Shown here: piece by piece, positions 1 to 64,000 of the stretch
How the letters are laid out: each line of letters begins with the position of its first letter
Position numbering within the stretch: position 1 is the first letter of the stretch
Source: Nitrosopumilus sp.
Lineage (GTDB): Archaea > Thermoproteota > Nitrososphaeria > Nitrososphaerales > Nitrosopumilaceae
Assembly (NCBI GenBank): GCA_965205675.1
Contig: OZ242186.1
Coordinates: 608,001-672,000, forward strand
DNA: 64,000 bases
Reading direction: 5' to 3'
Translations under genes and position numbers: made by a program
The notes under the pieces: generated by a model
Database searches by the model: none
The model's input: only the letters and a program-made list of their open reading frames with translations
Told to the model about the DNA's origin: nothing

Positions 1-66
1 TGAAGTGTTATACAAACACGACGTACATTCTAAAGCTAAAGATTGGCTAAGTACAAGAAACTAACT

Positions 67-1230
67 TTATTTTCTCAAATCTAATGTTTTGTATTCACAT
101 CCTTCTGGTCCACAGTATTTACCTACATAGACTGCTTTAGGTCTATACAGTGCTGGTTTTGGTGCGGCTTCTGCAAATTTTTCTTCAATGATATGTGCTG
201 CCCATCCTACAACCCGTGATATCGCAAAAATAGGCGTATTAAGATCAACTGGGATTTTTAGCATATAGTATATTGATGCACTGTACAAATCTACATTTGG
301 ATAAATATCTCGATTCTTCTGGGATTTCATCTCTGCTATTGTTACCGTTTCAATTTTTTCTGTCATTTTAAACCATGGTTCCCTAGTTTTTTCTGCAAGT
401 TTTCTTGATAATTCTTTTAGTACTTGTGCTCTTGGATCATATGTTCTGTAAACTGCATGACCCATTCCCATTATTCTGTCTCCTATGCTGATTTTTTCTT
501 TAATCCATTTTTCAACTTTTTCAATATCTACAATTTCTAAAAGCATTTTCATTACTTCTGTATTTGCCCCCCCATGTAACTCTCCACTTAATGCACCAAT
601 TGCTGCACTTGCAGCTGAATACATGTGTGCCCTAGTTGATGCTACTTGCCTAGCTGTGAAAGTAGATGCATTAAATGTATGATCTGCATGAAGAATTAAA
701 CAGACATCAAAGATTTTTTCAACTTCTGGATCTGGTTTTTCTCCTGACATCATGTATAGGAAATTTGCTGCATGGCTTAGTGTCGAATCAGGATCTACAA
801 TTTCTAACCCGTTCCTAATCCTTTGCCAACTTGCAATGATTGTTGGTACTTTGGCAATCAGATTGATGGCTTTATCATAACTTGCATCTTTATTTGAAAA
901 TTCTTCATCATAATACCCTGCTAATGCTGAGACAAATGCTTGAAGCATATCCATTGGATCTGCATCTTTTCTCCAATTGCCCATGTTTTTCTGCATTTGT
1001 TTTGGAATGTATCTGGCATCAACTAATTTTGCATTAAATTCATCTAATTCTTGTTTAGTGGGTAATTGGTCATAGAGTAATAGATATGCTGTTTCTTCAA
1101 ATGTCGAGTTTTTAGTAAGATCTAATATGTCAAACCCTCTGTAAATCAGCTTGCCTTTTTCACCATCAATGTTTGAAATTCTGGTATCTGCTACCTCAAT
1201 TCCGCGCAAACCAATATTCTTCGTTTCCAC
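67..1230 (-). CDS. gltA: Citrate synthase
   Basis: GLRGI N-terminus; LHADHTFNAST, LSGELHGGAN, GMGHAVY..YDPRA and YPNVD motifs. Confidence 0.96.
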   Translation of the reverse strand: METKNIGLRGIEVADTRISNIDGEKGKLIYRGFDILDLTKNSTFEETAYLLLYDQLPTKQELDEFNAKLVDARYIPKQMQKNMGNWRKDADPMDMLQAFVSALAGYYDEEFSNKDASYDKAINLIAKVPTIIASWQRIRNGLEIVDPDSTLSHAANFLYMMSGEKPDPEVEKIFDVCLILHADHTFNASTFTARQVASTRAHMYSAASAAIGALSGELHGGANTEVMKMLLEIVDIEKVEKWIKEKISIGDRIMGMGHAVYRTYDPRAQVLKELSRKLAEKTREPWFKMTEKIETVTIAEMKSQKNRDIYPNVDLYSASIYYMLKIPVDLNTPIFAISRVVGWAAHIIEEKFAEAAPKPALYRPKAVYVGKYCGPEGCEYKTLDLRK

Positions 1231-1348
1231 ATTGAGCCTACTGAAAATCTTTTATTATATTTTCGCCAAAATCTTGTCTATGAAGTTTAGCATTTAGTCT
1301 AATATGGCAACTTTTGGTCATAAATGAAAATTTTTAATCAAAAATTGA

Positions 1349-1540
1349 ATGACTCCTAAAGAACGTGAACATTTGAAAAAATTAGATGATTTGGTGCTTA
1401 ATGCGTCTCCTGAAGAACTACAAAAAATTCAAGAAATAGATAATCAAACCCAGATGGAAGGTTTGTCATTATATGAAGTATGTCTTGATTCTAGTTCCTT
1501 GATAAACCGGAGCATCAAAAAATCATCCAAGAAATCTTAA
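1349..1540 (+). CDS. Small hypothetical protein
   Basis: 63-aa ATG ORF with helical charged composition filling an intergenic gap. Confidence 0.55.
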   Translation: MTPKEREHLKKLDDLVLNASPEELQKIQEIDNQTQMEGLSLYEVCLDSSSLINRSIKKSSKKS

Positions 1541-1586
1541 TTTTCATTCTTCATTTAAATGAGGGTTCGTGGTTTTTAAATTTGTA

Positions 1587-2684
1587 TTGGCATCTTCAAA
1601 AAAAATAACTAAAAAAACAGCAGCTAAAAAAATAACTAAAAAAACAGCAGCTAAAAAAATAACTAAAAAAACAGCAGCTAAAAAAATAACTAAAAAAACA
1701 GCTTCAAAACGTACTAAAGTCATTTGCATTTCCCATAAAGAAGACTGTGATGGTATTAGCTCTGCAGCTCTTATACGTCAGGCATTTGGCGGTGATGCAA
1801 TCTTAGTTGATTATCCCGGTCAAATGGATGCATTAAATCAAGTTGTTTTAGATGATAAACTAAAATCATTATTCATTTGTGATCTAGGCCTTAGTAAAAA
1901 AACACAAGATGAATTTATTGATATTATGAAAAGACTGAGAAAAAATAAAATTTCAGTTACTTATATTGATCACCATGATATAGATCCTAATGTTGTAAAA
2001 TCTCTAAAAAAAATCAAAGTCAAGTTAATTCATGATATTAATGAATGTACTACGGTCCAAGTTTACAATGCTTACAAATCAAAATTAAATGATCATGCTT
2101 CCTTTGTTGCAACATGTGCTGCAATCACTGATTATATGGAAGACCGTCCTATTGGTTCAAAATTATTACAAATCTATGACCGCCAGTTTGCTTTGATTAG
2201 TGCAACTGTCATGACTTACAATATAGTTGGACATCAAAAAGAACCTGATTACTTGCTATATTTAGTTGAAGAGTTGGCTGAATCTAAATTCCCACACGAT
2301 ATCCCAAATACCTTTGAATTTGCTCAAATTCAAGTAGAGAAACTATCTCAAATAATTGCCAAAGTCAAGAAAGGTATGAAAACTATGAAAAATCTTGGTT
2401 ATATGGAAATTTTAGATTCTGGTGCAAGTGGTGCCGTTAATTTTGTTATGGGCTTGTCTGGAAAAGATGTTGGTGTTGCATACAAAGAGCGTGTAGACCA
2501 TGGCATCTATGCCGTATCTGTTAGGGGTTCAAAGAATTGTAAAGTCCATTTGGGCAAAATTGTAAATCTTTTAGCAACCAGTCTTGGTGGTTCTGGTGGT
2601 GGACATGACAAAGCATGTGGTGCAGTTGTCCCAAAACCAAAAATAAAAAAATTCATTACAGAATTAAATAAAAAAATAAAATGA
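1587..2684 (+). CDS. DHH/DHHA1 family phosphoesterase with Lys-rich repeat N-tail
   Basis: HxxDxDG, DLG, DHH and GGSGGGH motifs. Start set at TTG 1587 (TTTAAAT box at 1554-1560); ORF track starts at GTG 1569. Confidence 0.88.
   Translation: MASSKKITKKTAAKKITKKTAAKKITKKTAAKKITKKTASKRTKVICISHKEDCDGISSAALIRQAFGGDAILVDYPGQMDALNQVVLDDKLKSLFICDLGLSKKTQDEFIDIMKRLRKNKISVTYIDHHDIDPNVVKSLKKIKVKLIHDINECTTVQVYNAYKSKLNDHASFVATCAAITDYMEDRPIGSKLLQIYDRQFALISATVMTYNIVGHQKEPDYLLYLVEELAESKFPHDIPNTFEFAQIQVEKLSQIIAKVKKGMKTMKNLGYMEILDSGASGAVNFVMGLSGKDVGVAYKERVDHGIYAVSVRGSKNCKVHLGKIVNLLATSLGGSGGGHDKACGAVVPKPKIKKFITELNKKIK
1599..1702 (+). repeat. 27-bp tandem repeat, about 3.9 copies, encoding KKITKKTAA
   Basis: Unit AAAAAAATAACTAAAAAAACAGCAGCT at 1599, 1626, 1653; partial copy at 1680. 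Confidence 0.95.
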
Positions 2685-3107
2685 TCACTGTAAGAATCTA
2701 GGAATCTTTTTTACTACATGTGAAATTGATATTCTTCCTGGTCCTGCTACAATTATTGCTAAAACTGCAGCTAACATTACAAGGTCCCATTCCCATCCTC
2801 CTTTGGAGATGAAAAATCCATTTTCCCATCTGATGTGAAATATTGCCCCAAGTAAGATCACTGCAAATATTGAACCTGTTACTCTTGTCAGTATTCCGGC
2901 AATTAACAAAATCCCTCCAATGAATTCTGCTAATGCTATTGGCAGTTGCATCTCTGGTGGTAATCCTATACTCACTAACCATTCTTGCCAACTTGGATCA
3001 AATTTCTTCAAACTGTGAACTATGAAAATAATCCCAATTGATGCACTTATTCCCCAATGTGTAATGTCATGTAATGCTTTCTCCTTTAGGATGGCCTCTG
3101 TGTTCAT
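2685..3107 (-). CDS. DoxX family membrane protein
   Basis: HSLKK, AEFIGG.LL..G..TR, GWEWD and GPGRIS motifs; four hydrophobic segments. Confidence 0.88.
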   Translation of the reverse strand: MNTEAILKEKALHDITHWGISASIGIIFIVHSLKKFDPSWQEWLVSIGLPPEMQLPIALAEFIGGILLIAGILTRVTGSIFAVILLGAIFHIRWENGFFISKGGWEWDLVMLAAVLAIIVAGPGRISISHVVKKIPRFLQ

Positions 3108-3204
3108 GGATACACGATTTTGAAATTAATTAAAAAGGTTTACCCAAATCAAAAATAAAACTGGAATAATTTTTTAATAATTTGATGATCAATTTGATTC
3201 AAAT

Positions 3205-4317
3205 TTGAATCCTAAATTTCTTGTATCTTTGATTGTAGCTGGTGCTGTCCTTGCAGCTTTAACTGTTTCATTCTCATTTGAATCTAAACCTCTTGTTGTT
3301 TCCCCTTTGATATCTAATGCTGATCTGTCTTATTTAGAGCCGATGATAATGGAAACAAATGGGGTTAAACATAATATCTCACTAGATAAAATCAAAGACG
3401 GTGGACCTCCAAAAGATGGTATTCCCTCCATCGATAATCCCCAATTCGTTGATGCAGATGATGCCGATTTTGTATCTGATTCTGATACTGTTATTGGATT
3501 GGAAATTAATGGTAAATCCAAAGCGTATCCTATCTTTATCTTGGTTTGGCATGAAATTGTAAATGATATTGTAGGTGGAATTCCTGTTGCTGTCACTTAC
3601 TGTCCTCTTTGTTATACCAATCAAGTTTTTGAAAGAGTTATTGATGAACAAAAAGTGGAATTTGGAACTTCTGGAAAATTATACAATAATAATTTACTAA
3701 TGTATGATAGATATCCCGAATCTTATTGGAGTCAAGCTCTTGGACTTGCTGTAAAGGGGGAGTTGACTGGTCACGAATTAAACTTGGTTCCTTTTGATGT
3801 GATAACTTGGGGTGATTGGAAACAACTTCATCCTGACACTAAAGTACTTACTACTGACACAGGACACATTCGCTCATATACAATTGATCCTTATGGAAAT
3901 TATTACACAGAACCTAGGATAATGTTTCCTGTAGAATACCTTGATGATAGATTACATCCGAAAGAAATTATCGTTGGGTTTAATCAAGATAATATTTACA
4001 AAGCTTACAAACAAAGTGATATTGAATCTAAAATTGTAATCAATGATTTCATAGGGCAAACTCCTTTACTGCTTGTTTCATTATTTCCTGAAAATTCTCG
4101 TGCATTTGTAAGAATTGTTGATGATGCTGTATTAGATTTTGTTTTTAAAGATGGCCAAATTTTTGATTCTCAAACTCAATCTGAATGGAATTATAACGGG
4201 TTATCTATATCTGGTAAATATAGTGGGGTGCAATTAGAACGACTGCCAATTCAACCTGGTTTTTGGTTTGAGTGGATTGCATTTCATCCACAAACCCTAA
4301 TCTTTGGTATAGAATAA
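3205..4317 (+). CDS. DUF3179 family protein with N-terminal anchor
   Basis: GGPPKDGIPSI, WHEIVND, TYCPLC, FGTSGKLY and FWFEW motifs. Confidence 0.88.
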   Translation: MNPKFLVSLIVAGAVLAALTVSFSFESKPLVVSPLISNADLSYLEPMIMETNGVKHNISLDKIKDGGPPKDGIPSIDNPQFVDADDADFVSDSDTVIGLEINGKSKAYPIFILVWHEIVNDIVGGIPVAVTYCPLCYTNQVFERVIDEQKVEFGTSGKLYNNNLLMYDRYPESYWSQALGLAVKGELTGHELNLVPFDVITWGDWKQLHPDTKVLTTDTGHIRSYTIDPYGNYYTEPRIMFPVEYLDDRLHPKEIIVGFNQDNIYKAYKQSDIESKIVINDFIGQTPLLLVSLFPENSRAFVRIVDDAVLDFVFKDGQIFDSQTQSEWNYNGLSISGKYSGVQLERLPIQPGFWFEWIAFHPQTLIFGIE

Positions 4318-4796
4318 TGAAATCTGTTTACAAGGCAATTGTTGTTGGTCTTTTTGTTATCTTTGTTTATCTCTTAGTTGTTGTAATTACTACACCTGTT
4401 CTGGATCCGCTAGATGCAATCAATGCTGCATTTCAATTAAACTCTATTGTAATAATTGGTATGGGTACTGGCGTTGGTCTTCAGGTCTTTCTTTCTGAGA
4501 AAGGCAAATTGTTGGGATGTCGACTTTCTGTAAAGAAAAAAGCATTTGGTGGAAATACTGGAAGTACAGCTGTAACCTCTTTTTTCTCTTTAGTTCCTTT
4601 GGGTTGTTGTGGATGGTGGTTGTATGCCCTTTCTTTACTTCCTAGTGTTGTTGGAACTGGTGTTTCTGCTGTATTGATAGAATATAGTCAAGTTATGGCG
4701 TATGTTGGATTATTTGTGATTTTTGGGTTTACTGGATTGACTGCATACAAATTAAACAAAGAACAAAAATTACAAAAAATATTTAATTCATCTTAA
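4317..4796 (+). CDS. Membrane protein with GCCG motif, coupled to DUF3179 gene
   Basis: ATG 4317 overlaps upstream stop (TAATG); several TM segments. Confidence 0.75.
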   Translation: MKSVYKAIVVGLFVIFVYLLVVVITTPVLDPLDAINAAFQLNSIVIIGMGTGVGLQVFLSEKGKLLGCRLSVKKKAFGGNTGSTAVTSFFSLVPLGCCGWWLYALSLLPSVVGTGVSAVLIEYSQVMAYVGLFVIFGFTGLTAYKLNKEQKLQKIFNSS

Positions 4797-5151
4797 TTGA
4801 GAATGCAAAAAATTTACCTTTACTTTTACTGATAAATTTTGCTATTTTAGCCATGAATCCATATTTTTCATCTCTCCATTTTACAGCTTTTATAATTTGT
4901 TCTCCTGTTAAAATTTCTGCAGTGCCTGAAGCCCACTCTCCTATTATCTTTCCTTTCATTGTACACAATGCAATTTTTACTTGTAAATTATTTTGGAGAC
5001 GTTTAACTTTACCTGTTTGATTTCGAGTTACAACATAAATTAAATTGTTTTTTATCACAAACCATACTGGAGTTTTTACTGGTTGATTATTTTTTTTATA
5101 TGTTTCAAGTGAAATGTATTTTTCTGATTTAATTTGTTCTAGATCAAACAT
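4783..5151 (-). CDS. PPOX-class F420-dependent oxidoreductase
   Basis: YISLETYKK...TPVWF and GKVKRL..N motifs. Confidence 0.88.
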   Translation of the reverse strand: MFDLEQIKSEKYISLETYKKNNQPVKTPVWFVIKNNLIYVVTRNQTGKVKRLQNNLQVKIALCTMKGKIIGEWASGTAEILTGEQIIKAVKWRDEKYGFMAKIAKFISKSKGKFFAFSIKMN

Positions 5152-5175
5152 TGCTCAATAGTTTGTTTTATTGTT

Positions 5176-5991
5176 TTAATATTTAGGTGACATGGTTAGT
5201 TTTGATTTTGTTGAAATTATAATTACTGAAATAATTGCGATTGCCAATATTAATGATGCAATGACTCCAAATTCTGGTACTACTATCCCATCTTTTATTT
5301 CCACTTGTATTGATTCTTTATGGGCTGATGTTGTTCCCTGATTTGCAGTAATTGTGTATATGCCATCTTCTTTCCACATTGAACCTCCTATTTTCATCTC
5401 AACTTCAAAGTCGCCGTGGATGCTAGGAGTCACTTGCCCAATTGCTACCAAATTTCCCACTGGAGATCTAACAATTAGTGTAATGTCGGTTCCTCCAACA
5501 TTTGTATTTCCTGTGATTGTGATTACATCTGACCCGTTAATTGCATCAGCTGACATTGAAATTCCTTTAGTTATTGGTATTCCTCCTTTGCTTGGTTCAT
5601 CCTCAATTATTCTGGCATCTGGATTTCTTGGAATTGTTTGATATGTGACTATGAATTCTGTTGACGCAATAATTTCTAAATCTTCATGACTGGCTGTTAC
5701 CAAATATACTCCTTCTTTGAAGCTTGGTATTGGCGGATTTAGTAATTTTTGAAATTCTCCATTATCTTTAATTGAGACTTGAGGTGCAAAAATCAATGCC
5801 CCATCTGGACCAATTATCTTTAGTTTAACTGGTTTGAATTGAGATGCATCTGTGATTTTACCTGTAATCCATATTGAATCTAGTGCTTTGATTTGTTCTG
5901 ATGATGTTTGAACTAACAATGTTTGTTCTGCAAAAGCTAAAGTTGAAATCATTGAAACCCCCACTAGTATGAACAGTAAACTCTTTAGCAT
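5176..5991 (-). CDS. PEFG-CTERM surface protein
   Basis: Signal peptide MLKSLLFIL from ATG 5991; C-terminal VPEFG, TM helix and basic tail. Confidence 0.88.
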   Translation of the reverse strand: MLKSLLFILVGVSMISTLAFAEQTLLVQTSSEQIKALDSIWITGKITDASQFKPVKLKIIGPDGALIFAPQVSIKDNGEFQKLLNPPIPSFKEGVYLVTASHEDLEIIASTEFIVTYQTIPRNPDARIIEDEPSKGGIPITKGISMSADAINGSDVITITGNTNVGGTDITLIVRSPVGNLVAIGQVTPSIHGDFEVEMKIGGSMWKEDGIYTITANQGTTSAHKESIQVEIKDGIVVPEFGVIASLILAIAIISVIIISTKSKLTMSPKY

Positions 5992-6172
5992 TTTCTTTCT
6001 AACTCTTACTTGTATATGAATTATTTTTATTACTGTGTAGTGATCTTTATTTTTGAATTTCTCTCTATCTTTTTTTACTCCAATTTTTTTAATTTGTATG
6101 TATTTCAATACTGGTAATATACAACCTATTTGAGAAATTGAACAACAACAAAGACAACTATCTTTTTTATGA

Positions 6173-6370
6173 TTACATTCTGGACAATTCATGTTTTTTA
6201 CTTCTTGCTTTTGTCCTAAGTCTTGTTTTACAACAGGGACATGTGTTTTCTTCTGTGAGGAAAAATAATGCACATAATGAACACCATTTTTGACCAATTT
6301 TGTAACGTAGATTATTTGTAAAAGATGTAGATTTTAGACGTTCACATAACCCTTTACACATTTGTGCCAT
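6173..6370 (-). CDS. Small Cys-rich zinc-ribbon protein
   Basis: CKGLC, CSLC and CPCC motifs in 65 aa. Confidence 0.75.
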   Translation of the reverse strand: MAQMCKGLCERLKSTSFTNNLRYKIGQKWCSLCALFFLTEENTCPCCKTRLRTKARSKKHELSRM

Positions 6371-6414
6371 GGATACATTTGTTCAAAAATCTATTTAAGA
6401 AAATTTCCAAATTA

Positions 6415-6870
6415 TTATTCTGAAAATTCTATAATAGCGTCAATTTCAATCATAGAATTTAATGGAAGACATGCAACACCTACTGCGATCCTGGAATGTT
6501 TTCCTTTCTCTCCAAATATTTCAAAAAACAAATCTGATGCTGGATTTATTATTTTTGGATGCTGTGTAAATTCTGGCATTGAATTTACAAATCCTGATAA
6601 CTTGACAATTTTTGTAATCTTATCTAGCGTGCCTAATTCCCTCTTTATCTGAGCCAAAATATTGATTGCGCACATTCTTGCTGATTTTTGAGCAATTTCC
6701 ATATTCTCGTCTGAAACTTTGCCTGTGAAAATCACTTTCCCATCTTCCATTGGAATTTGTCCAGAAATGAATAGTAAATTCCCTGTTTTTACTGCTGGAA
6801 CATATGATCCTGCTGGTGTTGGTGGGTTTGGAAGTTTTATTCCTATTGATTCTAGCTTTTCTTCAATCAC
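6415..6870 (-). CDS. RidA/YjgF family protein
   Basis: P..AGSY, SGQIP and HSRIAVGV..LP motifs. Confidence 0.9.
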   Translation of the reverse strand: MIEEKLESIGIKLPNPPTPAGSYVPAVKTGNLLFISGQIPMEDGKVIFTGKVSDENMEIAQKSARMCAINILAQIKRELGTLDKITKIVKLSGFVNSMPEFTQHPKIINPASDLFFEIFGEKGKHSRIAVGVACLPLNSMIEIDAIIEFSE

Positions 6871-6930
6871 AAATATGTTGCTAAACCAGTCTGATTTTAA
6901 TTTTTATTATCTAGTTTAATTGTCATTATT

Positions 6931-7536
6931 TCAAATTTTAAGATATCCTACTTTTGAAATTTTATTATTGATATTTCTTTGTAATACCACTCGTTCGTTT
7001 GTTTTTCTTCCTCCAAGCAATCTCTCGTTTACGTTTTCCATGAATTCATTAATCTGTTTAAAACAATTACCTATTTCTTTTCTTAATTCCTCATCAGAAC
7101 TATTTTCTTTTGTCCATAAAATTGAAGATGCCACTTCAAACATCCCTGTCATATTTGTTAGTAATAATCCATAATCTTTTTTTGCAAGTTTATTAAATTT
7201 ATGTGAATTAAGATCTTTTGATATATCTGAAAATATTTTTTTATTTTCTAAATTTTTTAATGATTGATTTATTTTAGATTCGTATGTAAAAATTATATTA
7301 TTTACAAATCCTATATTTTCTTCTGTAGAAAAATGATAATATTTTACATAATATGCATCATTTTTATATCCATGTTTTTCCACATGTCCTAACATTTCCA
7401 TTTTTTTTAATATTTCTTTTAGTTTTGAACGATTGAATCTCTTTTTGTTATTCAAACATTTTTTCCAAATGTCTCCAAAATAGTTTTTATCCTCATTCAT
7501 ACATTCTAAAATATAATTAATTGAAATTGTTTGCAT
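6931..7536 (-). CDS. Hypothetical protein, possible N-terminal winged helix
   Basis: 201-aa very AT-rich ORF; LKEILKKMEMLGHVEK resembles a wHTH. Confidence 0.6.
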   Translation of the reverse strand: MQTISINYILECMNEDKNYFGDIWKKCLNNKKRFNRSKLKEILKKMEMLGHVEKHGYKNDAYYVKYYHFSTEENIGFVNNIIFTYESKINQSLKNLENKKIFSDISKDLNSHKFNKLAKKDYGLLLTNMTGMFEVASSILWTKENSSDEELRKEIGNCFKQINEFMENVNERLLGGRKTNERVVLQRNINNKISKVGYLKI

Positions 7537-7719
7537 ATGTTTTCATTTATGGGGGAATTATTTATTGATGGTGACTCTATTTTTGAGGCTAATTTACACT
7601 CTTATCTGTTCATACTCAAAAACTGCCAAGTTTTGGGTATTTTGTAGATGCTTATTTTCTGCAAATGTAATGACTATTTCTAATATCATTTTCAATTAGA
7701 TTGTACTTTTTCATGAGGA

Positions 7720-8005
7720 AGAATTAGATGAAGAGGGATTGCGCAGATGTTTTGACAAGTTCACACCTAAGACTTGAATTGATTCAACAGGAATATGACT
7801 ATAATTATCCATGTGAATTGTTTTTATACATTTCCTCTCTTTCTATACATCAGGGCATGGCTTTCGCTAGAGAATGGTTTCAATCAAAAGATGGCAGACA
7901 TGTATCCATACGAGACTATTCTCTCAATGCTATCTTCATCCTAGTTAGGATTGTTCGCAGTTATTAGACGAGGCCTTGTCCCTCAATAATTACAACGCGA
8001 CTTGC
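7720..8005 (-). ncRNA. Putative IS110 bridge/seek RNA
   Basis: Several stems downstream of the transposase; internal loop at 7955-8000 whose strands match the flanks; RNA ends uncertain. Confidence 0.55.
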
Positions 8006-8009
8006 AGTC

Positions 8010-9125
8010 CTAACTATAATTTTGTACAAATTCTCTCCTCTCCTTTAACATCCAATAAATCACCCTCAGGATCTTTGATGCACCAGCTACTGCAGCTTTG
8101 GATGATCCTCTTTTCTTTTTAATGCGATTGTAAAATTTTGTAATGTCACTATCCTTGGCATGAATTGCATGAGTGTGTATGCATTCTGTTAGAACCCATC
8201 TCAATGTCATGCTTCCCCTTTTTGTTATTCTGCCATGGTGTATTGTATCTGCAGAGTTTCTAACTGATGGTACAACTCCTGCATATGCACACAGTTTGTG
8301 AGAATCATTGAATCTCTCAATATCTGCAATCTCTGATGCAATGACAAGCGAAGAATAATGCCCAATTCCCGGAATCGAGTTTATCAAAATTGCATCAGGA
8401 TTAACTTTTACAGCAGCATACACTTTGGAATTAATCTCTGCAATCTGTAAATTAAGGTGGCTGATTTGTTGCAAGAATCCGTCTATTCTGTAATCTCCTA
8501 GTGCCTTGAGTCTTCTGTTGTATGTTTCAGTGAATGTAACTCCTGGAATCCTGATTCCTTCCTGTAACAATATTCCATGAACTGAATTCTTGACAGATGT
8601 TCTCCATTGGATTAGTTTTTTCCTATATCTTACAAGCTGTCTTTGTTGTACAATCTTTTTGTCTGGAACATAACATGTGGCAATGTATCCTCCTCGTAAA
8701 AGATCTGCCAATATCTTGGCATCAATCTTGTCTGTTTTCTTTTTTGATGTAGCAATTGCCTTTGTCAAATATGGGTTTGAGAGTGTGACGTTTTTGTATC
8801 CCAAAGTATCTGTGAGAAATCGATACGTGTCATACCAGACTGATGAGGATTCCATTACAATATTTGCAGAAATTGGTATTTTTGCAAAATGCTTCCTGAT
8901 AGATTCATGAGTGTTATCCACTTTGTCATTTTGTAATACTTTGCCTGCATCATCCATTATTGCTACTTGAAGAAACTTCTTGTGCAGGTCAATGCCCACA
9001 AACATGCCTTTCTTTGGTTTCTTCCTAATCTGTTTGTTTGTAATCTTTTTTGGAGCCGAGTATTTACGAACCTTGGAACTAGATTCATTTTTTATGCTAT
9101 CTGATTTCCTTGCTTTCTTATTCAC
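8010..9125 (-). CDS. IS110 transposase (DEDD RuvC-like recombinase)
   Basis: GIDLHK, VMES, KTDKIDA acidic residues; SIPGIG and AGVVP...S C-domain; true start could be ATG 9005. Confidence 0.95.
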   Translation of the reverse strand: MNKKARKSDSIKNESSSKVRKYSAPKKITNKQIRKKPKKGMFVGIDLHKKFLQVAIMDDAGKVLQNDKVDNTHESIRKHFAKIPISANIVMESSSVWYDTYRFLTDTLGYKNVTLSNPYLTKAIATSKKKTDKIDAKILADLLRGGYIATCYVPDKKIVQQRQLVRYRKKLIQWRTSVKNSVHGILLQEGIRIPGVTFTETYNRRLKALGDYRIDGFLQQISHLNLQIAEINSKVYAAVKVNPDAILINSIPGIGHYSSLVIASEIADIERFNDSHKLCAYAGVVPSVRNSADTIHHGRITKRGSMTLRWVLTECIHTHAIHAKDSDITKFYNRIKKKRGSSKAAVAGASKILRVIYWMLKERREFVQNYS

Positions 9126-9285
9126 ATATAGTTATTCATATATAATTACAGCAAAATGCCAGCAACGATGATATCTGTTCATATTTAACAAAATCTCAAA
9201 GGACGTAACTTTTTTTCAAATTACATCTGATTTTATATCGTATATTGTGCTTGAAAAATTTCAGAAAAAAAAATCTTGATATTTT

Positions 9286-10446
9286 CTAATTTTTGCTTAT
9301 TTTGATATGTACTTTTTCACCTTTGTTTGAATTATTTTGATAAACTGTTCTGGTTTTGTATCCTTGTCTTTGAAGACATCCATCTAAAACTGATACCCAT
9401 GGTAATGAATGTCCACTGTTAAGTTTTGATTCTATTGTGATGTTTTTGGTATTTGCCTCAAAATTTACATGTCCTGAACACATAATTTGCATTACTGCAT
9501 CCATTATCTCAATTACGTCGTCTAGTGTTTTTGTTTTTAGATATATCCCATTTTTTTCTAATAATTTGAACATATCTGCTTCAGATTTTTTTGATATCAT
9601 TGCAGAATTTAGCAGATATGTTAGTCCTGACTCATTAACTATTTTAATAATTTTATAAATTTCCTGGGCTTCTGTCTTTGTCATATCTGCAAGTGCTTTT
9701 GTTTTTATTGCATTTTTCCAAATGTTTGCAAATATCTTTTCTTGATTTATTCCTAAAATCTCAGTTGATGAAAATATTGCCCCTTTTCCATTATCGCTGT
9801 TTACCATTAGTAATTCTGTTTCATCAAATATGAAACAGTTTTGTGTAATCTCTGATGCTCTAATTTCTGCTCTGTCTGGAATTGCTCTATATGATTCAGA
9901 ACAAATCTGTGATGGCAAAACAATGATTTTAACATCTAGATTACGACGTAATACTGATGCTAGTTGTTCTCTGCATTCTGCTAACAATCCAAATCCCCAT
10001 TGATCCGCCATAATTCTGATTGATGTTTTTGATCCTTCAATCATTGTTTGAAGTTGAGTTAATACATTATTTGCACTCAAATGGAAATATCTTTTTTCTT
10101 CAGATCCTCTTGTTCTCCTACTTTCTTCACTTGCCTTTTTTAAATTAGAAATTAGTGTATTCATTGCATTTACTTTGTTAATTTGTTCATGAATAATTCC
10201 ATCAAAAGCATCTTCTGGAGCAATTGCAGTACACATGATTGGCTTGCTTTTAGATATGATGACTAGTTTTTTATTTTCTAATTTTAGCAAGGTTGGATAG
10301 ATTTTTGTTCTAGGAATTTCTGAATAATATGCTAATTCACTAGCTGAAATTGTCCCTTTTGCAATTAGGGCCACGTATGCACGTGCTTCATATTTACTTA
10401 ATCCAAATTCTTCTAGACTAACTGTTAAAATATGTTCATTTACCAT
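9286..10446 (-). CDS. TrmB family transcriptional regulator
   Basis: FGLSKYEARAY..L and IPRTKIY wHTH plus effector domain. Confidence 0.9.
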   Translation of the reverse strand: MVNEHILTVSLEEFGLSKYEARAYVALIAKGTISASELAYYSEIPRTKIYPTLLKLENKKLVIISKSKPIMCTAIAPEDAFDGIIHEQINKVNAMNTLISNLKKASEESRRTRGSEEKRYFHLSANNVLTQLQTMIEGSKTSIRIMADQWGFGLLAECREQLASVLRRNLDVKIIVLPSQICSESYRAIPDRAEIRASEITQNCFIFDETELLMVNSDNGKGAIFSSTEILGINQEKIFANIWKNAIKTKALADMTKTEAQEIYKIIKIVNESGLTYLLNSAMISKKSEADMFKLLEKNGIYLKTKTLDDVIEIMDAVMQIMCSGHVNFEANTKNITIESKLNSGHSLPWVSVLDGCLQRQGYKTRTVYQNNSNKGEKVHIKISKN

Positions 10447-10560
10447 GATTATCCTTGATTTGTTATTAGGTAAAATTGAGAGCTAAATTCCTTTACACAA
10501 ATACTCAAAAAAAATCAAAATTGTATCTGTAGCTTGGTGTAACTGTGGTTACTAAATTAA

Positions 10561-11169
10561 TTGTTACAACGTCCTCAAATACCAAATTTTGAAGTTTCAA
10601 TTGGCATGTTGGTAAAATGTAATGTTGATTCATTTGAGATTGAAAATATCTCATATTCTGTGACTCTCGCCCCTAGATTGAAATATGCTGTTAATCTTTT
10701 AGATGAAATTATTAGTGTTTTAATCTCTAAACAGGATGAATTAAAAAATTCAAATAAAATTCTAATTCCTAATTTTGATGAATCTGATAAAACTAATCTT
10801 GATGCTCTTAAATTAGAATATTTGATATTTCTTTCTTTAGACACTCTTCTCCAAATAAAGAAAAGCATGAAAAGAATTTCTAATGTAAATAGCATTCCTG
10901 AAGTTCTTCCCCCCTCAATCCCCATGATTAGAACTGTTAGCGCACAATTATTTGATATTCTTCCAAATTGCAGTCAAAAATTATCTGAAATTTCTGTTCA
11001 TTTAGGCAGCATTGTGCTTGATTCTGCTGCTCTTACTACTGCTAGATTTGATTTCGGTCAATCAAATATGGAATCTGCAACTTTACTTAATGAAGTAAAA
11101 TTGATGGTCAACTCTAAATTAAATAAGCAGTACCCTAATCTTGATTTTCTCAAACTATGCAATACTTGA
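10561..11169 (+). CDS. Divergent ESCRT-III/CdvB-like helical protein
   Basis: C-terminal half resembles the CdvB helix pattern; same cluster as cdvC; start uncertain. Confidence 0.5.
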   Translation: MLQRPQIPNFEVSIGMLVKCNVDSFEIENISYSVTLAPRLKYAVNLLDEIISVLISKQDELKNSNKILIPNFDESDKTNLDALKLEYLIFLSLDTLLQIKKSMKRISNVNSIPEVLPPSIPMIRTVSAQLFDILPNCSQKLSEISVHLGSIVLDSAALTTARFDFGQSNMESATLLNEVKLMVNSKLNKQYPNLDFLKLCNT

Positions 11170-11657
11170 GAGTATTAAATCAAAAACGAAATTTTACAAA
11201 AGACATGGAGCGTATTAAGCTCATCTCTTTAAAAATTGATAAAAAATTATCTCGAATGAAATTATCTGATGATTCAAAAATTGATAAACTTACTCTAGAA
11301 GAATTACAGGATTTAGATAAAATTGTTGGTATTGCTGATTTTATGATGTGTAAATATGCTGATAAACAAGAAATGCGTTCAATTTTAAAGCATTTTACTT
11401 CAATCATTACTGAAACTGCTAGTTCTTTGGAATCTTTAGATGATGAGGTGGCCGAGTTGATAATTTCAGCTGAAGATTCTATTTGTAAAGTCAAAGATAT
11501 GCATACTAATATTTCTGAAAAATCTGATTTTAAGAAGAAATATCATGATGGGCCTGACTACAATGAACATGAAACAAGTGCAATTAATTTAACCAATTTT
11601 GCTACTGAGGTTCACACCATAGAATACCAACAAAATTATCCAAGAAAACTTGCGTAG
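11157..11657 (+). CDS. Hypothetical coiled-coil protein upstream of cdvC
   Basis: 166-aa helical acidic ORF in apparent operon. Confidence 0.7.
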   Translation: MQYLRVLNQKRNFTKDMERIKLISLKIDKKLSRMKLSDDSKIDKLTLEELQDLDKIVGIADFMMCKYADKQEMRSILKHFTSIITETASSLESLDDEVAELIISAEDSICKVKDMHTNISEKSDFKKKYHDGPDYNEHETSAINLTNFATEVHTIEYQQNYPRKLA

Positions 11658-11666
11658 GTAATTAGG

Positions 11667-12860
11667 ATGAGTTTGGCCCCCCAAGAATTAGAAAACACAG
11701 CAAGCAAATATGCTTCTGAAGCTATCAAATTTGATTCTCAAGGTGCTCGGGGTATGGCAATTACTCATTATCAACAAGCAATTGATTCTCTAGTAAAATT
11801 ATTACAATTATATCCAAACAGTAAACTGAACCAAATCTACAAAGAACGATGTAATTCTTATCATAGTAGAATTCAAGCTTTGCAACAATCTCATGGTGTT
11901 GAGCCTGCAGTTGATCCAAAAGCTTCTGATTCAGACCAAAAGAAATCTGTACAGAGACAAGAAAATGAAAATGATTTTGAAGAATTAGTCATGAAAGAAA
12001 AACCTGATGTTACTTGGGATCAAGTAATTGGTTTAGATGATGCTAAAAGTGCATTACGTGAATCTATTGTATATCCTACTAAAAGACCTGACTTATTTCC
12101 ACTTGGTTGGCCAAAAGGCATGTTATTGTATGGGCCACCAGGAACAGGAAAGACTATGCTTGCAGCAGCTACTGCAAATGAAATGGATGGCTATTTCATT
12201 AATGTTGATGCATCATCTATGATGAGTAAATGGCTGGGTGAGGCTGAAAAGAATGTTTCAAAATTATTTGCTATGGCAAGACAATATGCTGAAAAAGAAG
12301 GTAAACCTGTTATTTTGTTTGTAGATGAAGTTGATTCCCTATTAGGTTCCAGAAATAGTGAGGTTGGTGGGGAAGTTAGAACTAAAAATCAATTTTTAAC
12401 TGAAATGGATGGAGTAAATGGAAAAGGAAAAGATTTGATGTTGTATGTAATTGGTGCAACAAACAAACCTTGGAGTCTTGATTGGCCATTTCTTAGACGA
12501 TTCCAAAAGAGAATTTATGTATCGCTACCTACACAAGCAGCTAGGGAAAATCTCTTTGAACAATACACTGCTCCTTTGAGTAAAAATCTCAATGTAAATA
12601 ATAGAGAACTTGCAAAAATATTTGATGGTTACAGTGCAAGTGACATCAAAGATGTCTGTCAAGCAGCACAGATTAAAACAGTTCATGAAATTTTTGATTC
12701 TCCTGATTATCATGAGCCTGTTGAAGGTGAAGAGCCAATTCAACCTAGGGCACTCACAACAGCTGATTTCAAAAATATTATGGAAAGAAGAAAACCGAGT
12801 GTTTCCCCTGAGATGATTAGAGCATATCATAAGTGGAGCGAAGAGTTCCAAGCCCTCTAA
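11667..12860 (+). CDS. cdvC: Vps4-like AAA+ ATPase CdvC
   Basis: N-terminal MIT domain, GPPGTGKT, SKWLGE pore loop, FVDEVD, ATNKPW and RRF. Confidence 0.92.
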   Translation: MSLAPQELENTASKYASEAIKFDSQGARGMAITHYQQAIDSLVKLLQLYPNSKLNQIYKERCNSYHSRIQALQQSHGVEPAVDPKASDSDQKKSVQRQENENDFEELVMKEKPDVTWDQVIGLDDAKSALRESIVYPTKRPDLFPLGWPKGMLLYGPPGTGKTMLAAATANEMDGYFINVDASSMMSKWLGEAEKNVSKLFAMARQYAEKEGKPVILFVDEVDSLLGSRNSEVGGEVRTKNQFLTEMDGVNGKGKDLMLYVIGATNKPWSLDWPFLRRFQKRIYVSLPTQAARENLFEQYTAPLSKNLNVNNRELAKIFDGYSASDIKDVCQAAQIKTVHEIFDSPDYHEPVEGEEPIQPRALTTADFKNIMERRKPSVSPEMIRAYHKWSEEFQAL

Positions 12861-13138
12861 TTGTTAACTTTTAATTTATGATCAGTTTTTTGAATTTTTA
12901 ATACGCATAAAACTTAAACTTTAGGTGCGGGTTTTGGTCGTTTGGTTTCATCTGTGTGGTATTTTGGGCATAATTTTGGCATTTTTTCTGAATTTTCAAG
13001 ATTAATTTTGATTGTAATGATGCCAATTTATGAATCAGGTTTTCAACAAAATTAAATTTTTTCTACATCTCCATTCTTGACAATAAAGGAAATAATTGTG
13101 GAAAACTTCAACCATTATGCATAGATCCTCAAACTTTT

Positions 13139-13483
13139 GTGTCTGGTATTGTGGTAAAAATGAGATTATCAAAAGAATATTTTATTTCAAAATCTTATTT
13201 TGAATTAATTGATAAAATGTATCTCGCGTTGAATTCCATTCCAATTAAATCTGGAGATAAGCCTGTAAATGTCGACAAAAGAAATCTGGACAAGGTAATC
13301 AAAATAAATTTCAGTTTTGAAACAAATCATCTTGAATCACTAGAAATCAAATCGGGTTTTAAATCCAAAATTATTTCTGCTGATAGAATAATTAGAGTCG
13401 GAGAAAAAAATTACTATAAAATCAATTTCAAATTAATGCAATTATTTCTTTTTTTGAGAATTTTTTGTAATCATTATAGTTAA
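13139..13483 (+). CDS. Hypothetical protein or fragment
   Basis: 114-aa ORF without motif, ending inside the IS630 end. Confidence 0.25.
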   Translation: MSGIVVKMRLSKEYFISKSYFELIDKMYLALNSIPIKSGDKPVNVDKRNLDKVIKINFSFETNHLESLEIKSGFKSKIISADRIIRVGEKNYYKINFKLMQLFLFLRIFCNHYS

Positions 13484-14622
13484 GGCATTAAATATTTGAA
13501 CACTTTAACAACTCGAACCGCTCCATTATCTAGTCTCTTCTGCATGTGTTTTCTCATTTCAGTTCCATTTGCAAAGAATGTATTGGCATTACCATTTTTC
13601 TCTTCTCTCCACTGTATCTCAATTGGATTGAGTTCTGGAGTGTATGCAGGAAAATATCTAATTATTACTTTATTTTTTGGTGCTTTGAGAAATTCTTTTA
13701 CTCGGACACTTTTGTGGTATGATGCATTATCTGCAAACAGTAACAATTTCTTACCAAATTGTTTTTGCAGTGATTCTAAAAAATCAAGAAATGAGTCTGT
13801 GTTTGATTTATCATAGAACCTGCAAAAAAATACACCGTTATTGCCCAATGCACCAAATGATTGAAATTTTTCTCGAGTGTAATTAATTGGTGTGGTAATG
13901 TTATTGCCTGCAAGATACCATCCGCGCTTTATGTTGGGTGCTACTTTATTTGTTGACTCGTCCAGACATAGTGTGGTGTATCCCAATTTGGAATATTTTT
14001 TGATACTCCTTTTTGCGTTTTTTTAAAACGGGTTTGTTCCTCTTTTGAGGCTGATTTGTGATGAGTCTGTCTTGGTTTTTTAGATGAGAATCCGATTCTG
14101 TGCAGCAATTCACGCATTCCTCTTGCAGAGTATAGCGTGTTGTATTTTTTATTCACATGTGTAATTACCATTCTTGTACTCCACATGAATTGATTGAATC
14201 CAAACTTTTCTGGACCTGAAATTAGATCATCTCTTAATGACACTAGTTGTTTTTTATTTAAGAAACATCTAGAGCCAGAATATTCCTTACGGTGTGATGC
14301 AGTTATTCCCTCTTTATCCATTCGATTTAGCCAGTAGGACAGAGTTGATGGTATGACATCCAAACTGGCACATATCACAGAATACGGAATATCTTGTTTT
14401 CTTAGTATTGCAGCCTTTAATCTTATCTTCGCTTTTGCATTTTTTTCATTCTTGCATGTTTTTCTTAAAAAATTAATGCTTGTTCCTTTCATGAAATGGC
14501 TTCCTGAAGATACCATTAATGCTTTAGTTTGTTTTGACATGATTCTGTAAGTATAAACTATGATCTAGATCTTTTGGGTTAAAATAGTTGATAATTCGTT
14601 CAAAATTTATATGCCTAAACTA
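13477..14622 (-). mobile_element. IS630 family element
   Basis: Inverted repeats TAGTTAAGGCAT (13477) and ATGCCTAAACTA (ending 14622); TA duplication at 13475-76 and 14623-24. Confidence 0.92.
13480..14540 (-). CDS. IS630 transposase, orfA (HTH) and orfB (DDE) joined by -1 frameshift
   Basis: LDES, DNASYH, PAYTPELNPIE; A7 run (T7 at 14018-14024) whose -1 frame reads NAKRSIKKYSKLGYTTLCLDE. Confidence 0.88.
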
Positions 14623-15204
14623 TAGCACTTTGTCGTTAAATCTTTGATTAGGAATGAATATTTTTGAACCTTCTTTTGTAGCTGCTGTTGTTTTTGATAG
14701 TCCTATCTTATTATTTCTCCTTTAGATTCTTTGATCTGGATTATATCTTCTACATTCACTTCATTGTTGAAAAATATTCATATTCCTGAAAAACCCCATT
14801 TTTTAATGTGTTTTGAAATGACATGCATAGAGCAATCATTCCCACTCCGATAGATGTAACAATTTCCAAAGCAAAATCAAAAAGATCATAAATTAATCCT
14901 AAAAATAACAATTCCCTAAAAACTATCAGAATAGATGACATCGTGAGAATTTTCTGATTTCCATGAAGATCTTTTAATTTATGATTGATGATTACTTTGG
15001 AAACAAAGAATAATGATACTGTAATTACAAGTAAAACTAAAACTGGAACGATGTCTTCTGCCCTTGTATGTTGTGTATTTGATATTGTCTGGGAAAAGAA
15101 CGTTTGTTTATACTTGAATGTATGTGATTTGAATAGAATCTGTTATTGGTTAAATTTTCGGGGCCTATTTACAATAATGATGTTAAAATAATTGATTTGG
15201 ATTA

Positions 15205-15684
15205 ATGTTGTGTTGGTTATGCATGGTTAAAAAAAGTAAAAAATCTAAGTATTTCAAAAAAATAGTTCAAAAAAACCAAGAAATTTTTGATGACTTGACA
15301 AAAAATTATTCCCAAACTGTAGAATCTGGAAAACAGTTAGGGAAAGATTCGTTGGAAAAGATTAATGATGTAACTACTACTGGAACTGAATTTTCAAAAT
15401 CTCAACAATATATAAAATTAATTAAAGAAAGATCTCTAAAAATGAAAGAGAAGAGTTCAGAACAGAGTGAGATATTAAAAAAACAAAGTCCAAAGTTTTA
15501 CAAGAAAATTAGAAATGGATTATTTTGTTTTTTTGAATTAATTGTTGGGGGAATTAAGCTGGGTACACAGTATGATGCTGCAAGTCTTGAGATTTTAGAA
15601 AAATTGGCTAAACTCAAAGAATTAGGGATAATTACTGAAAAAGAATTTACTGATAAAAAGAAAAAAATCTTGGAGAGGATTTGA
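15205..15684 (+). CDS. SHOCT domain protein
   Basis: C-terminal LEKLAKLKELGIITEKEFTDKKKKIL; start may be 15223. Confidence 0.8.
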   Translation: MLCWLCMVKKSKKSKYFKKIVQKNQEIFDDLTKNYSQTVESGKQLGKDSLEKINDVTTTGTEFSKSQQYIKLIKERSLKMKEKSSEQSEILKKQSPKFYKKIRNGLFCFFELIVGGIKLGTQYDAASLEILEKLAKLKELGIITEKEFTDKKKKILERI

Positions 15685-15690
15685 TTTATT

Positions 15691-16437
15691 TTGATACATG
15701 AAACAGATTTGAAACCTACAGCTGTTTCTGAAAAACAAACGATTGTTTTACGAACAAAACTAAAACCTCAAGAAATAATGGATATTTTTGAAAAGAAAAA
15801 AACATCTCTTTTTGGTTCAGCATTGCGACGTCCTAAACCATCTGAAATTATTTCCAAACCTTTTGAATTGTTTTTAGAACAATTCATCCATGTCTCAGGT
15901 TCTTATTCCATTAACTTTGAACGCGAGGTATGTTACATAATCAAAGTTGATGAGAATGTCACTGATGTTACTATTGGTAATGATAAATTTGCAGTAGCTA
16001 ATGTTTCTGGTGTCTTTGAGAAATTTGGTAAAAAAATGAAAGAAGGTGTTGGATTGACAAAAAAAGATCTGAAAATCAATGTGATAGAACATGCAGTAGA
16101 TGGTGTTGATGACTCGCTGTATTTTGATTCTAACGGGTTAGAGTCTACTTTTGATTATGCTATTAATTCCGATTCTATTGAGAATTACTCTCAAAAAATA
16201 TTGGATGCAAATAAAGGGCATATTCGAAATGTACCACTTGAAGAAAAGATGATTTTTTCTAAATTGGCACAAAACCTGAAGAAAAATCTTGACTCTAACA
16301 TACAAATTAATTCTGAAGATTTTACTATAACTGAATTTAAAGAAATATTCGTTCCAATTTATGAAATAAAATGTCACGATACAAAAGGCAAATCTGCTGT
16401 GGCACGAATTGATGCTTTAACTGGGAAATTTTTCTAA
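15691..16437 (+). CDS. Conserved hypothetical protein
   Basis: 248 aa; C-terminal VPIYE...IDALTG. Confidence 0.75.
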   Translation: MIHETDLKPTAVSEKQTIVLRTKLKPQEIMDIFEKKKTSLFGSALRRPKPSEIISKPFELFLEQFIHVSGSYSINFEREVCYIIKVDENVTDVTIGNDKFAVANVSGVFEKFGKKMKEGVGLTKKDLKINVIEHAVDGVDDSLYFDSNGLESTFDYAINSDSIENYSQKILDANKGHIRNVPLEEKMIFSKLAQNLKKNLDSNIQINSEDFTITEFKEIFVPIYEIKCHDTKGKSAVARIDALTGKFF

Positions 16438-16449
16438 TAGGTTTCTGAT

Positions 16450-16701
16450 ATGCAAGCCTATATCTTGATCAAATGTACTTCTGGTTCTGAAAATAAGATA
16501 ATTTCGGAATTTAATGAACTACCAGAAATAGTTGAAATAAATGGGATTTGGGGAATGTATGATATTTTTCTAAAAGTTGTAACTCAAGATCCTTTTGGTG
16601 TGGATGTAATCGTTAAAAGACTACGAAATTATCCTGATGTCACTTTAACAGAGACTTGTGACGTATTGTATGGACAAGGTGGAACGATAGATCATCAATA
16701 A
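16450..16701 (+). CDS. Lrp/AsnC ligand-binding domain protein
   Basis: AYILI, GMYDIFLKV and V..TET pattern; no HTH. Confidence 0.85.
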   Translation: MQAYILIKCTSGSENKIISEFNELPEIVEINGIWGMYDIFLKVVTQDPFGVDVIVKRLRNYPDVTLTETCDVLYGQGGTIDHQ

Positions 16702-16741
16702 AAATGGATTTAATTTTTAAAATTTCTGGAAAAGATGAATT

Positions 16742-18526
16742 TTGACTGTCGAAGTAACTGATTTTTTAGCATTATTGGCATTGCTGCTTGGAGGAGGTAT
16801 GATTGGAGCAGGAATAATGAAAAAAATAAAATTTCCTACTATTATTGGTTTTATTTTAATTGGAATGATAGCTGGTCCATATGGTCTTGGTATTGTAGAT
16901 GATGTAGAGTTAATCAATTTACTTGCAGAGCTTGGAATTATTATTCTTCTATTTGTTGTAGGATTGGAGTTTAGTTTACAGAAATTACGAAAGGCAGGAA
17001 TAAAACCAATTGTTGTGGGAATGTCAGAACTTTCCATAATGTTCTTCTTGGCATACATTGGTGCATTTTCTTTTGGTTGGTCTCATTTAGAAGCACTATA
17101 CCTTGCAGGAATTTTATCTATTAGTAGCACTGCAATTTCTCTTCGAGTTTTAAGAGATTTGAATTTGGTTAAAACTAAAGAATTCAATACTGTAATTACA
17201 ATTTTAATCGTTGAAGATCTTGCAGCTGTATTACTCTTAGTTATTCTAGGGAATGCGTCAGCTGGTGCTGAACTTGACTTTACAGGAATCGGAATTTTAG
17301 TTTTACAGAGTTTAACGTTCTTTGTTGTTGCATTAGGTTTAGGAATTAAGTTGATTCCAAAGTTATTGGAAAAAATTCATGGATTGGATATTCCTGAAGG
17401 TCCTTTCATCACTGCATTAGCTCTGGGCTTTGGTTTGGCTGTTCTTGCTCATTTTCTAGGGCAAAGTTCTGCCATTGGAGCGTTTATCATGGGAATGATT
17501 ATTGCATCATCAAAACATTCTGAACGTATTACTGAAAAAATTCTCCCATTACGAGATTTCTTTGGAGTGATATTCTTTGTATCTATTGGAATGCTTGTCA
17601 ACATTATGGCAATTCCTGAAGTTGCTTTGATTTCAATACCTATCATAATCTTAGCCATAATTGGAAAGTTTGTGGGTAATTTCTTTGGAGCATCAATTGG
17701 AGGTCTTGGTGTTACTGGTGCATCCACTGTGGGAACTGTCATGGTGCCTAGAGGAGAGTTTTCATTTATCATGGCAAAACAGGCAGTAGATAGCGGTTCT
17801 GTTAGAGATGCGCTGTATCCTGTTACTATGCTTGTAACATTAGCAACAATGCTGTGCATCCCATTATTGTTGAGAATACTTCCAACCCTCACAAATTCTC
17901 AAAGCATGGTTCCTATGAAATTACTAAACTCTATTTTCATTGTTGGTAGATTTTTTCACAAATTGATGAGTTCATCTGATGAAGATAACCAATTCAATAA
18001 GTTACTCAAAGAACATGGTCCAAAGTTTTTTGTAAATTTGATGATAGTTATTGCAATTTTGGCCATAATTGATTACTTTACTGATCAAATAGTGGCAATC
18101 ATCACTCAAATTGGAATTCCTTTAGCTCTTGAACCCGAAATATTACTAACAATTGTCAGTATTTTGTTAATTATTTACCCTGTAATTGCAATGCTTGGTA
18201 AAATTGAAAGACTTGTAACAAACATATCTGATATTTTATCTACAAAACTAATTCCTGCTGATACAAAAAAACTAGAAGAAAAACCTTTACATAGATTACT
18301 GAGAAATATTTTCTTTGTTGGATTTATTTTGGTATTAATTGCAGTAATACAACCATACATTGGAGATATTGAATTCCTTCCGATTTTACCATTTATTATA
18401 TCTGGAATTGGTCTTGCAATAGCAATTTTGTTAATTGCAGATTCTGTATTTGTATTTCAAAAACTATCTCATGGGCATATTATGGAGAGTTTAATGAAAG
18501 ATGATGAAGATTTTGAATCAAAATAA
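16742..18526 (+). CDS. CPA2 cation:proton antiporter (Kef-like) with extra C-terminal TM domain
   Basis: LFVVGLE, SSTAI, IVEDL, FFVSIG and VPRGEF motifs. Confidence 0.92.
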   Translation: MTVEVTDFLALLALLLGGGMIGAGIMKKIKFPTIIGFILIGMIAGPYGLGIVDDVELINLLAELGIIILLFVVGLEFSLQKLRKAGIKPIVVGMSELSIMFFLAYIGAFSFGWSHLEALYLAGILSISSTAISLRVLRDLNLVKTKEFNTVITILIVEDLAAVLLLVILGNASAGAELDFTGIGILVLQSLTFFVVALGLGIKLIPKLLEKIHGLDIPEGPFITALALGFGLAVLAHFLGQSSAIGAFIMGMIIASSKHSERITEKILPLRDFFGVIFFVSIGMLVNIMAIPEVALISIPIIILAIIGKFVGNFFGASIGGLGVTGASTVGTVMVPRGEFSFIMAKQAVDSGSVRDALYPVTMLVTLATMLCIPLLLRILPTLTNSQSMVPMKLLNSIFIVGRFFHKLMSSSDEDNQFNKLLKEHGPKFFVNLMIVIAILAIIDYFTDQIVAIITQIGIPLALEPEILLTIVSILLIIYPVIAMLGKIERLVTNISDILSTKLIPADTKKLEEKPLHRLLRNIFFVGFILVLIAVIQPYIGDIEFLPILPFIISGIGLAIAILLIADSVFVFQKLSHGHIMESLMKDDEDFESK

Positions 18527-18784
18527 AGTGTCCCACATGCGTATAGAGGAATCACTATTTTCTAGAGGTACCTAAAATGTTCTTCTGCACATATGTCACA
18601 ACAAAAATTCCTTGTAAATAATTCAAATTTTTTCTCACAATTTTTACATTTTACATCTATAGCAGTTCGTCAAAAAATCTATTTCTTATAGTGGAAATAT
18701 TAATCGTTTTTACGTAAATGGGTAGTAGATTAGCCATAATTTGACTTGGGATAGTATTTGTACTGGTTTCAATTTTACTATGTG

Positions 18785-20962
18785 TTGAAAGTAGCTCTAG
18801 TGTATAATAAAAAATCTCTTGATGAAAATGATGTAATCAATGTATTTGGAATGATTACAAAAGAATTCTATGGTACTAAAACTGTAGAAAAAGTTGCTAA
18901 AGCCTTAGAAAAAGGAGGTCACTCTGTAAAAATTATTGAGGGTGGAATGAACATTATTGAAAATATGAAAGATTTCATGCCGCGAGTAGTTTCAGGTGAT
19001 AAACCTGGAATTGTGTTCAACATGGCATATGGAATTCAGGGACAAAATCGTTACACTCACGTTCCTGCAATGCTTGAGATGCTTGGAATTCCATACACTG
19101 GTTCTGGTCCAGAAACACATGCAGTAGTACAAGACAAAGTTATGACTAAAATTGTATTGCAAAAAAATAATCTTCCTACTCCTGGTTTTTGGGTGTTTTC
19201 TACTCCTGATGATACTTTTGATGATTTGATATTTCCTGTAATTGTAAAACCCAAGATGGAATCTACTTCAATGGGGATGGAAGTAGTTGATAATTGGAAT
19301 GACTTGAGAAAAGCAGTTGCAAAACAAATAGAAAAATTCTCCCAAGAAATTTTAGTTGAACAATTCATTCCTGGAAGAGAGTTTGCAGTTGGATTGTTAG
19401 GAAATGGAAACAATATTGAAATTTTACCAATTGTGGAAATGGATCTAAATGGAGATCCTAATAGAATTCAAACAATTACTGATAAAAAAGAAACTCCTGT
19501 TGATAAGATATGCCCTGCACCTCTAACTAAAGAACACACCGAAGAAATTAAAAAAATTTCCCTTGCTTCATTTAAAAAGCTTGGATTAAATGATTATGCA
19601 CGTGTAGATTTCCGAATGAGTGAAGATGGATGTTTCTATGTTTTAGAATTAAATTCTATGGCAAGTTTGGGAGTTACTGGATCATATTTTGCTGCAGCCA
19701 AAACTGCTGGATACACCTATGACTCACTAATCAACAAAATGTTAGATGTTGCAGCTTTGAGATATTTTGGAGAATCTCACAAACATGATGAATCTCCTGA
19801 AAATATTGAATCTCAACCATTACGCTCTGTTGTAAGAAGTCATGTTAGGAGTCATGCTGTTTCAAATGAAACACTGCTTGAGAATTTTGTAAATGTAAAT
19901 TCCAGTGTGACAAATCTGGAGGATGTAAACAAATTAGGTACAATGATGAGCAAAAGACTCTCTCATCTTGGATTTACAGTCCGAGAACACCATGAATTTG
20001 ATGTTGGAAATATGCTATATTTTACTAACCATGATTCTGACGAAAATGATGTTTTGCTTTTAGGACATCTTGACACTTGGTACACTAATCAGGATTTTAC
20101 GCCTTTTTATAAAATTAGTAACAAACTCTATGGTTCAGGTGTAGCTGAAAGTAAAGGTGGACTGGTAACTATGCTTGCTGCACTAAAGGCTCTACGTTTT
20201 GCTAGAAAACTCAAGAAACTAAAATGTGGAATCTTGTTGATTACTGATGATAGTTTGGGTGGGCGTTTTAGTAAACAACTAGTACATGACACTGCAAAAA
20301 TTTCAAACAACATTATTGAACTAAAATGGGGATTAGAAAATGGTGGAATTGCAACATCATGTTCTGGTGTAACTCGATATCATATTGATTTGACTCATGT
20401 TCGACGTCCTGATGAAACAATTAAAGATGTAATCCCTGATATGTGCAAGAAAATAGTTTCTTGGAAAAAAGTTTCTGAAGATCATGAAGATGCTAGAATT
20501 ACAATTGCTGATTTTAAAGCTAAAACATCTTTTGGACGATCTCCTGAACACGGACAAATATCATTAGAATCTAGATATGCAAATCTTGCACAAGGACAAA
20601 GATTTGATTCGGAGTTGGGAAGAATTGCTAAAAAGAAAGATAAAACAAAATTAGATATTCATATTTCTAAATTAGCTACAAGAGATCCTGTAGAAACCTC
20701 TGAAAATATTTCAAACCTGTATGACTTAATTCAAAAAATTGCCAAAGAATCTGACATTAAAGTTATTTCTACACATAGATTTGCAACATCTAGTCTTTGT
20801 AATGTTTTACAAGATATTCCAATGGTGGGTTCTATGGGTCCTGTTGGAACAGACTATAGAACTCCTAATGAACATGTTCTCAAAGACAGTATGATTGATA
20901 GAAGCGTATTGTTGGCATTGGTGTTAAACAAACTTGCATCAAACGGAAAGACAAAAAAATGA
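18785..20962 (+). CDS. D-Ala-D-Ala ligase-like ATP-grasp fused to M20-like peptidase domain
   Basis: GIPYTGS, QDK, VKP..ESTSMG, VEQFIPGREF, RVDFR and ELN motifs, then GHLDT M20 fold; start probably TTG 18785. Confidence 0.88.
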   Translation: MKVALVYNKKSLDENDVINVFGMITKEFYGTKTVEKVAKALEKGGHSVKIIEGGMNIIENMKDFMPRVVSGDKPGIVFNMAYGIQGQNRYTHVPAMLEMLGIPYTGSGPETHAVVQDKVMTKIVLQKNNLPTPGFWVFSTPDDTFDDLIFPVIVKPKMESTSMGMEVVDNWNDLRKAVAKQIEKFSQEILVEQFIPGREFAVGLLGNGNNIEILPIVEMDLNGDPNRIQTITDKKETPVDKICPAPLTKEHTEEIKKISLASFKKLGLNDYARVDFRMSEDGCFYVLELNSMASLGVTGSYFAAAKTAGYTYDSLINKMLDVAALRYFGESHKHDESPENIESQPLRSVVRSHVRSHAVSNETLLENFVNVNSSVTNLEDVNKLGTMMSKRLSHLGFTVREHHEFDVGNMLYFTNHDSDENDVLLLGHLDTWYTNQDFTPFYKISNKLYGSGVAESKGGLVTMLAALKALRFARKLKKLKCGILLITDDSLGGRFSKQLVHDTAKISNNIIELKWGLENGGIATSCSGVTRYHIDLTHVRRPDETIKDVIPDMCKKIVSWKKVSEDHEDARITIADFKAKTSFGRSPEHGQISLESRYANLAQGQRFDSELGRIAKKKDKTKLDIHISKLATRDPVETSENISNLYDLIQKIAKESDIKVISTHRFATSSLCNVLQDIPMVGSMGPVGTDYRTPNEHVLKDSMIDRSVLLALVLNKLASNGKTKK

Positions 20963-22584
20963 ATATTGAAAAAATAGAAAATTCGTTTAAACCAACTAAA
21001 AACAAAAAATGCTCTGTTGCCAAAAGGGGAATGGTTTCCACTGCATTTCCTGACGCTACAAAGGCAGGACTTGATATGCTCAAAAAAGGAGGTAATGCAG
21101 TAGATGCTGCATGTGCATCAGCCCTAGCAATAGGCGTATGTGAACCACAAGCTTCAGGAATAGGTGGACAGTCTATGGCAATTATTCATGTAGGTGGAAA
21201 AACTTTGGCAGTAGATGGTTCTAGTAGAGCTCCATCACTGGCACATATTTCATTTTTTAAAAATAAACTTCTTAGTCGTCTTGGATACAAAGCAAGTACG
21301 GTTCCAAGTACTGTTGCAACTTTAGGATATCTAAATGAGAGATATGGCAGACTAGATTGGCCAACTATTGTAAAACCCTCTATTCGCATTGCAAAGCGTG
21401 GATATAGAATCACAAAACTACAACATGAATTGCAAGAAAAGCATCTTGAAAACTTTTTCAAAATTAAATCAAAATCTGGTGCAAAATATTTTCTAAAAGA
21501 TGGTGAAGTACCTTATGGAATTGGTGATCTCTTTGTCCAAGATGATCTAGCTAATACCCTTGAACAACTTGCAGCATATGGTTTTCGTTCATTCTATCAT
21601 GGATTAATTGCAAACTTGATTGATAAAGATATGAGACTTAACAAAGGATTTTTGCGAAAAGAAGATCTTGCATTCATTCCACTCCCAATAGAAAGAAAAG
21701 TGATCAGTAGAAAATATCGTGGCATTCATGTATGCACTGTACCTCCTCCTGCGGCTGGTCCAACAATGTTACTGGTATTGATGATGCTTAGTAATCTTCC
21801 ATCTAAATTTCTCACTAGAACCCCTAAATCTTATCATTTTGTGTCTGAAATTCATCGTAAGGCACTGTTGTACAGAGAACAACGACGGTTTAATCCAAGA
21901 ACATATCATCAAGTAAATGAAAAAACTCATCTTAGTAAAAATTTTGCAAAAACACTTACAAAGACTATTCGTGATAATGTTGATCCAGAATTACCATTAA
22001 GAGAATTAACTGAGACTGAAGATACAACCCATCTTTCTGTAATGGATGAAGAAGGAAATACCGTAGGCATTACACAATCAATTGAACTAGTTTACGGGTC
22101 AAAAGCGGCAGCTGATGGATTGGGATTTTTGTATAACAACTACATGTCTGCATTTGAATTTGAAAATCCTAATCACCCTTACTACTTACGCCCAAATGCC
22201 ATACCTTGGACATCCGTATGCCCATCCATTATATTTTACAATAATGAGCCCTGGATAGTCATGGGCACACCTGGTAGTGCACGAATATTTTCAACACTAA
22301 GTCATTTTATTTCTAGAATTATTGATCATGATAATTCAATTGACACGGCTATGGAGAAACCTCGAATTCATTGTGCAGTTGATGGAAAAATTAGTTTAGA
22401 AACAGATGATTCTGTTATTGAAATTATCAAACATCTAAAAAAGATGGGTTACAAAATGGATCTTAGAGAACGATATTCTTTCTTTTTGGGTGCAATTCAT
22501 GCAGTAATGAAGTGTCAGACAACTGGAGGATTTCAAGGCGTCGCAGAAATAAGACGTGATGGAACTGCCGAGGGATTGAATTGA
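20959..22584 (+). CDS. ggt: Gamma-glutamyltransferase family protein, no signal peptide
   Basis: GGNAVDAA, P..SGIGG, catalytic DTTHLSV, NNYM, GTPG and PRIH. Confidence 0.92.
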   Translation: MNIEKIENSFKPTKNKKCSVAKRGMVSTAFPDATKAGLDMLKKGGNAVDAACASALAIGVCEPQASGIGGQSMAIIHVGGKTLAVDGSSRAPSLAHISFFKNKLLSRLGYKASTVPSTVATLGYLNERYGRLDWPTIVKPSIRIAKRGYRITKLQHELQEKHLENFFKIKSKSGAKYFLKDGEVPYGIGDLFVQDDLANTLEQLAAYGFRSFYHGLIANLIDKDMRLNKGFLRKEDLAFIPLPIERKVISRKYRGIHVCTVPPPAAGPTMLLVLMMLSNLPSKFLTRTPKSYHFVSEIHRKALLYREQRRFNPRTYHQVNEKTHLSKNFAKTLTKTIRDNVDPELPLRELTETEDTTHLSVMDEEGNTVGITQSIELVYGSKAAADGLGFLYNNYMSAFEFENPNHPYYLRPNAIPWTSVCPSIIFYNNEPWIVMGTPGSARIFSTLSHFISRIIDHDNSIDTAMEKPRIHCAVDGKISLETDDSVIEIIKHLKKMGYKMDLRERYSFFLGAIHAVMKCQTTGGFQGVAEIRRDGTAEGLN

Positions 22585-23351
22585 CTAGATTACCGATATT
22601 ACTATCAATACCACATGGTGGAACAAGAAAACCTGCAGAACTTGAAGGTCATTTATCAATCACAAACAAGGACTTGTTTGATGATTCTGATCCTTTTGTA
22701 ATTGAATTATTTGATCTAGGTGATAAAGTTCAACGTGCACTTAAGACAGATATTGCAAGAGCATTTGTTGATCTTAATCGTTCCATAGATGATATGCCAC
22801 CAAATAATCCTGACGGGTTAATTAAAAGTAAAACTTGCTATGATAAACCAATTTATACAAATGGAAAAGAGCCTGATGATTCACTGAAAACAACGCTTAT
22901 TGAAATGTACTATCATCCTTACCATCAAGCAATTCAAAAAAGTATTAATGAACTAGGTATAAAATTATGTATTGATTGCCATTCTATGGCTTCAATGTCT
23001 CCGTATTTCTCTAGAGCTAAAAGTAAATCTGCAAGACCGATGTTTTGCATATCTAACAATGATGGACAAGCAGCTTCACAGGAAATGATGGAACTTTTAG
23101 CTAATTCTATATCTAAAGCGTATTCTATTGACAGGCAAGAGATTTTTTTAAATGATCCATTCCATGGTGGTCATATCACTAGAACATATGGTAACAAGCC
23201 TATTCCTTGGATTCAGATTGAGATGAATCGTAGTATGTACCTGTCCAAACCTTGGTTTGATGAGGATGCCCTCTCAGTAGACATTGCTCATCTTCAAAAA
23301 TTAAACAAACAATTTGAAAATTCTCTTGAATCATTTTGTTCAAAAATTTAA
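22581..23351 (+). CDS. N-formylglutamate amidohydrolase family protein
   Basis: SIPHGG, R..VDLNR, YYHPYH, DCHSM, N.PF.GG.IT and QIEMNR. Confidence 0.9.
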   Translation: MTRLPILLSIPHGGTRKPAELEGHLSITNKDLFDDSDPFVIELFDLGDKVQRALKTDIARAFVDLNRSIDDMPPNNPDGLIKSKTCYDKPIYTNGKEPDDSLKTTLIEMYYHPYHQAIQKSINELGIKLCIDCHSMASMSPYFSRAKSKSARPMFCISNNDGQAASQEMMELLANSISKAYSIDRQEIFLNDPFHGGHITRTYGNKPIPWIQIEMNRSMYLSKPWFDEDALSVDIAHLQKLNKQFENSLESFCSKI

Positions 23352-23447
23352 TTTTTAATTCAAGAAAATTACCATAAAATAAATTGAATTGTACTGAATA
23401 ATTTCTTATGTTCTGAGTATTTAATTTCATAAATTTGGCTAATCTTT

Positions 23448-23698
23448 ATGGCAGCAAAAAAATATGCTACAAGAAAAGCCTCTAGAAAAACTACTGTAAA
23501 AGCCAAGAAAACTGTAAGAAGATCAAAACTGCAAATAAGGCAAAACGTAGAGCAATTCTAGTTGCAAACAATAGAAAAAGCGATCTTCTAAAAGATACTA
23601 ACAAGATCAAAAGCTTGAAAAAAACACTAAGGCCTGCAGAAATATATGCTAACAAAAAGAAAACAGTTTATCAAAAAGCTGTGAAAAGAGCACCATAA
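23448..23698 (+). pseudogene. Frameshifted Lys/Arg/Ala-rich histone-H1-like small protein
   Basis: MAAKKYATRKASRKTTVKAKKTVRR continues as basic peptide in two other frames to TAA 23698. Confidence 0.55.
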
Positions 23699-23730
23699 AC
23701 TCAATAATTGAGTTTAATTTTATTTTCTCT
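23697..23730 (+). terminator. Hairpin plus T-rich tract
   Basis: AAACTCAA-TAA-TTGAGTTT (23697-23715) followed by AATTTTATTTTCT. Confidence 0.4.
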
Positions 23731-24000
23731 CTCTCAGATGATTATCCTCATTGATTGTATCTACTTTCTATTTGATCATATACAGATAGATGCAGCTTGC
23801 AACTGCACTGTTTTTGTTGAAAAATTAGAATATTCATTTGAGATCACAATATAGTATTTTCCTTTATGTAATGTTACATCAAAATTCTCTGATTCAACCT
23901 TGCTCTAATCTAAATTTCAGTATCATTATAACCAGTTTCCTTTTCACAGTGGGAGCATTGTTAAGATTGCCGACAAAACAAAAAATAAAATCCAAATGTC

Positions 24001-25350
24001 TTATGATGGTATTTGTGAATCTTTGAAAAAATCTTTGATTGTGGGCGAACTTGATTTAATGCCCACTTTTGTGAGTGATTTATTTTTAATTAGACCAATG
24101 AATGTCAGATCACGCTTGAACAACAAATCTGCCATCCAACTAGTTGCAACCTGAAATTTCTTTTCAAACATTGGTAATCTGGACAAGTAATATGTTCTCC
24201 AAATCAACCATGCGGTAGGACCAGTAACATGCAAACCAAACATTACTGCAATGGCTATTTTTCTACCTAGTGTGGTCATCATTCCCTTGCTCTTAAAAGA
24301 GAATTTTTGCAGTTTAGTTTCACCCGTAATTGTAGAATACAAATTATTTGCAACTGTAATACTTTGATGAATTGAGTTTTGAGCAGTTGCAGGATACGCC
24401 TCTCCAGTCAGAGGATTTTTAATTAATGCACAATCCCCCAAGGCAAAAACATCCTCATGTTCAAGAACTCTCAAATATTTATCCACTTTGATTTTCCCAG
24501 ACTTGTGATGTTTACATTCTAATTCAGATATGACAGGATCAATATCTGTTCCTGCAGCCCAGATTAAGGTCATGCATGGAATTGTCTTACCGTTATCTAA
24601 TCGAACAAAATCTTCACCTGCATCCACCGCTTTGGTATTGACAAGTACGTTTACCCCAACTTTGCTCAAGTAATTTCCTGCCATCTTGCCAAGCTTTGGT
24701 CCAAGCTCAGGCAAAATGAATTCTTTAGATGCAACTAAATTCATACAAATATTTTCTTCTTCTATACTCGGATAGAAATTCTTGACGGAATCTCGGACAA
24801 GTTGATTTATTTCTCCCATCGTCTCCACACCTGCAAAACCTCCTCCCACAACAGTAAATGTCATCAATGCTTTTTTGAAATCCATATCTGAAGTTTGTGC
24901 AGCACTTTCAAGCATATTGATTATTTGGGAATTGATAGATACTGCATCCTCTACAGTTTTAATAACAAATGAGTGTTTTTCAATATTTTTGTTATCAAAA
25001 AAGTTAGTATTGCTTCCAAGAGAAATTACTAAATAATCATAATCAAGTGCGTGTACTTTGCCATCAAAAGTTCTAGTAATGGTGACTAGTTTTTGCTCTA
25101 AATCTATGGAGGATATTGCCGCATGATAAAACTCTGCCTGCTTACACATTTTACGTATTGGAACTGTAATATCATTTGGATGAATCAATCCTGAAGAAAC
25201 TTGTGGTAACATGGGTGTGTAAAGAAAGTAATTGTCCTGACTTACAAGACTAATTCTGATATCTGAGTTGTTCTTGAATTTGTTTTGAATTAATTTGAGA
25301 ACATTTACACCTCCAAATCCGCCCCCCAGTATGAGAATTTTTGTTGTCAT
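24001..25350 (-). CDS. Type II NADH dehydrogenase-like FAD oxidoreductase
   Basis: GGGFGG, VVGGGFAGVE, WAAG, FALGD and PATAQ motifs. Confidence 0.88.
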   Translation of the reverse strand: MTTKILILGGGFGGVNVLKLIQNKFKNNSDIRISLVSQDNYFLYTPMLPQVSSGLIHPNDITVPIRKMCKQAEFYHAAISSIDLEQKLVTITRTFDGKVHALDYDYLVISLGSNTNFFDNKNIEKHSFVIKTVEDAVSINSQIINMLESAAQTSDMDFKKALMTFTVVGGGFAGVETMGEINQLVRDSVKNFYPSIEEENICMNLVASKEFILPELGPKLGKMAGNYLSKVGVNVLVNTKAVDAGEDFVRLDNGKTIPCMTLIWAAGTDIDPVISELECKHHKSGKIKVDKYLRVLEHEDVFALGDCALIKNPLTGEAYPATAQNSIHQSITVANNLYSTITGETKLQKFSFKSKGMMTTLGRKIAIAVMFGLHVTGPTAWLIWRTYYLSRLPMFEKKFQVATSWMADLLFKRDLTFIGLIKNKSLTKVGIKSSSPTIKDFFKDSQIPS

Positions 25351-25537
25351 TTGTAACTGATCTTGGTATTTCAAAATATTACAGTCTAGTATGTCAAATG
25401 GAATTGTTGCTTTAGTTCAATACTCGGACAAATAAAGTCATGAATGATTCAAAAATGAGGGCAGATGGTCTGGTCCCCTCTAGAGTAGGACCGGTAGCAT
25501 ACATACACTTTTCAGATAACTTGGGAGGCTTACCCTC

Positions 25538-25828
25538 ATGGTAAAGAGCAAATTCACATCAGCAGAAAAGTCAAGAGTGGTTTTAGAGTCACTAAACACA
25601 AACATTGCAACTGCAGAGTTGTGCAGAAAGTACAATATTCATCCACAGACATTCTACCAATGGAGGGAACGATTTGTAGAAGGTGGCAAGGCATCATTAA
25701 ATGGCACACCAAACGGAGATGTCTGCAAGAATCTGCAAAAGGAAAATGATTCCCTCAAAAAACTAATCGGCGAGATCACAATTGCCAATGACATTTTAAA
25801 AAAAACGTTGGAGAACCAGAAAAGATGA
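25538..25828 (+). CDS. IS3 OrfA (HTH)
   Basis: AELCRKYNIHPQTFYQW plus leucine zipper; A8 slippery run at 25798-25805. Confidence 0.9.
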   Translation: MVKSKFTSAEKSRVVLESLNTNIATAELCRKYNIHPQTFYQWRERFVEGGKASLNGTPNGDVCKNLQKENDSLKKLIGEITIANDILKKTLENQKR

Positions 25829-26646
25829 CTGCAGTGAATCAACTGAACAAACACATCAGTTTGAACAAGTCATTGTTATTAATTGGAGTCTCAAAATCCA
25901 AATGGTATTACTCAAAGTCACCAAGAAGGATTCAGACAGATCCTGCAGTAACTGATGTAGTTCAAAAGATTGGAAAACAAAGGCCAACTTATGGAACCAG
26001 ACGCATGGCATCCCAAGTCTCAAGGGAACTGAACAAGCCTGTAAACAGAAAACAAATCAGAAGAATATTTCACAAATTGGGCTGGATTGAGCCTAAAAAG
26101 ACCAAAAATGACATCATCAAATCTGCCAGAACATTATTCAAGCCTGATGCACCAAACCAGTTGTGGCAGACAGACATCACATATGTCTGGTGTGGGGTTG
26201 ACAGATGGTGCTACTGCTTTAACGTGATTGATGCATTTAGCAGGAAATGGATTTGGCATTCATTTGATGTGGCAGCTCCAAAGAGCACTGCAATTGACAG
26301 CATCATTAATGCAGTAGCTACTGCAAAGCCTGATTGCACAAAACTGATTCTCAGAACTGACAACGGTTCGCAATACAACAGCCGAGATTTCAGAAAAGCA
26401 GTTGTTCTACTTGGAATAAGACACGAATTCATCTGGCACCACACGCCAGAACAAAACGGACATGTCGAATCATTCCACAAGACACTCAAGAAGGAATACT
26501 TGTGGAGGTACGAGTTTGCAAACTATCAGGAAGCCGAAGTTGCTCTAGAGAAAGCACGAATCGATTACAATGGTTCCAGGATTCATTCAGCGTTAGGATA
26601 CCTTACTCCTGATGAATTCATGGAGTTATGGGAGATGAAAACATAA
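25825..26646 (+). CDS. IS3 OrfB DDE integrase core
   Basis: YGTRR, WQTDITY, TDNGSQY, NGHVESF and HSALGY; -1 frame relative to OrfA. Confidence 0.93.
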   Translation: MTAVNQLNKHISLNKSLLLIGVSKSKWYYSKSPRRIQTDPAVTDVVQKIGKQRPTYGTRRMASQVSRELNKPVNRKQIRRIFHKLGWIEPKKTKNDIIKSARTLFKPDAPNQLWQTDITYVWCGVDRWCYCFNVIDAFSRKWIWHSFDVAAPKSTAIDSIINAVATAKPDCTKLILRTDNGSQYNSRDFRKAVVLLGIRHEFIWHHTPEQNGHVESFHKTLKKEYLWRYEFANYQEAEVALEKARIDYNGSRIHSALGYLTPDEFMELWEMKT

Positions 26647-26830
26647 ATGAATCAGACTGTATGTAAGATTATGCAAAAAGTGGTACTAAAAACAGGGGTC
26701 CACTCCAGTATTTGAAAAGTTACAAAAAATATTAAATGATATCAGTTAACCGATCAAAAATGTAAAAATTAAGTCAGTGATCCCGAATAACACTTAAATT
26801 CACAATAACTCGGACTTTACGAGGGTTACA

Positions 26831-27970
26831 ATTACTACAAAGAAATCAAAATATGCAAACAAGTTTGGAAAACTGATTTTTGATGATGGTGCTGTCATTG
26901 ACGGTCAAGGTTTTGGTCATTCTACAACTGTTTTTGGTGAAATTGTTTTCAATACTGGAATGGTTGGTTATACTGAGGCCCTTACTGATCCATCATATAA
27001 TGGTCAGATTCTCACCCTGACCTATCCTCTTGTTGGGAATTATGGCATTCCAGATCCTTCTGTTAAAGATAATGACGGCATTCCAAAATTCTCTGAATCT
27101 GATAAAATACAAATTCGTGGTCTGGTGGTTCATGAATTATCTTTAACTGCTAGCCATTGGAATCTTTCAATGACTCTAGATGAGTGGATGAATAATGAAA
27201 AAGTTCCAGGAATTTCAGGAATTGACACTCGTGAATTGACAAAAAAACTTCGAACTAGTGGCGTGATGATGGCTGCCCTTGTTGTATCTGATTCGGAAAT
27301 TGATGTTGAATCTGTAAAAAAACAGCTATCTTCTGCAAAACATTATGATTCAGAACAGTTTATGGATGCTGTTTCCACAAAAGAAGAACAAGTTTATGGT
27401 AATGATGAAAAATCTGTTGTTGTAGTTGATACTGGTGCAAAAAATGCTATTCTTAGAAATATTCGTCAACTTGGTTACAAAGCAATTTTAGTTCCATGGA
27501 ATACTTCATATGAAAAAATAATGTCTTACAATCCTGATGGCGTTGTATTAAGTAGCGGTCCTGGTGATCCACAAAAATGTCCTGATACAATTGATACTGC
27601 TAAAAAATTAATTGAAAATAATGTACCTACATTAGGAATTTGTTTGGGTGCACAAATAATTGGTATTGCTGGAAATACTGAAACTTACAAATTAAAGTAT
27701 GGACATCGTGGACAAAATAAACCATGTATTAATTTAGAAAATAATCAAGTGTATGTCACTAGTCAAAATCATGGATATGGGATAACTCCCGAATCAATTG
27801 AAAAATCTGATTTCAAATTATGGTTTACTAATGCAGATGACAAAACAGTTGAAGGAATAAAACATAAAAAACAAAATTGTATTGCAGTACAGTTTCATCC
27901 TGAAGCTGCACCTGGCCCCTTTGATTGTAAATTTATCTTTGAAGAGCTAAAACAACTAATGGAGAAATAA
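26831..27970 (+). CDS. carA: Carbamoyl-phosphate synthase small subunit
   Basis: GEIVFNTGMVGY, GICLG, SQNHG and QFHPE; conserved N-terminus begins 43 codons before the first ATG, start inferred at ATT 26831. Confidence 0.93.
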   Translation: MTTKKSKYANKFGKLIFDDGAVIDGQGFGHSTTVFGEIVFNTGMVGYTEALTDPSYNGQILTLTYPLVGNYGIPDPSVKDNDGIPKFSESDKIQIRGLVVHELSLTASHWNLSMTLDEWMNNEKVPGISGIDTRELTKKLRTSGVMMAALVVSDSEIDVESVKKQLSSAKHYDSEQFMDAVSTKEEQVYGNDEKSVVVVDTGAKNAILRNIRQLGYKAILVPWNTSYEKIMSYNPDGVVLSSGPGDPQKCPDTIDTAKKLIENNVPTLGICLGAQIIGIAGNTETYKLKYGHRGQNKPCINLENNQVYVTSQNHGYGITPESIEKSDFKLWFTNADDKTVEGIKHKKQNCIAVQFHPEAAPGPFDCKFIFEELKQLMEK

Positions 27971-27974
27971 ATAA

Positions 27975-30900
27975 TTGCCAAAAAATGAATCATTGAAGAA
28001 AATTCTTGTCTTGGGAAGTGGAGCTATTAAAATTGGAGAAGCTGGTGAGTTTGATTATTCTGGAAGTCAATGTCTTAAAGCAATTCATGAAGATGGACTG
28101 AATAGTGTTTTAATTAATCCTAATATTGCTACCATTCAAACAGATACAAGATTTGCAGATCAGGTGTATCTACTTCCAGTAAATGCAGAATATGTGGAAT
28201 CCATTATTGAAAAAGAAAGACCTGATGGAATTATGTTGGCTTACGGTGGACAAACTGCCCTAAATTGCGGTGTTAACTTGGAGGAATCAGGCATTCTCAA
28301 AAAATATGGCGTGAATGTACTTGGAACTCAGATTAAAGGCATTCAGAGAACTGAGGATAGGCAACTTTTCAAAGATTCCATGAAGGACTGTGGGGTGCCT
28401 GTATTGAGAAGTAAAACTGTCAATAACTTTGAGGATGCCAAAAAAGCTGCAGAAGAACTAGTCTATCCTGTAATAATTCGAGTTGCATACACTCTTGGAG
28501 GTCGTGGCGGTGGTGTTGCATATAATGAAATTGAATTACATGAAATTGTTGAGCGTGGTCTCAAGGCAAGTATTGTAAAACAAGTTCTAGTTGAAGAATA
28601 CATTGGACATTGGAAACAAATTGAATATGAAGTTATGCAAGATTATGGTGGAAATAATGTAATTGTTTGTAACATGGAAAATGTTCTTTCCATGAAAGTA
28701 CACACTGGTGATAACATTGTAGTTGCCCCTTCACAAACTATTGATAACCATGAATATCATATGTTACGTTCTGCAGCATTACGTGCAACTAAACATGTTG
28801 GTATTGTTGGAGAATGTAATATTCAATATGCCCTTGCGCCTGATTCTGACAGATATGTCGCAATTGAAATTAATCCTAGACTTTCTCGCTCTTCTGCTTT
28901 AGCAAGTAAAGCTACTGGATATCCTTTAGCATATATGTCTGCCAAAATTGGATTGGGGTACAATCTATCTGAGCTTGTTAATCGAATCACTAAAAGTACT
29001 ACTGCGTGTTTTGAACCGTCTCTTGATTATGTCGTATGTAAACATCCTAGATGGGACTTTGGAAAATTTGAACTAGTCAATAGAAGACTTGGTCCTACTA
29101 TGAAATCTGTTGGAGAAGTTATGGCAGTTGGTAGAACGTTTGAAGAATCATTTCAGAAAGCAATTCGAATGTTGGATATTGGAAATGATGGATTAGTTTT
29201 GAATCGTTCAAATGGAAAATCTTACACTGAAGAAGAAATTGAATACAAACTATCTCATCATGATGACCAGATACTATACTATGTTGCAATTGCCCTAAAA
29301 ATGGGAGTTTCAGTTGAACGTATTTACAAATTATCTACTGTTGATTCTTGGTTTGTAGAAAAAATACAAAATATTGTAAACGTTGAAGAAAAATTAAAAA
29401 ATTCTGAATTAGATGAATTTCTTCTCTGGGATGCCAAAAAAACTGGTTTTGCTGACAAACAAATCGCACGTGCCCAGGACAAAAATCCTGACGAAATACG
29501 TGCTTTGAGAAAGAAATTAGGAGTGGTTCCTTCAGTAAAGCAAATTGATACTCTTGCAGCTGAATGGCCTGCTGTTACCAATTATCTCTATTTGACATAT
29601 GGTGGGCATTCTCATGATGTTATTGTTCCTGAGAATCAGCAAAGTATTGTGGTACTTGGTGCTGGACCATACCGTATTGGAAGTAGTGTCGAGTTTGATT
29701 GGGGAACTGTCAATATGGTTTGGGGTCTGCAAGAGAATGGAGAAAAACATGTTTCAGTAGTTAATTGTAATCCTGAAACCGTTTCAACTGATTATGATAT
29801 TTGTACTAGACTGTACTTTGAAGAATTAACTCAAGAACGTATTTTAGATATTACCGAATTTGAAAATCCTAAAGGAATTATTACATGTGTTGGTGGGCAA
29901 ACTGCAAACAATCTAACTCCTGGGTTGGCTCAACACGGTGTGAATATTCTTGGTACTAGCGCTCATGATGTAGATAGGGCTGAAGATCGTTCTAAATTTA
30001 GTGCTGAACTTGACAAACTTCACATACAACAGCCACGTTGGCAAGCTTTCTCTAATCTTAATGAAGCAAAATCTTTTGCACAAGAAGTTGAATTTCCTGT
30101 AATCGTAAGGCCGTCTTACGTTTTATCTGGTGCTGCTATGAAAGTTGTTTGGTCTCAAGAAGAATTAAAAACATATGTCCAAGAAGCTACTGATGTTTCA
30201 CCTGATCATCCTGTTGTAATTTCAAAATTCATGTTAAACTCTCTTGAAGTTGATGTTGATGGTATCAGTAATGGTAAAGAAGTTGTGATTGGTGCCATCG
30301 TTGAACATATTGACAGTGCAGGTGTTCATTCTGGTGATGCTATGATGGTTATTCCACCTTGGCGTTTAAATAATAAAATTATTGAAACAATTAATGAATA
30401 CACGAAAAAAATTGCATTGACATTTAATGTAAAAGGACCATTTAATCTCCAATTTTTGATACATGATGATCATGTTTATGTAATTGAGTTAAACATCAGA
30501 GCCTCTCGTTCTATGCCTTTTGTCTCAAAATTAGTCAAAACAAACCTAATTTCTCTTGCATCAAAGGCAATTTTGAATAAACCTCTTCCTAAAATTCCTG
30601 AAAATAAATGGCAAAAAATCCATAATTATGGAATCAAAGTCCCTCAGTTTTCATTCATGCAATTGGAAGGTGCTGATATTGCACTGGGAGTTGAAATGCA
30701 GTCCACTGGTGAGGCGGCATGTTTTGGAAACAGCTTTTATGATGCACTATCTAAGGGATTAACCTCTGTTGGATATAATCTCCCAGACAAAGGTTCTGCA
30801 CTTGTCACTGTTGGAGGTGCACAAAATAAAGAAAAATTAGTCTCCACTATAGCTAAACTCAAACATTTGGGTTTTAATATTCTGGCAACTGAACATACTG

Positions 30901-31217
30901 CTGAATTTTTTGAAGAAAAAATCGGCCAAGTTGAAATTGTACATAAAATATCCGAACCTGAAAGAAAACCAAATATCTCTGATTTATTATATGAACGAAA
31001 AATTGATTTTATAATAAATATACCAAGTACATCTACTTTAGAAAAATATGTTGGAATGTTAGATGATGAATACCAAATTCGACGAAAATCTTTAGAATTG
31101 GGCATTCCTGTTTTAACTACTATAGAATTAGCTGATTCATTTGTTAAAACACTAGAATGGTTACGTGATAACAAAACTACAAAAGATCCCATTGAACCTT
31201 ATGACAAGTATGAATAA
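27975..31217 (+). CDS. carB: Carbamoyl-phosphate synthase large subunit
   Basis: EFDYSG, two ATP-grasp modules and MGS domain. Confidence 0.97.
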   Translation: MPKNESLKKILVLGSGAIKIGEAGEFDYSGSQCLKAIHEDGLNSVLINPNIATIQTDTRFADQVYLLPVNAEYVESIIEKERPDGIMLAYGGQTALNCGVNLEESGILKKYGVNVLGTQIKGIQRTEDRQLFKDSMKDCGVPVLRSKTVNNFEDAKKAAEELVYPVIIRVAYTLGGRGGGVAYNEIELHEIVERGLKASIVKQVLVEEYIGHWKQIEYEVMQDYGGNNVIVCNMENVLSMKVHTGDNIVVAPSQTIDNHEYHMLRSAALRATKHVGIVGECNIQYALAPDSDRYVAIEINPRLSRSSALASKATGYPLAYMSAKIGLGYNLSELVNRITKSTTACFEPSLDYVVCKHPRWDFGKFELVNRRLGPTMKSVGEVMAVGRTFEESFQKAIRMLDIGNDGLVLNRSNGKSYTEEEIEYKLSHHDDQILYYVAIALKMGVSVERIYKLSTVDSWFVEKIQNIVNVEEKLKNSELDEFLLWDAKKTGFADKQIARAQDKNPDEIRALRKKLGVVPSVKQIDTLAAEWPAVTNYLYLTYGGHSHDVIVPENQQSIVVLGAGPYRIGSSVEFDWGTVNMVWGLQENGEKHVSVVNCNPETVSTDYDICTRLYFEELTQERILDITEFENPKGIITCVGGQTANNLTPGLAQHGVNILGTSAHDVDRAEDRSKFSAELDKLHIQQPRWQAFSNLNEAKSFAQEVEFPVIVRPSYVLSGAAMKVVWSQEELKTYVQEATDVSPDHPVVISKFMLNSLEVDVDGISNGKEVVIGAIVEHIDSAGVHSGDAMMVIPPWRLNNKIIETINEYTKKIALTFNVKGPFNLQFLIHDDHVYVIELNIRASRSMPFVSKLVKTNLISLASKAILNKPLPKIPENKWQKIHNYGIKVPQFSFMQLEGADIALGVEMQSTGEAACFGNSFYDALSKGLTSVGYNLPDKGSALVTVGGAQNKEKLVSTIAKLKHLGFNILATEHTAEFFEEKIGQVEIVHKISEPERKPNISDLLYERKIDFIINIPSTSTLEKYVGMLDDEYQIRRKSLELGIPVLTTIELADSFVKTLEWLRDNKTTKDPIEPYDKYE

Positions 31218-31834
31218 TTCTAAAAAATATAACTGCAAATATTCTGTAAAATAACAATCACAAAAAAATTCTCTGATGATGAACTTGATGTAGTTTTAAG
31301 TAAAATTGAGAAATCTGAAACTGATGGTATGGTAAGAAGCATAAATTCGTAAGTTATTCTTTAGATGTTTTAATTTCTAACATTTGGTGCTTGGGTAAAA
31401 TCGCCTGATTCCTAGTTTCTTTGGAACTATTTAGCTCCCCAACTTTGTCTTTTTGCTATTAGATTCACCAATCTAAAAAATACTGTGAAAAAATTTTTAT
31501 AAAAATAACGATTACAGAATTTAAACTCAAAGATATTTTGATATTTTTAGATGAAAATGGTCTTGTACAATAGATTTTCTTTGATGCTAATTCTTGGATC
31601 CCATGACTTGCATTTTATCGAATATATGAAAAAGGCAGAGATTTGATTGTAAAATTTACTAGGAATTCTGGTGGTAAATGGAATAGGAAATGGTTATTCT
31701 GCATCTCTTTTATGTCAAAACTGTGTCTATTCATCTGAAACTCGTATTCTAAAACTGTAAAAGTTTGGATAAAATTCCAAAGACATCCTCTAACTGTACC
31801 ATGAAAGGTAAACCCGTGCACAAAATTTGTTTGA

Positions 31835-32581
31835 TTAAATCACTTGGTTGATGTTTGACTCATTTCCAATAATTGTTCCATCCAGTGTGATTATTCTTGC
31901 TTTGGTTATTTCTGTAATTTTGTTTATTATTGGAGAAATTGATTTTTTGTATTGTTTTCTATGTGTTGCGTAAAAATATTTGTTAAATGATGGCATGATT
32001 ATTATTTCAATTTCCCCTGATTTATTTGGAAATATGTTTTCTTTTTGTGTTTTAATTGATACCCATACTCTTTGTCCATTAATTATGGAATCTTCTTGAA
32101 AAAAAACTGGATGTACATGTCCCATTATGATTTTATTTACATGAGAAAAATTTTCTGAAGGCATTGTATGCCCATGTGTTAACAATACATCTTCTTCCAC
32201 CACTCCTGTTGAACTAATCATTGATATGTTATCTGGAACTAATCTTTGAATATTTGCATCATGATTTCCTGGAATTAATACCACATCGCATTTTTTACTA
32301 ATTTCTCTAAAAAATAATGGTACTTCGTTCCATTCGTTTCTTGATATACTTTTGATGCTTGATTTGATATCTCCGAGTAAAATAACTGAATCTGGTTCCT
32401 CAGAATCAATTAATTCTGTTACTTCTTGAATTGATTCATTTATCGTTGAATTTTTACCTATAAAAATTTCATTTGATGCCATGTTATTTTCAAATCCTAT
32501 ATGAATATCTGTAATTATGAGATTCTTTCTCTTTCCTTCTAAAATCAAAGCTGGTTTTGATGGGATTATTCTTGTCTGCAT
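31835..32581 (-). CDS. Calcineurin-like metallophosphoesterase
   Basis: DIHIG, GD, GNHD, HGH and GHVHP motifs. Confidence 0.9.
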   Translation of the reverse strand: MQTRIIPSKPALILEGKRKNLIITDIHIGFENNMASNEIFIGKNSTINESIQEVTELIDSEEPDSVILLGDIKSSIKSISRNEWNEVPLFFREISKKCDVVLIPGNHDANIQRLVPDNISMISSTGVVEEDVLLTHGHTMPSENFSHVNKIIMGHVHPVFFQEDSIINGQRVWVSIKTQKENIFPNKSGEIEIIIMPSFNKYFYATHRKQYKKSISPIINKITEITKARIITLDGTIIGNESNINQVI

Positions 32582-32618
32582 CATCAAAGTTATACTGTAG
32601 ATATATGATTAAATTCTT

Positions 32619-32921
32619 ATGAGCAAGGATTTGAATCGTATACAGTCTATAGTTTCTCAACGACGAGTCAAATTGCATATTTTTGAGCCTAGTCAAAGAA
32701 AAATCTGGACTGTAGTTGGTAAAGGTAAAGAACATTGGGTAGATCCTGATTGTAATTATTGCTCTTGCTTTGGATTTTATTTTGGTAGATTAAATGGAAA
32801 AATTACCTGTTATCATCTTGAATCTGCACAACTTGCTAGAAACAATAATCAAGTTGAAAAAATTATTTTTTCTGATGATGAATTTACTATTTTTCTGTCA
32901 GGATTAATTTCTGATTTGTAA
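32619..32921 (+). CDS. SWIM zinc-finger protein
   Basis: CSC...CYH motif. Confidence 0.82.
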   Translation: MSKDLNRIQSIVSQRRVKLHIFEPSQRKIWTVVGKGKEHWVDPDCNYCSCFGFYFGRLNGKITCYHLESAQLARNNNQVEKIIFSDDEFTIFLSGLISDL

Positions 32922-32968
32922 TTATTGCTATTCGAACTTGTTAATAACTAGAAATTTTATACAAAACT

Positions 32969-33220
32969 ATGGATGAGAATCAACAAAATTCTGAAATAGA
33001 AAAAATTGCAAATATCATGCTTCATGATGATATTTCTCCTGATGAGCAAGATGTTGCTAAATTAGAGAAATACAAAAACCAAATCAAAGAAGATTGTAAT
33101 CTTGATGATGATAAAGCAATGAAGCTTGTTTATGAAACACTGCTTTATAGAAAATTAAAAAACTCTGATTCTAGTGATGTTTTAGAAAAAGGTAGTGAGT
33201 TTGGAGCTGGATTTAGCTAA
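32969..33220 (+). CDS. Conserved hypothetical protein
   Basis: 83-aa acidic ORF ending FGAGFS. Confidence 0.75.
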   Translation: MDENQQNSEIEKIANIMLHDDISPDEQDVAKLEKYKNQIKEDCNLDDDKAMKLVYETLLYRKLKNSDSSDVLEKGSEFGAGFS

Positions 33221-33222
33221 GT

Positions 33223-33522
33223 TTATTCTAACGGTATAGTGTCAATATCGTCTTTTGAAACTCCTTTCCAAAGACCAATCATCCCTTCTGGTTCTACTTG
33301 TTCAACTTTGGTAATTTGTTGAATTTTGATGTGATCTGGGGTTGGAGGCATCCATAACATTGCCATATACTCTCCCACCTCTCCAACTTTTGTTGGTGAT
33401 GCTATGGTGATCTTTTCTGCTACAAATCCTTTTGCAACTAGTGCATTTGTGGCTTTTTCTTTAAGATCCATTTTTCCATGTAGGAATAAATAGACCTCTT
33501 TTTGTGTATCAATTTCTGCCAT
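33223..33522 (-). CDS. Conserved hypothetical protein
   Basis: 99-aa ORF with normal codon usage. Confidence 0.75.
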   Translation of the reverse strand: MAEIDTQKEVYLFLHGKMDLKEKATNALVAKGFVAEKITIASPTKVGEVGEYMAMLWMPPTPDHIKIQQITKVEQVEPEGMIGLWKGVSKDDIDTIPLE

Positions 33523-33610
33523 GAAATATATGATCTTTTAAACTAAATCAATCTTTCTTGATCTAATTTCCCCAAAAAGGATTAAATTAGAACAAACGAG
33601 AATCCCAACT

Positions 33611-33904
33611 GTGAAAATCTTCACTGTTGGTAACAAATCTTTTGTAACTAGTTTCCAGTTGGCTGGAATTCCTGGCAAAATCTCTGAAACTCCTCAAAAG
33701 GCTTTTGAAGAAATCAAAACATTAACTGATGATTCTGATGTTGGTTTGGTTTTGGTCAGTGATGATATTACAGAATCTATTGGTGATAAATTAACTGCTT
33801 TACGAGCTGAAAAATCTACTCTTGTTTTTGCATTACCTGCAGCAGGTAGTGAAAAAACTGAAGTTGATTACAGAGTTATGCTAAAGAAAATTCTTGGTGT
33901 ATAA
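33611..33904 (+). CDS. atpF: A/V-type ATP synthase subunit F
   Basis: VG....V..FQLAGI N-terminus and KKILGV C-terminus. Confidence 0.9.
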   Translation: MKIFTVGNKSFVTSFQLAGIPGKISETPQKAFEEIKTLTDDSDVGLVLVSDDITESIGDKLTALRAEKSTLVFALPAAGSEKTEVDYRVMLKKILGV

Positions 33905-33935
33905 TCTATTATAATCAGATTTATGATATTTTACA

Positions 33936-34964
33936 ATGAAAACTGCTTCTGTTAAAGAACCATCTGTAATTTCTGTAGATGAAACAGAAAAACCTCAATT
34001 AGAATCTGGAGATATTTTAGTACAAATGCGTGCATGTGGTATTTGTGGCTCTGACTTGGAGAAAGTCTTTGGTCAGTATGGTCAACCTTCAATGCGTTTA
34101 GGCCATGAGCCCTCTGGAATTATCTTAGATGTTGGTTCTAATGTGACAGAATTCAAAAAAGGCGATAGAGTGTTCACTCACCACCATGTTCCATGTTATG
34201 ACTGCCATTTTTGTAATCATGGAAATGAAACAATGTGTAAGAAATACTATGAAACAAATCTTTCTCCTTGTGGGTTATCTGAAGAATATGTTGTGCCTTC
34301 ATGGAATGTTTCACATGGTGGAGTTTTGAAAATTTCTGACTCCCTTAGCTATGAAGAAGCTGCAATGATTGAACCATTGGCATGTTGTGTTAGAGCATGG
34401 TCAAAATTCTCTTATCATGAAGATGATTCAGCTGCAATTTTTGGTGTAGGTCCTACTGGTATGATGCATGTGCTACTAGCGCATACTAAAAAATTCTCAA
34501 AGATTTTCTGTTTTGATGTTAATGATTTTAGATTGAATTTTGCCAAAAAATTTGATATCACTAATTCTATCTCATCTATGGATGAAAACCGAAAACAAAA
34601 GATTCTAGATGATACTGGTGGTCAGGGAGTGGATGTTGCAATTGTTGCTACAAGTAGCCTCAAAGCATTAGATGATGCTCTAGATATGGTGAGAAAAGGT
34701 GGCACTGTTATGATGTTTGGTGTTCCTTCTAAAGGTGCCAAATTAGATTTGGATATGAGCAAAGTTTACTCTAAGGAAATTACTTTGATCACTAGTTATG
34801 CTGCATCTGATTCTGATACTAAAGAAGCCTTATCTTTGATAGAGTCTTCCCAAATTAATGTCAAGCAATTAATTACTCACACTTATTCCATATCTGATTC
34901 TCAAAAAGCATTTGATCATGCTCGCACTGGTCAAAATGCTATGAAAATTATCATTACAAAATAA
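33936..34964 (+). CDS. Zinc-dependent medium-chain dehydrogenase
   Basis: CGICGSD, GHE, CxxCxxC and GVGPTG. Confidence 0.92.
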   Translation: MKTASVKEPSVISVDETEKPQLESGDILVQMRACGICGSDLEKVFGQYGQPSMRLGHEPSGIILDVGSNVTEFKKGDRVFTHHHVPCYDCHFCNHGNETMCKKYYETNLSPCGLSEEYVVPSWNVSHGGVLKISDSLSYEEAAMIEPLACCVRAWSKFSYHEDDSAAIFGVGPTGMMHVLLAHTKKFSKIFCFDVNDFRLNFAKKFDITNSISSMDENRKQKILDDTGGQGVDVAIVATSSLKALDDALDMVRKGGTVMMFGVPSKGAKLDLDMSKVYSKEITLITSYAASDSDTKEALSLIESSQINVKQLITHTYSISDSQKAFDHARTGQNAMKIIITK

Positions 34965-35009
34965 GAAAGGCTTAAGAAGGGATTTTCATTCTTTCAAAAT
35001 CGAAGTAAT

Positions 35010-36164
35010 TTGGATTGGGGATTAAAAAATAGAATTTCTAGTATAATCAAACCGCAAAATAACCGTGCATTGATGTTGGCTGTAGACCATGGTTATTTTC
35101 TTGGCCCTACTGAAAAGTTAGAGAATCCTAGAAAGGTAATTGCTCCTTTGTTAAAATATTGTGACTCTTTGATGGTTACCCGAGGAGTTCAAAGAACTTC
35201 TGTTCCTGCAACTACTGATACCCCTATGGTCTTGAGAGTTTCTGGCGGTTCTAGTATTATAGGTGATGATCTATCTCAAGAAGATATCACAGTATCTGTT
35301 GAAGATGCTATTAGACTAAATGCAAGTGCTCTTGCAATGTCTATCTTTGTTGGCTCAAAATATGAATATCAAACCATTGTTAATCTTGGAAAATTAGTTA
35401 ATGAGGCAGAAAAATATGGTTTGCCTGTTTTAGCAGTTACTGCAGTGGGAAAGGAACTTGGTAAGGATGCACGATACCTTTCATTGGCTTGTCGTATTGC
35501 AGCTGAACAAGGCGCACATATTGTCAAAACTTACTATTGTGAGAATTTTGAAAAAGTTGTTCAATCATGTCCTGTGCCAATTATTGTTGCAGGTGGAAAG
35601 AAAATTCCTGAACGTGATGCCTTACAATTAACATATAACGCAATCAAAGGCGGCGCTGTGGGTGTTGATATGGGTAGAAACATCTGGCAATCTGCACATC
35701 CAGTTCCTATGATCCAGGCTGTGCGCGCAATTGTACACCAAAACAAAAATGCTGATCAAGCTTTCAAAATATATCAACAACTCGTAGCACAAGAACCAAA
35801 ATCAAACGAACCTAATAATTACAAAAAAGGTAACAACCCAAACCAAAAGAAAGGTAACAACCCAAACCAAAAGAAAGGTAACAACCCAAACCAAAAGAAA
35901 GGTAACAACCCAAACCCAGAGAAAGACAATAACCCAAAACCAAACGAACTTAACAATCAGAAAAAAGATGATGTCTCAAACCAAAAGAAAGACAATAATC
36001 CAAAACCAAACGAACTTAACAATCAGAAAAAAGATGATGTCTCAAACCAAAAGAAAGACAATAACCCAAAACCAAACGAACTTAACAATCAGAAAAAAGA
36101 TGATGTCTCAAACCAAAAGAAAGACAATAACCCAAAACCAAACGAACTTGATGGTACAAAATAA
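35010..36164 (+). CDS. lsrF: LsrF-like class I aldolase/thiolase with low-complexity tail
   Basis: MDWGLKNR, AVDHGYF.GP, VKTY, AGG and DMGRNIWQ. Confidence 0.85.
   Translation: MDWGLKNRISSIIKPQNNRALMLAVDHGYFLGPTEKLENPRKVIAPLLKYCDSLMVTRGVQRTSVPATTDTPMVLRVSGGSSIIGDDLSQEDITVSVEDAIRLNASALAMSIFVGSKYEYQTIVNLGKLVNEAEKYGLPVLAVTAVGKELGKDARYLSLACRIAAEQGAHIVKTYYCENFEKVVQSCPVPIIVAGGKKIPERDALQLTYNAIKGGAVGVDMGRNIWQSAHPVPMIQAVRAIVHQNKNADQAFKIYQQLVAQEPKSNEPNNYKKGNNPNQKKGNNPNQKKGNNPNQKKGNNPNPEKDNNPKPNELNNQKKDDVSNQKKDNNPKPNELNNQKKDDVSNQKKDNNPKPNELNNQKKDDVSNQKKDNNPKPNELDGTK
35826..36149 (+). repeat. Compound in-frame tandem repeats: 24 bp x4, then 66 bp x3.5
   Basis: AAAGGTAACAACCCAAACCAAAAG from 35826; 66-bp unit (KDNNPKPNELNNQKKDDVSNQK) at 35922, 35988, 36054, partial at 36120. 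Confidence 0.95.
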
Positions 36165-36200
36165 TAAAGTTTCTAATACATATCAAAATTTAATCTATTT

Positions 36201-36602
36201 TCATTCAATTCTAGATAAATGAATATGTGCAATCTTCCATGTTGGTTGTTTTACCAAAACAAATGTTGCACGCCCTGTTATTGTCATGTGTTCTCCTGTG
36301 AATGCTTTGTTATCTACTAGCATTCCTTTTTGGATCAACTCCAACGCAACAATTGCCGTTTCTCCAAATACACTGATTTTTGGATTTTTTATCTCATAAG
36401 AATAGTCTGATATGCTAACAAATCTTAATTCTTCTAACTCTATTGTTGTTTGATAGTCTTTGAGATCATATGGTGGCAAGTCACTAAAACTGGAAAATTT
36501 TGGGTCATTAAGGTGAATCCCTTTGAGTGTCTCCAAATCCTTGGTAATTCCTGCTTGAAATAATATTTCAATCACTTTGATTATCTCTTCATTATCGTTC
36601 AA
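36201..36602 (-). CDS. NTF2/SnoaL-like protein
   Basis: C-terminal RATFVLVK..TWKIAHIHLS. Confidence 0.85.
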   Translation of the reverse strand: MNDNEEIIKVIEILFQAGITKDLETLKGIHLNDPKFSSFSDLPPYDLKDYQTTIELEELRFVSISDYSYEIKNPKISVFGETAIVALELIQKGMLVDNKAFTGEHMTITGRATFVLVKQPTWKIAHIHLSRIE

Positions 36603-36720
36603 AACAGTCTAATCTAAAATGAAGAAAATATCAGTTAAATCTTATGTATATTTGAGGCTAACACTTGATTATTTTTTGAGAATCTTTATTAATTGTCAAT
36701 TGATTATTTTTTTGATTTCA

Positions 36721-36780
36721 ATGAGTACAGAATTTACAGGAATTTTTGGCAAAGTAGTGTCAGTGACTGTTCTACTGTAA
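36721..36780 (+). CDS. Putative ilv/leu leader peptide MSTEFTGIFGKVVSVTVLL
   Basis: 19-codon uORF ending 31 nt before ilvB; last 8 codons VVSVTVLL; TATA-like TTTATTAA at 36685-36692. Confidence 0.6.
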   Translation: MSTEFTGIFGKVVSVTVLL

Positions 36781-36811
36781 AATGTGCCTGATATCTTACT
36801 AGATTAAAATT

Positions 36812-38524
36812 ATGGAGAGAAGTTTGATGAATGAAATGGAAAATATGACTGGTGCAAAGGCCTTGATGACCTCTATGGAAAAAGAAGGCGTCAAACAAGT
36901 ATTTGGTTTACCTGGAGGTGCAAATCTCCCAATGTATGATGAATTTGCCAGATGTGATATACGACACATTTTGGTAAGGCATGAACAATCAGCAGCTCAT
37001 ATGGCTGATGGTTTTGGTAGAGTTAGCAGAAAACCTGGTGTATGTTTTGCAACTTCTGGTCCTGGTGCTACTAACATTTTAACTGGAATTGCAACTGCAC
37101 AAGCTGATTCTGCACCTATGATTGCAGTAACTGGACAAGTATCAGTCGACATGATTGGTAAGGATGCATTTCAAGAAAGTGATATTATTGGAATGGCAAA
37201 CCCTGTTGTAAAATATGCTTTTCAACCTCGAAGTGCTGCTGAAATCCCCGAAGTTGTAAAAAAAGGATTTTTCATTGCAGAAACTGGAAGACCTGGACCT
37301 GTATTAATTGACATTCCAAAAGATGTTCAAATAAATGAAGCACCAATGAATTTTCCTGATGAATTTAAAATTCAAGGTTATCATCCTTGGACTGATCCTG
37401 ATATTGTTAATGTTGAAAGAGCAATCGATATGTTACTTCACGCAGAAAAACCAATCATACTAGCTGGCGGTGGTGCAATCATTTCATCAGCTTTTGCAGA
37501 GCTGCAATCAATTGCTGAAGCATTAATGCTTCCAGTAGTTACTACTTTCAAAGGCAAGGGTGGATTTCCAGAAAATCATCCTTTATCCCTAGGCCCAATT
37601 GGAATGCATGGCCATGCAGAAGCTAACAAAATGATGGCAGAAGCTGATTGTGTGTTAGCTATTGGTACTAGATTCTCTGATCGGTCAGTTGGTACCTTTG
37701 AGGCATTTGAGAAAAGATTGAAAATTATTCACATGGATGTAGATCCTGCAGAGATTGGTAAAAACCAAACAGCTCAAGTTGCCATAGTGGGAGATGTTCG
37801 TGCCTCCTTGCGTATTATGGTAAAATTACTTTTGCAAAAAGCGATTAAAAAAACTGAAGAAACTCCTTGGATAAAACATGTCAAGGAAACTAAGGCATAT
37901 TGGAAAGAAAACTTGAAACTTCATCCTGGTGAAATGGGTGCCGCTAAAATTTTACGCAAGCTTCGTGAATTACTCCCAAAGGAATCTATTGTTACAACTG
38001 AGGTAGGACAACACCAAATGTGGGCTTCTTTATTTTATGATGTAATTCAACCCGGAACTTTCTTTAGTTCTACTGGACTTGGTACTATGGGTTGGGGATT
38101 TCCTGCAGCCATTGGTGCCAAAGTTGCAAAACCTGATGCACCTGTAGTTGACATTGCAGGAGATGGTAGTTTTAGTATGACTGAGAATTCTCTTGCAACT
38201 GCAGTTCTTGAAGACATTCCTGTCATTGTATTTCTCTTAAACAACTCTTCACTAGGAATGGTAGCTCAATGGCAAAGAACCTTCTATGACCGACGAATGA
38301 TTGGTGTAGATCAACAAAGTTGTCCTGATTATGTTAAACTCGCAGAGTCTTATGGCGCACAAGGATTAAGAGCTCAGTCTATGGATGAACTTGACAATGC
38401 AATTAAAACTGCATTAAGCAGCAATGTTGCAACTGTAATTGACATTCCAATTGATCCTGAAGAAGATGTATTGCCATTTGTAGCTCCTGGAACTCCGTTG
38501 TCGGAGATGATCTTACCTTCTTAG
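36812..38524 (+). CDS. ilvB: Acetolactate synthase large subunit
   Basis: FGLPGG, RHEQ, TSGPG and GDGS..NN; start may be one of the next ATGs. Confidence 0.95.
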   Translation: MERSLMNEMENMTGAKALMTSMEKEGVKQVFGLPGGANLPMYDEFARCDIRHILVRHEQSAAHMADGFGRVSRKPGVCFATSGPGATNILTGIATAQADSAPMIAVTGQVSVDMIGKDAFQESDIIGMANPVVKYAFQPRSAAEIPEVVKKGFFIAETGRPGPVLIDIPKDVQINEAPMNFPDEFKIQGYHPWTDPDIVNVERAIDMLLHAEKPIILAGGGAIISSAFAELQSIAEALMLPVVTTFKGKGGFPENHPLSLGPIGMHGHAEANKMMAEADCVLAIGTRFSDRSVGTFEAFEKRLKIIHMDVDPAEIGKNQTAQVAIVGDVRASLRIMVKLLLQKAIKKTEETPWIKHVKETKAYWKENLKLHPGEMGAAKILRKLRELLPKESIVTTEVGQHQMWASLFYDVIQPGTFFSSTGLGTMGWGFPAAIGAKVAKPDAPVVDIAGDGSFSMTENSLATAVLEDIPVIVFLLNNSSLGMVAQWQRTFYDRRMIGVDQQSCPDYVKLAESYGAQGLRAQSMDELDNAIKTALSSNVATVIDIPIDPEEDVLPFVAPGTPLSEMILPS

Positions 38525-38533
38525 TGATTAAAC

Positions 38534-39016
38534 ATGTGGGCAATACTTTCTATCCTAGTTGAAAACAAACCTGGAATCTTATTCAAGGTGACTCATCTTT
38601 TCAGAGCAAGGAATTTCAATATTGATAGTATCTCTGTGGGGATAACTGAAAATTCTGAATATTCCAAGATGACTATTACTACATATGGTGATGAAAAACA
38701 AATTGATCAAATCGTAAAACAACTCGATAAAATGATTGACACAGTCAAAGTTGAGCGCTTAGATGAGCACAAAACAGTATATCGCGAACTTAGTCTTTTT
38801 AAGATAACACTCAGTAATGCTAATGATAGTATGGAAGTTAATAAACTAGCAAATGCGTATGGTGCCAAAGTCCATGACGTGAAAAAAGATTCTCTTATGG
38901 TAGAATTAACTGCCACACCTGATCAAATCAAAGCATTTGAAGAATTAGTAAAACCTTTTGGAATTCTTGATGTTGCTCGAACCGGTGTTGCTGCTTTGCA
39001 AAGAAGTGGTGCATAA
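38534..39016 (+). CDS. ilvH: Acetolactate synthase small subunit
   Basis: VENKPG, F..RNFNIDS and VARTG. Confidence 0.94.
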   Translation: MWAILSILVENKPGILFKVTHLFRARNFNIDSISVGITENSEYSKMTITTYGDEKQIDQIVKQLDKMIDTVKVERLDEHKTVYRELSLFKITLSNANDSMEVNKLANAYGAKVHDVKKDSLMVELTATPDQIKAFEELVKPFGILDVARTGVAALQRSGA

Positions 39017-40524
39017 TGACAAATGTTAGAATTTTTGATACCACACTAAGAGATGGCGAACAAACTCTTGGAGTATCTTTATCTCCTGATCAAAAATTAG
39101 CAATTGCAAAAAAACTTGATGAATTGGGAGTTGATGCAATAGAGGCAGGATTTCCTGTAATTTCTGAAGGTGAATCACAAGCTGTTAAAATGATTACAGC
39201 AGAAGGGTTATCTTGTGAAATTGCAGGATTGACTAGAACTATCAAAAAAGATATTGATGCTGCAGTTGATGCCGGATTAAATTACGTTCACACATTTATT
39301 GCAACTTCAGACATTCACTTGGAACACAAGCTCCACATGACTCGAGAACACGCTCTTGAAAAAGCAATTGAAGCAGTAGAATATGGCAAGTCTCGTGGAT
39401 TGCAAGTAGAGTTTTCAGCTGAAGATGCATCAAGAACTGATCGGGAATTTTTGAAAAAAGTTTTCGGTGATGTTGCAAAAGCAGGTGCTGATCGTGTCAA
39501 TATTCCTGACACTGTGGGTTATTCTACCCCTGAATACATGGCTGAAATTACTAAAGACACTATTGAGGCTACAAAACTTCCAGTAAGTGTTCATTGTCAT
39601 AATGATTTTGGATTAGCAGTTGCAAATGCCTTATCTGGAATTCATGCAGGTGCTGCATGTGCCCATGTTACAATTAATGGTATTGGGGAAAGAGCAGGCA
39701 ATGCTTCATTAGAAGAATTTTCAATGGCACTCAAATGTTTACCCTATGATCAAAATTATGAAACCAACATCAAATCTGAATTAATTTATGATACATCTAG
39801 ATTCATTTCAAAAACTGTGGGGATTATTGTACAACCAAACAAAGCAATAGTTGGTGCTAATGCTTTTGGTCATGAATCTGGAATTCATACACATGGTGTA
39901 TTGAACAATCCTCTTACTTACGAACCTATTAGTCCTGAATTAGTTGGAAGAAAACGTTGGCTTAAGGTTGGAAAACATGCAGGTGTTCATGGGATGAATG
40001 CCATGTTGGAAGAGTATGGTGTAAAACCCACTGAAGAACAAGCAAAACAAATCTTAGAACAAGTTAAGATGCTCGGTGACCAGGGAAGACAAATTACTGA
40101 TGTCGAGTTGTTATCTATTGCTAGTGAAGTTCTAGGTGAAAAAGATCTTAAAAGAATTGTACAATTGACTGGTTTTTCTGTCTCTACTGGAATTGGAACT
40201 ATGCCTTATGCCTTTGTAAAACTAAATGTCAATGGCCAGGATCATATTGGAACTGATTATGGTGTTGGGCCTGTAGATGCTGCATTAAATGCGATTCAAA
40301 AAATTACTGGTAAGATTTCTGAAATTAAAATCAAAGACTATGGATTGGCATCTATTTCTGGCGGTTCTGGAGCATTATGTGAAGTTACAGTAAAAGTTGA
40401 AGATCCTTTGGGAAATAAGGTCTCTGCAAAATCTGTTGGTGAAGATATTGTAACTACTTCTGTAAAGGCAGTTATTGACGCAATTAATAGAATCATGCTC
40501 AAAAAAATGCTTGATGAAAACTAG
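39016..40524 (+). CDS. leuA: 2-isopropylmalate synthase (LeuA/CimA family)
   Basis: DTTLRDGEQ, HCHNDFG, GERAGN and regulatory domain; citramalate activity not excluded. Confidence 0.88.
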   Translation: MTNVRIFDTTLRDGEQTLGVSLSPDQKLAIAKKLDELGVDAIEAGFPVISEGESQAVKMITAEGLSCEIAGLTRTIKKDIDAAVDAGLNYVHTFIATSDIHLEHKLHMTREHALEKAIEAVEYGKSRGLQVEFSAEDASRTDREFLKKVFGDVAKAGADRVNIPDTVGYSTPEYMAEITKDTIEATKLPVSVHCHNDFGLAVANALSGIHAGAACAHVTINGIGERAGNASLEEFSMALKCLPYDQNYETNIKSELIYDTSRFISKTVGIIVQPNKAIVGANAFGHESGIHTHGVLNNPLTYEPISPELVGRKRWLKVGKHAGVHGMNAMLEEYGVKPTEEQAKQILEQVKMLGDQGRQITDVELLSIASEVLGEKDLKRIVQLTGFSVSTGIGTMPYAFVKLNVNGQDHIGTDYGVGPVDAALNAIQKITGKISEIKIKDYGLASISGGSGALCEVTVKVEDPLGNKVSAKSVGEDIVTTSVKAVIDAINRIMLKKMLDEN

Positions 40525-40566
40525 GTTATCTAAATCCTAAAATCTCCCTTTATCTTATGTGTGATT

Positions 40567-41580
40567 ATGTATAAAATCTCATTAATTACAGGTGATGGCA
40601 TAGGTCCTGAGTTATCTGAATCTGCAATTTCTGTGTTAAATACAATTCACGATAGATTCGATTTGAAATTTGATATTACAAAATTATCTGCAGGTGACAA
40701 GGCATTATCTGAAACTGGAAAAGCACTTCCTGATGAAACAGTTGATGTCATAAAACAATCTGATGTTTGCATGAAAGCTCCTGTGGGTGAAAGTGCAGCT
40801 GATGTGATTGTAGTGTTAAGACGGATGCTTGATTTGTATGCTAATATCAGGCCTGCAAAATCATATCCACATATGCCTGCCTTACGTGATGATATTGATA
40901 TGGTAATAGTTCGAGAAAATACTGAGGATCTCTACACTGGAAAAGAATTCAGTTTGGGTAATTCTGCTGTTGCATTAAGAATAATTTCTGAAGATGCATC
41001 AAAACGAATTGCAAAATATGCATTTGAAACTGCCAAACAACGTGATTCTATGAAAAAAGTTACTTGTGTTCACAAGTCCAATGTAATGCGCATTACTGAT
41101 GGGCTCTTTGCAAAAGCTTGTACCAAAGTCTCTAAAAACTATCCTGACATTATATTTGAGCAAATGTATGTTGATGCATGTGCTATGAATTTGATTCGAC
41201 AACCAGAACAATTTGATGTTGTAGTTACAACTAATCTATTTGGAGATATTTTATCTGATGAATCTTCTCAGGTTGTTGGTGGATTGGGCATGGCCCCTGC
41301 TGCTAATATTGGAGACAAGTTTGCACTCTTTGAACCTGTTCATGGTGCAGCATTTGATATTGCAGGACAAAATATTGCAAACCCCTCATCATTTTTACTA
41401 TCTATCAAGATGATGCTTGATTGGCTAGGTAACAAACACAATGATTCAAAATGCATTGAAGTGGGACAAAAATTGGAATCAACAATATTTGATTTAGTCA
41501 AATCTGGTGTCAAGACTAAAGATATTGGCGGTGATAAGAGTACATCAGAATTTACAAAAGAAATTACAGATAATCTCTAA
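40567..41580 (+). CDS. leuB: 3-isopropylmalate dehydrogenase family
   Basis: GDGIGPE, RENTED.Y, NLFGDILSD and EPVHG; follows leuA. Confidence 0.85.
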   Translation: MYKISLITGDGIGPELSESAISVLNTIHDRFDLKFDITKLSAGDKALSETGKALPDETVDVIKQSDVCMKAPVGESAADVIVVLRRMLDLYANIRPAKSYPHMPALRDDIDMVIVRENTEDLYTGKEFSLGNSAVALRIISEDASKRIAKYAFETAKQRDSMKKVTCVHKSNVMRITDGLFAKACTKVSKNYPDIIFEQMYVDACAMNLIRQPEQFDVVVTTNLFGDILSDESSQVVGGLGMAPAANIGDKFALFEPVHGAAFDIAGQNIANPSSFLLSIKMMLDWLGNKHNDSKCIEVGQKLESTIFDLVKSGVKTKDIGGDKSTSEFTKEITDNL

Positions 41581-41657
41581 AAATATGCCTAAAATTAGGA
41601 AATTCTGTTCTGATTTCTTTTATCAATTTTTATTAATCGTTAATTTTTCTTGATAGT

Positions 41658-41789
41658 ATGGTTGTATGTTGTATCTGTAAAATTGCCACTGGAACTCTCA
41701 AAATCTCTGATGGTAATCCAAAGTACAAAGGAAAACCCATTTGTAAAGAGTGTCAGGGATATCGCAAATTACTTAAAGAAACTAAATAG
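41658..41789 (+). CDS. 43-aa zinc-finger microprotein
   Basis: MVVCCICKIATGTLKISDGNPKYKGKPICKECQGYRKLLKETK; two CxxC pairs; upstream TTTATTAA. Confidence 0.7.
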   Translation: MVVCCICKIATGTLKISDGNPKYKGKPICKECQGYRKLLKETK

Positions 41790-42036
41790 ATTCTTCTGAT
41801 TTTGTTTTATTTTTTACAGCCCATTCTTCATACATTTTGATTAATTCATCTACATCCTTACCTTCTTCAGAATATGTTACAATGACTCCAAATGTTCCTT
41901 TTTTATCATGGCCTCTAGCAAAATATCCCCAAAATGAATCCGGCAACTTTGCAAAGCTATTAGAATCATGTGAGACTCCGATTAGATTATTTCCAACCAC
42001 TTCAACAACTTTTTTTGCATCATCTTGTTCTATCAT
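41782..42036 (-). CDS. Conserved hypothetical protein
   Basis: 84-aa ORF. Confidence 0.7.
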   Translation of the reverse strand: MIEQDDAKKVVEVVGNNLIGVSHDSNSFAKLPDSFWGYFARGHDKKGTFGVIVTYSEEGKDVDELIKMYEEWAVKNKTKSEESI

Positions 42037-42082
42037 GCCATGTCATATCTTTAATGAAATAAAAACATGAATTTTACACAAA

Positions 42083-42316
42083 TCAATTAACGCCTTTTCT
42101 TCTACGTAGTTTTTCGCCTGTTAATGTAACAGTGTCTTTAAAATCTGTAATTTCTTTATTCATTTCATCTTTTTCTTCTTTTGTTAGTTCGCGAACAATC
42201 ACATCTATTCCATCTGCAAAATTTTCACATTTCTTACATAACCATAATGGAGCTTTATCTTTTTGTTGGACTATGGGATATCTTCTTTGATTGCATTGTT
42301 TACAAAATAATGTCAT
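42083..42316 (-). CDS. Small zinc-ribbon protein
   Basis: CKQC and CKKC; directly downstream of aspS. Confidence 0.75.
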   Translation of the reverse strand: MTLFCKQCNQRRYPIVQQKDKAPLWLCKKCENFADGIDVIVRELTKEEKDEMNKEITDFKDTVTLTGEKLRRRKGVN

Positions 42317-42332
42317 AATCTATCATGTTTCC

Positions 42333-43619
42333 TTATGGACTAAGCCTGTCTGGATCTCGTGGATACAACACTACTTCACGAACATTCTCTATTCCAATTA
42401 ATGTGGTCATCAATCTATCTAATCCCATACCCCATCCTGAATGTGGTGGCATACCCCAGTCAAATGTTTTAATGTGATCTTCAAATTGTGTAGGATCTAA
42501 TCCTTGTTCTCTCAGCCTATTTTTAATCATCTCTGGACTGTGTAGTCTGGTTCCTCCTGAAGATAGTTCTAAGAATCCATATTGCAAGTCAAATGAGCGT
42601 GAAAGTGTGGCATCCTCATCTTTTTCTCTAATGTAAAATGGTTTTAACTTCATTGGCCAATCAATTAAAAAGAAAAACCCTGGGTGATTCTTACCAATGA
42701 TTCTGAGATGTGAATCAAGTAAATCATCTCCAAATTCTATCTTTTCCCCTTTCTTTTTTAACTCTTCAACACACTGAGTGTATGTTATTCTTTCAAATGG
42801 TGCTGTAGGTACTTTTATAGTATGTTCAATTGCTTCTTGTTCTGTTTTACAATTCTCTGAAATATCTTTGTACACTGATAACACTAATGATTCTAAAACG
42901 TTCATAACATCTTCATAATCCATGAATGCTGCTTCGATATCTATACTGGTAAATTCAGTTAGGTGTCTTCCTGTATGAGAATTTTCTGCTCTGTAAAAGT
43001 TTGAAATTTCAAATACTCTTTCTAAACCCATAGTCATTTGTTCTTTGTATAATTGTGGGCTTTGAGCAAGATATGCGGTTTTTCCAAAATATTCTAATGA
43101 AAATAAATCTGCACCTCCTTCACTTGCACTACCAATTATCTTTGGTGTTGTAATTTCTATGAATTTTTTATCTGTTAGAGTCTTTCTTAATGATTGCAAT
43201 ACATGATGACGTACTTTGAAAATAGAAGCTGTTTTTTGATTTCTCATATCTAATGCACGATGATTTAATCTCGTGTCGATATTACTTTCAAGTCTGCCTA
43301 TTGGGTCTACTGGTAGTGGGTGAATTGCTTTTCCTAACACTTCTATTTCCTCTGCTTTAATTTCAAATGCAAAGTCACGTGCTTTAGTTTCTTGTACAAT
43401 TCCTTTGATACTTACAACACTCTGACGATTAATTTCTCCAAGATTATCATTTAATTCTCCTTTAACTATTACCTGTGATATTCCTGAAACATCTCGGAGT
43501 GTGATAAAAGACATCTTTCCTAATTTTCTAAGATCTTCAATCCATCCTCCCAAGACAACTTGTTTTCCAATTAATTCTTGATTTAACTCTGAAATATCAT
43601 GAGTCTTTACAAAAACCAT
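42333..43619 (-). CDS. aspS: Aspartyl-tRNA synthetase, archaeal, probably non-discriminating
   Basis: OB fold, LAQSPQLYK, YRAE, ELSSG and PPHSGWGMGLDR. Confidence 0.95.
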   Translation of the reverse strand: MVFVKTHDISELNQELIGKQVVLGGWIEDLRKLGKMSFITLRDVSGISQVIVKGELNDNLGEINRQSVVSIKGIVQETKARDFAFEIKAEEIEVLGKAIHPLPVDPIGRLESNIDTRLNHRALDMRNQKTASIFKVRHHVLQSLRKTLTDKKFIEITTPKIIGSASEGGADLFSLEYFGKTAYLAQSPQLYKEQMTMGLERVFEISNFYRAENSHTGRHLTEFTSIDIEAAFMDYEDVMNVLESLVLSVYKDISENCKTEQEAIEHTIKVPTAPFERITYTQCVEELKKKGEKIEFGDDLLDSHLRIIGKNHPGFFFLIDWPMKLKPFYIREKDEDATLSRSFDLQYGFLELSSGGTRLHSPEMIKNRLREQGLDPTQFEDHIKTFDWGMPPHSGWGMGLDRLMTTLIGIENVREVVLYPRDPDRLSP

Positions 43620-43622
43620 ATC

Positions 43623-44135
43623 TTATCTTTTATCCTCAAATTCTATCTCAATGTCAAGGTTTCGGGCATCTTTGACTATTTGAACTACTTTTTCAGTATC
43701 TATTGGAAATTTACGTGTCCATTTTCCTAAGACTATTGCTTTTGTCTTCTGAACTCCTCCCGGAGCCCAAACTGCATTAATTGACAGGATTTTTGTTGGG
43801 AAAAACAAATCTTCAATAAATCGTTTATCTGTCTCATCTGCTTCAACAAGCCAAATTTTCCCCTTAAATTGATCTTGTAATGTTCGATATAATGTGCGGC
43901 TTTGCCTGATTACCATGATATTGTTTTTTGCAAGAGACAATATGAAATTCCCATCAAATTCTTTGCAGGAATATAGTGTAAAATTTGCAATTTCTTTATT
44001 TAATTTTGCAATTTTTGCAAGATTAATTGATGCCTCTGCATCGGCTTTAGTTAATTCCCCTGATTCGATTTTCTTTTCACACTGGGGACATAGAACCGAA
44101 TTTTTTGCATCAAAGCCACATATTGGTAATTTCAT
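43623..44135 (-). CDS. NusA-like protein with N-terminal Zn motif
   Basis: PIC..D....LCPQC; resembles archaeal NusA paralogue upstream of aspS. Confidence 0.65.
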   Translation of the reverse strand: MKLPICGFDAKNSVLCPQCEKKIESGELTKADAEASINLAKIAKLNKEIANFTLYSCKEFDGNFILSLAKNNIMVIRQSRTLYRTLQDQFKGKIWLVEADETDKRFIEDLFFPTKILSINAVWAPGGVQKTKAIVLGKWTRKFPIDTEKVVQIVKDARNLDIEIEFEDKR

Positions 44136-44216
44136 TTAAATCGACTTTTTCATTCTGATAATGTTGTTTATATCCCTTGGTGCAAAATAATATTCTAGTT
44201 TGGATCTAAAAGAACA

Positions 44217-45155
44217 ATGACATTTCTAAAAGTTGGTGGATTATCATCAAAATATTTGTCTTCGAAAGGATCAGTTTATGCTGTTGATGATGTTGATTTT
44301 GAATTAAATGATGGTGAATCCATTGGGATTGCCGGTGAGAGTGCATGCGGCAAAAGTACCTTGGGGCTATCTTTAATCCGAATGCTTTCTGGTGGTGTCT
44401 CTGAAGGAAATATCATACTTGATGATATTTCTATTTTAGATGTTGATGAGTCAAAATTTGATGATGAGTTTAGATGGAAAAAAATCTCCATGATCTTTCA
44501 GGGTGCTATGAATTCTCTGGATCCTGTTTTTACAATTAATGAACAATTTGTAGAAATTTTAAAACAACATAGTTTTGTTGGTGATTCAAAAAAATTGATC
44601 TTAAATGCTATGAATTCTGTTAATCTTGATGAAACCGTATTGAAAAAATATCCTCATGAACTTAGCGGTGGTATGAAACAAAGAATAATTATTGCAATGG
44701 CACTATTACTTAAACCAAAATTTGTAATTGCAGATGAACCTACTACTGCACTAGATGTCTTAATTCAAGCACAAATTATCAACTTGCTGAAATCTTTGAA
44801 AAAAGATGGCATGTCATTTATGTTAATTACGCATGATTTGGCTATCTTGTCTGAAATTTCTGATAAAATTGGAATAATGTATGGTGGACATATGATAGAG
44901 TTTGGTTCTTCTAAACAAATTTACAAAAACCCAAAACACCCTTACACTCAAGGTCTCTTAAAATCTATTCCTACTTTGAAAGGAGGAATCCCCAAATACA
45001 TCAAAGGTGTGCCTCCTAGCTTACTTGATGCTTCCACACAATGTAGATTCATTGAACGTTGTCCTTTGGCCATAGAGAAATGCAAAACACTTCCTCCTAA
45101 ATTTAAAACTAGTACTGGATATGTTAGATGTTGGTTATATGAAGATGAAAAATAA
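44217..45155 (+). CDS. Peptide ABC transporter ATPase (DppD/OppD-like)
   Basis: GESACGKS, LSGGM, DEPT, HPYT and C-terminal Cys cluster. Confidence 0.92.
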   Translation: MTFLKVGGLSSKYLSSKGSVYAVDDVDFELNDGESIGIAGESACGKSTLGLSLIRMLSGGVSEGNIILDDISILDVDESKFDDEFRWKKISMIFQGAMNSLDPVFTINEQFVEILKQHSFVGDSKKLILNAMNSVNLDETVLKKYPHELSGGMKQRIIIAMALLLKPKFVIADEPTTALDVLIQAQIINLLKSLKKDGMSFMLITHDLAILSEISDKIGIMYGGHMIEFGSSKQIYKNPKHPYTQGLLKSIPTLKGGIPKYIKGVPPSLLDASTQCRFIERCPLAIEKCKTLPPKFKTSTGYVRCWLYEDEK

Positions 45156-45157
45156 TT

Positions 45158-45451
45158 TTATTTTTTATTGAGAAATTCTTTATCCATTTTTTTCAGATAT
45201 ATTTCTTGTAATTGTGCAATTTCACGACCTGTTGTATTTCTACTAATCATTTTTGCATATTGAATCAATTCTTGATTTTTCTGAGTTTTTCTAAATGCTT
45301 CTATTTTTCTAAATGATTCTCGTTCAAATTCCATTATGTCTCTTAATTCTTTACTGATTTCCTCAACGTTCATTTTTTTATAATTTTTTGATTCAGATTT
45401 TCTAAAACTAATTTCATCAATTAATTTTTTAATTTCATCTGGTTCTTGCAT
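45158..45451 (-). CDS. Hypothetical protein
   Basis: 97-aa helical ORF. Confidence 0.7.
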   Translation of the reverse strand: MQEPDEIKKLIDEISFRKSESKNYKKMNVEEISKELRDIMEFERESFRKIEAFRKTQKNQELIQYAKMISRNTTGREIAQLQEIYLKKMDKEFLNKK

Positions 45452-45576
45452 CTTTTAATTAAAATTCTTCAAATATGTTAATTTTGCATTTCTTTTTTAT
45501 GTTCTAGTATGTGTTTTAATCCGTCTGTCATACTAAGAGAATCTAAATCTATCTCACAATATAGGCATTTCATGTG

Positions 45577-45951
45577 TTAAGAGTATTTTTTTACAACTGG
45601 CAAACATGAATCAATAATTCTCAACATCTCTGATCTAATCACTTTTTTATCTATTGATATCCACACTCTTGATTTTTTTATTGCAAATGATATGGTCTGA
45701 ACTTTCTTCCTTTCTTCCCATACAAATTCAATCCCGCCTAAATTTTTGTCAAAAAATCCCTCCAAATCTGTCTTTATTGCAATATGTGAGAATTGATACT
45801 GTGTATTTTTCTCATTTAGTAATGGAACTAGGTCTGATCTTCTTTTGTATGCTAACAAGTTTCCACTTTCTCCAATCACGCCTACGAATCTGATAAATGG
45901 ACTAATTGTTGCAATTGTATCGCAAATACTTTCAAAATCTTTCTTTGACAT
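45577..45951 (-). CDS. Roadblock/profilin-like small protein
   Basis: IRFVGVI...G.L....R pattern. Confidence 0.7.
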   Translation of the reverse strand: MSKKDFESICDTIATISPFIRFVGVIGESGNLLAYKRRSDLVPLLNEKNTQYQFSHIAIKTDLEGFFDKNLGGIEFVWEERKKVQTISFAIKKSRVWISIDKKVIRSEMLRIIDSCLPVVKKYS

Positions 45952-46390
45952 TTGATAGAGTTCTGTAGATATGATATTTTAATGCATAGTACGTTATTTC
46001 TCACGCATAACTATCTAAATTTCTCAAATCTAGAGTGATTCCCATCGTATTGTGTCATAATACTAGGACTATTTTAGAACCATAAATGGTATGCAAACTC
46101 GATCGTAGCAAGCCTACAAGTTGAATCTAAAAAAAATCCTAGAATCGTCATGAAGACAATTAGTTCTAAAGAAATATCTGGAATGAATTTAGAAATGAAG
46201 AGTTTTATGGAAATGAAATTATATAAAGCAAATACTCCATCAAATTTTTTATAAATATCTAATTCTTGAAAGAAGTTTGAGAAAATTCTTTCAGTATTTT
46301 CTTATATCAAATTCATCTGTAGAGTATGGTTCTAACGATGCATGAACTCCCCTAGATTTAATTAAATACCGCCTGAGAACAATCTGATTT

Positions 46391-47026
46391 GTGGATTTTA
46401 TTGACATATTTCCATTTGCCCCCGATGTCGGCTATCCTCTTTTGGCTTTGGTCAATTTCTTTGGGTCTTTGGTACCTTTTGTACCCTTGCCTGGTTTCTT
46501 ACTTCTCGCTACAATGTCTGTGGGAAATCAATATGACTTGCATATCTTAGCATTAATTTCTGCTGTAACTGCAACTGTTGCAAAACAAATTATTTTCTAT
46601 GTTAGTTATGGCGGTCGAAGAATAATTAATGAAAAAACTCGAAAAAGAATGCGTCCATTTGAGAGATTAATTAAAAGATATGGTGCAGGAGCTGCTTTCT
46701 TTGCTGCTGCAACCCCGATTCCTGATGATCTAGTGTATGTTCCATTAGGCCTGGCAAAATATAATCCCAAGAGATTTTTTATTGCAACTTTAACTGGAAA
46801 AATTGTTCTTAGTTATTCTATTGTGTTTATTTCACATCATTTGGGATTCTCTTTGGTTGAACCTTTCCTTGAAAATGTTGATGATGCCACTCCAATATAC
46901 CTTGGAATCATTATTTTTGGTGTAATGATGACTGCTGTTATTGTATTGTTGTTGAGATTAGACTGGGCAAGAATTCTTGGAAAATTTGCACCATGGACTT
47001 TGGATGAGAATAATAAAGAAGATTAA
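46391..47026 (+). CDS. DedA/VTT family membrane protein
   Basis: AATPIPDD..VPLG motif and TM helices. Confidence 0.85.
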   Translation: MDFIDIFPFAPDVGYPLLALVNFFGSLVPFVPLPGFLLLATMSVGNQYDLHILALISAVTATVAKQIIFYVSYGGRRIINEKTRKRMRPFERLIKRYGAGAAFFAAATPIPDDLVYVPLGLAKYNPKRFFIATLTGKIVLSYSIVFISHHLGFSLVEPFLENVDDATPIYLGIIIFGVMMTAVIVLLLRLDWARILGKFAPWTLDENNKED

Positions 47027-47580
47027 ATTTCTATTTTAAAATTCCACAATCTATCTGTCGCTTTTGTAATTCCTATCCTTGGTGATGCAATAATTTTATC
47101 TGGTTTTATTCCTTTTGTGATGTATAATTTTGATTTTTTTGTTAAATCTACACCATAGTGATCTTTTGTAATCTCTAATGCCTGAGCTAATTTTGCAGGT
47201 CCATCAGTAAGATTTTTTAAATTTTCAATTCCTCTGTTTTTTTGCATAATCTTAATTCCTTTTACAGGTTTGATTCCACGAATGAGCACTGCTCCTGCAG
47301 CTACCTTTGGATCTTTTGCAACTATGTTGAAACAAAAATACATTCCATATGTAAAATAGACATATGCAAATCCCACTTTGCTGAACATTGCCTTGTTTCT
47401 GTCTGTGATTTTTCTTGCTGCGTGACTTGCAGGATCATCGCTGTGTCCATAAGCTTCAGTTTCTGTAATTATTCCTGTCATTTCTTGTCTTCCTATTTTT
47501 CTAACTATTGTTTTTCCAAGGAGATTCTTTGCTACTGTAACTGTATTTTTTAAATAAAATTTTCTAGCAAGTATAGTCAA
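47023..47580 (-). CDS. mpg: 3-methyladenine DNA glycosylase
   Basis: ETEAY, DPASH, YVYFTYGM, GPAKL and PRIGI. Confidence 0.93.
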   Translation of the reverse strand: MTILARKFYLKNTVTVAKNLLGKTIVRKIGRQEMTGIITETEAYGHSDDPASHAARKITDRNKAMFSKVGFAYVYFTYGMYFCFNIVAKDPKVAAGAVLIRGIKPVKGIKIMQKNRGIENLKNLTDGPAKLAQALEITKDHYGVDLTKKSKLYITKGIKPDKIIASPRIGITKATDRLWNFKIEI

Positions 47581-48157
47581 TATCTACTTTTATGGTATTG
47601 TCGTTTTTTAACTCTGTGATCACATCAAATAATTTTATAATGTCATCTCTTAACACTTTGATTAATTCTTGATTATAAATTGTGGCAGCTGGATGAACTG
47701 TCAAAAAATATAATTGATTATCTTTACGAACTATTTTACCTCTGAATTTTGTTATCTCTGATCCCCCTAACAATGAATTGAATGCTGTATTTCCTAATAT
47801 GCAAATTATTTTTGGTTTGATGATTGCAATTTCTTGTTTAAGATACTCTTGACATGTGTTTCTTTCCATTGTAGTTGGAACTCTATTTTTTGGCGGTCTG
47901 CATTTCACAATATTTGTAATGTATACTTTTTCTCTTGAGACTCCTGCATCTTCTAAAGCTGCTGATAATTTTTTTCCTGCAATTCCTATGAATGGCTCTC
48001 CTTTTTCGTCTTCATTTTTACCTGGAGCTTCTCCTACAAAGATCACGTCTGAATGAAAATTTCCTTTGCCTGGAACTGAATTAGTTCTAGTTTTACACAA
48101 TTCACATTTTGTACACTCTATTACACTTCTCTTGATGATTTCTAATTTTTGACTCAT
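47564..48157 (-). CDS. udg: Uracil-DNA glycosylase family 4
   Basis: CxxC, GEAPG, KCRPP.NR and HPA. Confidence 0.93.
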   Translation of the reverse strand: MSQKLEIIKRSVIECTKCELCKTRTNSVPGKGNFHSDVIFVGEAPGKNEDEKGEPFIGIAGKKLSAALEDAGVSREKVYITNIVKCRPPKNRVPTTMERNTCQEYLKQEIAIIKPKIICILGNTAFNSLLGGSEITKFRGKIVRKDNQLYFLTVHPAATIYNQELIKVLRDDIIKLFDVITELKNDNTIKVDIDYTC

Positions 48158-48159
48158 TT

Positions 48160-48582
48160 CTTAATTCACACTTTTTATTGTTGTAATTCCTCTCGTTATA
48201 GGTTCATTCATTACCGTTTTCAATCTTTTGTGTATATTGACAAGATATGGTCTATTTTTCTTTTTTTGATATGTTTGAACAAAATTCAATTTTATTTTTT
48301 TTGATTATATATAGTATTTTTAATTGATTTGTAAATCACATCTTTAATTTGTTCATGTTATTGTGGCTTAGGTATTGAAGAAAAATTACATGTGTTGTCT
48401 TTAATTATTCTAATTCCAATTTTGCTGTCTTGGTTTGTATTGATAAATTTTGTTGCGTTATTTTCTAAAACAATTGATTCCTATTCTTAGTGTTCTGCCC
48501 TCGTATTCCAATATTAAATTCCTAGACTTTTTGCATAATAGATTGCTTTATCTGCAAAATCTTGCAAATCTGTATTCTGCAA
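48160..48582 (-). pseudogene. TldD/PmbA-like gene remnant
   Basis: LQDFADKAIYYAKSLGI*YWNTRAEH*E*ESIVLENN...IGIRIIKD resembles the TldD N-terminus; stops and frameshift. Confidence 0.55.
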
Positions 48583-48622
48583 ACATAACCTAGTTCCACA
48601 TTACTGCAAAATCTTTTATTCT

Positions 48623-48763
48623 CTAATGGTTTGAAATTGCAGGCATGGTAAAGTAGTATTCATCCTCAAAATCATAATCAGTGGCACCTTTTTTACGTAA
48701 AAATTCAAAATACTCTGTACAATTTTTGTAAAATTCATTGTTTTTGGCATGTAATTGTTCCAT
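48623..48763 (-). CDS. 46-aa small protein
   Basis: MEQLHAKNNEFYKNCTEYFEFLRKKGATDYDFEDEYYFTMPAISNH; clean ATG-TAG ORF. Confidence 0.6.
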   Translation of the reverse strand: MEQLHAKNNEFYKNCTEYFEFLRKKGATDYDFEDEYYFTMPAISNH

Positions 48764-48923
48764 GTCTTAACTATGAAAATATCCATTTTGTTCAGTGTGT
48801 GAGTGTTTTTAGTTCTAAAAGTTTGTTTTCTTTAAGCAGTTTTTAATGACGTCTTAAACTCTCAAGATACTATCTTAAGAAAGCAATTTAGGACATAAAA
48901 TAATTAAAACATTGATCTGAAAA

Positions 48924-50744
48924 TTGTCAAAAATTGTAGCTGATACTAGTGTCATTATCAATGGCCAATTAGTTTCTCAAATAGAATCTGGCACTATTAG
49001 AGATTTTGAAATTATTATACCTCAAGCAGTTTTTGATGAATTACAATCTCAGGCATCAAAGAAAAAAGAACAAGGGTTTGTAGGTCTTGAGAAGATTCAA
49101 AAATTAAAATCTCTATCTGGAAGTTATGGTCTGAATATAGTTGCAAGTGGAAGTCATCCTACATCTGATGATGTAAAGCTAGCAAATAGTGGAAGAATTG
49201 ATTCTCTGATAGTTGATATGGCTAAACAAAATAATGCTGTTTTGTATACTTCTGATAATGTACAGTATCTGGTGGCTCAGGCTGCTGGCGTTGAAACCGT
49301 TTTTCTCAAGTCTGAATTCAAAAATGAATCTCTAGAATTTTTAAAATTTTTTGATTCTGACACCATGAGTATACATCTCAAAGAAAACCAATGTCCGTTA
49401 GCGAAGAAAGGTAAACCTGGTGAATTTGTACTGACAAAATTAAATGATGAACTCCTTACCAAAGACTACTTGGAGATAATTTCATCTCAAATTTTAGATC
49501 TTGTAAATATTCATGATTCGAGCACTCTGGAACTATCTAAGACTGGTGCATCTGTAATCCAACATGAAGATTATAGAATAGCTATCACCCATCCTCCTTT
49601 CTCTGAATCTTTTGAAATTACCATAGTACATCCAATTGTAAAATTATCCCTTGATGATTATGATATATCTGAAAAATTAATGAAACGCTTTGCTGATAGT
49701 GCTGAAGGCATTATCATTTCTGGCTCTCCTGGTTCTGGAAAAAGTACTCTTGCATCTGGCCTTGCAAATTTTTATCACAAGAAAGGAAAAATTGTGAAAA
49801 CATTTGAATCTCCACGTGACTTGCAAGTTGATTCTGGAGTAACTCAATACAGTAAACTTGATGGAAGTTTTGATAACTCTGCTGATATTTTGTTACTTGT
49901 AAGGCCTGATTATACTATTTTTGATGAAGTGCGACGACGTGAAGATTTTGTAACTTTTGCTGATCTGAGACTAACTGGTGTTGGAATGGTTGGAGTCGTA
50001 CATGCAAACTCTCCTCTAGATGCTATTCAGCGATTCATTGGCAAAATTGAACTAGGAATTATTCCAAACGTTCTGGATACTGTAGTTTTTGTAAAAGACG
50101 GTGGCATTGAAAAAGTATATGATCTGGAATTAAAGGTAAAAGTTCCTACTGGTATGACTGAATCTGATTTAGCTAGACCTGTTATAGAAATCAAAAATTT
50201 TGAAGATGGTGTTTTAGAACATGAAATTTACACTTTTGGTGAAGAAAATGTTATTGTTCCTATAGAAAAACGACCTGAAAAAATTGGAATTGAAAAACTA
50301 GCCGAAGATAAAATTAAAGAAACCTTTAGACAATATGATCCTCGTGCTGAGGTTGAAATTCTATCTGCTAATAAAGTCAAAGTTATGGTTGATGAACAAT
50401 ACATTGCATCCATCATAGGTAGAGGCGGCTCAAACATTAATGATATTGAAAAGTCACTTAAAATCCATATCGATATTGTTGAAAAGACTCTTGATGATGT
50501 ATCTTTTACCTCAAATGATCTATCTTTTAGTTTCTCAGAATTAAAAACTGCTTTACTTTTTACTGTGAATCGAGAATTTACTTCAATGTATGCCGATATC
50601 TATGCTAATGAAAAATTTGTTGCATCTGTTAGAATTGGTAAAAAAGGACAAATTAAAATTCCAAAACGTTCTGATATTGCAAGATCTTTGATGGATTTTA
50701 CATCTTCTCAAAATGATATCCAACTTTATCTTAAAGATTTTTAA
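48924..50744 (+). CDS. PIN-ATPase-KH protein (PINA-like)
   Basis: DTS PIN domain, GSPGSGKS, RPDYTIFDE and IIGRGG KH motif. Confidence 0.9.
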   Translation: MSKIVADTSVIINGQLVSQIESGTIRDFEIIIPQAVFDELQSQASKKKEQGFVGLEKIQKLKSLSGSYGLNIVASGSHPTSDDVKLANSGRIDSLIVDMAKQNNAVLYTSDNVQYLVAQAAGVETVFLKSEFKNESLEFLKFFDSDTMSIHLKENQCPLAKKGKPGEFVLTKLNDELLTKDYLEIISSQILDLVNIHDSSTLELSKTGASVIQHEDYRIAITHPPFSESFEITIVHPIVKLSLDDYDISEKLMKRFADSAEGIIISGSPGSGKSTLASGLANFYHKKGKIVKTFESPRDLQVDSGVTQYSKLDGSFDNSADILLLVRPDYTIFDEVRRREDFVTFADLRLTGVGMVGVVHANSPLDAIQRFIGKIELGIIPNVLDTVVFVKDGGIEKVYDLELKVKVPTGMTESDLARPVIEIKNFEDGVLEHEIYTFGEENVIVPIEKRPEKIGIEKLAEDKIKETFRQYDPRAEVEILSANKVKVMVDEQYIASIIGRGGSNINDIEKSLKIHIDIVEKTLDDVSFTSNDLSFSFSELKTALLFTVNREFTSMYADIYANEKFVASVRIGKKGQIKIPKRSDIARSLMDFTSSQNDIQLYLKDF

Positions 50745-51195
50745 AATTATCAATAATTTTTGGATTTGCTTTTAGGAATGTAATAAATTTCCTTAACTGT
50801 TTGATTGTTTTTGGATTCAAATGATGTTCAATCCCTTCGGTATCTTGATTAGCAGTATCATATCCTACTCCTAGTATTTCAAAAAATTCTAATAATATTC
50901 CATGTTTTTGTCTTATCCCTTCTGCAATCTTTATTCCTTTATCTGTAAGATTAATTCCATGATACTTTTCATATTCTAAAAACCCATTTTCATCTAATCT
51001 TTGAAGCATTTTTGTAACACTTGGTGCACTTACATTCATGTATCTTGAAATATCCAACGTAGTTGCATATCCTTTTAATTCTACCAACTCTCCGATAATT
51101 TCTAAATAATCTTCCATTCGTGTACTTGAAGGTGTTCTTGTTGATTGATGTGCTGCTTTGATTGAATCTAGCCTTTTGGAATTTTTAGATTTCAT
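50731..51195 (-). CDS. mntR: DtxR/MntR metal-dependent repressor
   Basis: EDYLE, VSAPSVT.M, H..LE.F and EGIEH. Confidence 0.88.
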   Translation of the reverse strand: MKSKNSKRLDSIKAAHQSTRTPSSTRMEDYLEIIGELVELKGYATTLDISRYMNVSAPSVTKMLQRLDENGFLEYEKYHGINLTDKGIKIAEGIRQKHGILLEFFEILGVGYDTANQDTEGIEHHLNPKTIKQLRKFITFLKANPKIIDNFKNL

Positions 51196-51329
51196 GTGGT
51201 CTTTGTATCTGCATAGAATCTAGTATAATTGAGTGTCTTTTGGGTTGATTTTGGTTATTCTTTGTTGACTTGGATGTTATGGGAGTTGATCTCTGTTTCT
51301 TAACTATTTTCTTTTAAATTAAGGTTGGA

Positions 51330-51680
51330 ATGGCTGATCCCCTAAAGGAACGTCTCGACAAATTGAGAAAATTCTCTGATTCTGCTAAACGTAGAGCAAA
51401 TTTGTATACTGAAGTTAGCAGTATTGATGATAAACATACTGCTAGGTCTTTAGGCGCTCTTCAAAAAGCACCTGCTCCTGGAAAAAAACTCCAAAAAATC
51501 GGATTCTTGATGTTATGGGTTCCAGAACCTACTGGTGTGACTTGTGCTATTGGAGGACCTATGATAGTTGCAGGACGTTATCTTGACAAAAAATACAATA
51601 GTTCTACTTTACATGATATTGGCCATCAGACAAAAAATAACATGTCTGCAATTAATGATTTTAAGAATTCTGTATTCTAA
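51330..51680 (+). CDS. Hypothetical protein
   Basis: 116-aa ORF with hydrophobic PEPTG hairpin. Confidence 0.7.
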   Translation: MADPLKERLDKLRKFSDSAKRRANLYTEVSSIDDKHTARSLGALQKAPAPGKKLQKIGFLMLWVPEPTGVTCAIGGPMIVAGRYLDKKYNSSTLHDIGHQTKNNMSAINDFKNSVF

Positions 51681-51720
51681 TCCCCCTTTAGTTTTTAAAA
51701 GGATTAAATCCAATTGATTT

Positions 51721-52212
51721 ATGACTACTCGTGCTCAAGCATTGATTCCAATTACTATTGCTGCAGTAATTATTGGTGTTATTGGCATGCTCACTCTTCC
51801 TAGTGATAGTAAATTAGAATCAGTTGAATTTCCTCGTGGCACTATTTTAGTCGATGATGTTGCCATTGAAGTACAAATTGCTGATTCTGAACCAAGACGT
51901 GTTCGAGGATTAATGTTCCAAGATCAACTTCCATATGATCAAGGTATGATCTTTTTATTTACAGAACCTGGATTGTATTCTTTGTGGATGCTTAACATGC
52001 AGTTTCCTTTAGATATGATGTGGTTTGATCAAGATGGAAATATTGTGCATATTGAGGAAAATGTTCCGCCGTGTAAGACTGCCCTAGAAATTACAACTTG
52101 CCAAAGTGTTGTACCTGATAGTAAAGCATCATATGTTCTTGAAGTAACTGCTGGATTTATTGAACAAAACAACATCACATATGATTCAAAATTAACTATT
52201 ATCTCAATTTGA
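51721..52212 (+). CDS. DUF192 family protein
   Basis: RGLMF, GMIF.F, WM.NM..PLD and YVLEV.AG. Confidence 0.9.
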   Translation: MTTRAQALIPITIAAVIIGVIGMLTLPSDSKLESVEFPRGTILVDDVAIEVQIADSEPRRVRGLMFQDQLPYDQGMIFLFTEPGLYSLWMLNMQFPLDMMWFDQDGNIVHIEENVPPCKTALEITTCQSVVPDSKASYVLEVTAGFIEQNNITYDSKLTIISI

Positions 52213-52253
52213 TCATTGTAAAGCCTTATCTTTGAATACAAATTTTATGACTT

Positions 52254-52889
52254 ATGAATAAATTTTTTATTATTCCTGTTGTTGTCATCATTGGGATAAT
52301 AATTTCTGTATCTCTTGTATTTGAAACTGATACTTCTTTTGAATCTCAATCTTCGTCAATTTATGAAACTGGTTTTACTTATTATGACATTGAGATAATT
52401 CAATCTATTTTGGCAGAAGAAAATATTGTTGTATCTACACCAACTGCAATAACTGATCATACTATTAACCAATATTGCACCTTCTTTGAAAAGGGACTTC
52501 CACGATCTGTAGAATATTGTACCACTACTGCTGTGTTTGATTCTGAAGGAAATTCTTTTGGAAATATCAACATTGGGGGTGATACCCAGTCTCCTGTCTT
52601 GGCTATAGCTAATTTGGAAACTTTTGATTTGGATTCAAATCAAGATGAAGTCTTTCTAATATTTGAGACTGTGATTGAAACTCTTGTTTGTGATTGTTGG
52701 GATGAACAAGACACTGCAGAGTATGAATCTATTTCTTCATGGTTAGAGGCGGTTCAAACATTTTCTTCTGATTCTGAGGGCCGTAATATTAAATCAAAAA
52801 TTGATAATCTGGACAATCATGAAATCTCTTTAGAAATTACAACCAAAGATGATGATTCTATTTTGCAGACACTAATCATTCTAAAATAA
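52254..52889 (+). CDS. Membrane-anchored acidic hypothetical protein
   Basis: N-terminal TM helix; Cys pairs. Confidence 0.75.
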   Translation: MNKFFIIPVVVIIGIIISVSLVFETDTSFESQSSSIYETGFTYYDIEIIQSILAEENIVVSTPTAITDHTINQYCTFFEKGLPRSVEYCTTTAVFDSEGNSFGNINIGGDTQSPVLAIANLETFDLDSNQDEVFLIFETVIETLVCDCWDEQDTAEYESISSWLEAVQTFSSDSEGRNIKSKIDNLDNHEISLEITTKDDDSILQTLIILK

Positions 52890-52898
52890 TTTAATTAT

Positions 52899-53696
52899 AT
52901 GATAGAAAATTCTTTGATTGATATTACGATGATTGATCAATTATGGTTTATTTTATTGGGGCTTGTAGCTGGGGTTTTGGGTTCTATGATTGGCCTTGGC
53001 GGTGGAATTATTATTGTCCCCGTGTTGACATTTTTGGGATTTCCTCCAACACTAGCTGCAAGTAATAGCTTATTTGCTGCATTAAGCAATGCTACTGCAT
53101 CTACTATTTCATATTCAAGACAAAAACGAATAGATTATTCTCTGGGAATTAAACTCGGATTACTTTCAATCCCTGGAACTATCTTAGGTGCCGTTATCTC
53201 TACTGACACTGCTCCTGATATTTTTAAAATTTTATTTGGATTTGTATTGATTGCCTCTGCTATGTACATATTTTTAAGAAAAAAAATTGAAACTAGAAAA
53301 AAAACAATTTCAAAACAAATAATTGTATTTGCAATTGGTGCGAGTTTCTTTGCTGGAATAATTTCTTCATTTTTTGGTATTGGCGGCGGTGTTGTTTTTG
53401 TACCTTTGATGGTAGTGGGCATGGGTTTGACAATGAAAAAAGCAGCTCCTACTTCTCAAATGATTTTATTATTTGCATCTTTATCTGGTGTAATTGTACA
53501 TAGTGTATTAGGACATCCTGATTTTCTTCAAGCCGGTTTGTTGGCAATTGGTTCTTTTGTTGGTGGTTTAACTGGTGCTCGATTATCTATTGACATCAAA
53601 GAAAGATATCTGCAAATTCTTGTCTCCGTTGTTATTCTAATTGCAGCTGCAAAATTATTCTTTGACTCTATGTCTGGAAATTATTTTGGATTTTAG
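52899..53696 (+). CDS. TauE/SafE sulfite exporter family
   Basis: Duplicated G.GGG...VP motif, multiple TM helices; start may be 52929. Confidence 0.9.
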   Translation: MIENSLIDITMIDQLWFILLGLVAGVLGSMIGLGGGIIIVPVLTFLGFPPTLAASNSLFAALSNATASTISYSRQKRIDYSLGIKLGLLSIPGTILGAVISTDTAPDIFKILFGFVLIASAMYIFLRKKIETRKKTISKQIIVFAIGASFFAGIISSFFGIGGGVVFVPLMVVGMGLTMKKAAPTSQMILLFASLSGVIVHSVLGHPDFLQAGLLAIGSFVGGLTGARLSIDIKERYLQILVSVVILIAAAKLFFDSMSGNYFGF

Positions 53697-53748
53697 CCTT
53701 GATAATTTTTTTGCGTTTTTATACTAATTTTGTAATGTATATTGTTCA

Positions 53749-53817
53749 TTAGGTCTTATATGGCCTAAGGGCGGGAGAGACTAGTCGGCTCTCCTGTATT
53801 CTCATCCCCTCGCTCGT
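53749..53817 (+). ncRNA. Candidate small structured RNA or cis-regulatory element
   Basis: GC-rich patch with two hairpins whose G-U pairs favour the + strand. Confidence 0.35.
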
Positions 53818-53924
53818 TGATTTTTATTTGTAAAACTTGATTGATGATCTGGAGATTATGAAAACAATCAAACAAATTCAACTAAACCTGTGATTATCTT
53901 GTAACACTAACTAGTCTCAGACAC

Positions 53925-54452
53925 ATGAAAACTAGTGAACTTAGATGGGTAGACTTGTTCATAATTGCAGCTATACTTCAGGGCGCATTAATTACAGTAA
54001 TGGCTATAGTCATTGTTGCCATCCAGGCCACAAACAGTGAAATTAACATAATTCAATATCTCTCATTATCTTTTGAAGGAACTGCAAAGTGGTTCTTTTT
54101 AGGAATAATATTCCATCTTATCATAATTGTCGCAGTGGCTGTTACAGCATTGTTTTACAGTCATCTTGAAATCACATTAAAGAAAAAATTCTCAAGGAAA
54201 TCAAACGTGTTAGCTGCAATTCATCTTGTTGGAATGAATGTTGGCGGTGCAGGTTCTATGATGATTATGACTTATGCTGGTTTGGCAGGTACTGGACTAC
54301 TTTCTATTTTCACTGAAGGAAAACTAGGGCCAAAATATCCTGCTATTCTGGATTCATTCATAGAACCCATTGGTGGATTCATTGCGCTTTTAGCATTAGG
54401 TGTAATGTGTGGCGGCATGGGCTTTCTCTTGGCATATCGAAATGATTCTTAA
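53925..54452 (+). CDS. Four-TM membrane protein
   Basis: Hydrophobic; HLVGMN..AG segment loosely recalls heme-copper oxidase subunit I C-terminal helices. Confidence 0.75.
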   Translation: MKTSELRWVDLFIIAAILQGALITVMAIVIVAIQATNSEINIIQYLSLSFEGTAKWFFLGIIFHLIIIVAVAVTALFYSHLEITLKKKFSRKSNVLAAIHLVGMNVGGAGSMMIMTYAGLAGTGLLSIFTEGKLGPKYPAILDSFIEPIGGFIALLALGVMCGGMGFLLAYRNDS

Positions 54453-54640
54453 CTTGCAGTTAATTTACAAGTCTAAATGTTAAAACTTGTTTCAATAGCA
54501 CTTGTAAATATATTGCTAATTAACTCAAGGATTCTATCTCCAAACATTTGATCTATTCTAGTTATATTGTCTGCAAAAACATCTTTTTTCATTATGTCAA
54601 AAATCCTAAATAATGTATCATTTACTATGAATTTTTAATT

Positions 54641-55093
54641 TTATTTTAGAAGATCTTTTTTAATTCTGTAAATGTTTCTTTTTGATAGTACTATGAGTTT
54701 ATTTTCTTGTGATGTTCCTTCGTAATCTATGAAGATTTTCCCAAATTCTTCATCAATATCATCTGTTTGTGAAACTGTAAATTTTAATTTCAACACTTGA
54801 TCTGTATACAAAGGTTCAAGAAATCTTGTGTTTCTATTTTCCCATTCCTCATCTCCATCTGTCCCCAGAAAAATTATGTCATTTCCATAAATTTGATTTA
54901 ATCTTGTAAATTCCCCTTCCATTCTTGATAGAATTGCCCTTCCTGAAACTAGCTGTTGTCCTTTTTTCTTTTTGTCTTCCAAGAATGCGTTTCTAACTCT
55001 GGAAAATTTTAGATATTCTTCTAATTCTTTATCTGAAATACTACACGTGGAATGAAATGTGTCGCCTACTCTAAACTCTGAGAATTTTTTCAT
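54641..55093 (-). CDS. Hotdog-fold (MaoC-like) protein
   Basis: FSEFRVGD and RFLEPLY.DQ.L patterns; 2 bp downstream of the SDR gene. Confidence 0.72.
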   Translation of the reverse strand: MKKFSEFRVGDTFHSTCSISDKELEEYLKFSRVRNAFLEDKKKKGQQLVSGRAILSRMEGEFTRLNQIYGNDIIFLGTDGDEEWENRNTRFLEPLYTDQVLKLKFTVSQTDDIDEEFGKIFIDYEGTSQENKLIVLSKRNIYRIKKDLLK

Positions 55094-55095
55094 CC

Positions 55096-56868
55096 TTATC
55101 TTGATTCATCTACACAGAAAATTACTTCTGATGATAAAGCCGAACTATCTGAAACTAGGAAATTAAATGCCTCTGCAATTTTTTGATTGTTTGGTTCTGA
55201 ACCTGTTACAGAACCTGGGAAAATAGTAAACATTCTGATTTGTGATTTTAACACATCACTTAATTCCTGATTAACAGTTGTTGTAAATGGTCTTAGTGCT
55301 CCTCTAAATACTTCTACCTGTGCTCTTTGTGTTCCAGTTACTTTTCTTCCAATTGGGAGGTCTGGCCCGATAATCATGATTGCACCTTTTGCATCTTTGT
55401 AAAGTCGAGGATCTTTGCTTCCTCCTGGAACAAACTGCTCTAGAGTTCTTTGTGCAACATTTGCTGGCGTTGTTATAAATTTCTCAGTCAATGCTTCCCA
55501 TTCTGTACGTGATAATTCTGTTAATTTTAGATTCTCAGCTAGTTTACCTGTGATGTGAATAACTCCTAGTATTTCCCCAATGTTTGTTTTTGCTGTATTT
55601 AGCCATCTTTGAATCTCTTCTGGATTTTTGATATCTACTACATGTGAGTGGAATTTACTGCTAATGTATTCTTGAAGTTCTATTGAAGTTGTTTGTGAAA
55701 TGAAACATGCAACCTTGCCTCCATTCTTTTCAACATGTTGTGCTAGAAACTTTACTCTTTCTGCATCTGTTTTATCAGTTGCATCAATTGTGAAGACTAT
55801 GGCTTTTCCTGTAAAGTCTGGTTGATGTACACCTGGAGTTGTAGTTCCTACATGTGGTTTAACTGGATAAAATACTCTGTCTCCTGGAATTACTTTGCCG
55901 TTTAGTATTTTTGCAATCTCATCATCGCATAAATTCAAAACTGATTCTGATACTTGTCCTTGAGACAAAAATTCTTGGTTTGCAATCATACGTGATGTGT
56001 TATTTTGTACTTTTTCTGCTATGGTTTGAATTTTATTTAATAGATTTGTAAATGTCTCAGTTAATTTTGCAACATCTTTTCCATCTGCAAGTTTTTCAGC
56101 TGCCTTTAAAATTCCTTCTTTGATAATATTTTCATCTTCTCCTAACAATGGAAGTAATTCTTTGTTTGCTACATCAACTTCAGTTGGTATCAAATCTTCA
56201 AATCCACTAACTCTCATAAATTCTGCAGCAGCTTTAGGATACACTGTCTTGTAAATTCTATCTGAGTGTACTGGACCTGGGTTTGTGGCAATTGAAATAA
56301 TTCCTTTGTCTGTTAATTCCCATGACATTAATTCTGCAAGTCTGTTCTTTGCTCCTTGAGATGCAGTATATGGACTTCTAAATCTATACGGTCTTTGTTC
56401 TAATGGGCGTTCTTCTGTAAAGAATGTTGAAATTGTAATAATTTTGCCTCCCGGTTTCATTATTTTTAGTGCTTGGACAGAGCCCCAAAATGTTCCAGTT
56501 AAATGAATTCCAACTGTATTTTTAAAATCATCCATTGATGCATTTGCAAAACATGTTACTGGACCTGAAACTCCTGCATTGTTAATGATGTAATCTACTG
56601 TGATGCTGTCTTTGCTAAGTGAATCAAACATGCCATTCATTGCTGCTTCATCTGCAACATCTACTCCGGAAAATATTCTAACTGATGCTCCGCTATTTTT
56701 TTCAGAAATGATTTCCTTTAGTATTTTTGCTGTTTCATCTAATGGCTCCCTTCTTCTTCCGAGAATTATCACACTTGCACCGTTTTCAACAAATCTTTTA
56801 GCTATAGCTTGACCTATGCCTGTACCACTGCCTGTAATTAATGCAAATTTATCTTGAAATTTTAGCAT
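55096..56868 (-). CDS. Tandem-domain SDR oxidoreductase, malonyl-CoA reductase-like
   Basis: TGSGTGIG, NNAG and PGPV.SDR; second degenerate Rossmann domain. Confidence 0.85.
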   Translation of the reverse strand: MLKFQDKFALITGSGTGIGQAIAKRFVENGASVIILGRRREPLDETAKILKEIISEKNSGASVRIFSGVDVADEAAMNGMFDSLSKDSITVDYIINNAGVSGPVTCFANASMDDFKNTVGIHLTGTFWGSVQALKIMKPGGKIITISTFFTEERPLEQRPYRFRSPYTASQGAKNRLAELMSWELTDKGIISIATNPGPVHSDRIYKTVYPKAAAEFMRVSGFEDLIPTEVDVANKELLPLLGEDENIIKEGILKAAEKLADGKDVAKLTETFTNLLNKIQTIAEKVQNNTSRMIANQEFLSQGQVSESVLNLCDDEIAKILNGKVIPGDRVFYPVKPHVGTTTPGVHQPDFTGKAIVFTIDATDKTDAERVKFLAQHVEKNGGKVACFISQTTSIELQEYISSKFHSHVVDIKNPEEIQRWLNTAKTNIGEILGVIHITGKLAENLKLTELSRTEWEALTEKFITTPANVAQRTLEQFVPGGSKDPRLYKDAKGAIMIIGPDLPIGRKVTGTQRAQVEVFRGALRPFTTTVNQELSDVLKSQIRMFTIFPGSVTGSEPNNQKIAEAFNFLVSDSSALSSEVIFCVDESR

Positions 56869-56962
56869 AGATGACTTTACAAAAGTTTTGTGATATTTAT
56901 TTTGATCTCTGTTTTTGTCTTTTCTTGATATCTTTATTTGTGGGTATGATTCACGATTTTTG

Positions 56963-57199
56963 ATGCATGATACAGAATCTGATACATTTCTTTATCAATC
57001 ATGGCCTGAGAAATTCTCTGAAATGTTAAAAGAGATTGGTGTAGATTCTGAATCTAAAGAAATTGGAACTGATGAAATTGAAAAAGATGATTACTATAGT
57101 AGATATTTTACTCAAACGCCTAGAATGGTAACTAATAGAGGATGTATTGATATCAAAAATTCGAACATTGATGCAGTACAAATAATTCAAAAGGGATAA
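56963..57199 (+). CDS. Hypothetical protein
   Basis: Acidic ORF coupled (TAATG) to next gene; start probably ATG 56963. Confidence 0.7.
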   Translation: MHDTESDTFLYQSWPEKFSEMLKEIGVDSESKEIGTDEIEKDDYYSRYFTQTPRMVTNRGCIDIKNSNIDAVQIIQKG

Positions 57200-57579
57200 T
57201 GATGCAAGATCCAAATCCACTCCCATGGGGTGCTTTAGATAGATTTCAAGCTCAATTCATAGTTAGGAAATCTGCTGGTTCTGCATTTAGTAATTATGTT
57301 GCAAAAACCCGACTTACTACTAAAGGCCATTTTGCATCAAAAACTATAGTCAAGGTAGAATGGGATGGTTCTGGCAGTTTAGCCTCAAAACTAAATGATG
57401 ATGTTAAACTCAATGAAATGATAGCAAGGCAATCTGTTAAAGATGCCACTATCTACGTTGAACCCACTGAAGTGGCAGTCCGAATTCGAAGTAAATGGGA
57501 TAATCATATATCTTTTGGAATTACCAAAGAACTTTTTGAGATTTATGACAGAATAGCTGGTCACATAAAATCTGTCTAG
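57199..57579 (+). CDS. Hypothetical protein
   Basis: 126-aa ORF. Confidence 0.75.
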   Translation: MMQDPNPLPWGALDRFQAQFIVRKSAGSAFSNYVAKTRLTTKGHFASKTIVKVEWDGSGSLASKLNDDVKLNEMIARQSVKDATIYVEPTEVAVRIRSKWDNHISFGITKELFEIYDRIAGHIKSV

Positions 57580-58112
57580 GCTTTCCACCAATCCAATGCT
57601 AAAAAATCTACTTTGTCCTTGCCTTTTGGTATTGCTAAAATGAATTGTTTTCTAACTGTAGTTGCCAATCTTCCTGCAAGAACAATCTCAGTTGATGTTA
57701 TTGATTCACTTCTAGTGTACACTTGAATTAAAAATGGAGCATGATCAATACCTGGTCCTTTCTCATAAACTGCAAAATCACATCCAAATTTAATTCCTGG
57801 ATTTATTATGTATCCTTTGTCTCTGAAATTTTTGTATACTAGATATTTTTTATCAAATTCTAAAACTTCTTTTTTACAAATTACAATTAATTGCTCTGCT
57901 GTAATTTTTTGTTTTGATTTTGTAATTGTAATTTTTTTATTTTCTAACAAGTACAAGCCTTCAATAAGATCTAAAATTAATGGTGCATCTATTTCTTCGA
58001 TTTTTGGTTTTGGAATTCCTATTGGCTTTCCATAATAGCCTTGACTGAAAAGTTTCTTTGAATCTTCAATATCCCATACTATAATTCTATTTTCAATTAA
58101 TTCACTTTTCAT
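57576..58112 (-). CDS. endA: tRNA splicing endonuclease catalytic subunit
   Basis: G.KFG.DF.VY, GPGIDH and RLA..VRK. Confidence 0.93.
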   Translation of the reverse strand: MKSELIENRIIVWDIEDSKKLFSQGYYGKPIGIPKPKIEEIDAPLILDLIEGLYLLENKKITITKSKQKITAEQLIVICKKEVLEFDKKYLVYKNFRDKGYIINPGIKFGCDFAVYEKGPGIDHAPFLIQVYTRSESITSTEIVLAGRLATTVRKQFILAIPKGKDKVDFLALDWWKA

Positions 58113-58208
58113 GTATTTGTAACCTTTGATTGGTATATGAATTCTCTAGTAAAATCTAATAATATTCCAAACTCAAAATAAAGTAAAAATGATGAGATTG
58201 TTAGTTGA

Positions 58209-58862
58209 CTAGAGACTTAATGCTAATAGTATGAATGAATCTGATACTCTTTGACATTTATCTGCCATTTCTTCAATTCCTTCAATTACATCTTTGATCA
58301 ACATCAATTCTTTTGTATCTGTAACTGCCGATAATAGTTTTAATGTTGCCTGTCTGTATTTTATGTCTATTTCTCTTTCAATTGTTTGCGTTTCCTGAGC
58401 TAACTCAATAGCATTTGCAGTGTTTGTGTTGAGACTACGGATGATCTCATTTAGCTTGTAAACTTCATCTACAACTAATTCAATCAATTTTGTAATATCT
58501 TTATCTAATTTTGCATTTTTCAATGTTGTAATTTTTACATTTGATAGCTTGAATGAAATTCCTGTAATGTAACCTGCAATTTCATCCATTGTATATGCTG
58601 TATTCAAAAGATTTTCTCTATTCATGATTAATCCTCCAACATCTGCAACTTCACGTGTAATTTTTCTTCTTAGATTTTCTACTTCTTCTTCAATAGTTGA
58701 AATTTGTTCTAATGTATTTTTTATTCCTGATTTGTCCTTTTTCATCATTAGTTCAGGAAGTGTTGCAAGTTCTCTGGATGCATGTAGGATTCTGTTGATT
58801 TCGTCTTGTAAAACTGCTATTGCTTTTCGTTTTGCTTGAACTTCAAGCTCTCCACTATACAT
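58209..58862 (-). CDS. DUF47/PhoU-like phosphate transport regulator
   Basis: Duplicated helical bundle with E.E.D and E..ADK motifs. Confidence 0.85.
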   Translation of the reverse strand: MYSGELEVQAKRKAIAVLQDEINRILHASRELATLPELMMKKDKSGIKNTLEQISTIEEEVENLRRKITREVADVGGLIMNRENLLNTAYTMDEIAGYITGISFKLSNVKITTLKNAKLDKDITKLIELVVDEVYKLNEIIRSLNTNTANAIELAQETQTIEREIDIKYRQATLKLLSAVTDTKELMLIKDVIEGIEEMADKCQRVSDSFILLALSL

Positions 58863-58929
58863 AACATAAATGAAAAAACCGCTAGGTAATTTAAATCCTC
58901 GATGATTTTTGGTGTTCCTTGAGCACGAA

Positions 58930-60747
58930 TTACATCAAACTTTTGTCATGTGCTACTTTCTTCTGTCCTTTGTATAATGTGATGACTTCTTCATTGGTAG
59001 ATGCATTCTCTACTGCTTTTTCAACTCTTATCTTTCCAGTAAATTTTGGAAATCTCAAAGCCAACCCTGCATCTTTTCGTATAACATCCATTGCAGCTTT
59101 GTGAATTGGACTCAATGTAATTTCTGATGCCACCACCTCAATTACTAGTTCTGGTTCAAACCACACGTCTGCCTCCATCTCACTAATTATGCGCGGATTT
59201 CTTTTAATTGATACTTTTGGATTTAATATCTGAAATAATTGGTCTAGTGATTCATCTGTAAATCCCGTTCCAACCTTACAAATGCTTGGAAATGTGTCTT
59301 CATCTTCATCATAAGTTGCTAAGAGCAATGTTCCATAATTTCCTGTTCTTCTCCCTTTTCCAAAGAATCCGCCGATAACTACTAAATCAAGACTATCTCC
59401 TAATTCATTTCTATATTCTCTTTTTAGCTTTAACCAATGACTTCCTCTGGATCCTGCTTGGTACGGTTTGTCTAACATTTTTAGCATCAATCCTTCACTA
59501 CCTGAATTGATACTGTTTTCCATAAAGCCTTCAACTTCGTTTTTATTTTTTACTATGTCCATAGGGATGTATTTTGCAAATTCATCCTCTTTGACATGTT
59601 TTTCAAGCTTTTCTCTTCTTTCTTTGTAGCTTAATTCTGTACAACTTTTCCCATTACAATACAGAACATCAAAAAAATTTACTGTAATTGGATATTCTGT
59701 AACTGCTTTTTCTATCTTGTATTTTCTTCTTCTATGCATTAACTCTTGAAATGGCAAAAACTCTCCCGTATTTTCATTGATTGCAACTGCTTCTGCCTCT
59801 AAGATTATATTGTCTGCTTGGATATTTTTAGGAATTTTTTCCATGATATCTGGATAATAACTTTCAATATTCTCTAGACTTCTGGAAAACAAAGCAACTT
59901 TTTCCCCTTCTATGTGTAATTGCACTCTCTCTCCATCTAGTTTGTATTCTGCAGCAAATTCTGCTCCCATTTTTCCAATTGCTTCTTGTTCACTTTTTAC
60001 TCTGTCTGCTAGCATTGGTCTTATTGGATTAAACAAAATGATTTCAAACTTTTCAATTCCTTCCAAACCTTTTGTTGCAATGGTCTCTGCAACTTTGCCT
60101 AAATCGCTAGATACATTGTATGCATGTTGTATTTTTTTTCTATTTTCTTTATTACCTGAATATGTTATTGCTAAAGCATCCATTACTGTATTTTCTGCAA
60201 CTCCTAGTCGTAATGTTCCAAGTAACAACTTTGTAACAAATTTTACTTCTATTGGTTTTGATTTATTCCACAAGCTAGAAATAAAATTAATTTTTTTATC
60301 TTGAATATTTTTACCTGCTCCTTCTAATTGAGAAATTGACCATAATACTTCGTAAATTCTTTCAACTGTGTTGGCTTTTGTGTTAAAAATTGCTTCATCA
60401 TATGTGTCTGAATCAATACCGAAATCAAATAACCCTGTCTGTGTTTTTTTCTTTAGTGTATTTGAAATTGCAGTTCCAAGATCTCCTATTTTATTTAAAG
60501 TGGCAATGATGTCGTTTTCATTTATTCCTAATGATTTTTTTGCAGCTCTTAACACTAATTTTTCTGAAACCCCTAACTCAATTCCTTCAAAATCTGGTCT
60601 TAATTTTCCTTGAATGAGATAGATAATTTTAGAAATTACCTTGTTTGGAGTTTTTTCAAATAACTCTACTAAAAATTGTGTTAACTCTAATCTTTTTCTA
60701 GTTGACTCCATTTTGTTAAAAGATTCAGCTAAAACTGCAAACTCCAT
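58930..60747 (-). CDS. lig: ATP-dependent DNA ligase
   Basis: EYKLDGER, EGLMLK, WLKLK and LRFP. Confidence 0.96.
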   Translation of the reverse strand: MEFAVLAESFNKMESTRKRLELTQFLVELFEKTPNKVISKIIYLIQGKLRPDFEGIELGVSEKLVLRAAKKSLGINENDIIATLNKIGDLGTAISNTLKKKTQTGLFDFGIDSDTYDEAIFNTKANTVERIYEVLWSISQLEGAGKNIQDKKINFISSLWNKSKPIEVKFVTKLLLGTLRLGVAENTVMDALAITYSGNKENRKKIQHAYNVSSDLGKVAETIATKGLEGIEKFEIILFNPIRPMLADRVKSEQEAIGKMGAEFAAEYKLDGERVQLHIEGEKVALFSRSLENIESYYPDIMEKIPKNIQADNIILEAEAVAINENTGEFLPFQELMHRRRKYKIEKAVTEYPITVNFFDVLYCNGKSCTELSYKERREKLEKHVKEDEFAKYIPMDIVKNKNEVEGFMENSINSGSEGLMLKMLDKPYQAGSRGSHWLKLKREYRNELGDSLDLVVIGGFFGKGRRTGNYGTLLLATYDEDEDTFPSICKVGTGFTDESLDQLFQILNPKVSIKRNPRIISEMEADVWFEPELVIEVVASEITLSPIHKAAMDVIRKDAGLALRFPKFTGKIRVEKAVENASTNEEVITLYKGQKKVAHDKSLM

Positions 60748-60783
60748 TTTATTTCTCTATGTGATCTTGAATAAAAGTTTGAA

Positions 60784-61194
60784 TTAGATGTATCTGAAGA
60801 TTGTTGGCTTGTCTGATTTTGGAAGATCTGAAACTAGTGCAAAGTTGTAAAACGGGTATGTTTTCTTGTATTGTTTCATAAAACTCCATGCTACGTCATG
60901 TGTTTTGAATTCTGTTCTAATTCCTTCTATCTTACTTTTTTTCCCAAAAATGTCAAATGGTATAATCGAATATTCTTTTGGACGATTATGTGGTCTTGCT
61001 TTGAGGAGCCATGCAAATGCAAATACAAACACTGTTCCCAAGACTACATATTCTCCAGCAATTTTAAAAAATGTTAGAATTATTCCTGGTATGGTTTGCC
61101 CAAATAATACTGCCACAAAACTTGAAAAAGATATGACTGCCAATGCTGTGAAAATATACGTTTTCCAATCAAACACCTTTTGAAAAGCATTCAT
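60784..61194 (-). CDS. Hypothetical membrane protein
   Basis: Two TM helices and a soluble tail. Confidence 0.75.
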   Translation of the reverse strand: MNAFQKVFDWKTYIFTALAVISFSSFVAVLFGQTIPGIILTFFKIAGEYVVLGTVFVFAFAWLLKARPHNRPKEYSIIPFDIFGKKSKIEGIRTEFKTHDVAWSFMKQYKKTYPFYNFALVSDLPKSDKPTIFRYI

Positions 61195-61259
61195 GACCTA
61201 GTACAACTATGATGTTTTTTGATTTAACTATTTCCTATGATTGAGAAGATTTGAAATTG

Positions 61260-62393
61260 TCAATCTGGATCTTCATAGTTCTCTTTCTTTTCGCCACTGG
61301 ACGTATCTTCCATTGCCTTCATCTTACTTTCGAGAACATTCATTCTTGCTCTGTATCCTTCAGCATATTCTAACTCTGATGGAACTAATGTTGCTGGATG
61401 AATAAATCCTTGACTTCTGATTGCCATAGCTTTCTTTGTTGCATTTTCTCTAATGTAATCCCAATCTGGTGTTGAGAATCCGTCAAACGGTCCTGTTAAT
61501 TTTCCATTATGCATACTGAAAACTAGTGCTTCTACAATTGGAATGCAAAAGTTGATTGTAGCTGCAGAATTTAATTTTACAGGCATTAATGGCATATTGT
61601 GGCTGCCTCGTGTGTTTCCTGCAACATAGTGGGGATTGTTAAACACACTTCCCACTTCTTCAGTTGCTGGGAAATTTTTTTGGGTTCTTACTAGGCAAAT
61701 AGGATCATCTTTTCCAACATAAGTCCCTGCAATGTTGTGCAATCTGTCAGTTGATGCGTCTAGGATTGGCTCTCCGTCTTTTGTATATACTGAATCTACA
61801 ACATATCTTCCTGGATACATTAATGCAGCTTCAATCGTTGGTTTGTCTTCCCACAGATGCAATTCTGCAATTGCTGCCTTTTCTACATCCATGATGTTCA
61901 TTTTTACTCCTGCTGCAAGACTCTTGTTAACAATTAATCCTGTGTTACTAAGTGCGTCTACAAACATTCTGTATATTGGATAGTTAAATGCGCCTGGTTC
62001 TGTTTTATCTGCTGCAAATATTGTAAATGCTTCATTTGGTCTTTCTTCAAATTCCATCTCTGCAACTCCTGGGCCCATTCCTTTTACGTTTCCTGAAAAA
62101 GAATCTTTAAGTAAATCTTGTCCTGCCCCATACAGCCCTTCATCTTTTGCTACTTGTGTTCCTGCCATGAATGCATCCCATGCTAATTTGTGAACTTCTT
62201 TGTTGTCTACTCCATGAGTATGTGTCATGACGATATGTGTGTCGTCTCCACAATATCCTATGTAATGATCAATTAGTAAATCTCCTGAATTTTTGACGGT
62301 ATTTCTAATTGCTTTAACTAGTCCGTCACTTGGTTTTGTATGTCCTCCAACTCCGCCTACATCTGCTTTGATAACTGAAACTGTAATTTTCAT
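61260..62393 (-). CDS. fbp: Bifunctional FBP aldolase/phosphatase (class V)
   Basis: IKADVG, GLYGAGQDLL, ADKTEPGAFN, YVGKDDP and RGSH. Confidence 0.95.
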   Translation of the reverse strand: MKITVSVIKADVGGVGGHTKPSDGLVKAIRNTVKNSGDLLIDHYIGYCGDDTHIVMTHTHGVDNKEVHKLAWDAFMAGTQVAKDEGLYGAGQDLLKDSFSGNVKGMGPGVAEMEFEERPNEAFTIFAADKTEPGAFNYPIYRMFVDALSNTGLIVNKSLAAGVKMNIMDVEKAAIAELHLWEDKPTIEAALMYPGRYVVDSVYTKDGEPILDASTDRLHNIAGTYVGKDDPICLVRTQKNFPATEEVGSVFNNPHYVAGNTRGSHNMPLMPVKLNSAATINFCIPIVEALVFSMHNGKLTGPFDGFSTPDWDYIRENATKKAMAIRSQGFIHPATLVPSELEYAEGYRARMNVLESKMKAMEDTSSGEKKENYEDPD

Positions 62394-62523
62394 ATTTTTG
62401 ATTTTTATCTCTTTGATTTATGTGCTTTTAGCAAAGTCTTATGATCTGTAATTTATTGAAGATTTTCTATTCTTTCTTCAAAAATTCATAACAGTAATAA
62501 ATGCCCTCAGTTAGGCATTTCTT

Positions 62524-63822
62524 ATGGCAGATAAACCACACTTGAACCTGATTGTTACAGGACATATTGATAATGGAAAATCAACTACTATGGGTCATTT
62601 TTTGATGGATCTTGGAGTTGTAGATGAAAGAACAATTGCAGCCCACGGAGCAGAATCTGAAAAGACCGGAAAAGGTGATACTTTCAAGTATGCTTGGGTT
62701 ATGGATAACATTAAAGATGAAAGAGAACGAGGTATTACAATCGATTTAGCTTTCCAAAAGTTTGAGTCACCAAAGTATTTCTTCACTTTGATTGATGCTC
62801 CTGGTCACAGGGACTTTATTAAAAACATGATTACTGGCGCTTCTGAAGCAGATGCAGCCATCTTAGTACTTTCAGCAAAAGAAGGTGAAACCGATACTGC
62901 AATTGCAGCAGGTGGACAAGCAAGAGAACATGCATTCTTGTTGAAAACACTCGGTGTAGGCCAACTAATCATTGCAATAAACAAAATGGATGCAGTCGAA
63001 TACAAAGAAGATGCATTTAATGCAGCAAAAACAAAAGGTGAGGGCTTGGCAAAATCTGTCGGTTACAAATTAGATAATGTGCCTATCATTCCAGTATCTG
63101 GATGGAAAGGAGACAATCTCGTTAAAAAATCTGAGAACATGGCATGGTACAAAGGTAAGACCTTACTTGAAGCATTTGATGACTTTACAGTAACTGAAAA
63201 ACCAACTGGCAAGCCACTACGTGTTCCAATTCAGGATGTTTACACAATTACTGGTGTAGGAACTGTCCCAGTAGGTAGGGTTGAAACAGGTGTGATGAAA
63301 GCAGGCGACAAAATTGTTGTAATGCCTTCAGGTGCTCCCGGTGAAATCAAATCTATTGAAACTCACCATACTGAAATGCCATCTGCAGAAGCAGGTGACA
63401 ATATTGGTTTCAACCTTAGAGGTGTCGAAAAGAAAGATATCAAGAGAGGAGATGTTCTTGGTAGTCCTGATGCTCCTCCAAACGTTGCAAAAGAATTCAA
63501 AGCACAAATTATTGTAATTCATCATCCAACAGCAATTGCTCCTGGTTACACTCCAGTAATGCACGCACACACTACACAAGTTGCAGCAACTGTTACAGAA
63601 TTCCTTCAAAAGATCAATCCTGCAACTGGTGCAGTTGAAGAAGAGAATCCAAAATTCCTTAAAGTTGGAGATTCTGCAATTGTCAAAATTAGACCGGTGA
63701 GACCAACTTGTATCGAAACTTTCCAAGAATTCCCTGAAATGGGCAGATTTGCCCTTAGAGATATGGGTGCAACTATTGCAGCAGGTATTGTAAAGGAAAT
63801 TACCGAAGAGTACAAACCATAG
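62524..63822 (+). CDS. tuf: Elongation factor 1-alpha
   Basis: GHIDNGKST, RGITI, DAPGH, NKMD and GRFALRDM. Confidence 0.98.
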   Translation: MADKPHLNLIVTGHIDNGKSTTMGHFLMDLGVVDERTIAAHGAESEKTGKGDTFKYAWVMDNIKDERERGITIDLAFQKFESPKYFFTLIDAPGHRDFIKNMITGASEADAAILVLSAKEGETDTAIAAGGQAREHAFLLKTLGVGQLIIAINKMDAVEYKEDAFNAAKTKGEGLAKSVGYKLDNVPIIPVSGWKGDNLVKKSENMAWYKGKTLLEAFDDFTVTEKPTGKPLRVPIQDVYTITGVGTVPVGRVETGVMKAGDKIVVMPSGAPGEIKSIETHHTEMPSAEAGDNIGFNLRGVEKKDIKRGDVLGSPDAPPNVAKEFKAQIIVIHHPTAIAPGYTPVMHAHTTQVAATVTEFLQKINPATGAVEEENPKFLKVGDSAIVKIRPVRPTCIETFQEFPEMGRFALRDMGATIAAGIVKEITEEYKP

Positions 63823-63831
63823 GCGGATTTT

Positions 63832-64000
63832 ATGACACAAACCGCCCGTGTTAAACTCACTTCTACCAGTCTACCAAAATTGGATGGTGTTTGTGGGGAA
63901 ATCATGGGTATTGGTAAAAAAACCGGTGTTAAAGTTAAGGGTCCAACTCCACTTCCTGTAAAAAGATTACACATTGCTACTAGAAAATCCCCCTGTGGTA
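63832..64000 (+). CDS. rpsJ: 30S ribosomal protein S10, truncated by window end
   Basis: MTQTARVKL...KGPTPLP...RKSPCG directly after tuf. Confidence 0.93.
   Translation, partial: MTQTARVKLTSTSLPKLDGVCGEIMGIGKKTGVKVKGPTPLPVKRLHIATRKSPCG

Follow-up and report, generated by a model that had tools for sequence, protein, structure and literature searches.

The locus lies in a 64,000-nucleotide stretch of DNA (the window) from a Nitrosopumilus-like archaeal genome, of which positions 9127 to 7809, read on the minus strand, apparently form an intact insertion sequence copy, here called IS-A (Table 1). The element contains a transposase gene ending in a stop codon at 8012-8010: only 2 nt are non-coding before the left-end GTG, and 201 nt from the stop codon (8010) to the right end (7809). 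The protein matches PF01548 (DEDD_Tnp_IS110, N-terminal; E 3.9e-25) and PF02371 (Transposase_20, C-terminal; E 1.8e-21), both above the curated cutoffs, as well as NF033542, 'IS110 family RNA-guided transposase', over residues 42-364 (228.8 bits for a cutoff of 140). The canonical IS110 domain begins around M41 (9005), from which the transposase measures 331 aa. It is preceded by a 40-aa lysine-rich N-terminal extension in open frame, which starts at base 3 of the element.

The transposase aligns to those of ISCro4 (E 4.8e-12) and IS621. The GID, ME and KTDxxDA motifs and the serine of the SG motif, which is SA here, align with the ISCro4 transposase (9t56), at positions which we take to be the catalytic ones of IS621. 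The catalytic residues of the IS621 recombinase are described in PMC11208158. The element codes for a DEDD/Ser recombinase of the IS110 family.

Table 1. Features of IS-A in the window (positions are those of the window)
Feature	Positions	Strand	Basis or remark
Insertion sequence proper	7809..9127	-	1319 bp; first bases ATGTGAAT, last bases ATTCACATGG
Left target flank (LT) AATAACT	9130..9136	-	Same as the end of the target-loop 3′ strand
Core AT, left copy	9128..9129	-	Copy comparison
Left inverted repeat ATGTGAAT	9120..9127	-	Reverse complement of 7818-7811
Transposase ORF of 371 aa (GTG at 9125)	8010..9125	-	Pfam and NCBIfam matches
Putative target-binding loop	7955..8000	-	Conserved stems, hypervariable loops; permutation test; out-of-sample loci
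Target loop, outer stem and inner hairpin	8000-7996 with 7959-7955; 7985-7969	-	
Target loop, 5′ guide and 3′ guide	7993-7986; 7968-7959	-	
Putative donor-binding loop	7896..7941	-	Two-stem geometry as in the target loop; tracks the right end
Donor loop, outer stem and inner hairpin	7941-7937 with 7900-7896; 7926-7911	-	
Donor loop, 5′ strand and 3′ strand	7936-7927; 7910-7901	-	
Conserved T-run just 3′ of the donor loop	7886..7889	-	Aligned variants
ATG in right end	7829..7831	-	Hypothetically in frame with the transposase ORF across the circle or tandem junction
Right inverted repeat ATTCACAT (7818-7811) with 2-nt extension GG (7810-7809)	7809..7818	-	
Core AT, right copy	7807..7808	-	Copy comparison
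Right target flank (RT) AATTATAG	7799..7806	-	Copy comparison

IS-A is present in ten copies in the genome, and the DNA common to them corresponds to window positions ~9136-7799 only. The span of the insertion sequence was obtained from this common DNA by subtracting the guide-matched flanks and the core. With ends at 9127 and 7809, the span of 7683-9144 proposed in a first-pass annotation of the locus is off by ~120 bp on the right and by 8-17 bp on the left, and the core is AT instead of the proposed TAT. Both junctions carry the dinucleotide AT in each of the ten IS-A copies and in every one of the 23 guide classes of related elements, and AT is the sole sequence that left and right junctions share across all classes; the right flanks of the L044 type carry T or G directly after it. 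In two relatives, GT replaces the AT core, and the donor loop is changed to match.

On the left side, AATAACT-AT precedes ATGTGAAT in five of the ten copies. The remaining five lie directly behind a sibling insertion sequence, the end of which, CACATGG-AT, takes the place of AATAACT-AT. These tandem junctions, which read CACATGG-AT-ATGTGAATAAG, put AATAACT outside the element. The right flank is AATTACA in eight copies and AATTATA in two. Homology of the flank to relatives starts again at 7796, and the DNA at 7683-7796 is single-copy flank, conserved in relatives that lack the insertion sequence. The depth of contigs from four public DNA runs jumps over 7786-9162: it amounts to thousands in bins from 7786 up and to 0-12 below (334 in one X3 bin), with loose ends or breaks at 7802-7805.

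A hairpin begins 10 nt past the transposase stop codon. On the minus strand, from 8000 to 7955, it reads UCGCGUU-GUAAUUAU-UGAGG(GACAAGG)CCUCG-UCUAAUAACU-GCGA, with the outer stem, internal loop and inner hairpin that the first-pass annotation described. That annotation assigned the loop strands to the wrong sides: the right flank belongs to the 5′ strand, the left flank to the 3′ strand. The 3′ loop strand repeats the sequence of the left flank, AATAACT (9136-9130), and the 5′ guide GUAAUUAU pairs with the core and right flank ATAATTAT (7808-7801), with one G-T wobble at 7801. Because the 5′ guide of IS-A covers the core, it is 2 nt out of register compared to most relatives.

Between the element ends lies a conserved structure, the loops of which covary with the flanks and the ends. 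Across 84 hairpins from Nitrosopumilaceae genomes, the stems are constant, and the loops change along with the flanks. Both junctions were found for 70 of these, the other 14 being excluded from the permutation test as one junction was not findable, and collapsing 18 redundant hairpins gave 52 non-redundant ones in 23 guide classes. The guide-flank score was 225 for matched pairs, against 135±8.8 for shuffled ones (maximum 173; 0 of 20,000 permutations), for copies that are not independent, because elements within one genome are related, a relatedness that the per-class permutation corrects in part only. The B-type left-end elements (L063, L069, L073, L091 and L095) were scored in a register possibly 8 nt off, which would have lowered the observed score.

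Left flanks follow the 3′ loop strand across the guide classes. The match is complete on the right flank (8/8) for L041, L043, L044, L060, L066 and L072, and on the left flank (10/10) for L031 and L042; single-copy variants fit their flanks poorly (L087 4/8, L069 4/8, L074 0/5 on the left). A covariation of loop and flanks in homologues, the check that had been suggested for this hairpin, is thus present over 23 guide classes, and the reading of positions 8000-7955 as the target-binding loop of a putative archaeal bridge RNA, encoded downstream of an IS110/IS1111-type transposase, is strongly supported.

A covariance model brought in 10 further loci, from other genera and families. As L120 has the same RNA as L101, a model-building sequence, it was left out of this out-of-sample set. 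On the right flank, the exact runs measured 4, 8, 3, 8, 4, 4, 10 and 4 nt (mismatched pairings: mean 3.1, maximum 5, n = 56), and on the left flank 7, 8, 5, 9 and 6 nt (mean 4.0, maximum 6, n = 20). Three of the eight right-flank runs (8, 8 and 10) and three of the five left-flank runs (7, 8 and 9) lie above every mismatched pairing, while five of the eight on the right reach 3-4 nt only. Two of these five fare better when wobble or one mismatch is allowed in a check by hand: L124 matches at 9/10 and L122 at 6/7. These loci back the target-loop covariation less strongly than the in-sample set.

The first-pass annotation had found no convincing donor loop; a candidate is present at 7941-7896. 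AUGGAU at 7909-7904, in its 3′ strand, is identical to the right end plus the core. The same identity is seen in all eight out-of-sample loci, in the states ATGGAT, ATAGAT and ATGGGT, and among 82 in-sample instances the G/A state fits the end in all except L102, which is unmatched, and L034, where one G is missing. The 5′ strand has AU and, next to it, AG or GG, a stretch that complements the core and the last two target bases. A search of the donor loop for a strand that would pair with the left end (RD, ATGTGAAT) gave none.

An alignment of 16 variants contains four helices, in which 99.1% of cells are paired; with slid partners, the figure is 31-49%. Compensatory changes occur at three pairs. 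At five pairs, 14-16 of the 16 sequences have G-U or U-G; hence, the structure would work on the transposase-sense strand only. The fold of the single sequence is not unusually stable (z = -0.75), and the support for the predicted structured RNA is comparative, thermodynamics excluded. At the T-run, 12 of the 16 variants in the alignment have CATCTTTTG or a close variant, a count in which L044 is without it and the aligned ranges of L034, L061B and L101 ended before it; the RNA may have its 3′ end at this T-run. No family of Rfam 15, which may hold no bridge RNA family, reached E = 0.3 in the non-coding region, and a scan of 7000-9800 with E up to 10 returned noise only. A search for RNA runs containing the element sequence turned up none.

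IS-A is very probably an IS1111-type element of the IS110 family with a 3′-encoded bridge/seekRNA that carries a target loop and a donor loop. The predicted structured RNA would be ~115 nt long, starting 10 nt past the stop codon and folding with two internal loops. The 3′ strand of the first loop repeats the DNA immediately left of the insertion and so would bind the bottom strand, and the 5′ strand, complementary to the DNA immediately on the right, would pair with the top strand. The specified target would consist of up to 10 nt ending in TAACY, followed by AT and a further stretch of up to 10 nt; for IS-A, on the element strand, this would be AATAACT, AT and AATTA(C/T)A. In the donor loop, the 3′ strand repeats the final 4 nt of the element together with AT, so that it would hold the donor (the circle junction), and the 5′ strand would act like the handshake guide of IS621. 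The sequence presumably acts as a recombinase-bound RNA, with recombination proceeding via a circle at the AT core.

RNA-guided recombination by IS110/IS1111 elements was established in bacteria in 2024. For the IS1111 seekRNA elements ISEc11, ISPa11 and ISKpn4, Siddiquee et al. 2024 (PMC11187229) likewise give a long non-coding region downstream of the transposase gene, a top-strand-complementary segment located 5′ of a bottom-strand-complementary one, and a specific target for each lineage. According to the same source, IS1111 elements have subterminal inverted repeats of 7-17 bp (8 bp here, the right one 2 nt in from the end) and transposases of 330-350 aa (331 aa from M41 here). The elements described here differ from them in the archaeal host (Nitrosopumilaceae), in the AT core (GT in two relatives), in a left target half that always ends in TAACY and in the 40-aa lysine-rich N-terminal extension; the motif G-V-V-P-x4-S-A also departs from the usual SG or TG. 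Strand order, downstream non-coding region and subterminal inverted repeats also agree with the IS1111 type as presented in PMC11208160. By layout, inverted repeats and strand order, the element would match the IS1111 type.

Like the predicted RNA of IS-A, the bridge RNA of IS621 (Durrant et al. 2024, PMC11208160) comprises a target and a donor loop, each reading both strands, with the donor loop over the right end and core, and the DEDD and Ser arrangement of the recombinase is shared as well. The donor-loop stretch complementary to the core and the last target bases resembles the IS621 handshake guide as it appears in Hiraizumi et al. 2024 (PMC11208158). Compared to what these sources give for IS621, the predicted RNA comes from the right end instead of the left one, the strand order is reversed, the core is AT instead of CT, and a left-end (RD) guide was not found in the donor loop. 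Moreover, the scaffold has no Rfam match.

The element appears to be a genuine archaeal representative of the established bridge/seekRNA system, with the known mechanism unchanged. Archaeal IS110 recombinases are known (Vaysset et al.). Full-text searches turned up no paper describing guide RNAs in elements from ammonia-oxidising archaea; the supplementary tables of the 2024 papers may list archaeal ISfinder predictions. One constant RNA scaffold is combined with at least 23 natural guide pairs, each fitting its own insertion sites, and these guide pairs, together with the three-state donor loop, would make up a natural reprogramming series in a mesophilic, AT-rich archaeal system. Such a system could help to account for the expansions of insertion sequences in some Nitrosopumilus genomes, as reported in PMC13343696, and adds material from archaea that bears on the link proposed for IS110 recombinases and Nop5.

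The target flanks could also be the outermost parts of the element, moving along with it, with both loops reading nothing but the element's own ends and a targeting that takes place otherwise. Near-identity of same-class flanks over ~16-20 bp, too long for chance recurrence in a 2 Mb genome, fits this reading, as does the outcome of the searches for an unoccupied target. In the genome itself, the IS-A target was found 0 times exactly and once with one mismatch, and the predicted empty site of the 15-copy L044 type had 0 matches in the genome carrying L044. A lax search with the predicted targets of 14 guide classes, over the loci of relatives and the genome, gave low-quality matches only. Four orthologous loci in relatives lack the insertion sequence, but the sequence at the insertion point has diverged (~70-75% identity), so that no identical target is readable there. 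The contigs of the four DNA runs gave no joints and hence showed no circle junction and no empty site. The target is reconstructed from occupied sites only. However, the conserved stretch of flank does not exceed the reach of the loop strands, ~10 nt on each side, and the DNA further out is unrelated between copies. Copies of the same class that are ~99% identical inside still differ in their flanks, by the presence or absence of a T after AT in L044 and by C or T in IS-A, and the right flanks of the L052 and L040 copies are unrelated. In the five tandems, the right end of a sibling replaces the left flank of IS-A, and AATAACT reappears upstream of that sibling. It can also be reasoned that a single loop with both arms fits a continuous duplex of left flank, core and right flank, and not a circle junction built from these two flanks. 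Flanks that move with the element are very improbable.

That the hairpins are a DNA element, a terminator or an mRNA stability element without any guide role is very improbable. Their position directly 3′ of the stop codon, with a T-run after them, would suit such a function, but a terminator needs neither hypervariable loop strands covarying with the DNA on either side of insertions nor a second loop tracking the element end through three states, and the G-U pairs of the stems suit one strand only. Next to nothing speaks for an element of ~7683-9144 with a TAT core and a loop matching TGTAATTAT at 9150-9142 and TATTAGA at 7685-7679, since the other nine copies cease to match at ~9136 and ~7799, the stretch 7683-7796 is single-copy DNA kept in relatives without the insertion sequence, and the contig depth collapses below 7786. 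Both short matches do occur where the first-pass annotation placed them on the minus strand; neither marks an element junction. TATTAGA lies in flank DNA common to relatives and occurs 15 times in the window for 14.6 expected from shuffles, hence a chance match. TGTAATTAT is somewhat over-represented (seven occurrences for 1.84 expected; 1 of 100 shuffles reaches seven), and its copy at 9150-9142 lies 6 nt outside the true left flank. The empty site TGTAAT-TAT-TAGA and the circle junction predicted from these matches are wrong because ends, core and target all differ.

The sibling element IS-B has a guide complementary to ATGTGAA, with which both IS-A and a further sibling, IS-C, begin at their left ends. 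IS-B adjoins an end of this type in 12 of 12 copies, nine in the same genome and three in another MAG (L061, L065 and L075). IS4321 and IS5075, of the IS1111 family, are said to target the terminal repeats of Tn21-family transposons (cited in PMC11208160), likewise a case of one mobile element aiming at the end of another. Unlike IS4321/IS5075, IS-B aims at close relatives within its own family, and head-to-tail tandems are the result.

An ATG at the junction, in frame and with no stop codon, was found in silico in 47 of 48 non-redundant elements. In the A, C, L044, L068 and L085 types, it stands nine codons ahead of the left-end GTG; the distance is 15 codons in the B type of the same genome. 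As this ATG would be in frame only at a circle or tandem junction, the full protein could arise only after excision or behind a sibling. It is conceivable, if rather doubtful, that the right-end ATG joins the open reading frame at such junctions only and that IS-B, landing head-to-tail before its siblings, supplies them with a start codon. The conserved right-end motif AAATGTATAAAAA was considered as an archaeal TATA box for a leaderless transcript; its spacing to the GTG is ~5 nt below the usual TATA-box distance.

IS-A, the IS1111-type element of the IS110 family present in the window, occurs as ten full copies in the source genome (G000; 2.01 Mb, 33.7% GC), and the DNA common to all ten covers only window ~9136-7799. 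On the right, every copy reads ...ATTCACATGG-AT-AATTA(C/T)A and diverges beyond. On the left, five copies show a variable flank followed by AATAACT-AT-ATGTGAATAAG; in the remaining five the sequence is GGGATTCACATGG-AT-ATGTGAATAAG, because they lie directly behind a copy of the related element IS-B. AATAACT is found again upstream of IS-B in the IS-B/IS-A tandems, and this tandem junction shows that it is flank and no part of the element. From these junctions, the element therefore extends from 9127 to 7809, with inverted repeats of 8 bp (ATGTGAAT on the left; ATTCACAT, then GG, on the right) and an AT core on both sides. The ends are independently supported: homology to relatives without the IS picks up again at 7796, on the right, and contigs from four public sequencing runs jump in depth at 7786-9162 and have loose ends at 7802-7805. 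The right end proposed in the first-pass annotation, 7683, falls 113 nt inside flank conserved in the IS-less relatives, and the TATTAGA read there as a flank match occurs at chance frequency (15 vs. 14.6 expected). None of the public runs found to contain the sequence is an RNA run. No circle junction was seen in the contigs of the four runs, and no unoccupied target site was found in the source genome, in the genome of the L044 type (a related locus) or by a search for the predicted targets of the guide classes. The IS splits a small open frame, roughly 45 codons long in four relatives and starting near 7795, the rest of which has an in-frame stop in the source genome and looks pseudogene-like (both by eye). 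The neighboring gene (9286-10446, minus strand) is a weak match to TrmB-like HTH regulators, with scores under the NCBIfam cutoffs.

Features of IS-A and its surroundings (window coordinates unless marked C1, the source genome)
Feature	Position	Strand	Remark
Transposase ORF	9125-8010	minus	371 aa
First (predicted target-binding) loop	8000-7955	minus	
Second (predicted donor) loop	7941-7896	minus	bounded by helices 3 and 4
Right-end ATG	7831-7829, joined with 9125	minus	in-silico circle junction
Interrupted small frame	7795-7810 and 9137-9285	plus	read by eye
IS-B tandems, examples	C1:930004-927335, 1667531-1664862, 1503840-1501171, 996441-999110, 953066-954612		source genome

Both IS110-family Pfam domains are present in the transposase, which is also recognized over residues 42-364 by the NCBIfam model 'IS110 family RNA-guided transposase' and aligns at the sequence level with the solved ISCro4 and IS621 transposases. 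The 77 related loci in public genomes belong to Nitrosopumilus, Cenarchaeum and other Nitrosopumilaceae or Nitrososphaerota MAGs, two rows of one record carrying 'bacterium' as their sole title, and the genes flanking the IS are common to twelve genomes of the same genus. The host of the element is an ammonia-oxidising archaeon. The ORF is intact in two of the ten IS-A copies (that of the window and C1:1108258-1109370), the remaining ones being frameshifted around codons 26-57. In intact elements of six diverged types, the transposase frame is already open at the third base of the left end. Of 48 non-redundant elements, 47 gain an in-frame ATG from the right end, with no stop between, when a circle junction is formed in silico. 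In most types, this ATG precedes the left-end GTG by 9 codons and follows a purine-rich AGGA/GAGG stretch. This arrangement suggests that the full protein would be made only from a circle or a tandem.

The hairpin that the first-pass annotation read just downstream of the gene was confirmed exactly: it begins 10 nt past the stop codon and consists of an outer stem and an inner hairpin with two loop strands between them. Once the ends are placed correctly, the 3' loop strand UCUAAUAACU terminates in the left flank AATAACT, and the 5' strand GUAAUUAU has ATAATTAC, the core plus the right flank, as its reverse complement; the right flank of the window copy, ATAATTAT, leaves one G-T wobble with this strand. 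The siblings IS-B and IS-C in the source genome have the same stems, with loops altered in step with their flanks: AAACAUAU and UUUUGUAACU for IS-C (flanks GTAACC-AT and AT-ATGT(G)TT), and UUCACAU and AAACUAUAACC for IS-B (right flank ATGTGAA). Over 58 instances in other genomes and 26 in the source genome, the stems CGCGUU/GCG and UGAGG/CCUCG hardly vary, and the loop strands form 23 classes. Classes scored against their own flanks reach 225, compared with 135±8.8 (maximum 173) for shuffled pairings, none of 20000 attaining 225. The conserved flank is no longer than the reach of the loop strands, about 10 nt per side. The first loop is thereby predicted to read the DNA flanking the insertion site.

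The first-pass annotation had instead matched the 5' strand to the identical TGTAATTAT at 9150-9142. This 9-mer is real (7 in the window vs. 1.84 expected; about 101 such 9-mers genome-wide). It lies 6 nt beyond the true left flank and is an inverted copy of the core plus the right half-site, which could have arisen by chance or be left over from an earlier event. In the public runs X2, X4 and X6, element-matching contigs diverge at window 7994, exactly where the 5' loop strand starts, into AAAACTCT, a guide belonging to another class, so the sampled communities contain more than one guide variant.

Four helices were identified with RNAalifold and pair counts, 99.1% of cells being paired vs. 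31-49% with the partners slid. Three pairs of these guide-RNA helices show compensatory changes, and several conserved G-U pairs are compatible with the transposase-sense strand only; the fold of a single sequence is unremarkable. Where no convincing donor loop had been recognized before, helices 3 and 4 bound an internal loop with the geometry of the first, whose 3' strand holds AUGGAU, identical to the element's final four bases followed by the core. Relatives ending in CACATAG carry AUAGAU in the RNA, a switch found in three groups (the L044 type, the C type and B-like elements of another MAG), and the more distant relatives with a GT core (L126 and L128, in genomes G105 and G153) have AUGGGU. 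In L126, this strand runs on 5 nt into the right target flank. The sole unmatched exception is L102, and L034 is one G short. By this agreement in sequence, the second loop is the predicted donor loop, reading the right end of the element. Its 5' strand has AU-AG with left target flanks ending in CT and AU-GG with those ending in CC, and L128 has AC at the core position; this matching of core and target resembles the handshake guide of IS621 (PMC11208158). A loop strand complementary to the left end ATGTGAAT was looked for, and none was found.

A covariance model of the guide RNA, made from 16 variants, gave 30 matches in the source genome, which represent at least three element types as well as mosaics. 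Among 150 other genomes sampled from the class, 15 gave matches, and these 15 belong to four families. Ten of the loci matched in these other genomes, outside the model-building set, formed an out-of-sample set. The donor loop agrees exactly with the right end in all eight of them with a findable right end. Left-flank runs are 7, 8, 5, 9 and 6 (mismatched 4.0, maximum 6), and right-flank exact runs 4, 8, 3, 8, 4, 4, 10 and 4 (mismatched mean 3.1, maximum 5). Five of these eight right-flank runs are short; two such cases improve with wobble or one mismatch when checked by hand (L124, 9/10; L122, 6/7).

In the IS1111 type described by Siddiquee et al. (PMC11187229), the non-coding region follows the gene, the inverted repeats are subterminal, and the seekRNA has its match to the top strand placed 5' of its match to the bottom strand. 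IS-A shares all of these features, including the strand order. Bridge RNAs were predicted in the right end of 93% of ISfinder IS1111 elements by Durrant et al. (PMC11208160), and Vaysset et al. (bioRxiv 10.1101/2024.06.21.599552) counted 662 archaeal IS110 recombinases. Full-text literature searches turned up no publication dealing with guide RNAs of Nitrosopumilus or Nitrososphaerota elements.

In 12 of 12 cases, 9 in the source genome and 3 in another MAG (L061, L065 and L075), IS-B lies head-to-tail in front of a sibling, its right flank being an IS-A or IS-C left end or a fragment of one. The 5' guide of IS-B, UUCACAU, complements ATGTGAA, the sequence with which IS-A and IS-C begin. As judged from base pairing, IS-B therefore appears to target the junction of its siblings, and this would account for the tandems. 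Mosaic elements (L063, L069, L073, L091, L095 and one near C1 754459 in the source genome) join a left end of the IS-B type (AACCATATGTGCC) to an RNA region of the IS-A type, with new guides, which suggests recombination between siblings.

Follow-up and report, generated by a model that had tools for sequence, protein, structure and literature searches.

In the 64,000-nucleotide stretch of Nitrosopumilus sp. DNA analyzed here (the window), a short open reading frame lies immediately upstream of ilvB, the first of four genes in the same orientation. A first-pass annotation of the sequence proposed that this upstream ORF (uORF) encodes a leader peptide at which ribosome stalling controls the operon. 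Ribosome-mediated attenuation is a textbook bacterial mechanism, and we know of no characterized archaeal example. The locus therefore raises the question of whether an archaeal ribosome could report on the charging of branched-chain tRNAs from a leader of this kind. The coding features concerned are as follows, with coordinates given as positions in the window.

36721 to 36780, forward strand: uORF, a leader peptide candidate (MSTEFTGIFGKVVSVTVLL, 19 codons plus TAA), with homologous short ORFs at the same place before ilvB in relatives
36751 to 36777, forward strand: candidate sensor tail, the last nine uORF codons, K V V S V T V L L (AAA GTA GTG TCA GTG ACT GTT CTA CTG)
36836 to 38524, forward strand: ilvB, acetolactate synthase large subunit (TIGR00118, 711.9 bits), with its conserved start ATG at 36836
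38534 to 39016, forward strand: ilvH/ilvN, acetolactate synthase small subunit (TIGR00119, 171 bits)
39016 to 40524, forward strand: leuA, 2-isopropylmalate synthase type (NF002085, 624.6 bits)
40561 to 41580, forward strand: leuB-type isopropylmalate/isohomocitrate dehydrogenase (TIGR02088, 407.2 bits, just below the cut-off of 409.8)

Inspection and translation of the sequence place the uORF start at the ATG at 36721 and its stop at the TAA at 36778-36780. Its product, MSTEFTGIFGKVVSVTVLL, contains four valines, two leucines (encoded by CTA and CTG), one isoleucine and three threonines, and six of its last eight codons specify valine or leucine, exactly as the first-pass annotation had described. 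Taken alone, the uORF is no more than chance would provide, either by its tail or by its fold. Small ORFs with at least six Leu, Val or Ile among their last eight residues occur in 65/1900 upstream windows of the same genome (3.4%), and 14.3% of these 1900 windows reach a tail score of at least 5; the other small ORFs with equally rich tails stand before unrelated genes. The window leader folds with a z-score of -1.22, such that 20/200 shuffles fold as well, and further z-scores for the window's fold were +0.37 and -0.11. A single sequence is thus insufficient, and the uORF gains its significance because it is conserved in relatives.

We examined this conservation by taking the best small ORF within 250 nt upstream of ilvB and scoring it by the number of Leu, Val or Ile among its last 8 residues. 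A tail score of at least 5 was found at 67/85 ilvB loci in the family, compared with 3/85 on the antisense strand, and a score of at least 6 at 53/85 compared with 0/85, counts that overstate the number of separate events because related genomes are not independent. The family ORFs with such tails sit 20 to 90 nt upstream of ilvB, and 20/25 genera were positive. Scores of at least 6 were also found at 9/19 loci from other families of the order and at 9/16 loci from other orders of the class. The conserved Val/Leu/Ile-rich uORF that had been proposed as the test of the idea is therefore found in the family and beyond it, both elsewhere in the order and in further orders of the class. Among 30 loci from the rest of the phylum, 0/30 reached a score of 6 and 5/30 reached 5, which corresponds to background. 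The uORF has been lost in some relatives of the same genus (loci L006, L013, L016 and L017) and in several genera. As judged by these comparisons, it is the window's copy of an old, putative leader-peptide element of the ilvB operon that occurs in much of the class.

One group of relatives bears directly on how the uORF and ilvB are transcribed. In these compact lineages (18 loci in 8 genera, with examples in other orders too), the uORF stop codon lies 38 to 72 nt before ilvB and is followed by a hairpin, often a T-rich sequence, then a GGTGA-type Shine-Dalgarno sequence and the ATG. This arrangement leaves no space for a further promoter, so that the uORF and ilvB must share a transcript. As a separate observation, a different conserved uORF, whose peptide ends in TLQV, precedes ilvB in other lineages of the phylum.

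The enrichment of the tail is positional and operates at the level of codons, and it is specific for Leu, Val and Ile rather than generally hydrophobic. Across 89 leaders, positions -1 to -9 are 48 to 92% Leu/Val/Ile, whereas positions -10 to -13 are 19 to 30%; Leu/Val/Ile together account for 73.6% of the last nine codons, compared with 23.5% of the remaining peptide and 24% of the proteome. Phe, Met, Ala, Trp, Gly and Cys together make up 5.7% of the tail. AT-rich and GC-rich genomes alike keep the Leu/Val/Ile tail, even though their nucleotide sequences are unrelated, and in this genome CTG accounts for 38% of tail Leu codons, compared with 7% genome-wide. Direct inspection upstream of ilvC, ilvD, the leuCD-type genes, trpE, hisG and a second HMGL-type gene of this genome revealed no comparable leader, and a genome scan for His-, Trp-, Thr-, Phe-rich and other small ORFs returned only the C termini of neighboring genes or ORFs standing before unrelated genes.

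The minimum-energy fold of the window leader contains the following elements.

36714 to 36729, forward strand: 5' arm of the outer closing helix, including the uORF AUG and pairing with 36783-36795 (imperfect in the window)
36733 to 36743, forward strand: 5' arm of the middle helix (TTTACAGGAAT), pairing with 36769-36772 and with 36775-36781, the last Leu codon plus the stop
36746 to 36763, forward strand: inner hairpin, TTGGCA (36746-51) with TGTCAG (36758-63)
36769 to 36795, forward strand: 3' arms of the middle and outer helices, covering the last codons, the stop and 15 nt beyond

The first-pass annotation had drawn three pairings here and read them as overlapping alternatives. The first, TTTACAG (36733-39) with CTGTAAA (36775-81), is present and belongs to the minimum-energy fold, but among the loci that we read it is shared only with L008. 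The other two, AGTAG (36753-57) with CTACT (36772-76) and CAGG (36737-40) with CCTG (36787-90), do lie at those positions, but they are absent from the minimum-energy fold and are non-complementary in the nearest relative, L008. The overlapping alternative pairings are thus not conserved, and no general antiterminator-type switch was seen in our folding tests.

The structures that are conserved emerged from comparison. RNAalifold found no consensus structure in a 68-sequence alignment of the family because helix registers differ between lineages, and we measured covariation on anchored sub-alignments with named structures in place of whole-family consensus folding. The helix over the Leu/Val codons was 80.8% paired, compared with 13 to 57% when slid, and had a covariation score of 0.258 versus 0.204, reached by 0/500 shuffles. 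In window-type leaders, the closing helix and inner hairpin were 85% paired, compared with 29 to 54% when slid, and 10/13 pairs were changed on both sides (1/500 shuffles). Equivalents of the outer closing helix in relatives carry compensatory changes, and in the relatives' equivalent of the inner hairpin, GGCAA/TTGCC, 4/5 pairs are changed on both sides. Pairing between 5' and 3' arms averaged -11.5 kcal/mol for cognate arms and -5.9 for non-cognate arms. The stop-adjacent helix begins between -8 and +8 nt from the stop in 76/89 leaders, is at or below -4 kcal/mol in 79/89 and at or below -6 in 52/89, and is stable in the free leader (pair probability, 0.76 on average). Shuffle z-scores of single leaders were modest, with medians of -0.93 (ORF window) and -1.25 (stop window; n = 77).

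Two candidate promoter elements flank the uORF.

36680 to 36693, forward strand: predicted promoter P1 of the uORF, with the TATA-like sequence TTTATTAA at 36684-36691 and flanking conserved bases (AATCTTTATTAAT in relatives)
36804 to 36812, forward strand: the TTAAAATTA box, which lies between the uORF and ilvB and is the probable TATA of a second ilvB promoter, P2

A TATA-like box had been noticed upstream of the uORF, and it is indeed there as TTTATTAA at 36684-36691, within a block kept in relatives. It begins 37 nt upstream of the uORF ATG, and TATA-like hexamers in this genome peak 28 to 31 nt before gene starts. Placing the transcription start by this spacing gives a 5' untranslated region (UTR) of ~7 nt, so that the uORF would be near-leaderless. 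The TTAAAATTA box is fixed 41 nt before the aligned ilvB N terminus in 12 genera, is retained in relatives without the uORF, forms an AT island in GC-rich genomes and has its only intergenic exact match in the genome at this site. The longest ilvB ORF starts at an ATG at 36812 that overlaps the box and is in frame with ilvB in the window, with two more ATGs of this frame at 36827 and 36845. Genera g19, g20 and g32 and loci L016/L017 have stop codons that interrupt the frame running from the 36812-type ATG, whereas ATGGAAAnTATG of ilvB is kept in all family loci. A separate idea, that the TTAAAATTATGG box is a regulon-wide motif, was rejected, its sole other exact copy in the genome being separated by ~2.2 kb from the next gene start called on the same strand.

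The TTAAAATTA box is thus probably ilvB's own promoter in the window's lineage. With such a promoter, part of ilvB transcription may start downstream of the uORF, a circumstance that the first-pass annotation had itself named as counting against its idea, and ilvB need not depend on the leader in this lineage. The leader would then control only read-through transcripts there, and its effect may be weakened.

How the leader might act on ilvB was addressed through its possible outputs. The window contains no hairpin-plus-T-tract terminator between the uORF and ilvB, in agreement with the first reading of the sequence. A run of four or more Ts follows the hairpin in only 13/89 leaders, and T-tracts follow it only in subsets of relatives (for example, L079-81, L061, L066 and L116); there is no general T enrichment after the helix, with a median of 3 Ts in the next 8 to 10 nt. 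No overall hairpin signal marks the gene ends of this genome, where T5 and A5 runs are equally common, so that hairpin-driven termination is not an evident habit of the organism. A classical three-helix antiterminator was not supported: ribosome footprints masked at codons -9 (66 leaders) and -7 (62 leaders) shifted helix probability by averages of only +0.008 and +0.009, respectively. Unmasking of the Shine-Dalgarno sequence or ilvB start by a ribosome stalled in the tail was likewise unsupported: across 89 leaders, the unpaired probability of the start region was 0.498 in the free leader and 0.506 with the footprint, a mean change of +0.007. Searches against the Rfam leader families (Leu_leader, Trp_leader, ilvB-OMG and others) gave no match in 36000-37500 at E values up to 10, and the sole match among the loci of 20 relatives was a chance-level Trp_leader (22.4 bits against a gathering score of 41).

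The folding results bear on a reading that we regard as unlikely, in which translation of the uORF influences ilvB expression but amino acids are not sensed, its hydrophobic tail being a by-product of the helices that it encodes. The 3' arm of the covarying helix does fall within the tail codons, the conserved words GTCGAC, CTAG and CTGTAA suggest constraint at the nucleotide level, and folding backed neither switch model. In addition, genera g19, g20 and g32 have a 7-codon mini-ORF whose start lies in the TTAAAATTATGG box and whose stop falls on or beside the ilvB ATG, a typical layout of translational coupling. However, the Leu/Val/Ile tail stays in place despite wholly different sequence and helix register, as in the GC-rich loci L106-L108 and the AT-rich locus L027. 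Structure alone would not exclude Phe, Ala, Gly or Met, which belong to the set confined to just 5.7% of the tail, and it would have to be coincidence that the codon set corresponds to the operon's own products.

Covarying helices would also be expected if the functional unit were a noncoding RNA, and the AT-rich palindromic sequence around the TTAAAATTA box in relatives might suggest a DNA site for a regulator, for instance of the Lrp type, with the open frame incidental in either case; terminated leader RNAs with paired ends could moreover be stable small RNAs. We consider this quite improbable. A frame of ~19 codons with a leaderless-spaced ATG would not persist in AT-rich sequence at 67/85 loci when the antisense strand gives 3/85, the residue pattern follows the reading frame and the distance from the stop, and no Rfam family matches.

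We give slightly less credence still to the idea that the uORF encodes a small hydrophobic peptide with an independent function, as a microprotein of the membrane or as a modulator acting on acetolactate synthase, and simply accompanies ilvB. The start codon and open frame are conserved, the C terminus is hydrophobic, and in the window's lineage the uORF has its own predicted promoter and may be transcribed separately, as a unit upstream of P2. Against this, the hydrophobic run of ~9 residues falls short of a membrane span in peptides of 9 to 46 residues (median, 19), and 33/89 leaders carry an acidic residue at position -4. The N-terminal part differs between lineages and is not conserved, the tail is Leu/Val/Ile-specific and not generally hydrophobic, and in compact lineages the uORF lies inside the ilvB 5' leader. 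Finally, it is very improbable that the uORF arose by chance in the AT-rich sequence of a divergent promoter region: 3.4% of the upstream windows in the genome equal its tail score, equal-scoring small ORFs precede unrelated genes and the window's fold is unremarkable, but position, frame and composition are kept across genera, families and orders despite nucleotide divergence.

The reading that we favor, and hold to be reasonably probable, is that the uORF is a sensor of branched-chain tRNA charging that works through ribosome stalling. Starting from the ORF, its conservation, its position-specific composition and its covarying helices, we infer that the uORF is translated, that ribosomes stall within it and in which direction this would act on the operon. 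With its own TATA box directing a transcript whose 5' UTR would be only ~7 nt long, the uORF could be loaded by a ribosome at the 5' end of the message while the RNA was still being synthesized. When charged branched-chain tRNAs were scarce, the ribosome would stall on the last nine codons, and because these sensor codons abut the stop codon, it would cover the 5' side of the stop-region helix. That helix would be a local hairpin in most lineages and, in the window type, a closing helix that joins the region of the start codon to the segment beyond the stop. Held open, it would allow downstream expression to rise; with translation completed and the ribosome gone, it would form, and downstream expression would fall. 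Its output would be either the end of transcription at a T-rich stretch, in some lineages, or hindered initiation of ilvB translation. A ribosome that is terminating would occupy this helix just as a stalled ribosome does, so that the two would have to differ kinetically for the model to work.

Like attenuators of the trpL/leuL/ilvL type, the archaeal leader has a short translatable ORF before the operon and clustered codons for the operon's amino acids, but no intrinsic terminator was seen in the window, and folding tests gave no mutually exclusive antiterminator that is freed by the stall. Its preference for a rare Leu codon recalls the CUA run of Escherichia coli leuL. It differs from the bacterial attenuators in that its sensor codons stand at the end of the peptide against the stop and not in the first arm of a 1:2/2:3/3:4 switch, in its archaeal host, and in showing no antiterminator alternative in folding tests, no regular T-tract and no match to an Rfam leader family. 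According to one bacterial study, ilvB is commonly preceded by Leu/Val/Ile-rich uORFs that are interpreted as attenuators (PMC10272879). Bacterial branched-chain attenuators (E. coli ilvL, ivbL and leuL types and the Corynebacterium ilvB-II, ilvB-OMG and Leptospira ilvB motifs) resemble the archaeal leader in placing such a uORF directly before ilvB, with conserved helices around it, an arrangement interpreted as a sensor of tRNA charging that works by ribosome stalling (PMC10272879).

Translational attenuation of the ermC/cat type offers a second comparison, in that a ribosome stalled on the leader physically opens a nearby hairpin. There, however, the hairpin sequesters the downstream ribosome-binding site, whereas here the modeled stall left the accessibility of the ilvB start unchanged, and the stall signal is a drug, where that of the archaeal leader would be uncharged tRNA. 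With regard to the near-leaderless start, Morbach et al. in 2000 reportedly described a leader of Corynebacterium glutamicum ilvBNC without a ribosome-binding site, and mycobacteria are said to have leaderless short ORFs encoding polycysteine. For Deinococcus deserti, one report gives 14 predicted leaderless leader peptides (PMC4007540). Such bacterial cases share with the archaeal leader a sensing uORF at or within a few nucleotides of the transcript 5' end, before the regulated operon, but their starts were mapped, whereas the start here is placed by TATA spacing at an archaeal BRE/TATA promoter.

The first-pass annotation knew of no characterized equivalent for an archaeal ilv operon, and we likewise found no report of a leader peptide or uORF of this kind for these taxa in the full-text literature searched, which included few subscription journals; nor did that search return a transcription-start map for ammonia-oxidizing archaea. 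On the evidence of sequence comparison, there is a strong case for treating the leader as a candidate amino-acid sensor of the type seen in bacterial leader peptides, a type not known to have been described in archaea. We suggest more tentatively, as a claim that falls somewhat short of probable, that it is the first such archaeal leader, ancient in the class and simpler in design, a near-leaderless, one-shot uORF in which the stalled ribosome itself would block the stop-adjacent helix with no antiterminator.

If this is true, archaea also read tRNA charging through a ribosome translating nascent or 5'-proximal mRNA and, together with the TLQV-ending uORF, control of ilvB by uORFs would be widespread in the phylum. 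Were the output premature transcription termination, the leader would provide a natural case of control by transcription-translation coupling in archaea. At ~80 to 110 nt, the element is a defined, short and testable system for coupling, termination and reinitiation in archaea. For the organisms themselves, it would explain how abundant autotrophic ammonia oxidizers with few transcription factors tune a costly pathway.

The candidate leader-peptide ORF (uORF) lies between a divergent ORF and a group of ilvB-ilvH-leuA-leuB-type genes, as follows.

36201-36602, minus strand: 133-residue ORF, divergent from the uORF, without an NCBIfam match
36721-36780, plus strand: uORF of 19 codons, ATG at 36721, TAA at 36778-36780, peptide MSTEFTGIFGKVVSVTVLL
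36812-38524, plus strand: ilvB, acetolactate synthase large subunit, longest ORF (TIGR00118, 711.9 bits)
38534-39016, plus strand: acetolactate synthase small subunit
39016-40524, plus strand: 2-isopropylmalate synthase
40561-41580, plus strand: isopropylmalate/isohomocitrate dehydrogenase-type gene (TIGR02088, 407.2 bits; cut-off, 409.8)

The assignment of the last gene as leuB is not certain, because its TIGR02088 score falls just below the cut-off and models of homoisocitrate and isocitrate dehydrogenase match it too. When the sequence was reread, the uORF composition and all three base pairings named in the first-pass annotation were found where it had placed them, and its statement that no hairpin-plus-U-tract terminator follows was borne out, as we looked for a hairpin with a T-tract 3' of the uORF in the window and found none. 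An Rfam search of the uORF region matched no family; a weak, subthreshold match to Ocean-VII RNA inside the divergent ORF (36453-36490, plus strand; E = 0.038; 17.5 bits, gathering score 53.5) is probably due to chance.

Taken alone, the uORF of the window is not beyond chance. Genes were called crudely in the window's genome (a single contig of 2,011,361 bases), and 65 of 1,900 upstream windows (3.4%) held a small ORF with at least six Leu, Val, or Ile residues among its last eight (the tail score), and 272 (14.3%) held one with at least five; the remaining high-scoring small ORFs lay upstream of unrelated genes. The folding energy of the leader RNA (36714-36800; −19 kcal/mol, z = −1.22) was equalled by 20 of 200 shuffles. 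Identical copies of one small ORF, MLLILLILHD, occur at about 20 places in this genome (e.g., 228377-228707 and 297003-297354), each 140 nt ahead of a member of a repeated gene family (about 20 paralogs, each about 110 residues long) whose upstream region is conserved.

We located ilvB in relatives and read the preceding DNA for small ORFs, using a scoring rule set in advance: among ORFs of 8 to 60 codons (first ATG, else GTG or TTG) no more than 250 nt before the aligned ilvB N terminus, the one with the most Leu, Val, and Ile in its last eight residues was taken. Within the family Nitrosopumilaceae, 67 of 85 loci scored at least 5 and 53 at least 6 on the sense strand, versus 3 and 0 on the antisense strand, so that the conserved Val/Leu/Ile uORF that the first-pass annotation had proposed to look for upstream of ilvB is present, although the positive counts come from related genomes and hence are not independent events. 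Positive loci were found in 20 of the 25 genera, the exceptions being g18, g21, g24, g28, and g34 (the last with a borderline score at locus L078). Scores of at least 5 and at least 6 were reached by 14 and 9 of 19 loci in other families of the order, by 10 and 9 of 16 in other orders of the class (one of the 16 being poorly anchored), and by 5 and 0 of 30 in the rest of the phylum, which equals the background rate. Among positive loci, the ORF stop lay 22 to 83 nt before the aligned ilvB N terminus. The nucleotide sequences of the leaders are almost wholly different from lineage to lineage, as in a GC-rich leader ending in ALIVLLIVV (L106/L107) versus an AT-rich one ending in VLLVILI (L027). 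At L013, the common divergent neighbor gene is 72 nt closer to ilvB than in the window, as would be expected had the uORF module been lost cleanly; a neighbor of 137 residues, homologous to the 133-residue ORF, is kept at L013 and L016. Three loci of family f9 (L024, L102, and L103) have a longer uORF before ilvB, of about 30 to 48 codons, with an M-L-Y start in a homologous frame and a C-terminal end that is weakly or not Leu/Val/Ile rich; this may represent a divergent version of the leader.

Across 89 leaders, Leu, Val, and Ile accounted for 48 to 92% of residues at the nine positions before the stop (−1 to −9) and 19 to 30% at −10 to −13. Among 87 distinct peptides, 73.6% of the last nine residues were Leu, Val, or Ile and 5.7% were Phe, Met, Ala, Trp, Gly, or Cys, so that the tail composition is of the branched-chain leader peptide type and not of the general hydrophobic or membrane peptide type; outside the last nine residues, the Leu/Val/Ile share was 23.5%. 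Position −4 was Asp or Glu in 33 of the 89 leaders. Tail Leu codons were CTG in 38% of cases (versus 7% genome-wide in the window's genome) and CTA in 24% (versus 16%), a preference that may be partly due to the CTGTAA word used in a helix.

In the compact layout, found at 18 loci of eight genera (g22, g25, g26, g27, g33, g35, g39, and g40) and also in the other families and orders, the elements run TATA, uORF, hairpin, often T-rich sequence, a GGTGA- or GGAGG-type Shine-Dalgarno site, and the ilvB ATG, and the uORF stop is only 38 to 72 nt from ilvB, so that the uORF must lie within the ilvB leader. The window's genus and eleven others carry a box, TTAAAATTA(TGG), at a constant distance of 41 nt upstream of the aligned ilvB N terminus and 32 nt before a universally conserved ATG (36836 in the window). 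We read this box (36804-36812) as the putative TATA box of ilvB itself and 36836 as a conserved near-leaderless start, since the box is kept without the uORF at L006 and L013 and, in slightly altered form, at L016 and L017 (all of the window's genus) and in genera g24 and g34, forms an AT island 26 to 27 nt before the start in two GC-rich genomes (L039 and L041), and agrees with the peak of TATA-like hexamers 28 to 31 nt before starts in the window's genome. The box contains an ATG (36812) that in the window shares the ilvB reading frame and adds eight codons to the longest ORF; in g19, g20, g32, and L016/L017, the frame from it stops at or adjoining the ilvB ATG, so that the box ATG is not a conserved part of ilvB. 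In g19, g20, and g32 (L044 to L048 and L071 to L073), the box, as TTAAAATTATGG, opens a seven-codon mini-ORF (e.g., MEKNLVN) ending at or adjoining the ilvB ATG. The box ATG, which may serve read-through transcripts, is kept at 45 of 50 loci with a leader (tail score of at least 5) and a box match within 75 nt versus 8 of 15 loci that have the box and no scored leader, 4 of the 15 (L003, L020, L066, and L070) having a weaker uORF; the tracking of leader presence by box-ATG retention is suggestive only.

Single-sequence folds showed a recurring plan, in which the 3' arm of helix 1 falls within the Leu/Val codons and helix 2 lies at or directly after the stop, often taking in the last CTG and the stop (e.g., GCTGTAA...ACAGC). 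In A2, an ungapped, stop-anchored alignment of 26 leaders, the helix over the Leu/Val codons was 80.8% paired, versus 13 to 57% with the partner slid, and its covariation score of 0.258 (versus 0.204 in shuffles; one pair, AU:14, GC:9) was equalled by none of 500 shuffles; in A3, an anchored sub-alignment of 21 leaders, the closing helix and inner hairpin were 85% paired, versus 29 to 54% when slid, with both sides changing in 10 of 13 pairs (equalled by 1 of 500 shuffles), and related sequences may outscore such shuffles without any structure. Compensatory versions of the closing helix included GAGCACA:TGTGCTC, GGATACA:TGTGTCC, GACCACA:TGTGGTC, GGGCGC:GCGCCC, GACTGA:TCAGTC, and GTGTGT:ACACAC, and the mean pairing energy of its arms was −11.5 kcal/mol for cognate versus −5.9 kcal/mol for noncognate combinations. 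In compact-type L052, L053, L057, L058, L061, L062, L091, and L092, uORF codons 3 to 5 hold a perfect Shine-Dalgarno-like GGAGG (AAGTTAGGAGGATCG), which helps to form the 5' arm of helix 1. The closing helix is that of window-type leaders, where the start-codon region is instead the partner of the segment directly 3' of the stop, and the leader of the window is predicted to fold into a long imperfect rod.

36714-36729 with 36783-36795, plus strand: outer helix, predicted fold
36733-36743 with 36769-36781, plus strand: middle helix, predicted fold
36746-36751 with 36758-36763, plus strand: inner hairpin, predicted fold

The middle helix, found outside the window only at L008 among the loci read, is the TTTACAG:CTGTAAA pairing of the first-pass annotation; the other two of its overlapping pairings are absent from the fold and not conserved.

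No comparable uORF was found in the window's genome at ilvC, ilvD, trpE, hisG, the second HMGL-type synthase, or two aconitase-type large/small subunit pairs, and a composition scan of this genome for leaders rich in other amino acids found none. Elsewhere in the phylum, a different tiny uORF, conserved among the lineages concerned, stands before ilvB (L132, L138, L143, L144, and L149; variants at L134 and L137). It is 8 to 10 or more codons long, its peptide ends in TLQV(x) (e.g., MRDGTLQV, MSGGTLQVR, MIGGYTLQV, and MIGDFSLQVD), and it has the nucleotide motif GATGA..GG..CCCTCCAAGT and GAGGG/CCCTC hairpin potential. It had no match in an Rfam search and may represent another type of ilvB leader.

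Transcription and translation can be coupled in archaea, and transcription terminates there at oligo-T and by the factor FttA/aCPSF1. We modeled a ribosome footprint on the leaders, taken as −15 to +14 around the A-site codon. Stalls at codons −9 or −7 left the footprint clear of the stop-adjacent helix, whose pairing probability was 0.76 free versus 0.77 stalled (mean changes, +0.008 and +0.009), and this modeling gives no support for a general antiterminator. Accessibility of the ilvB start region was 0.498 versus 0.506 with a tail stall, a modeled result that likewise gives no support for erm-type unmasking of that start. An alternative output of the helix, suggested by lineages with a Shine-Dalgarno site, in which it ends 4 to 16 nt before the site, would be steric hindrance of ilvB initiation, which is invisible to a pairing-based test. 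A T-tract 3' of the helix occurs in some lineages (e.g., T5 to T6 in L079 to L081, L061, L066, and L116) and is absent as a general feature of the leaders, and the gene ends examined in the window's genome showed no hairpin habit. The remaining option is direct occlusion: in 76 of 89 leaders, the stop-adjacent helix starts within −8 to +8 nt of the stop, so that its 5' side would be covered by a ribosome stalled at the final codons. Direct occlusion is consistent with sensor codons that abut the stop.

The leader resembles the classical bacterial leader-peptide attenuator in its proposed mode of working; it departs from that family in two defining structural features, with no terminator in the window and no general antiterminator seen in the modeled leaders. 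Corynebacterium glutamicum reportedly has a leaderless leader peptide. Leaderless leader peptides are also described as known or predicted for Deinococcus deserti (PMC4007540) and mycobacteria (10.1101/834739). Bacterial ilvB is often preceded by Leu/Val/Ile-rich uORFs taken as attenuators, among them the ilvB-OMG and Leptospira ilvB motifs and the genetically tested Corynebacterium ilvB-II motif (PMC10272879). For archaea, the uORF4u report makes the general statement that uORFs act there too (PMC10219788), and a Methanocaldococcus survey gives no sign of uORF use in 134 5' UTRs (PMC2699501). A full-text literature search covering few subscription journals turned up neither a leader peptide or uORF described for these taxa nor a case of amino acid attenuation in archaea. 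The uORF is a genuine leader ORF of ilvB, conserved, with a Leu/Val/Ile-rich tail and covarying helices. The attenuation reading of the first-pass annotation is partly supported: it keeps its conserved leader and gains covarying helices while losing its alternative pairings, and, judged from its sequence, the leader would most likely be a ribosome-stalling sensor.
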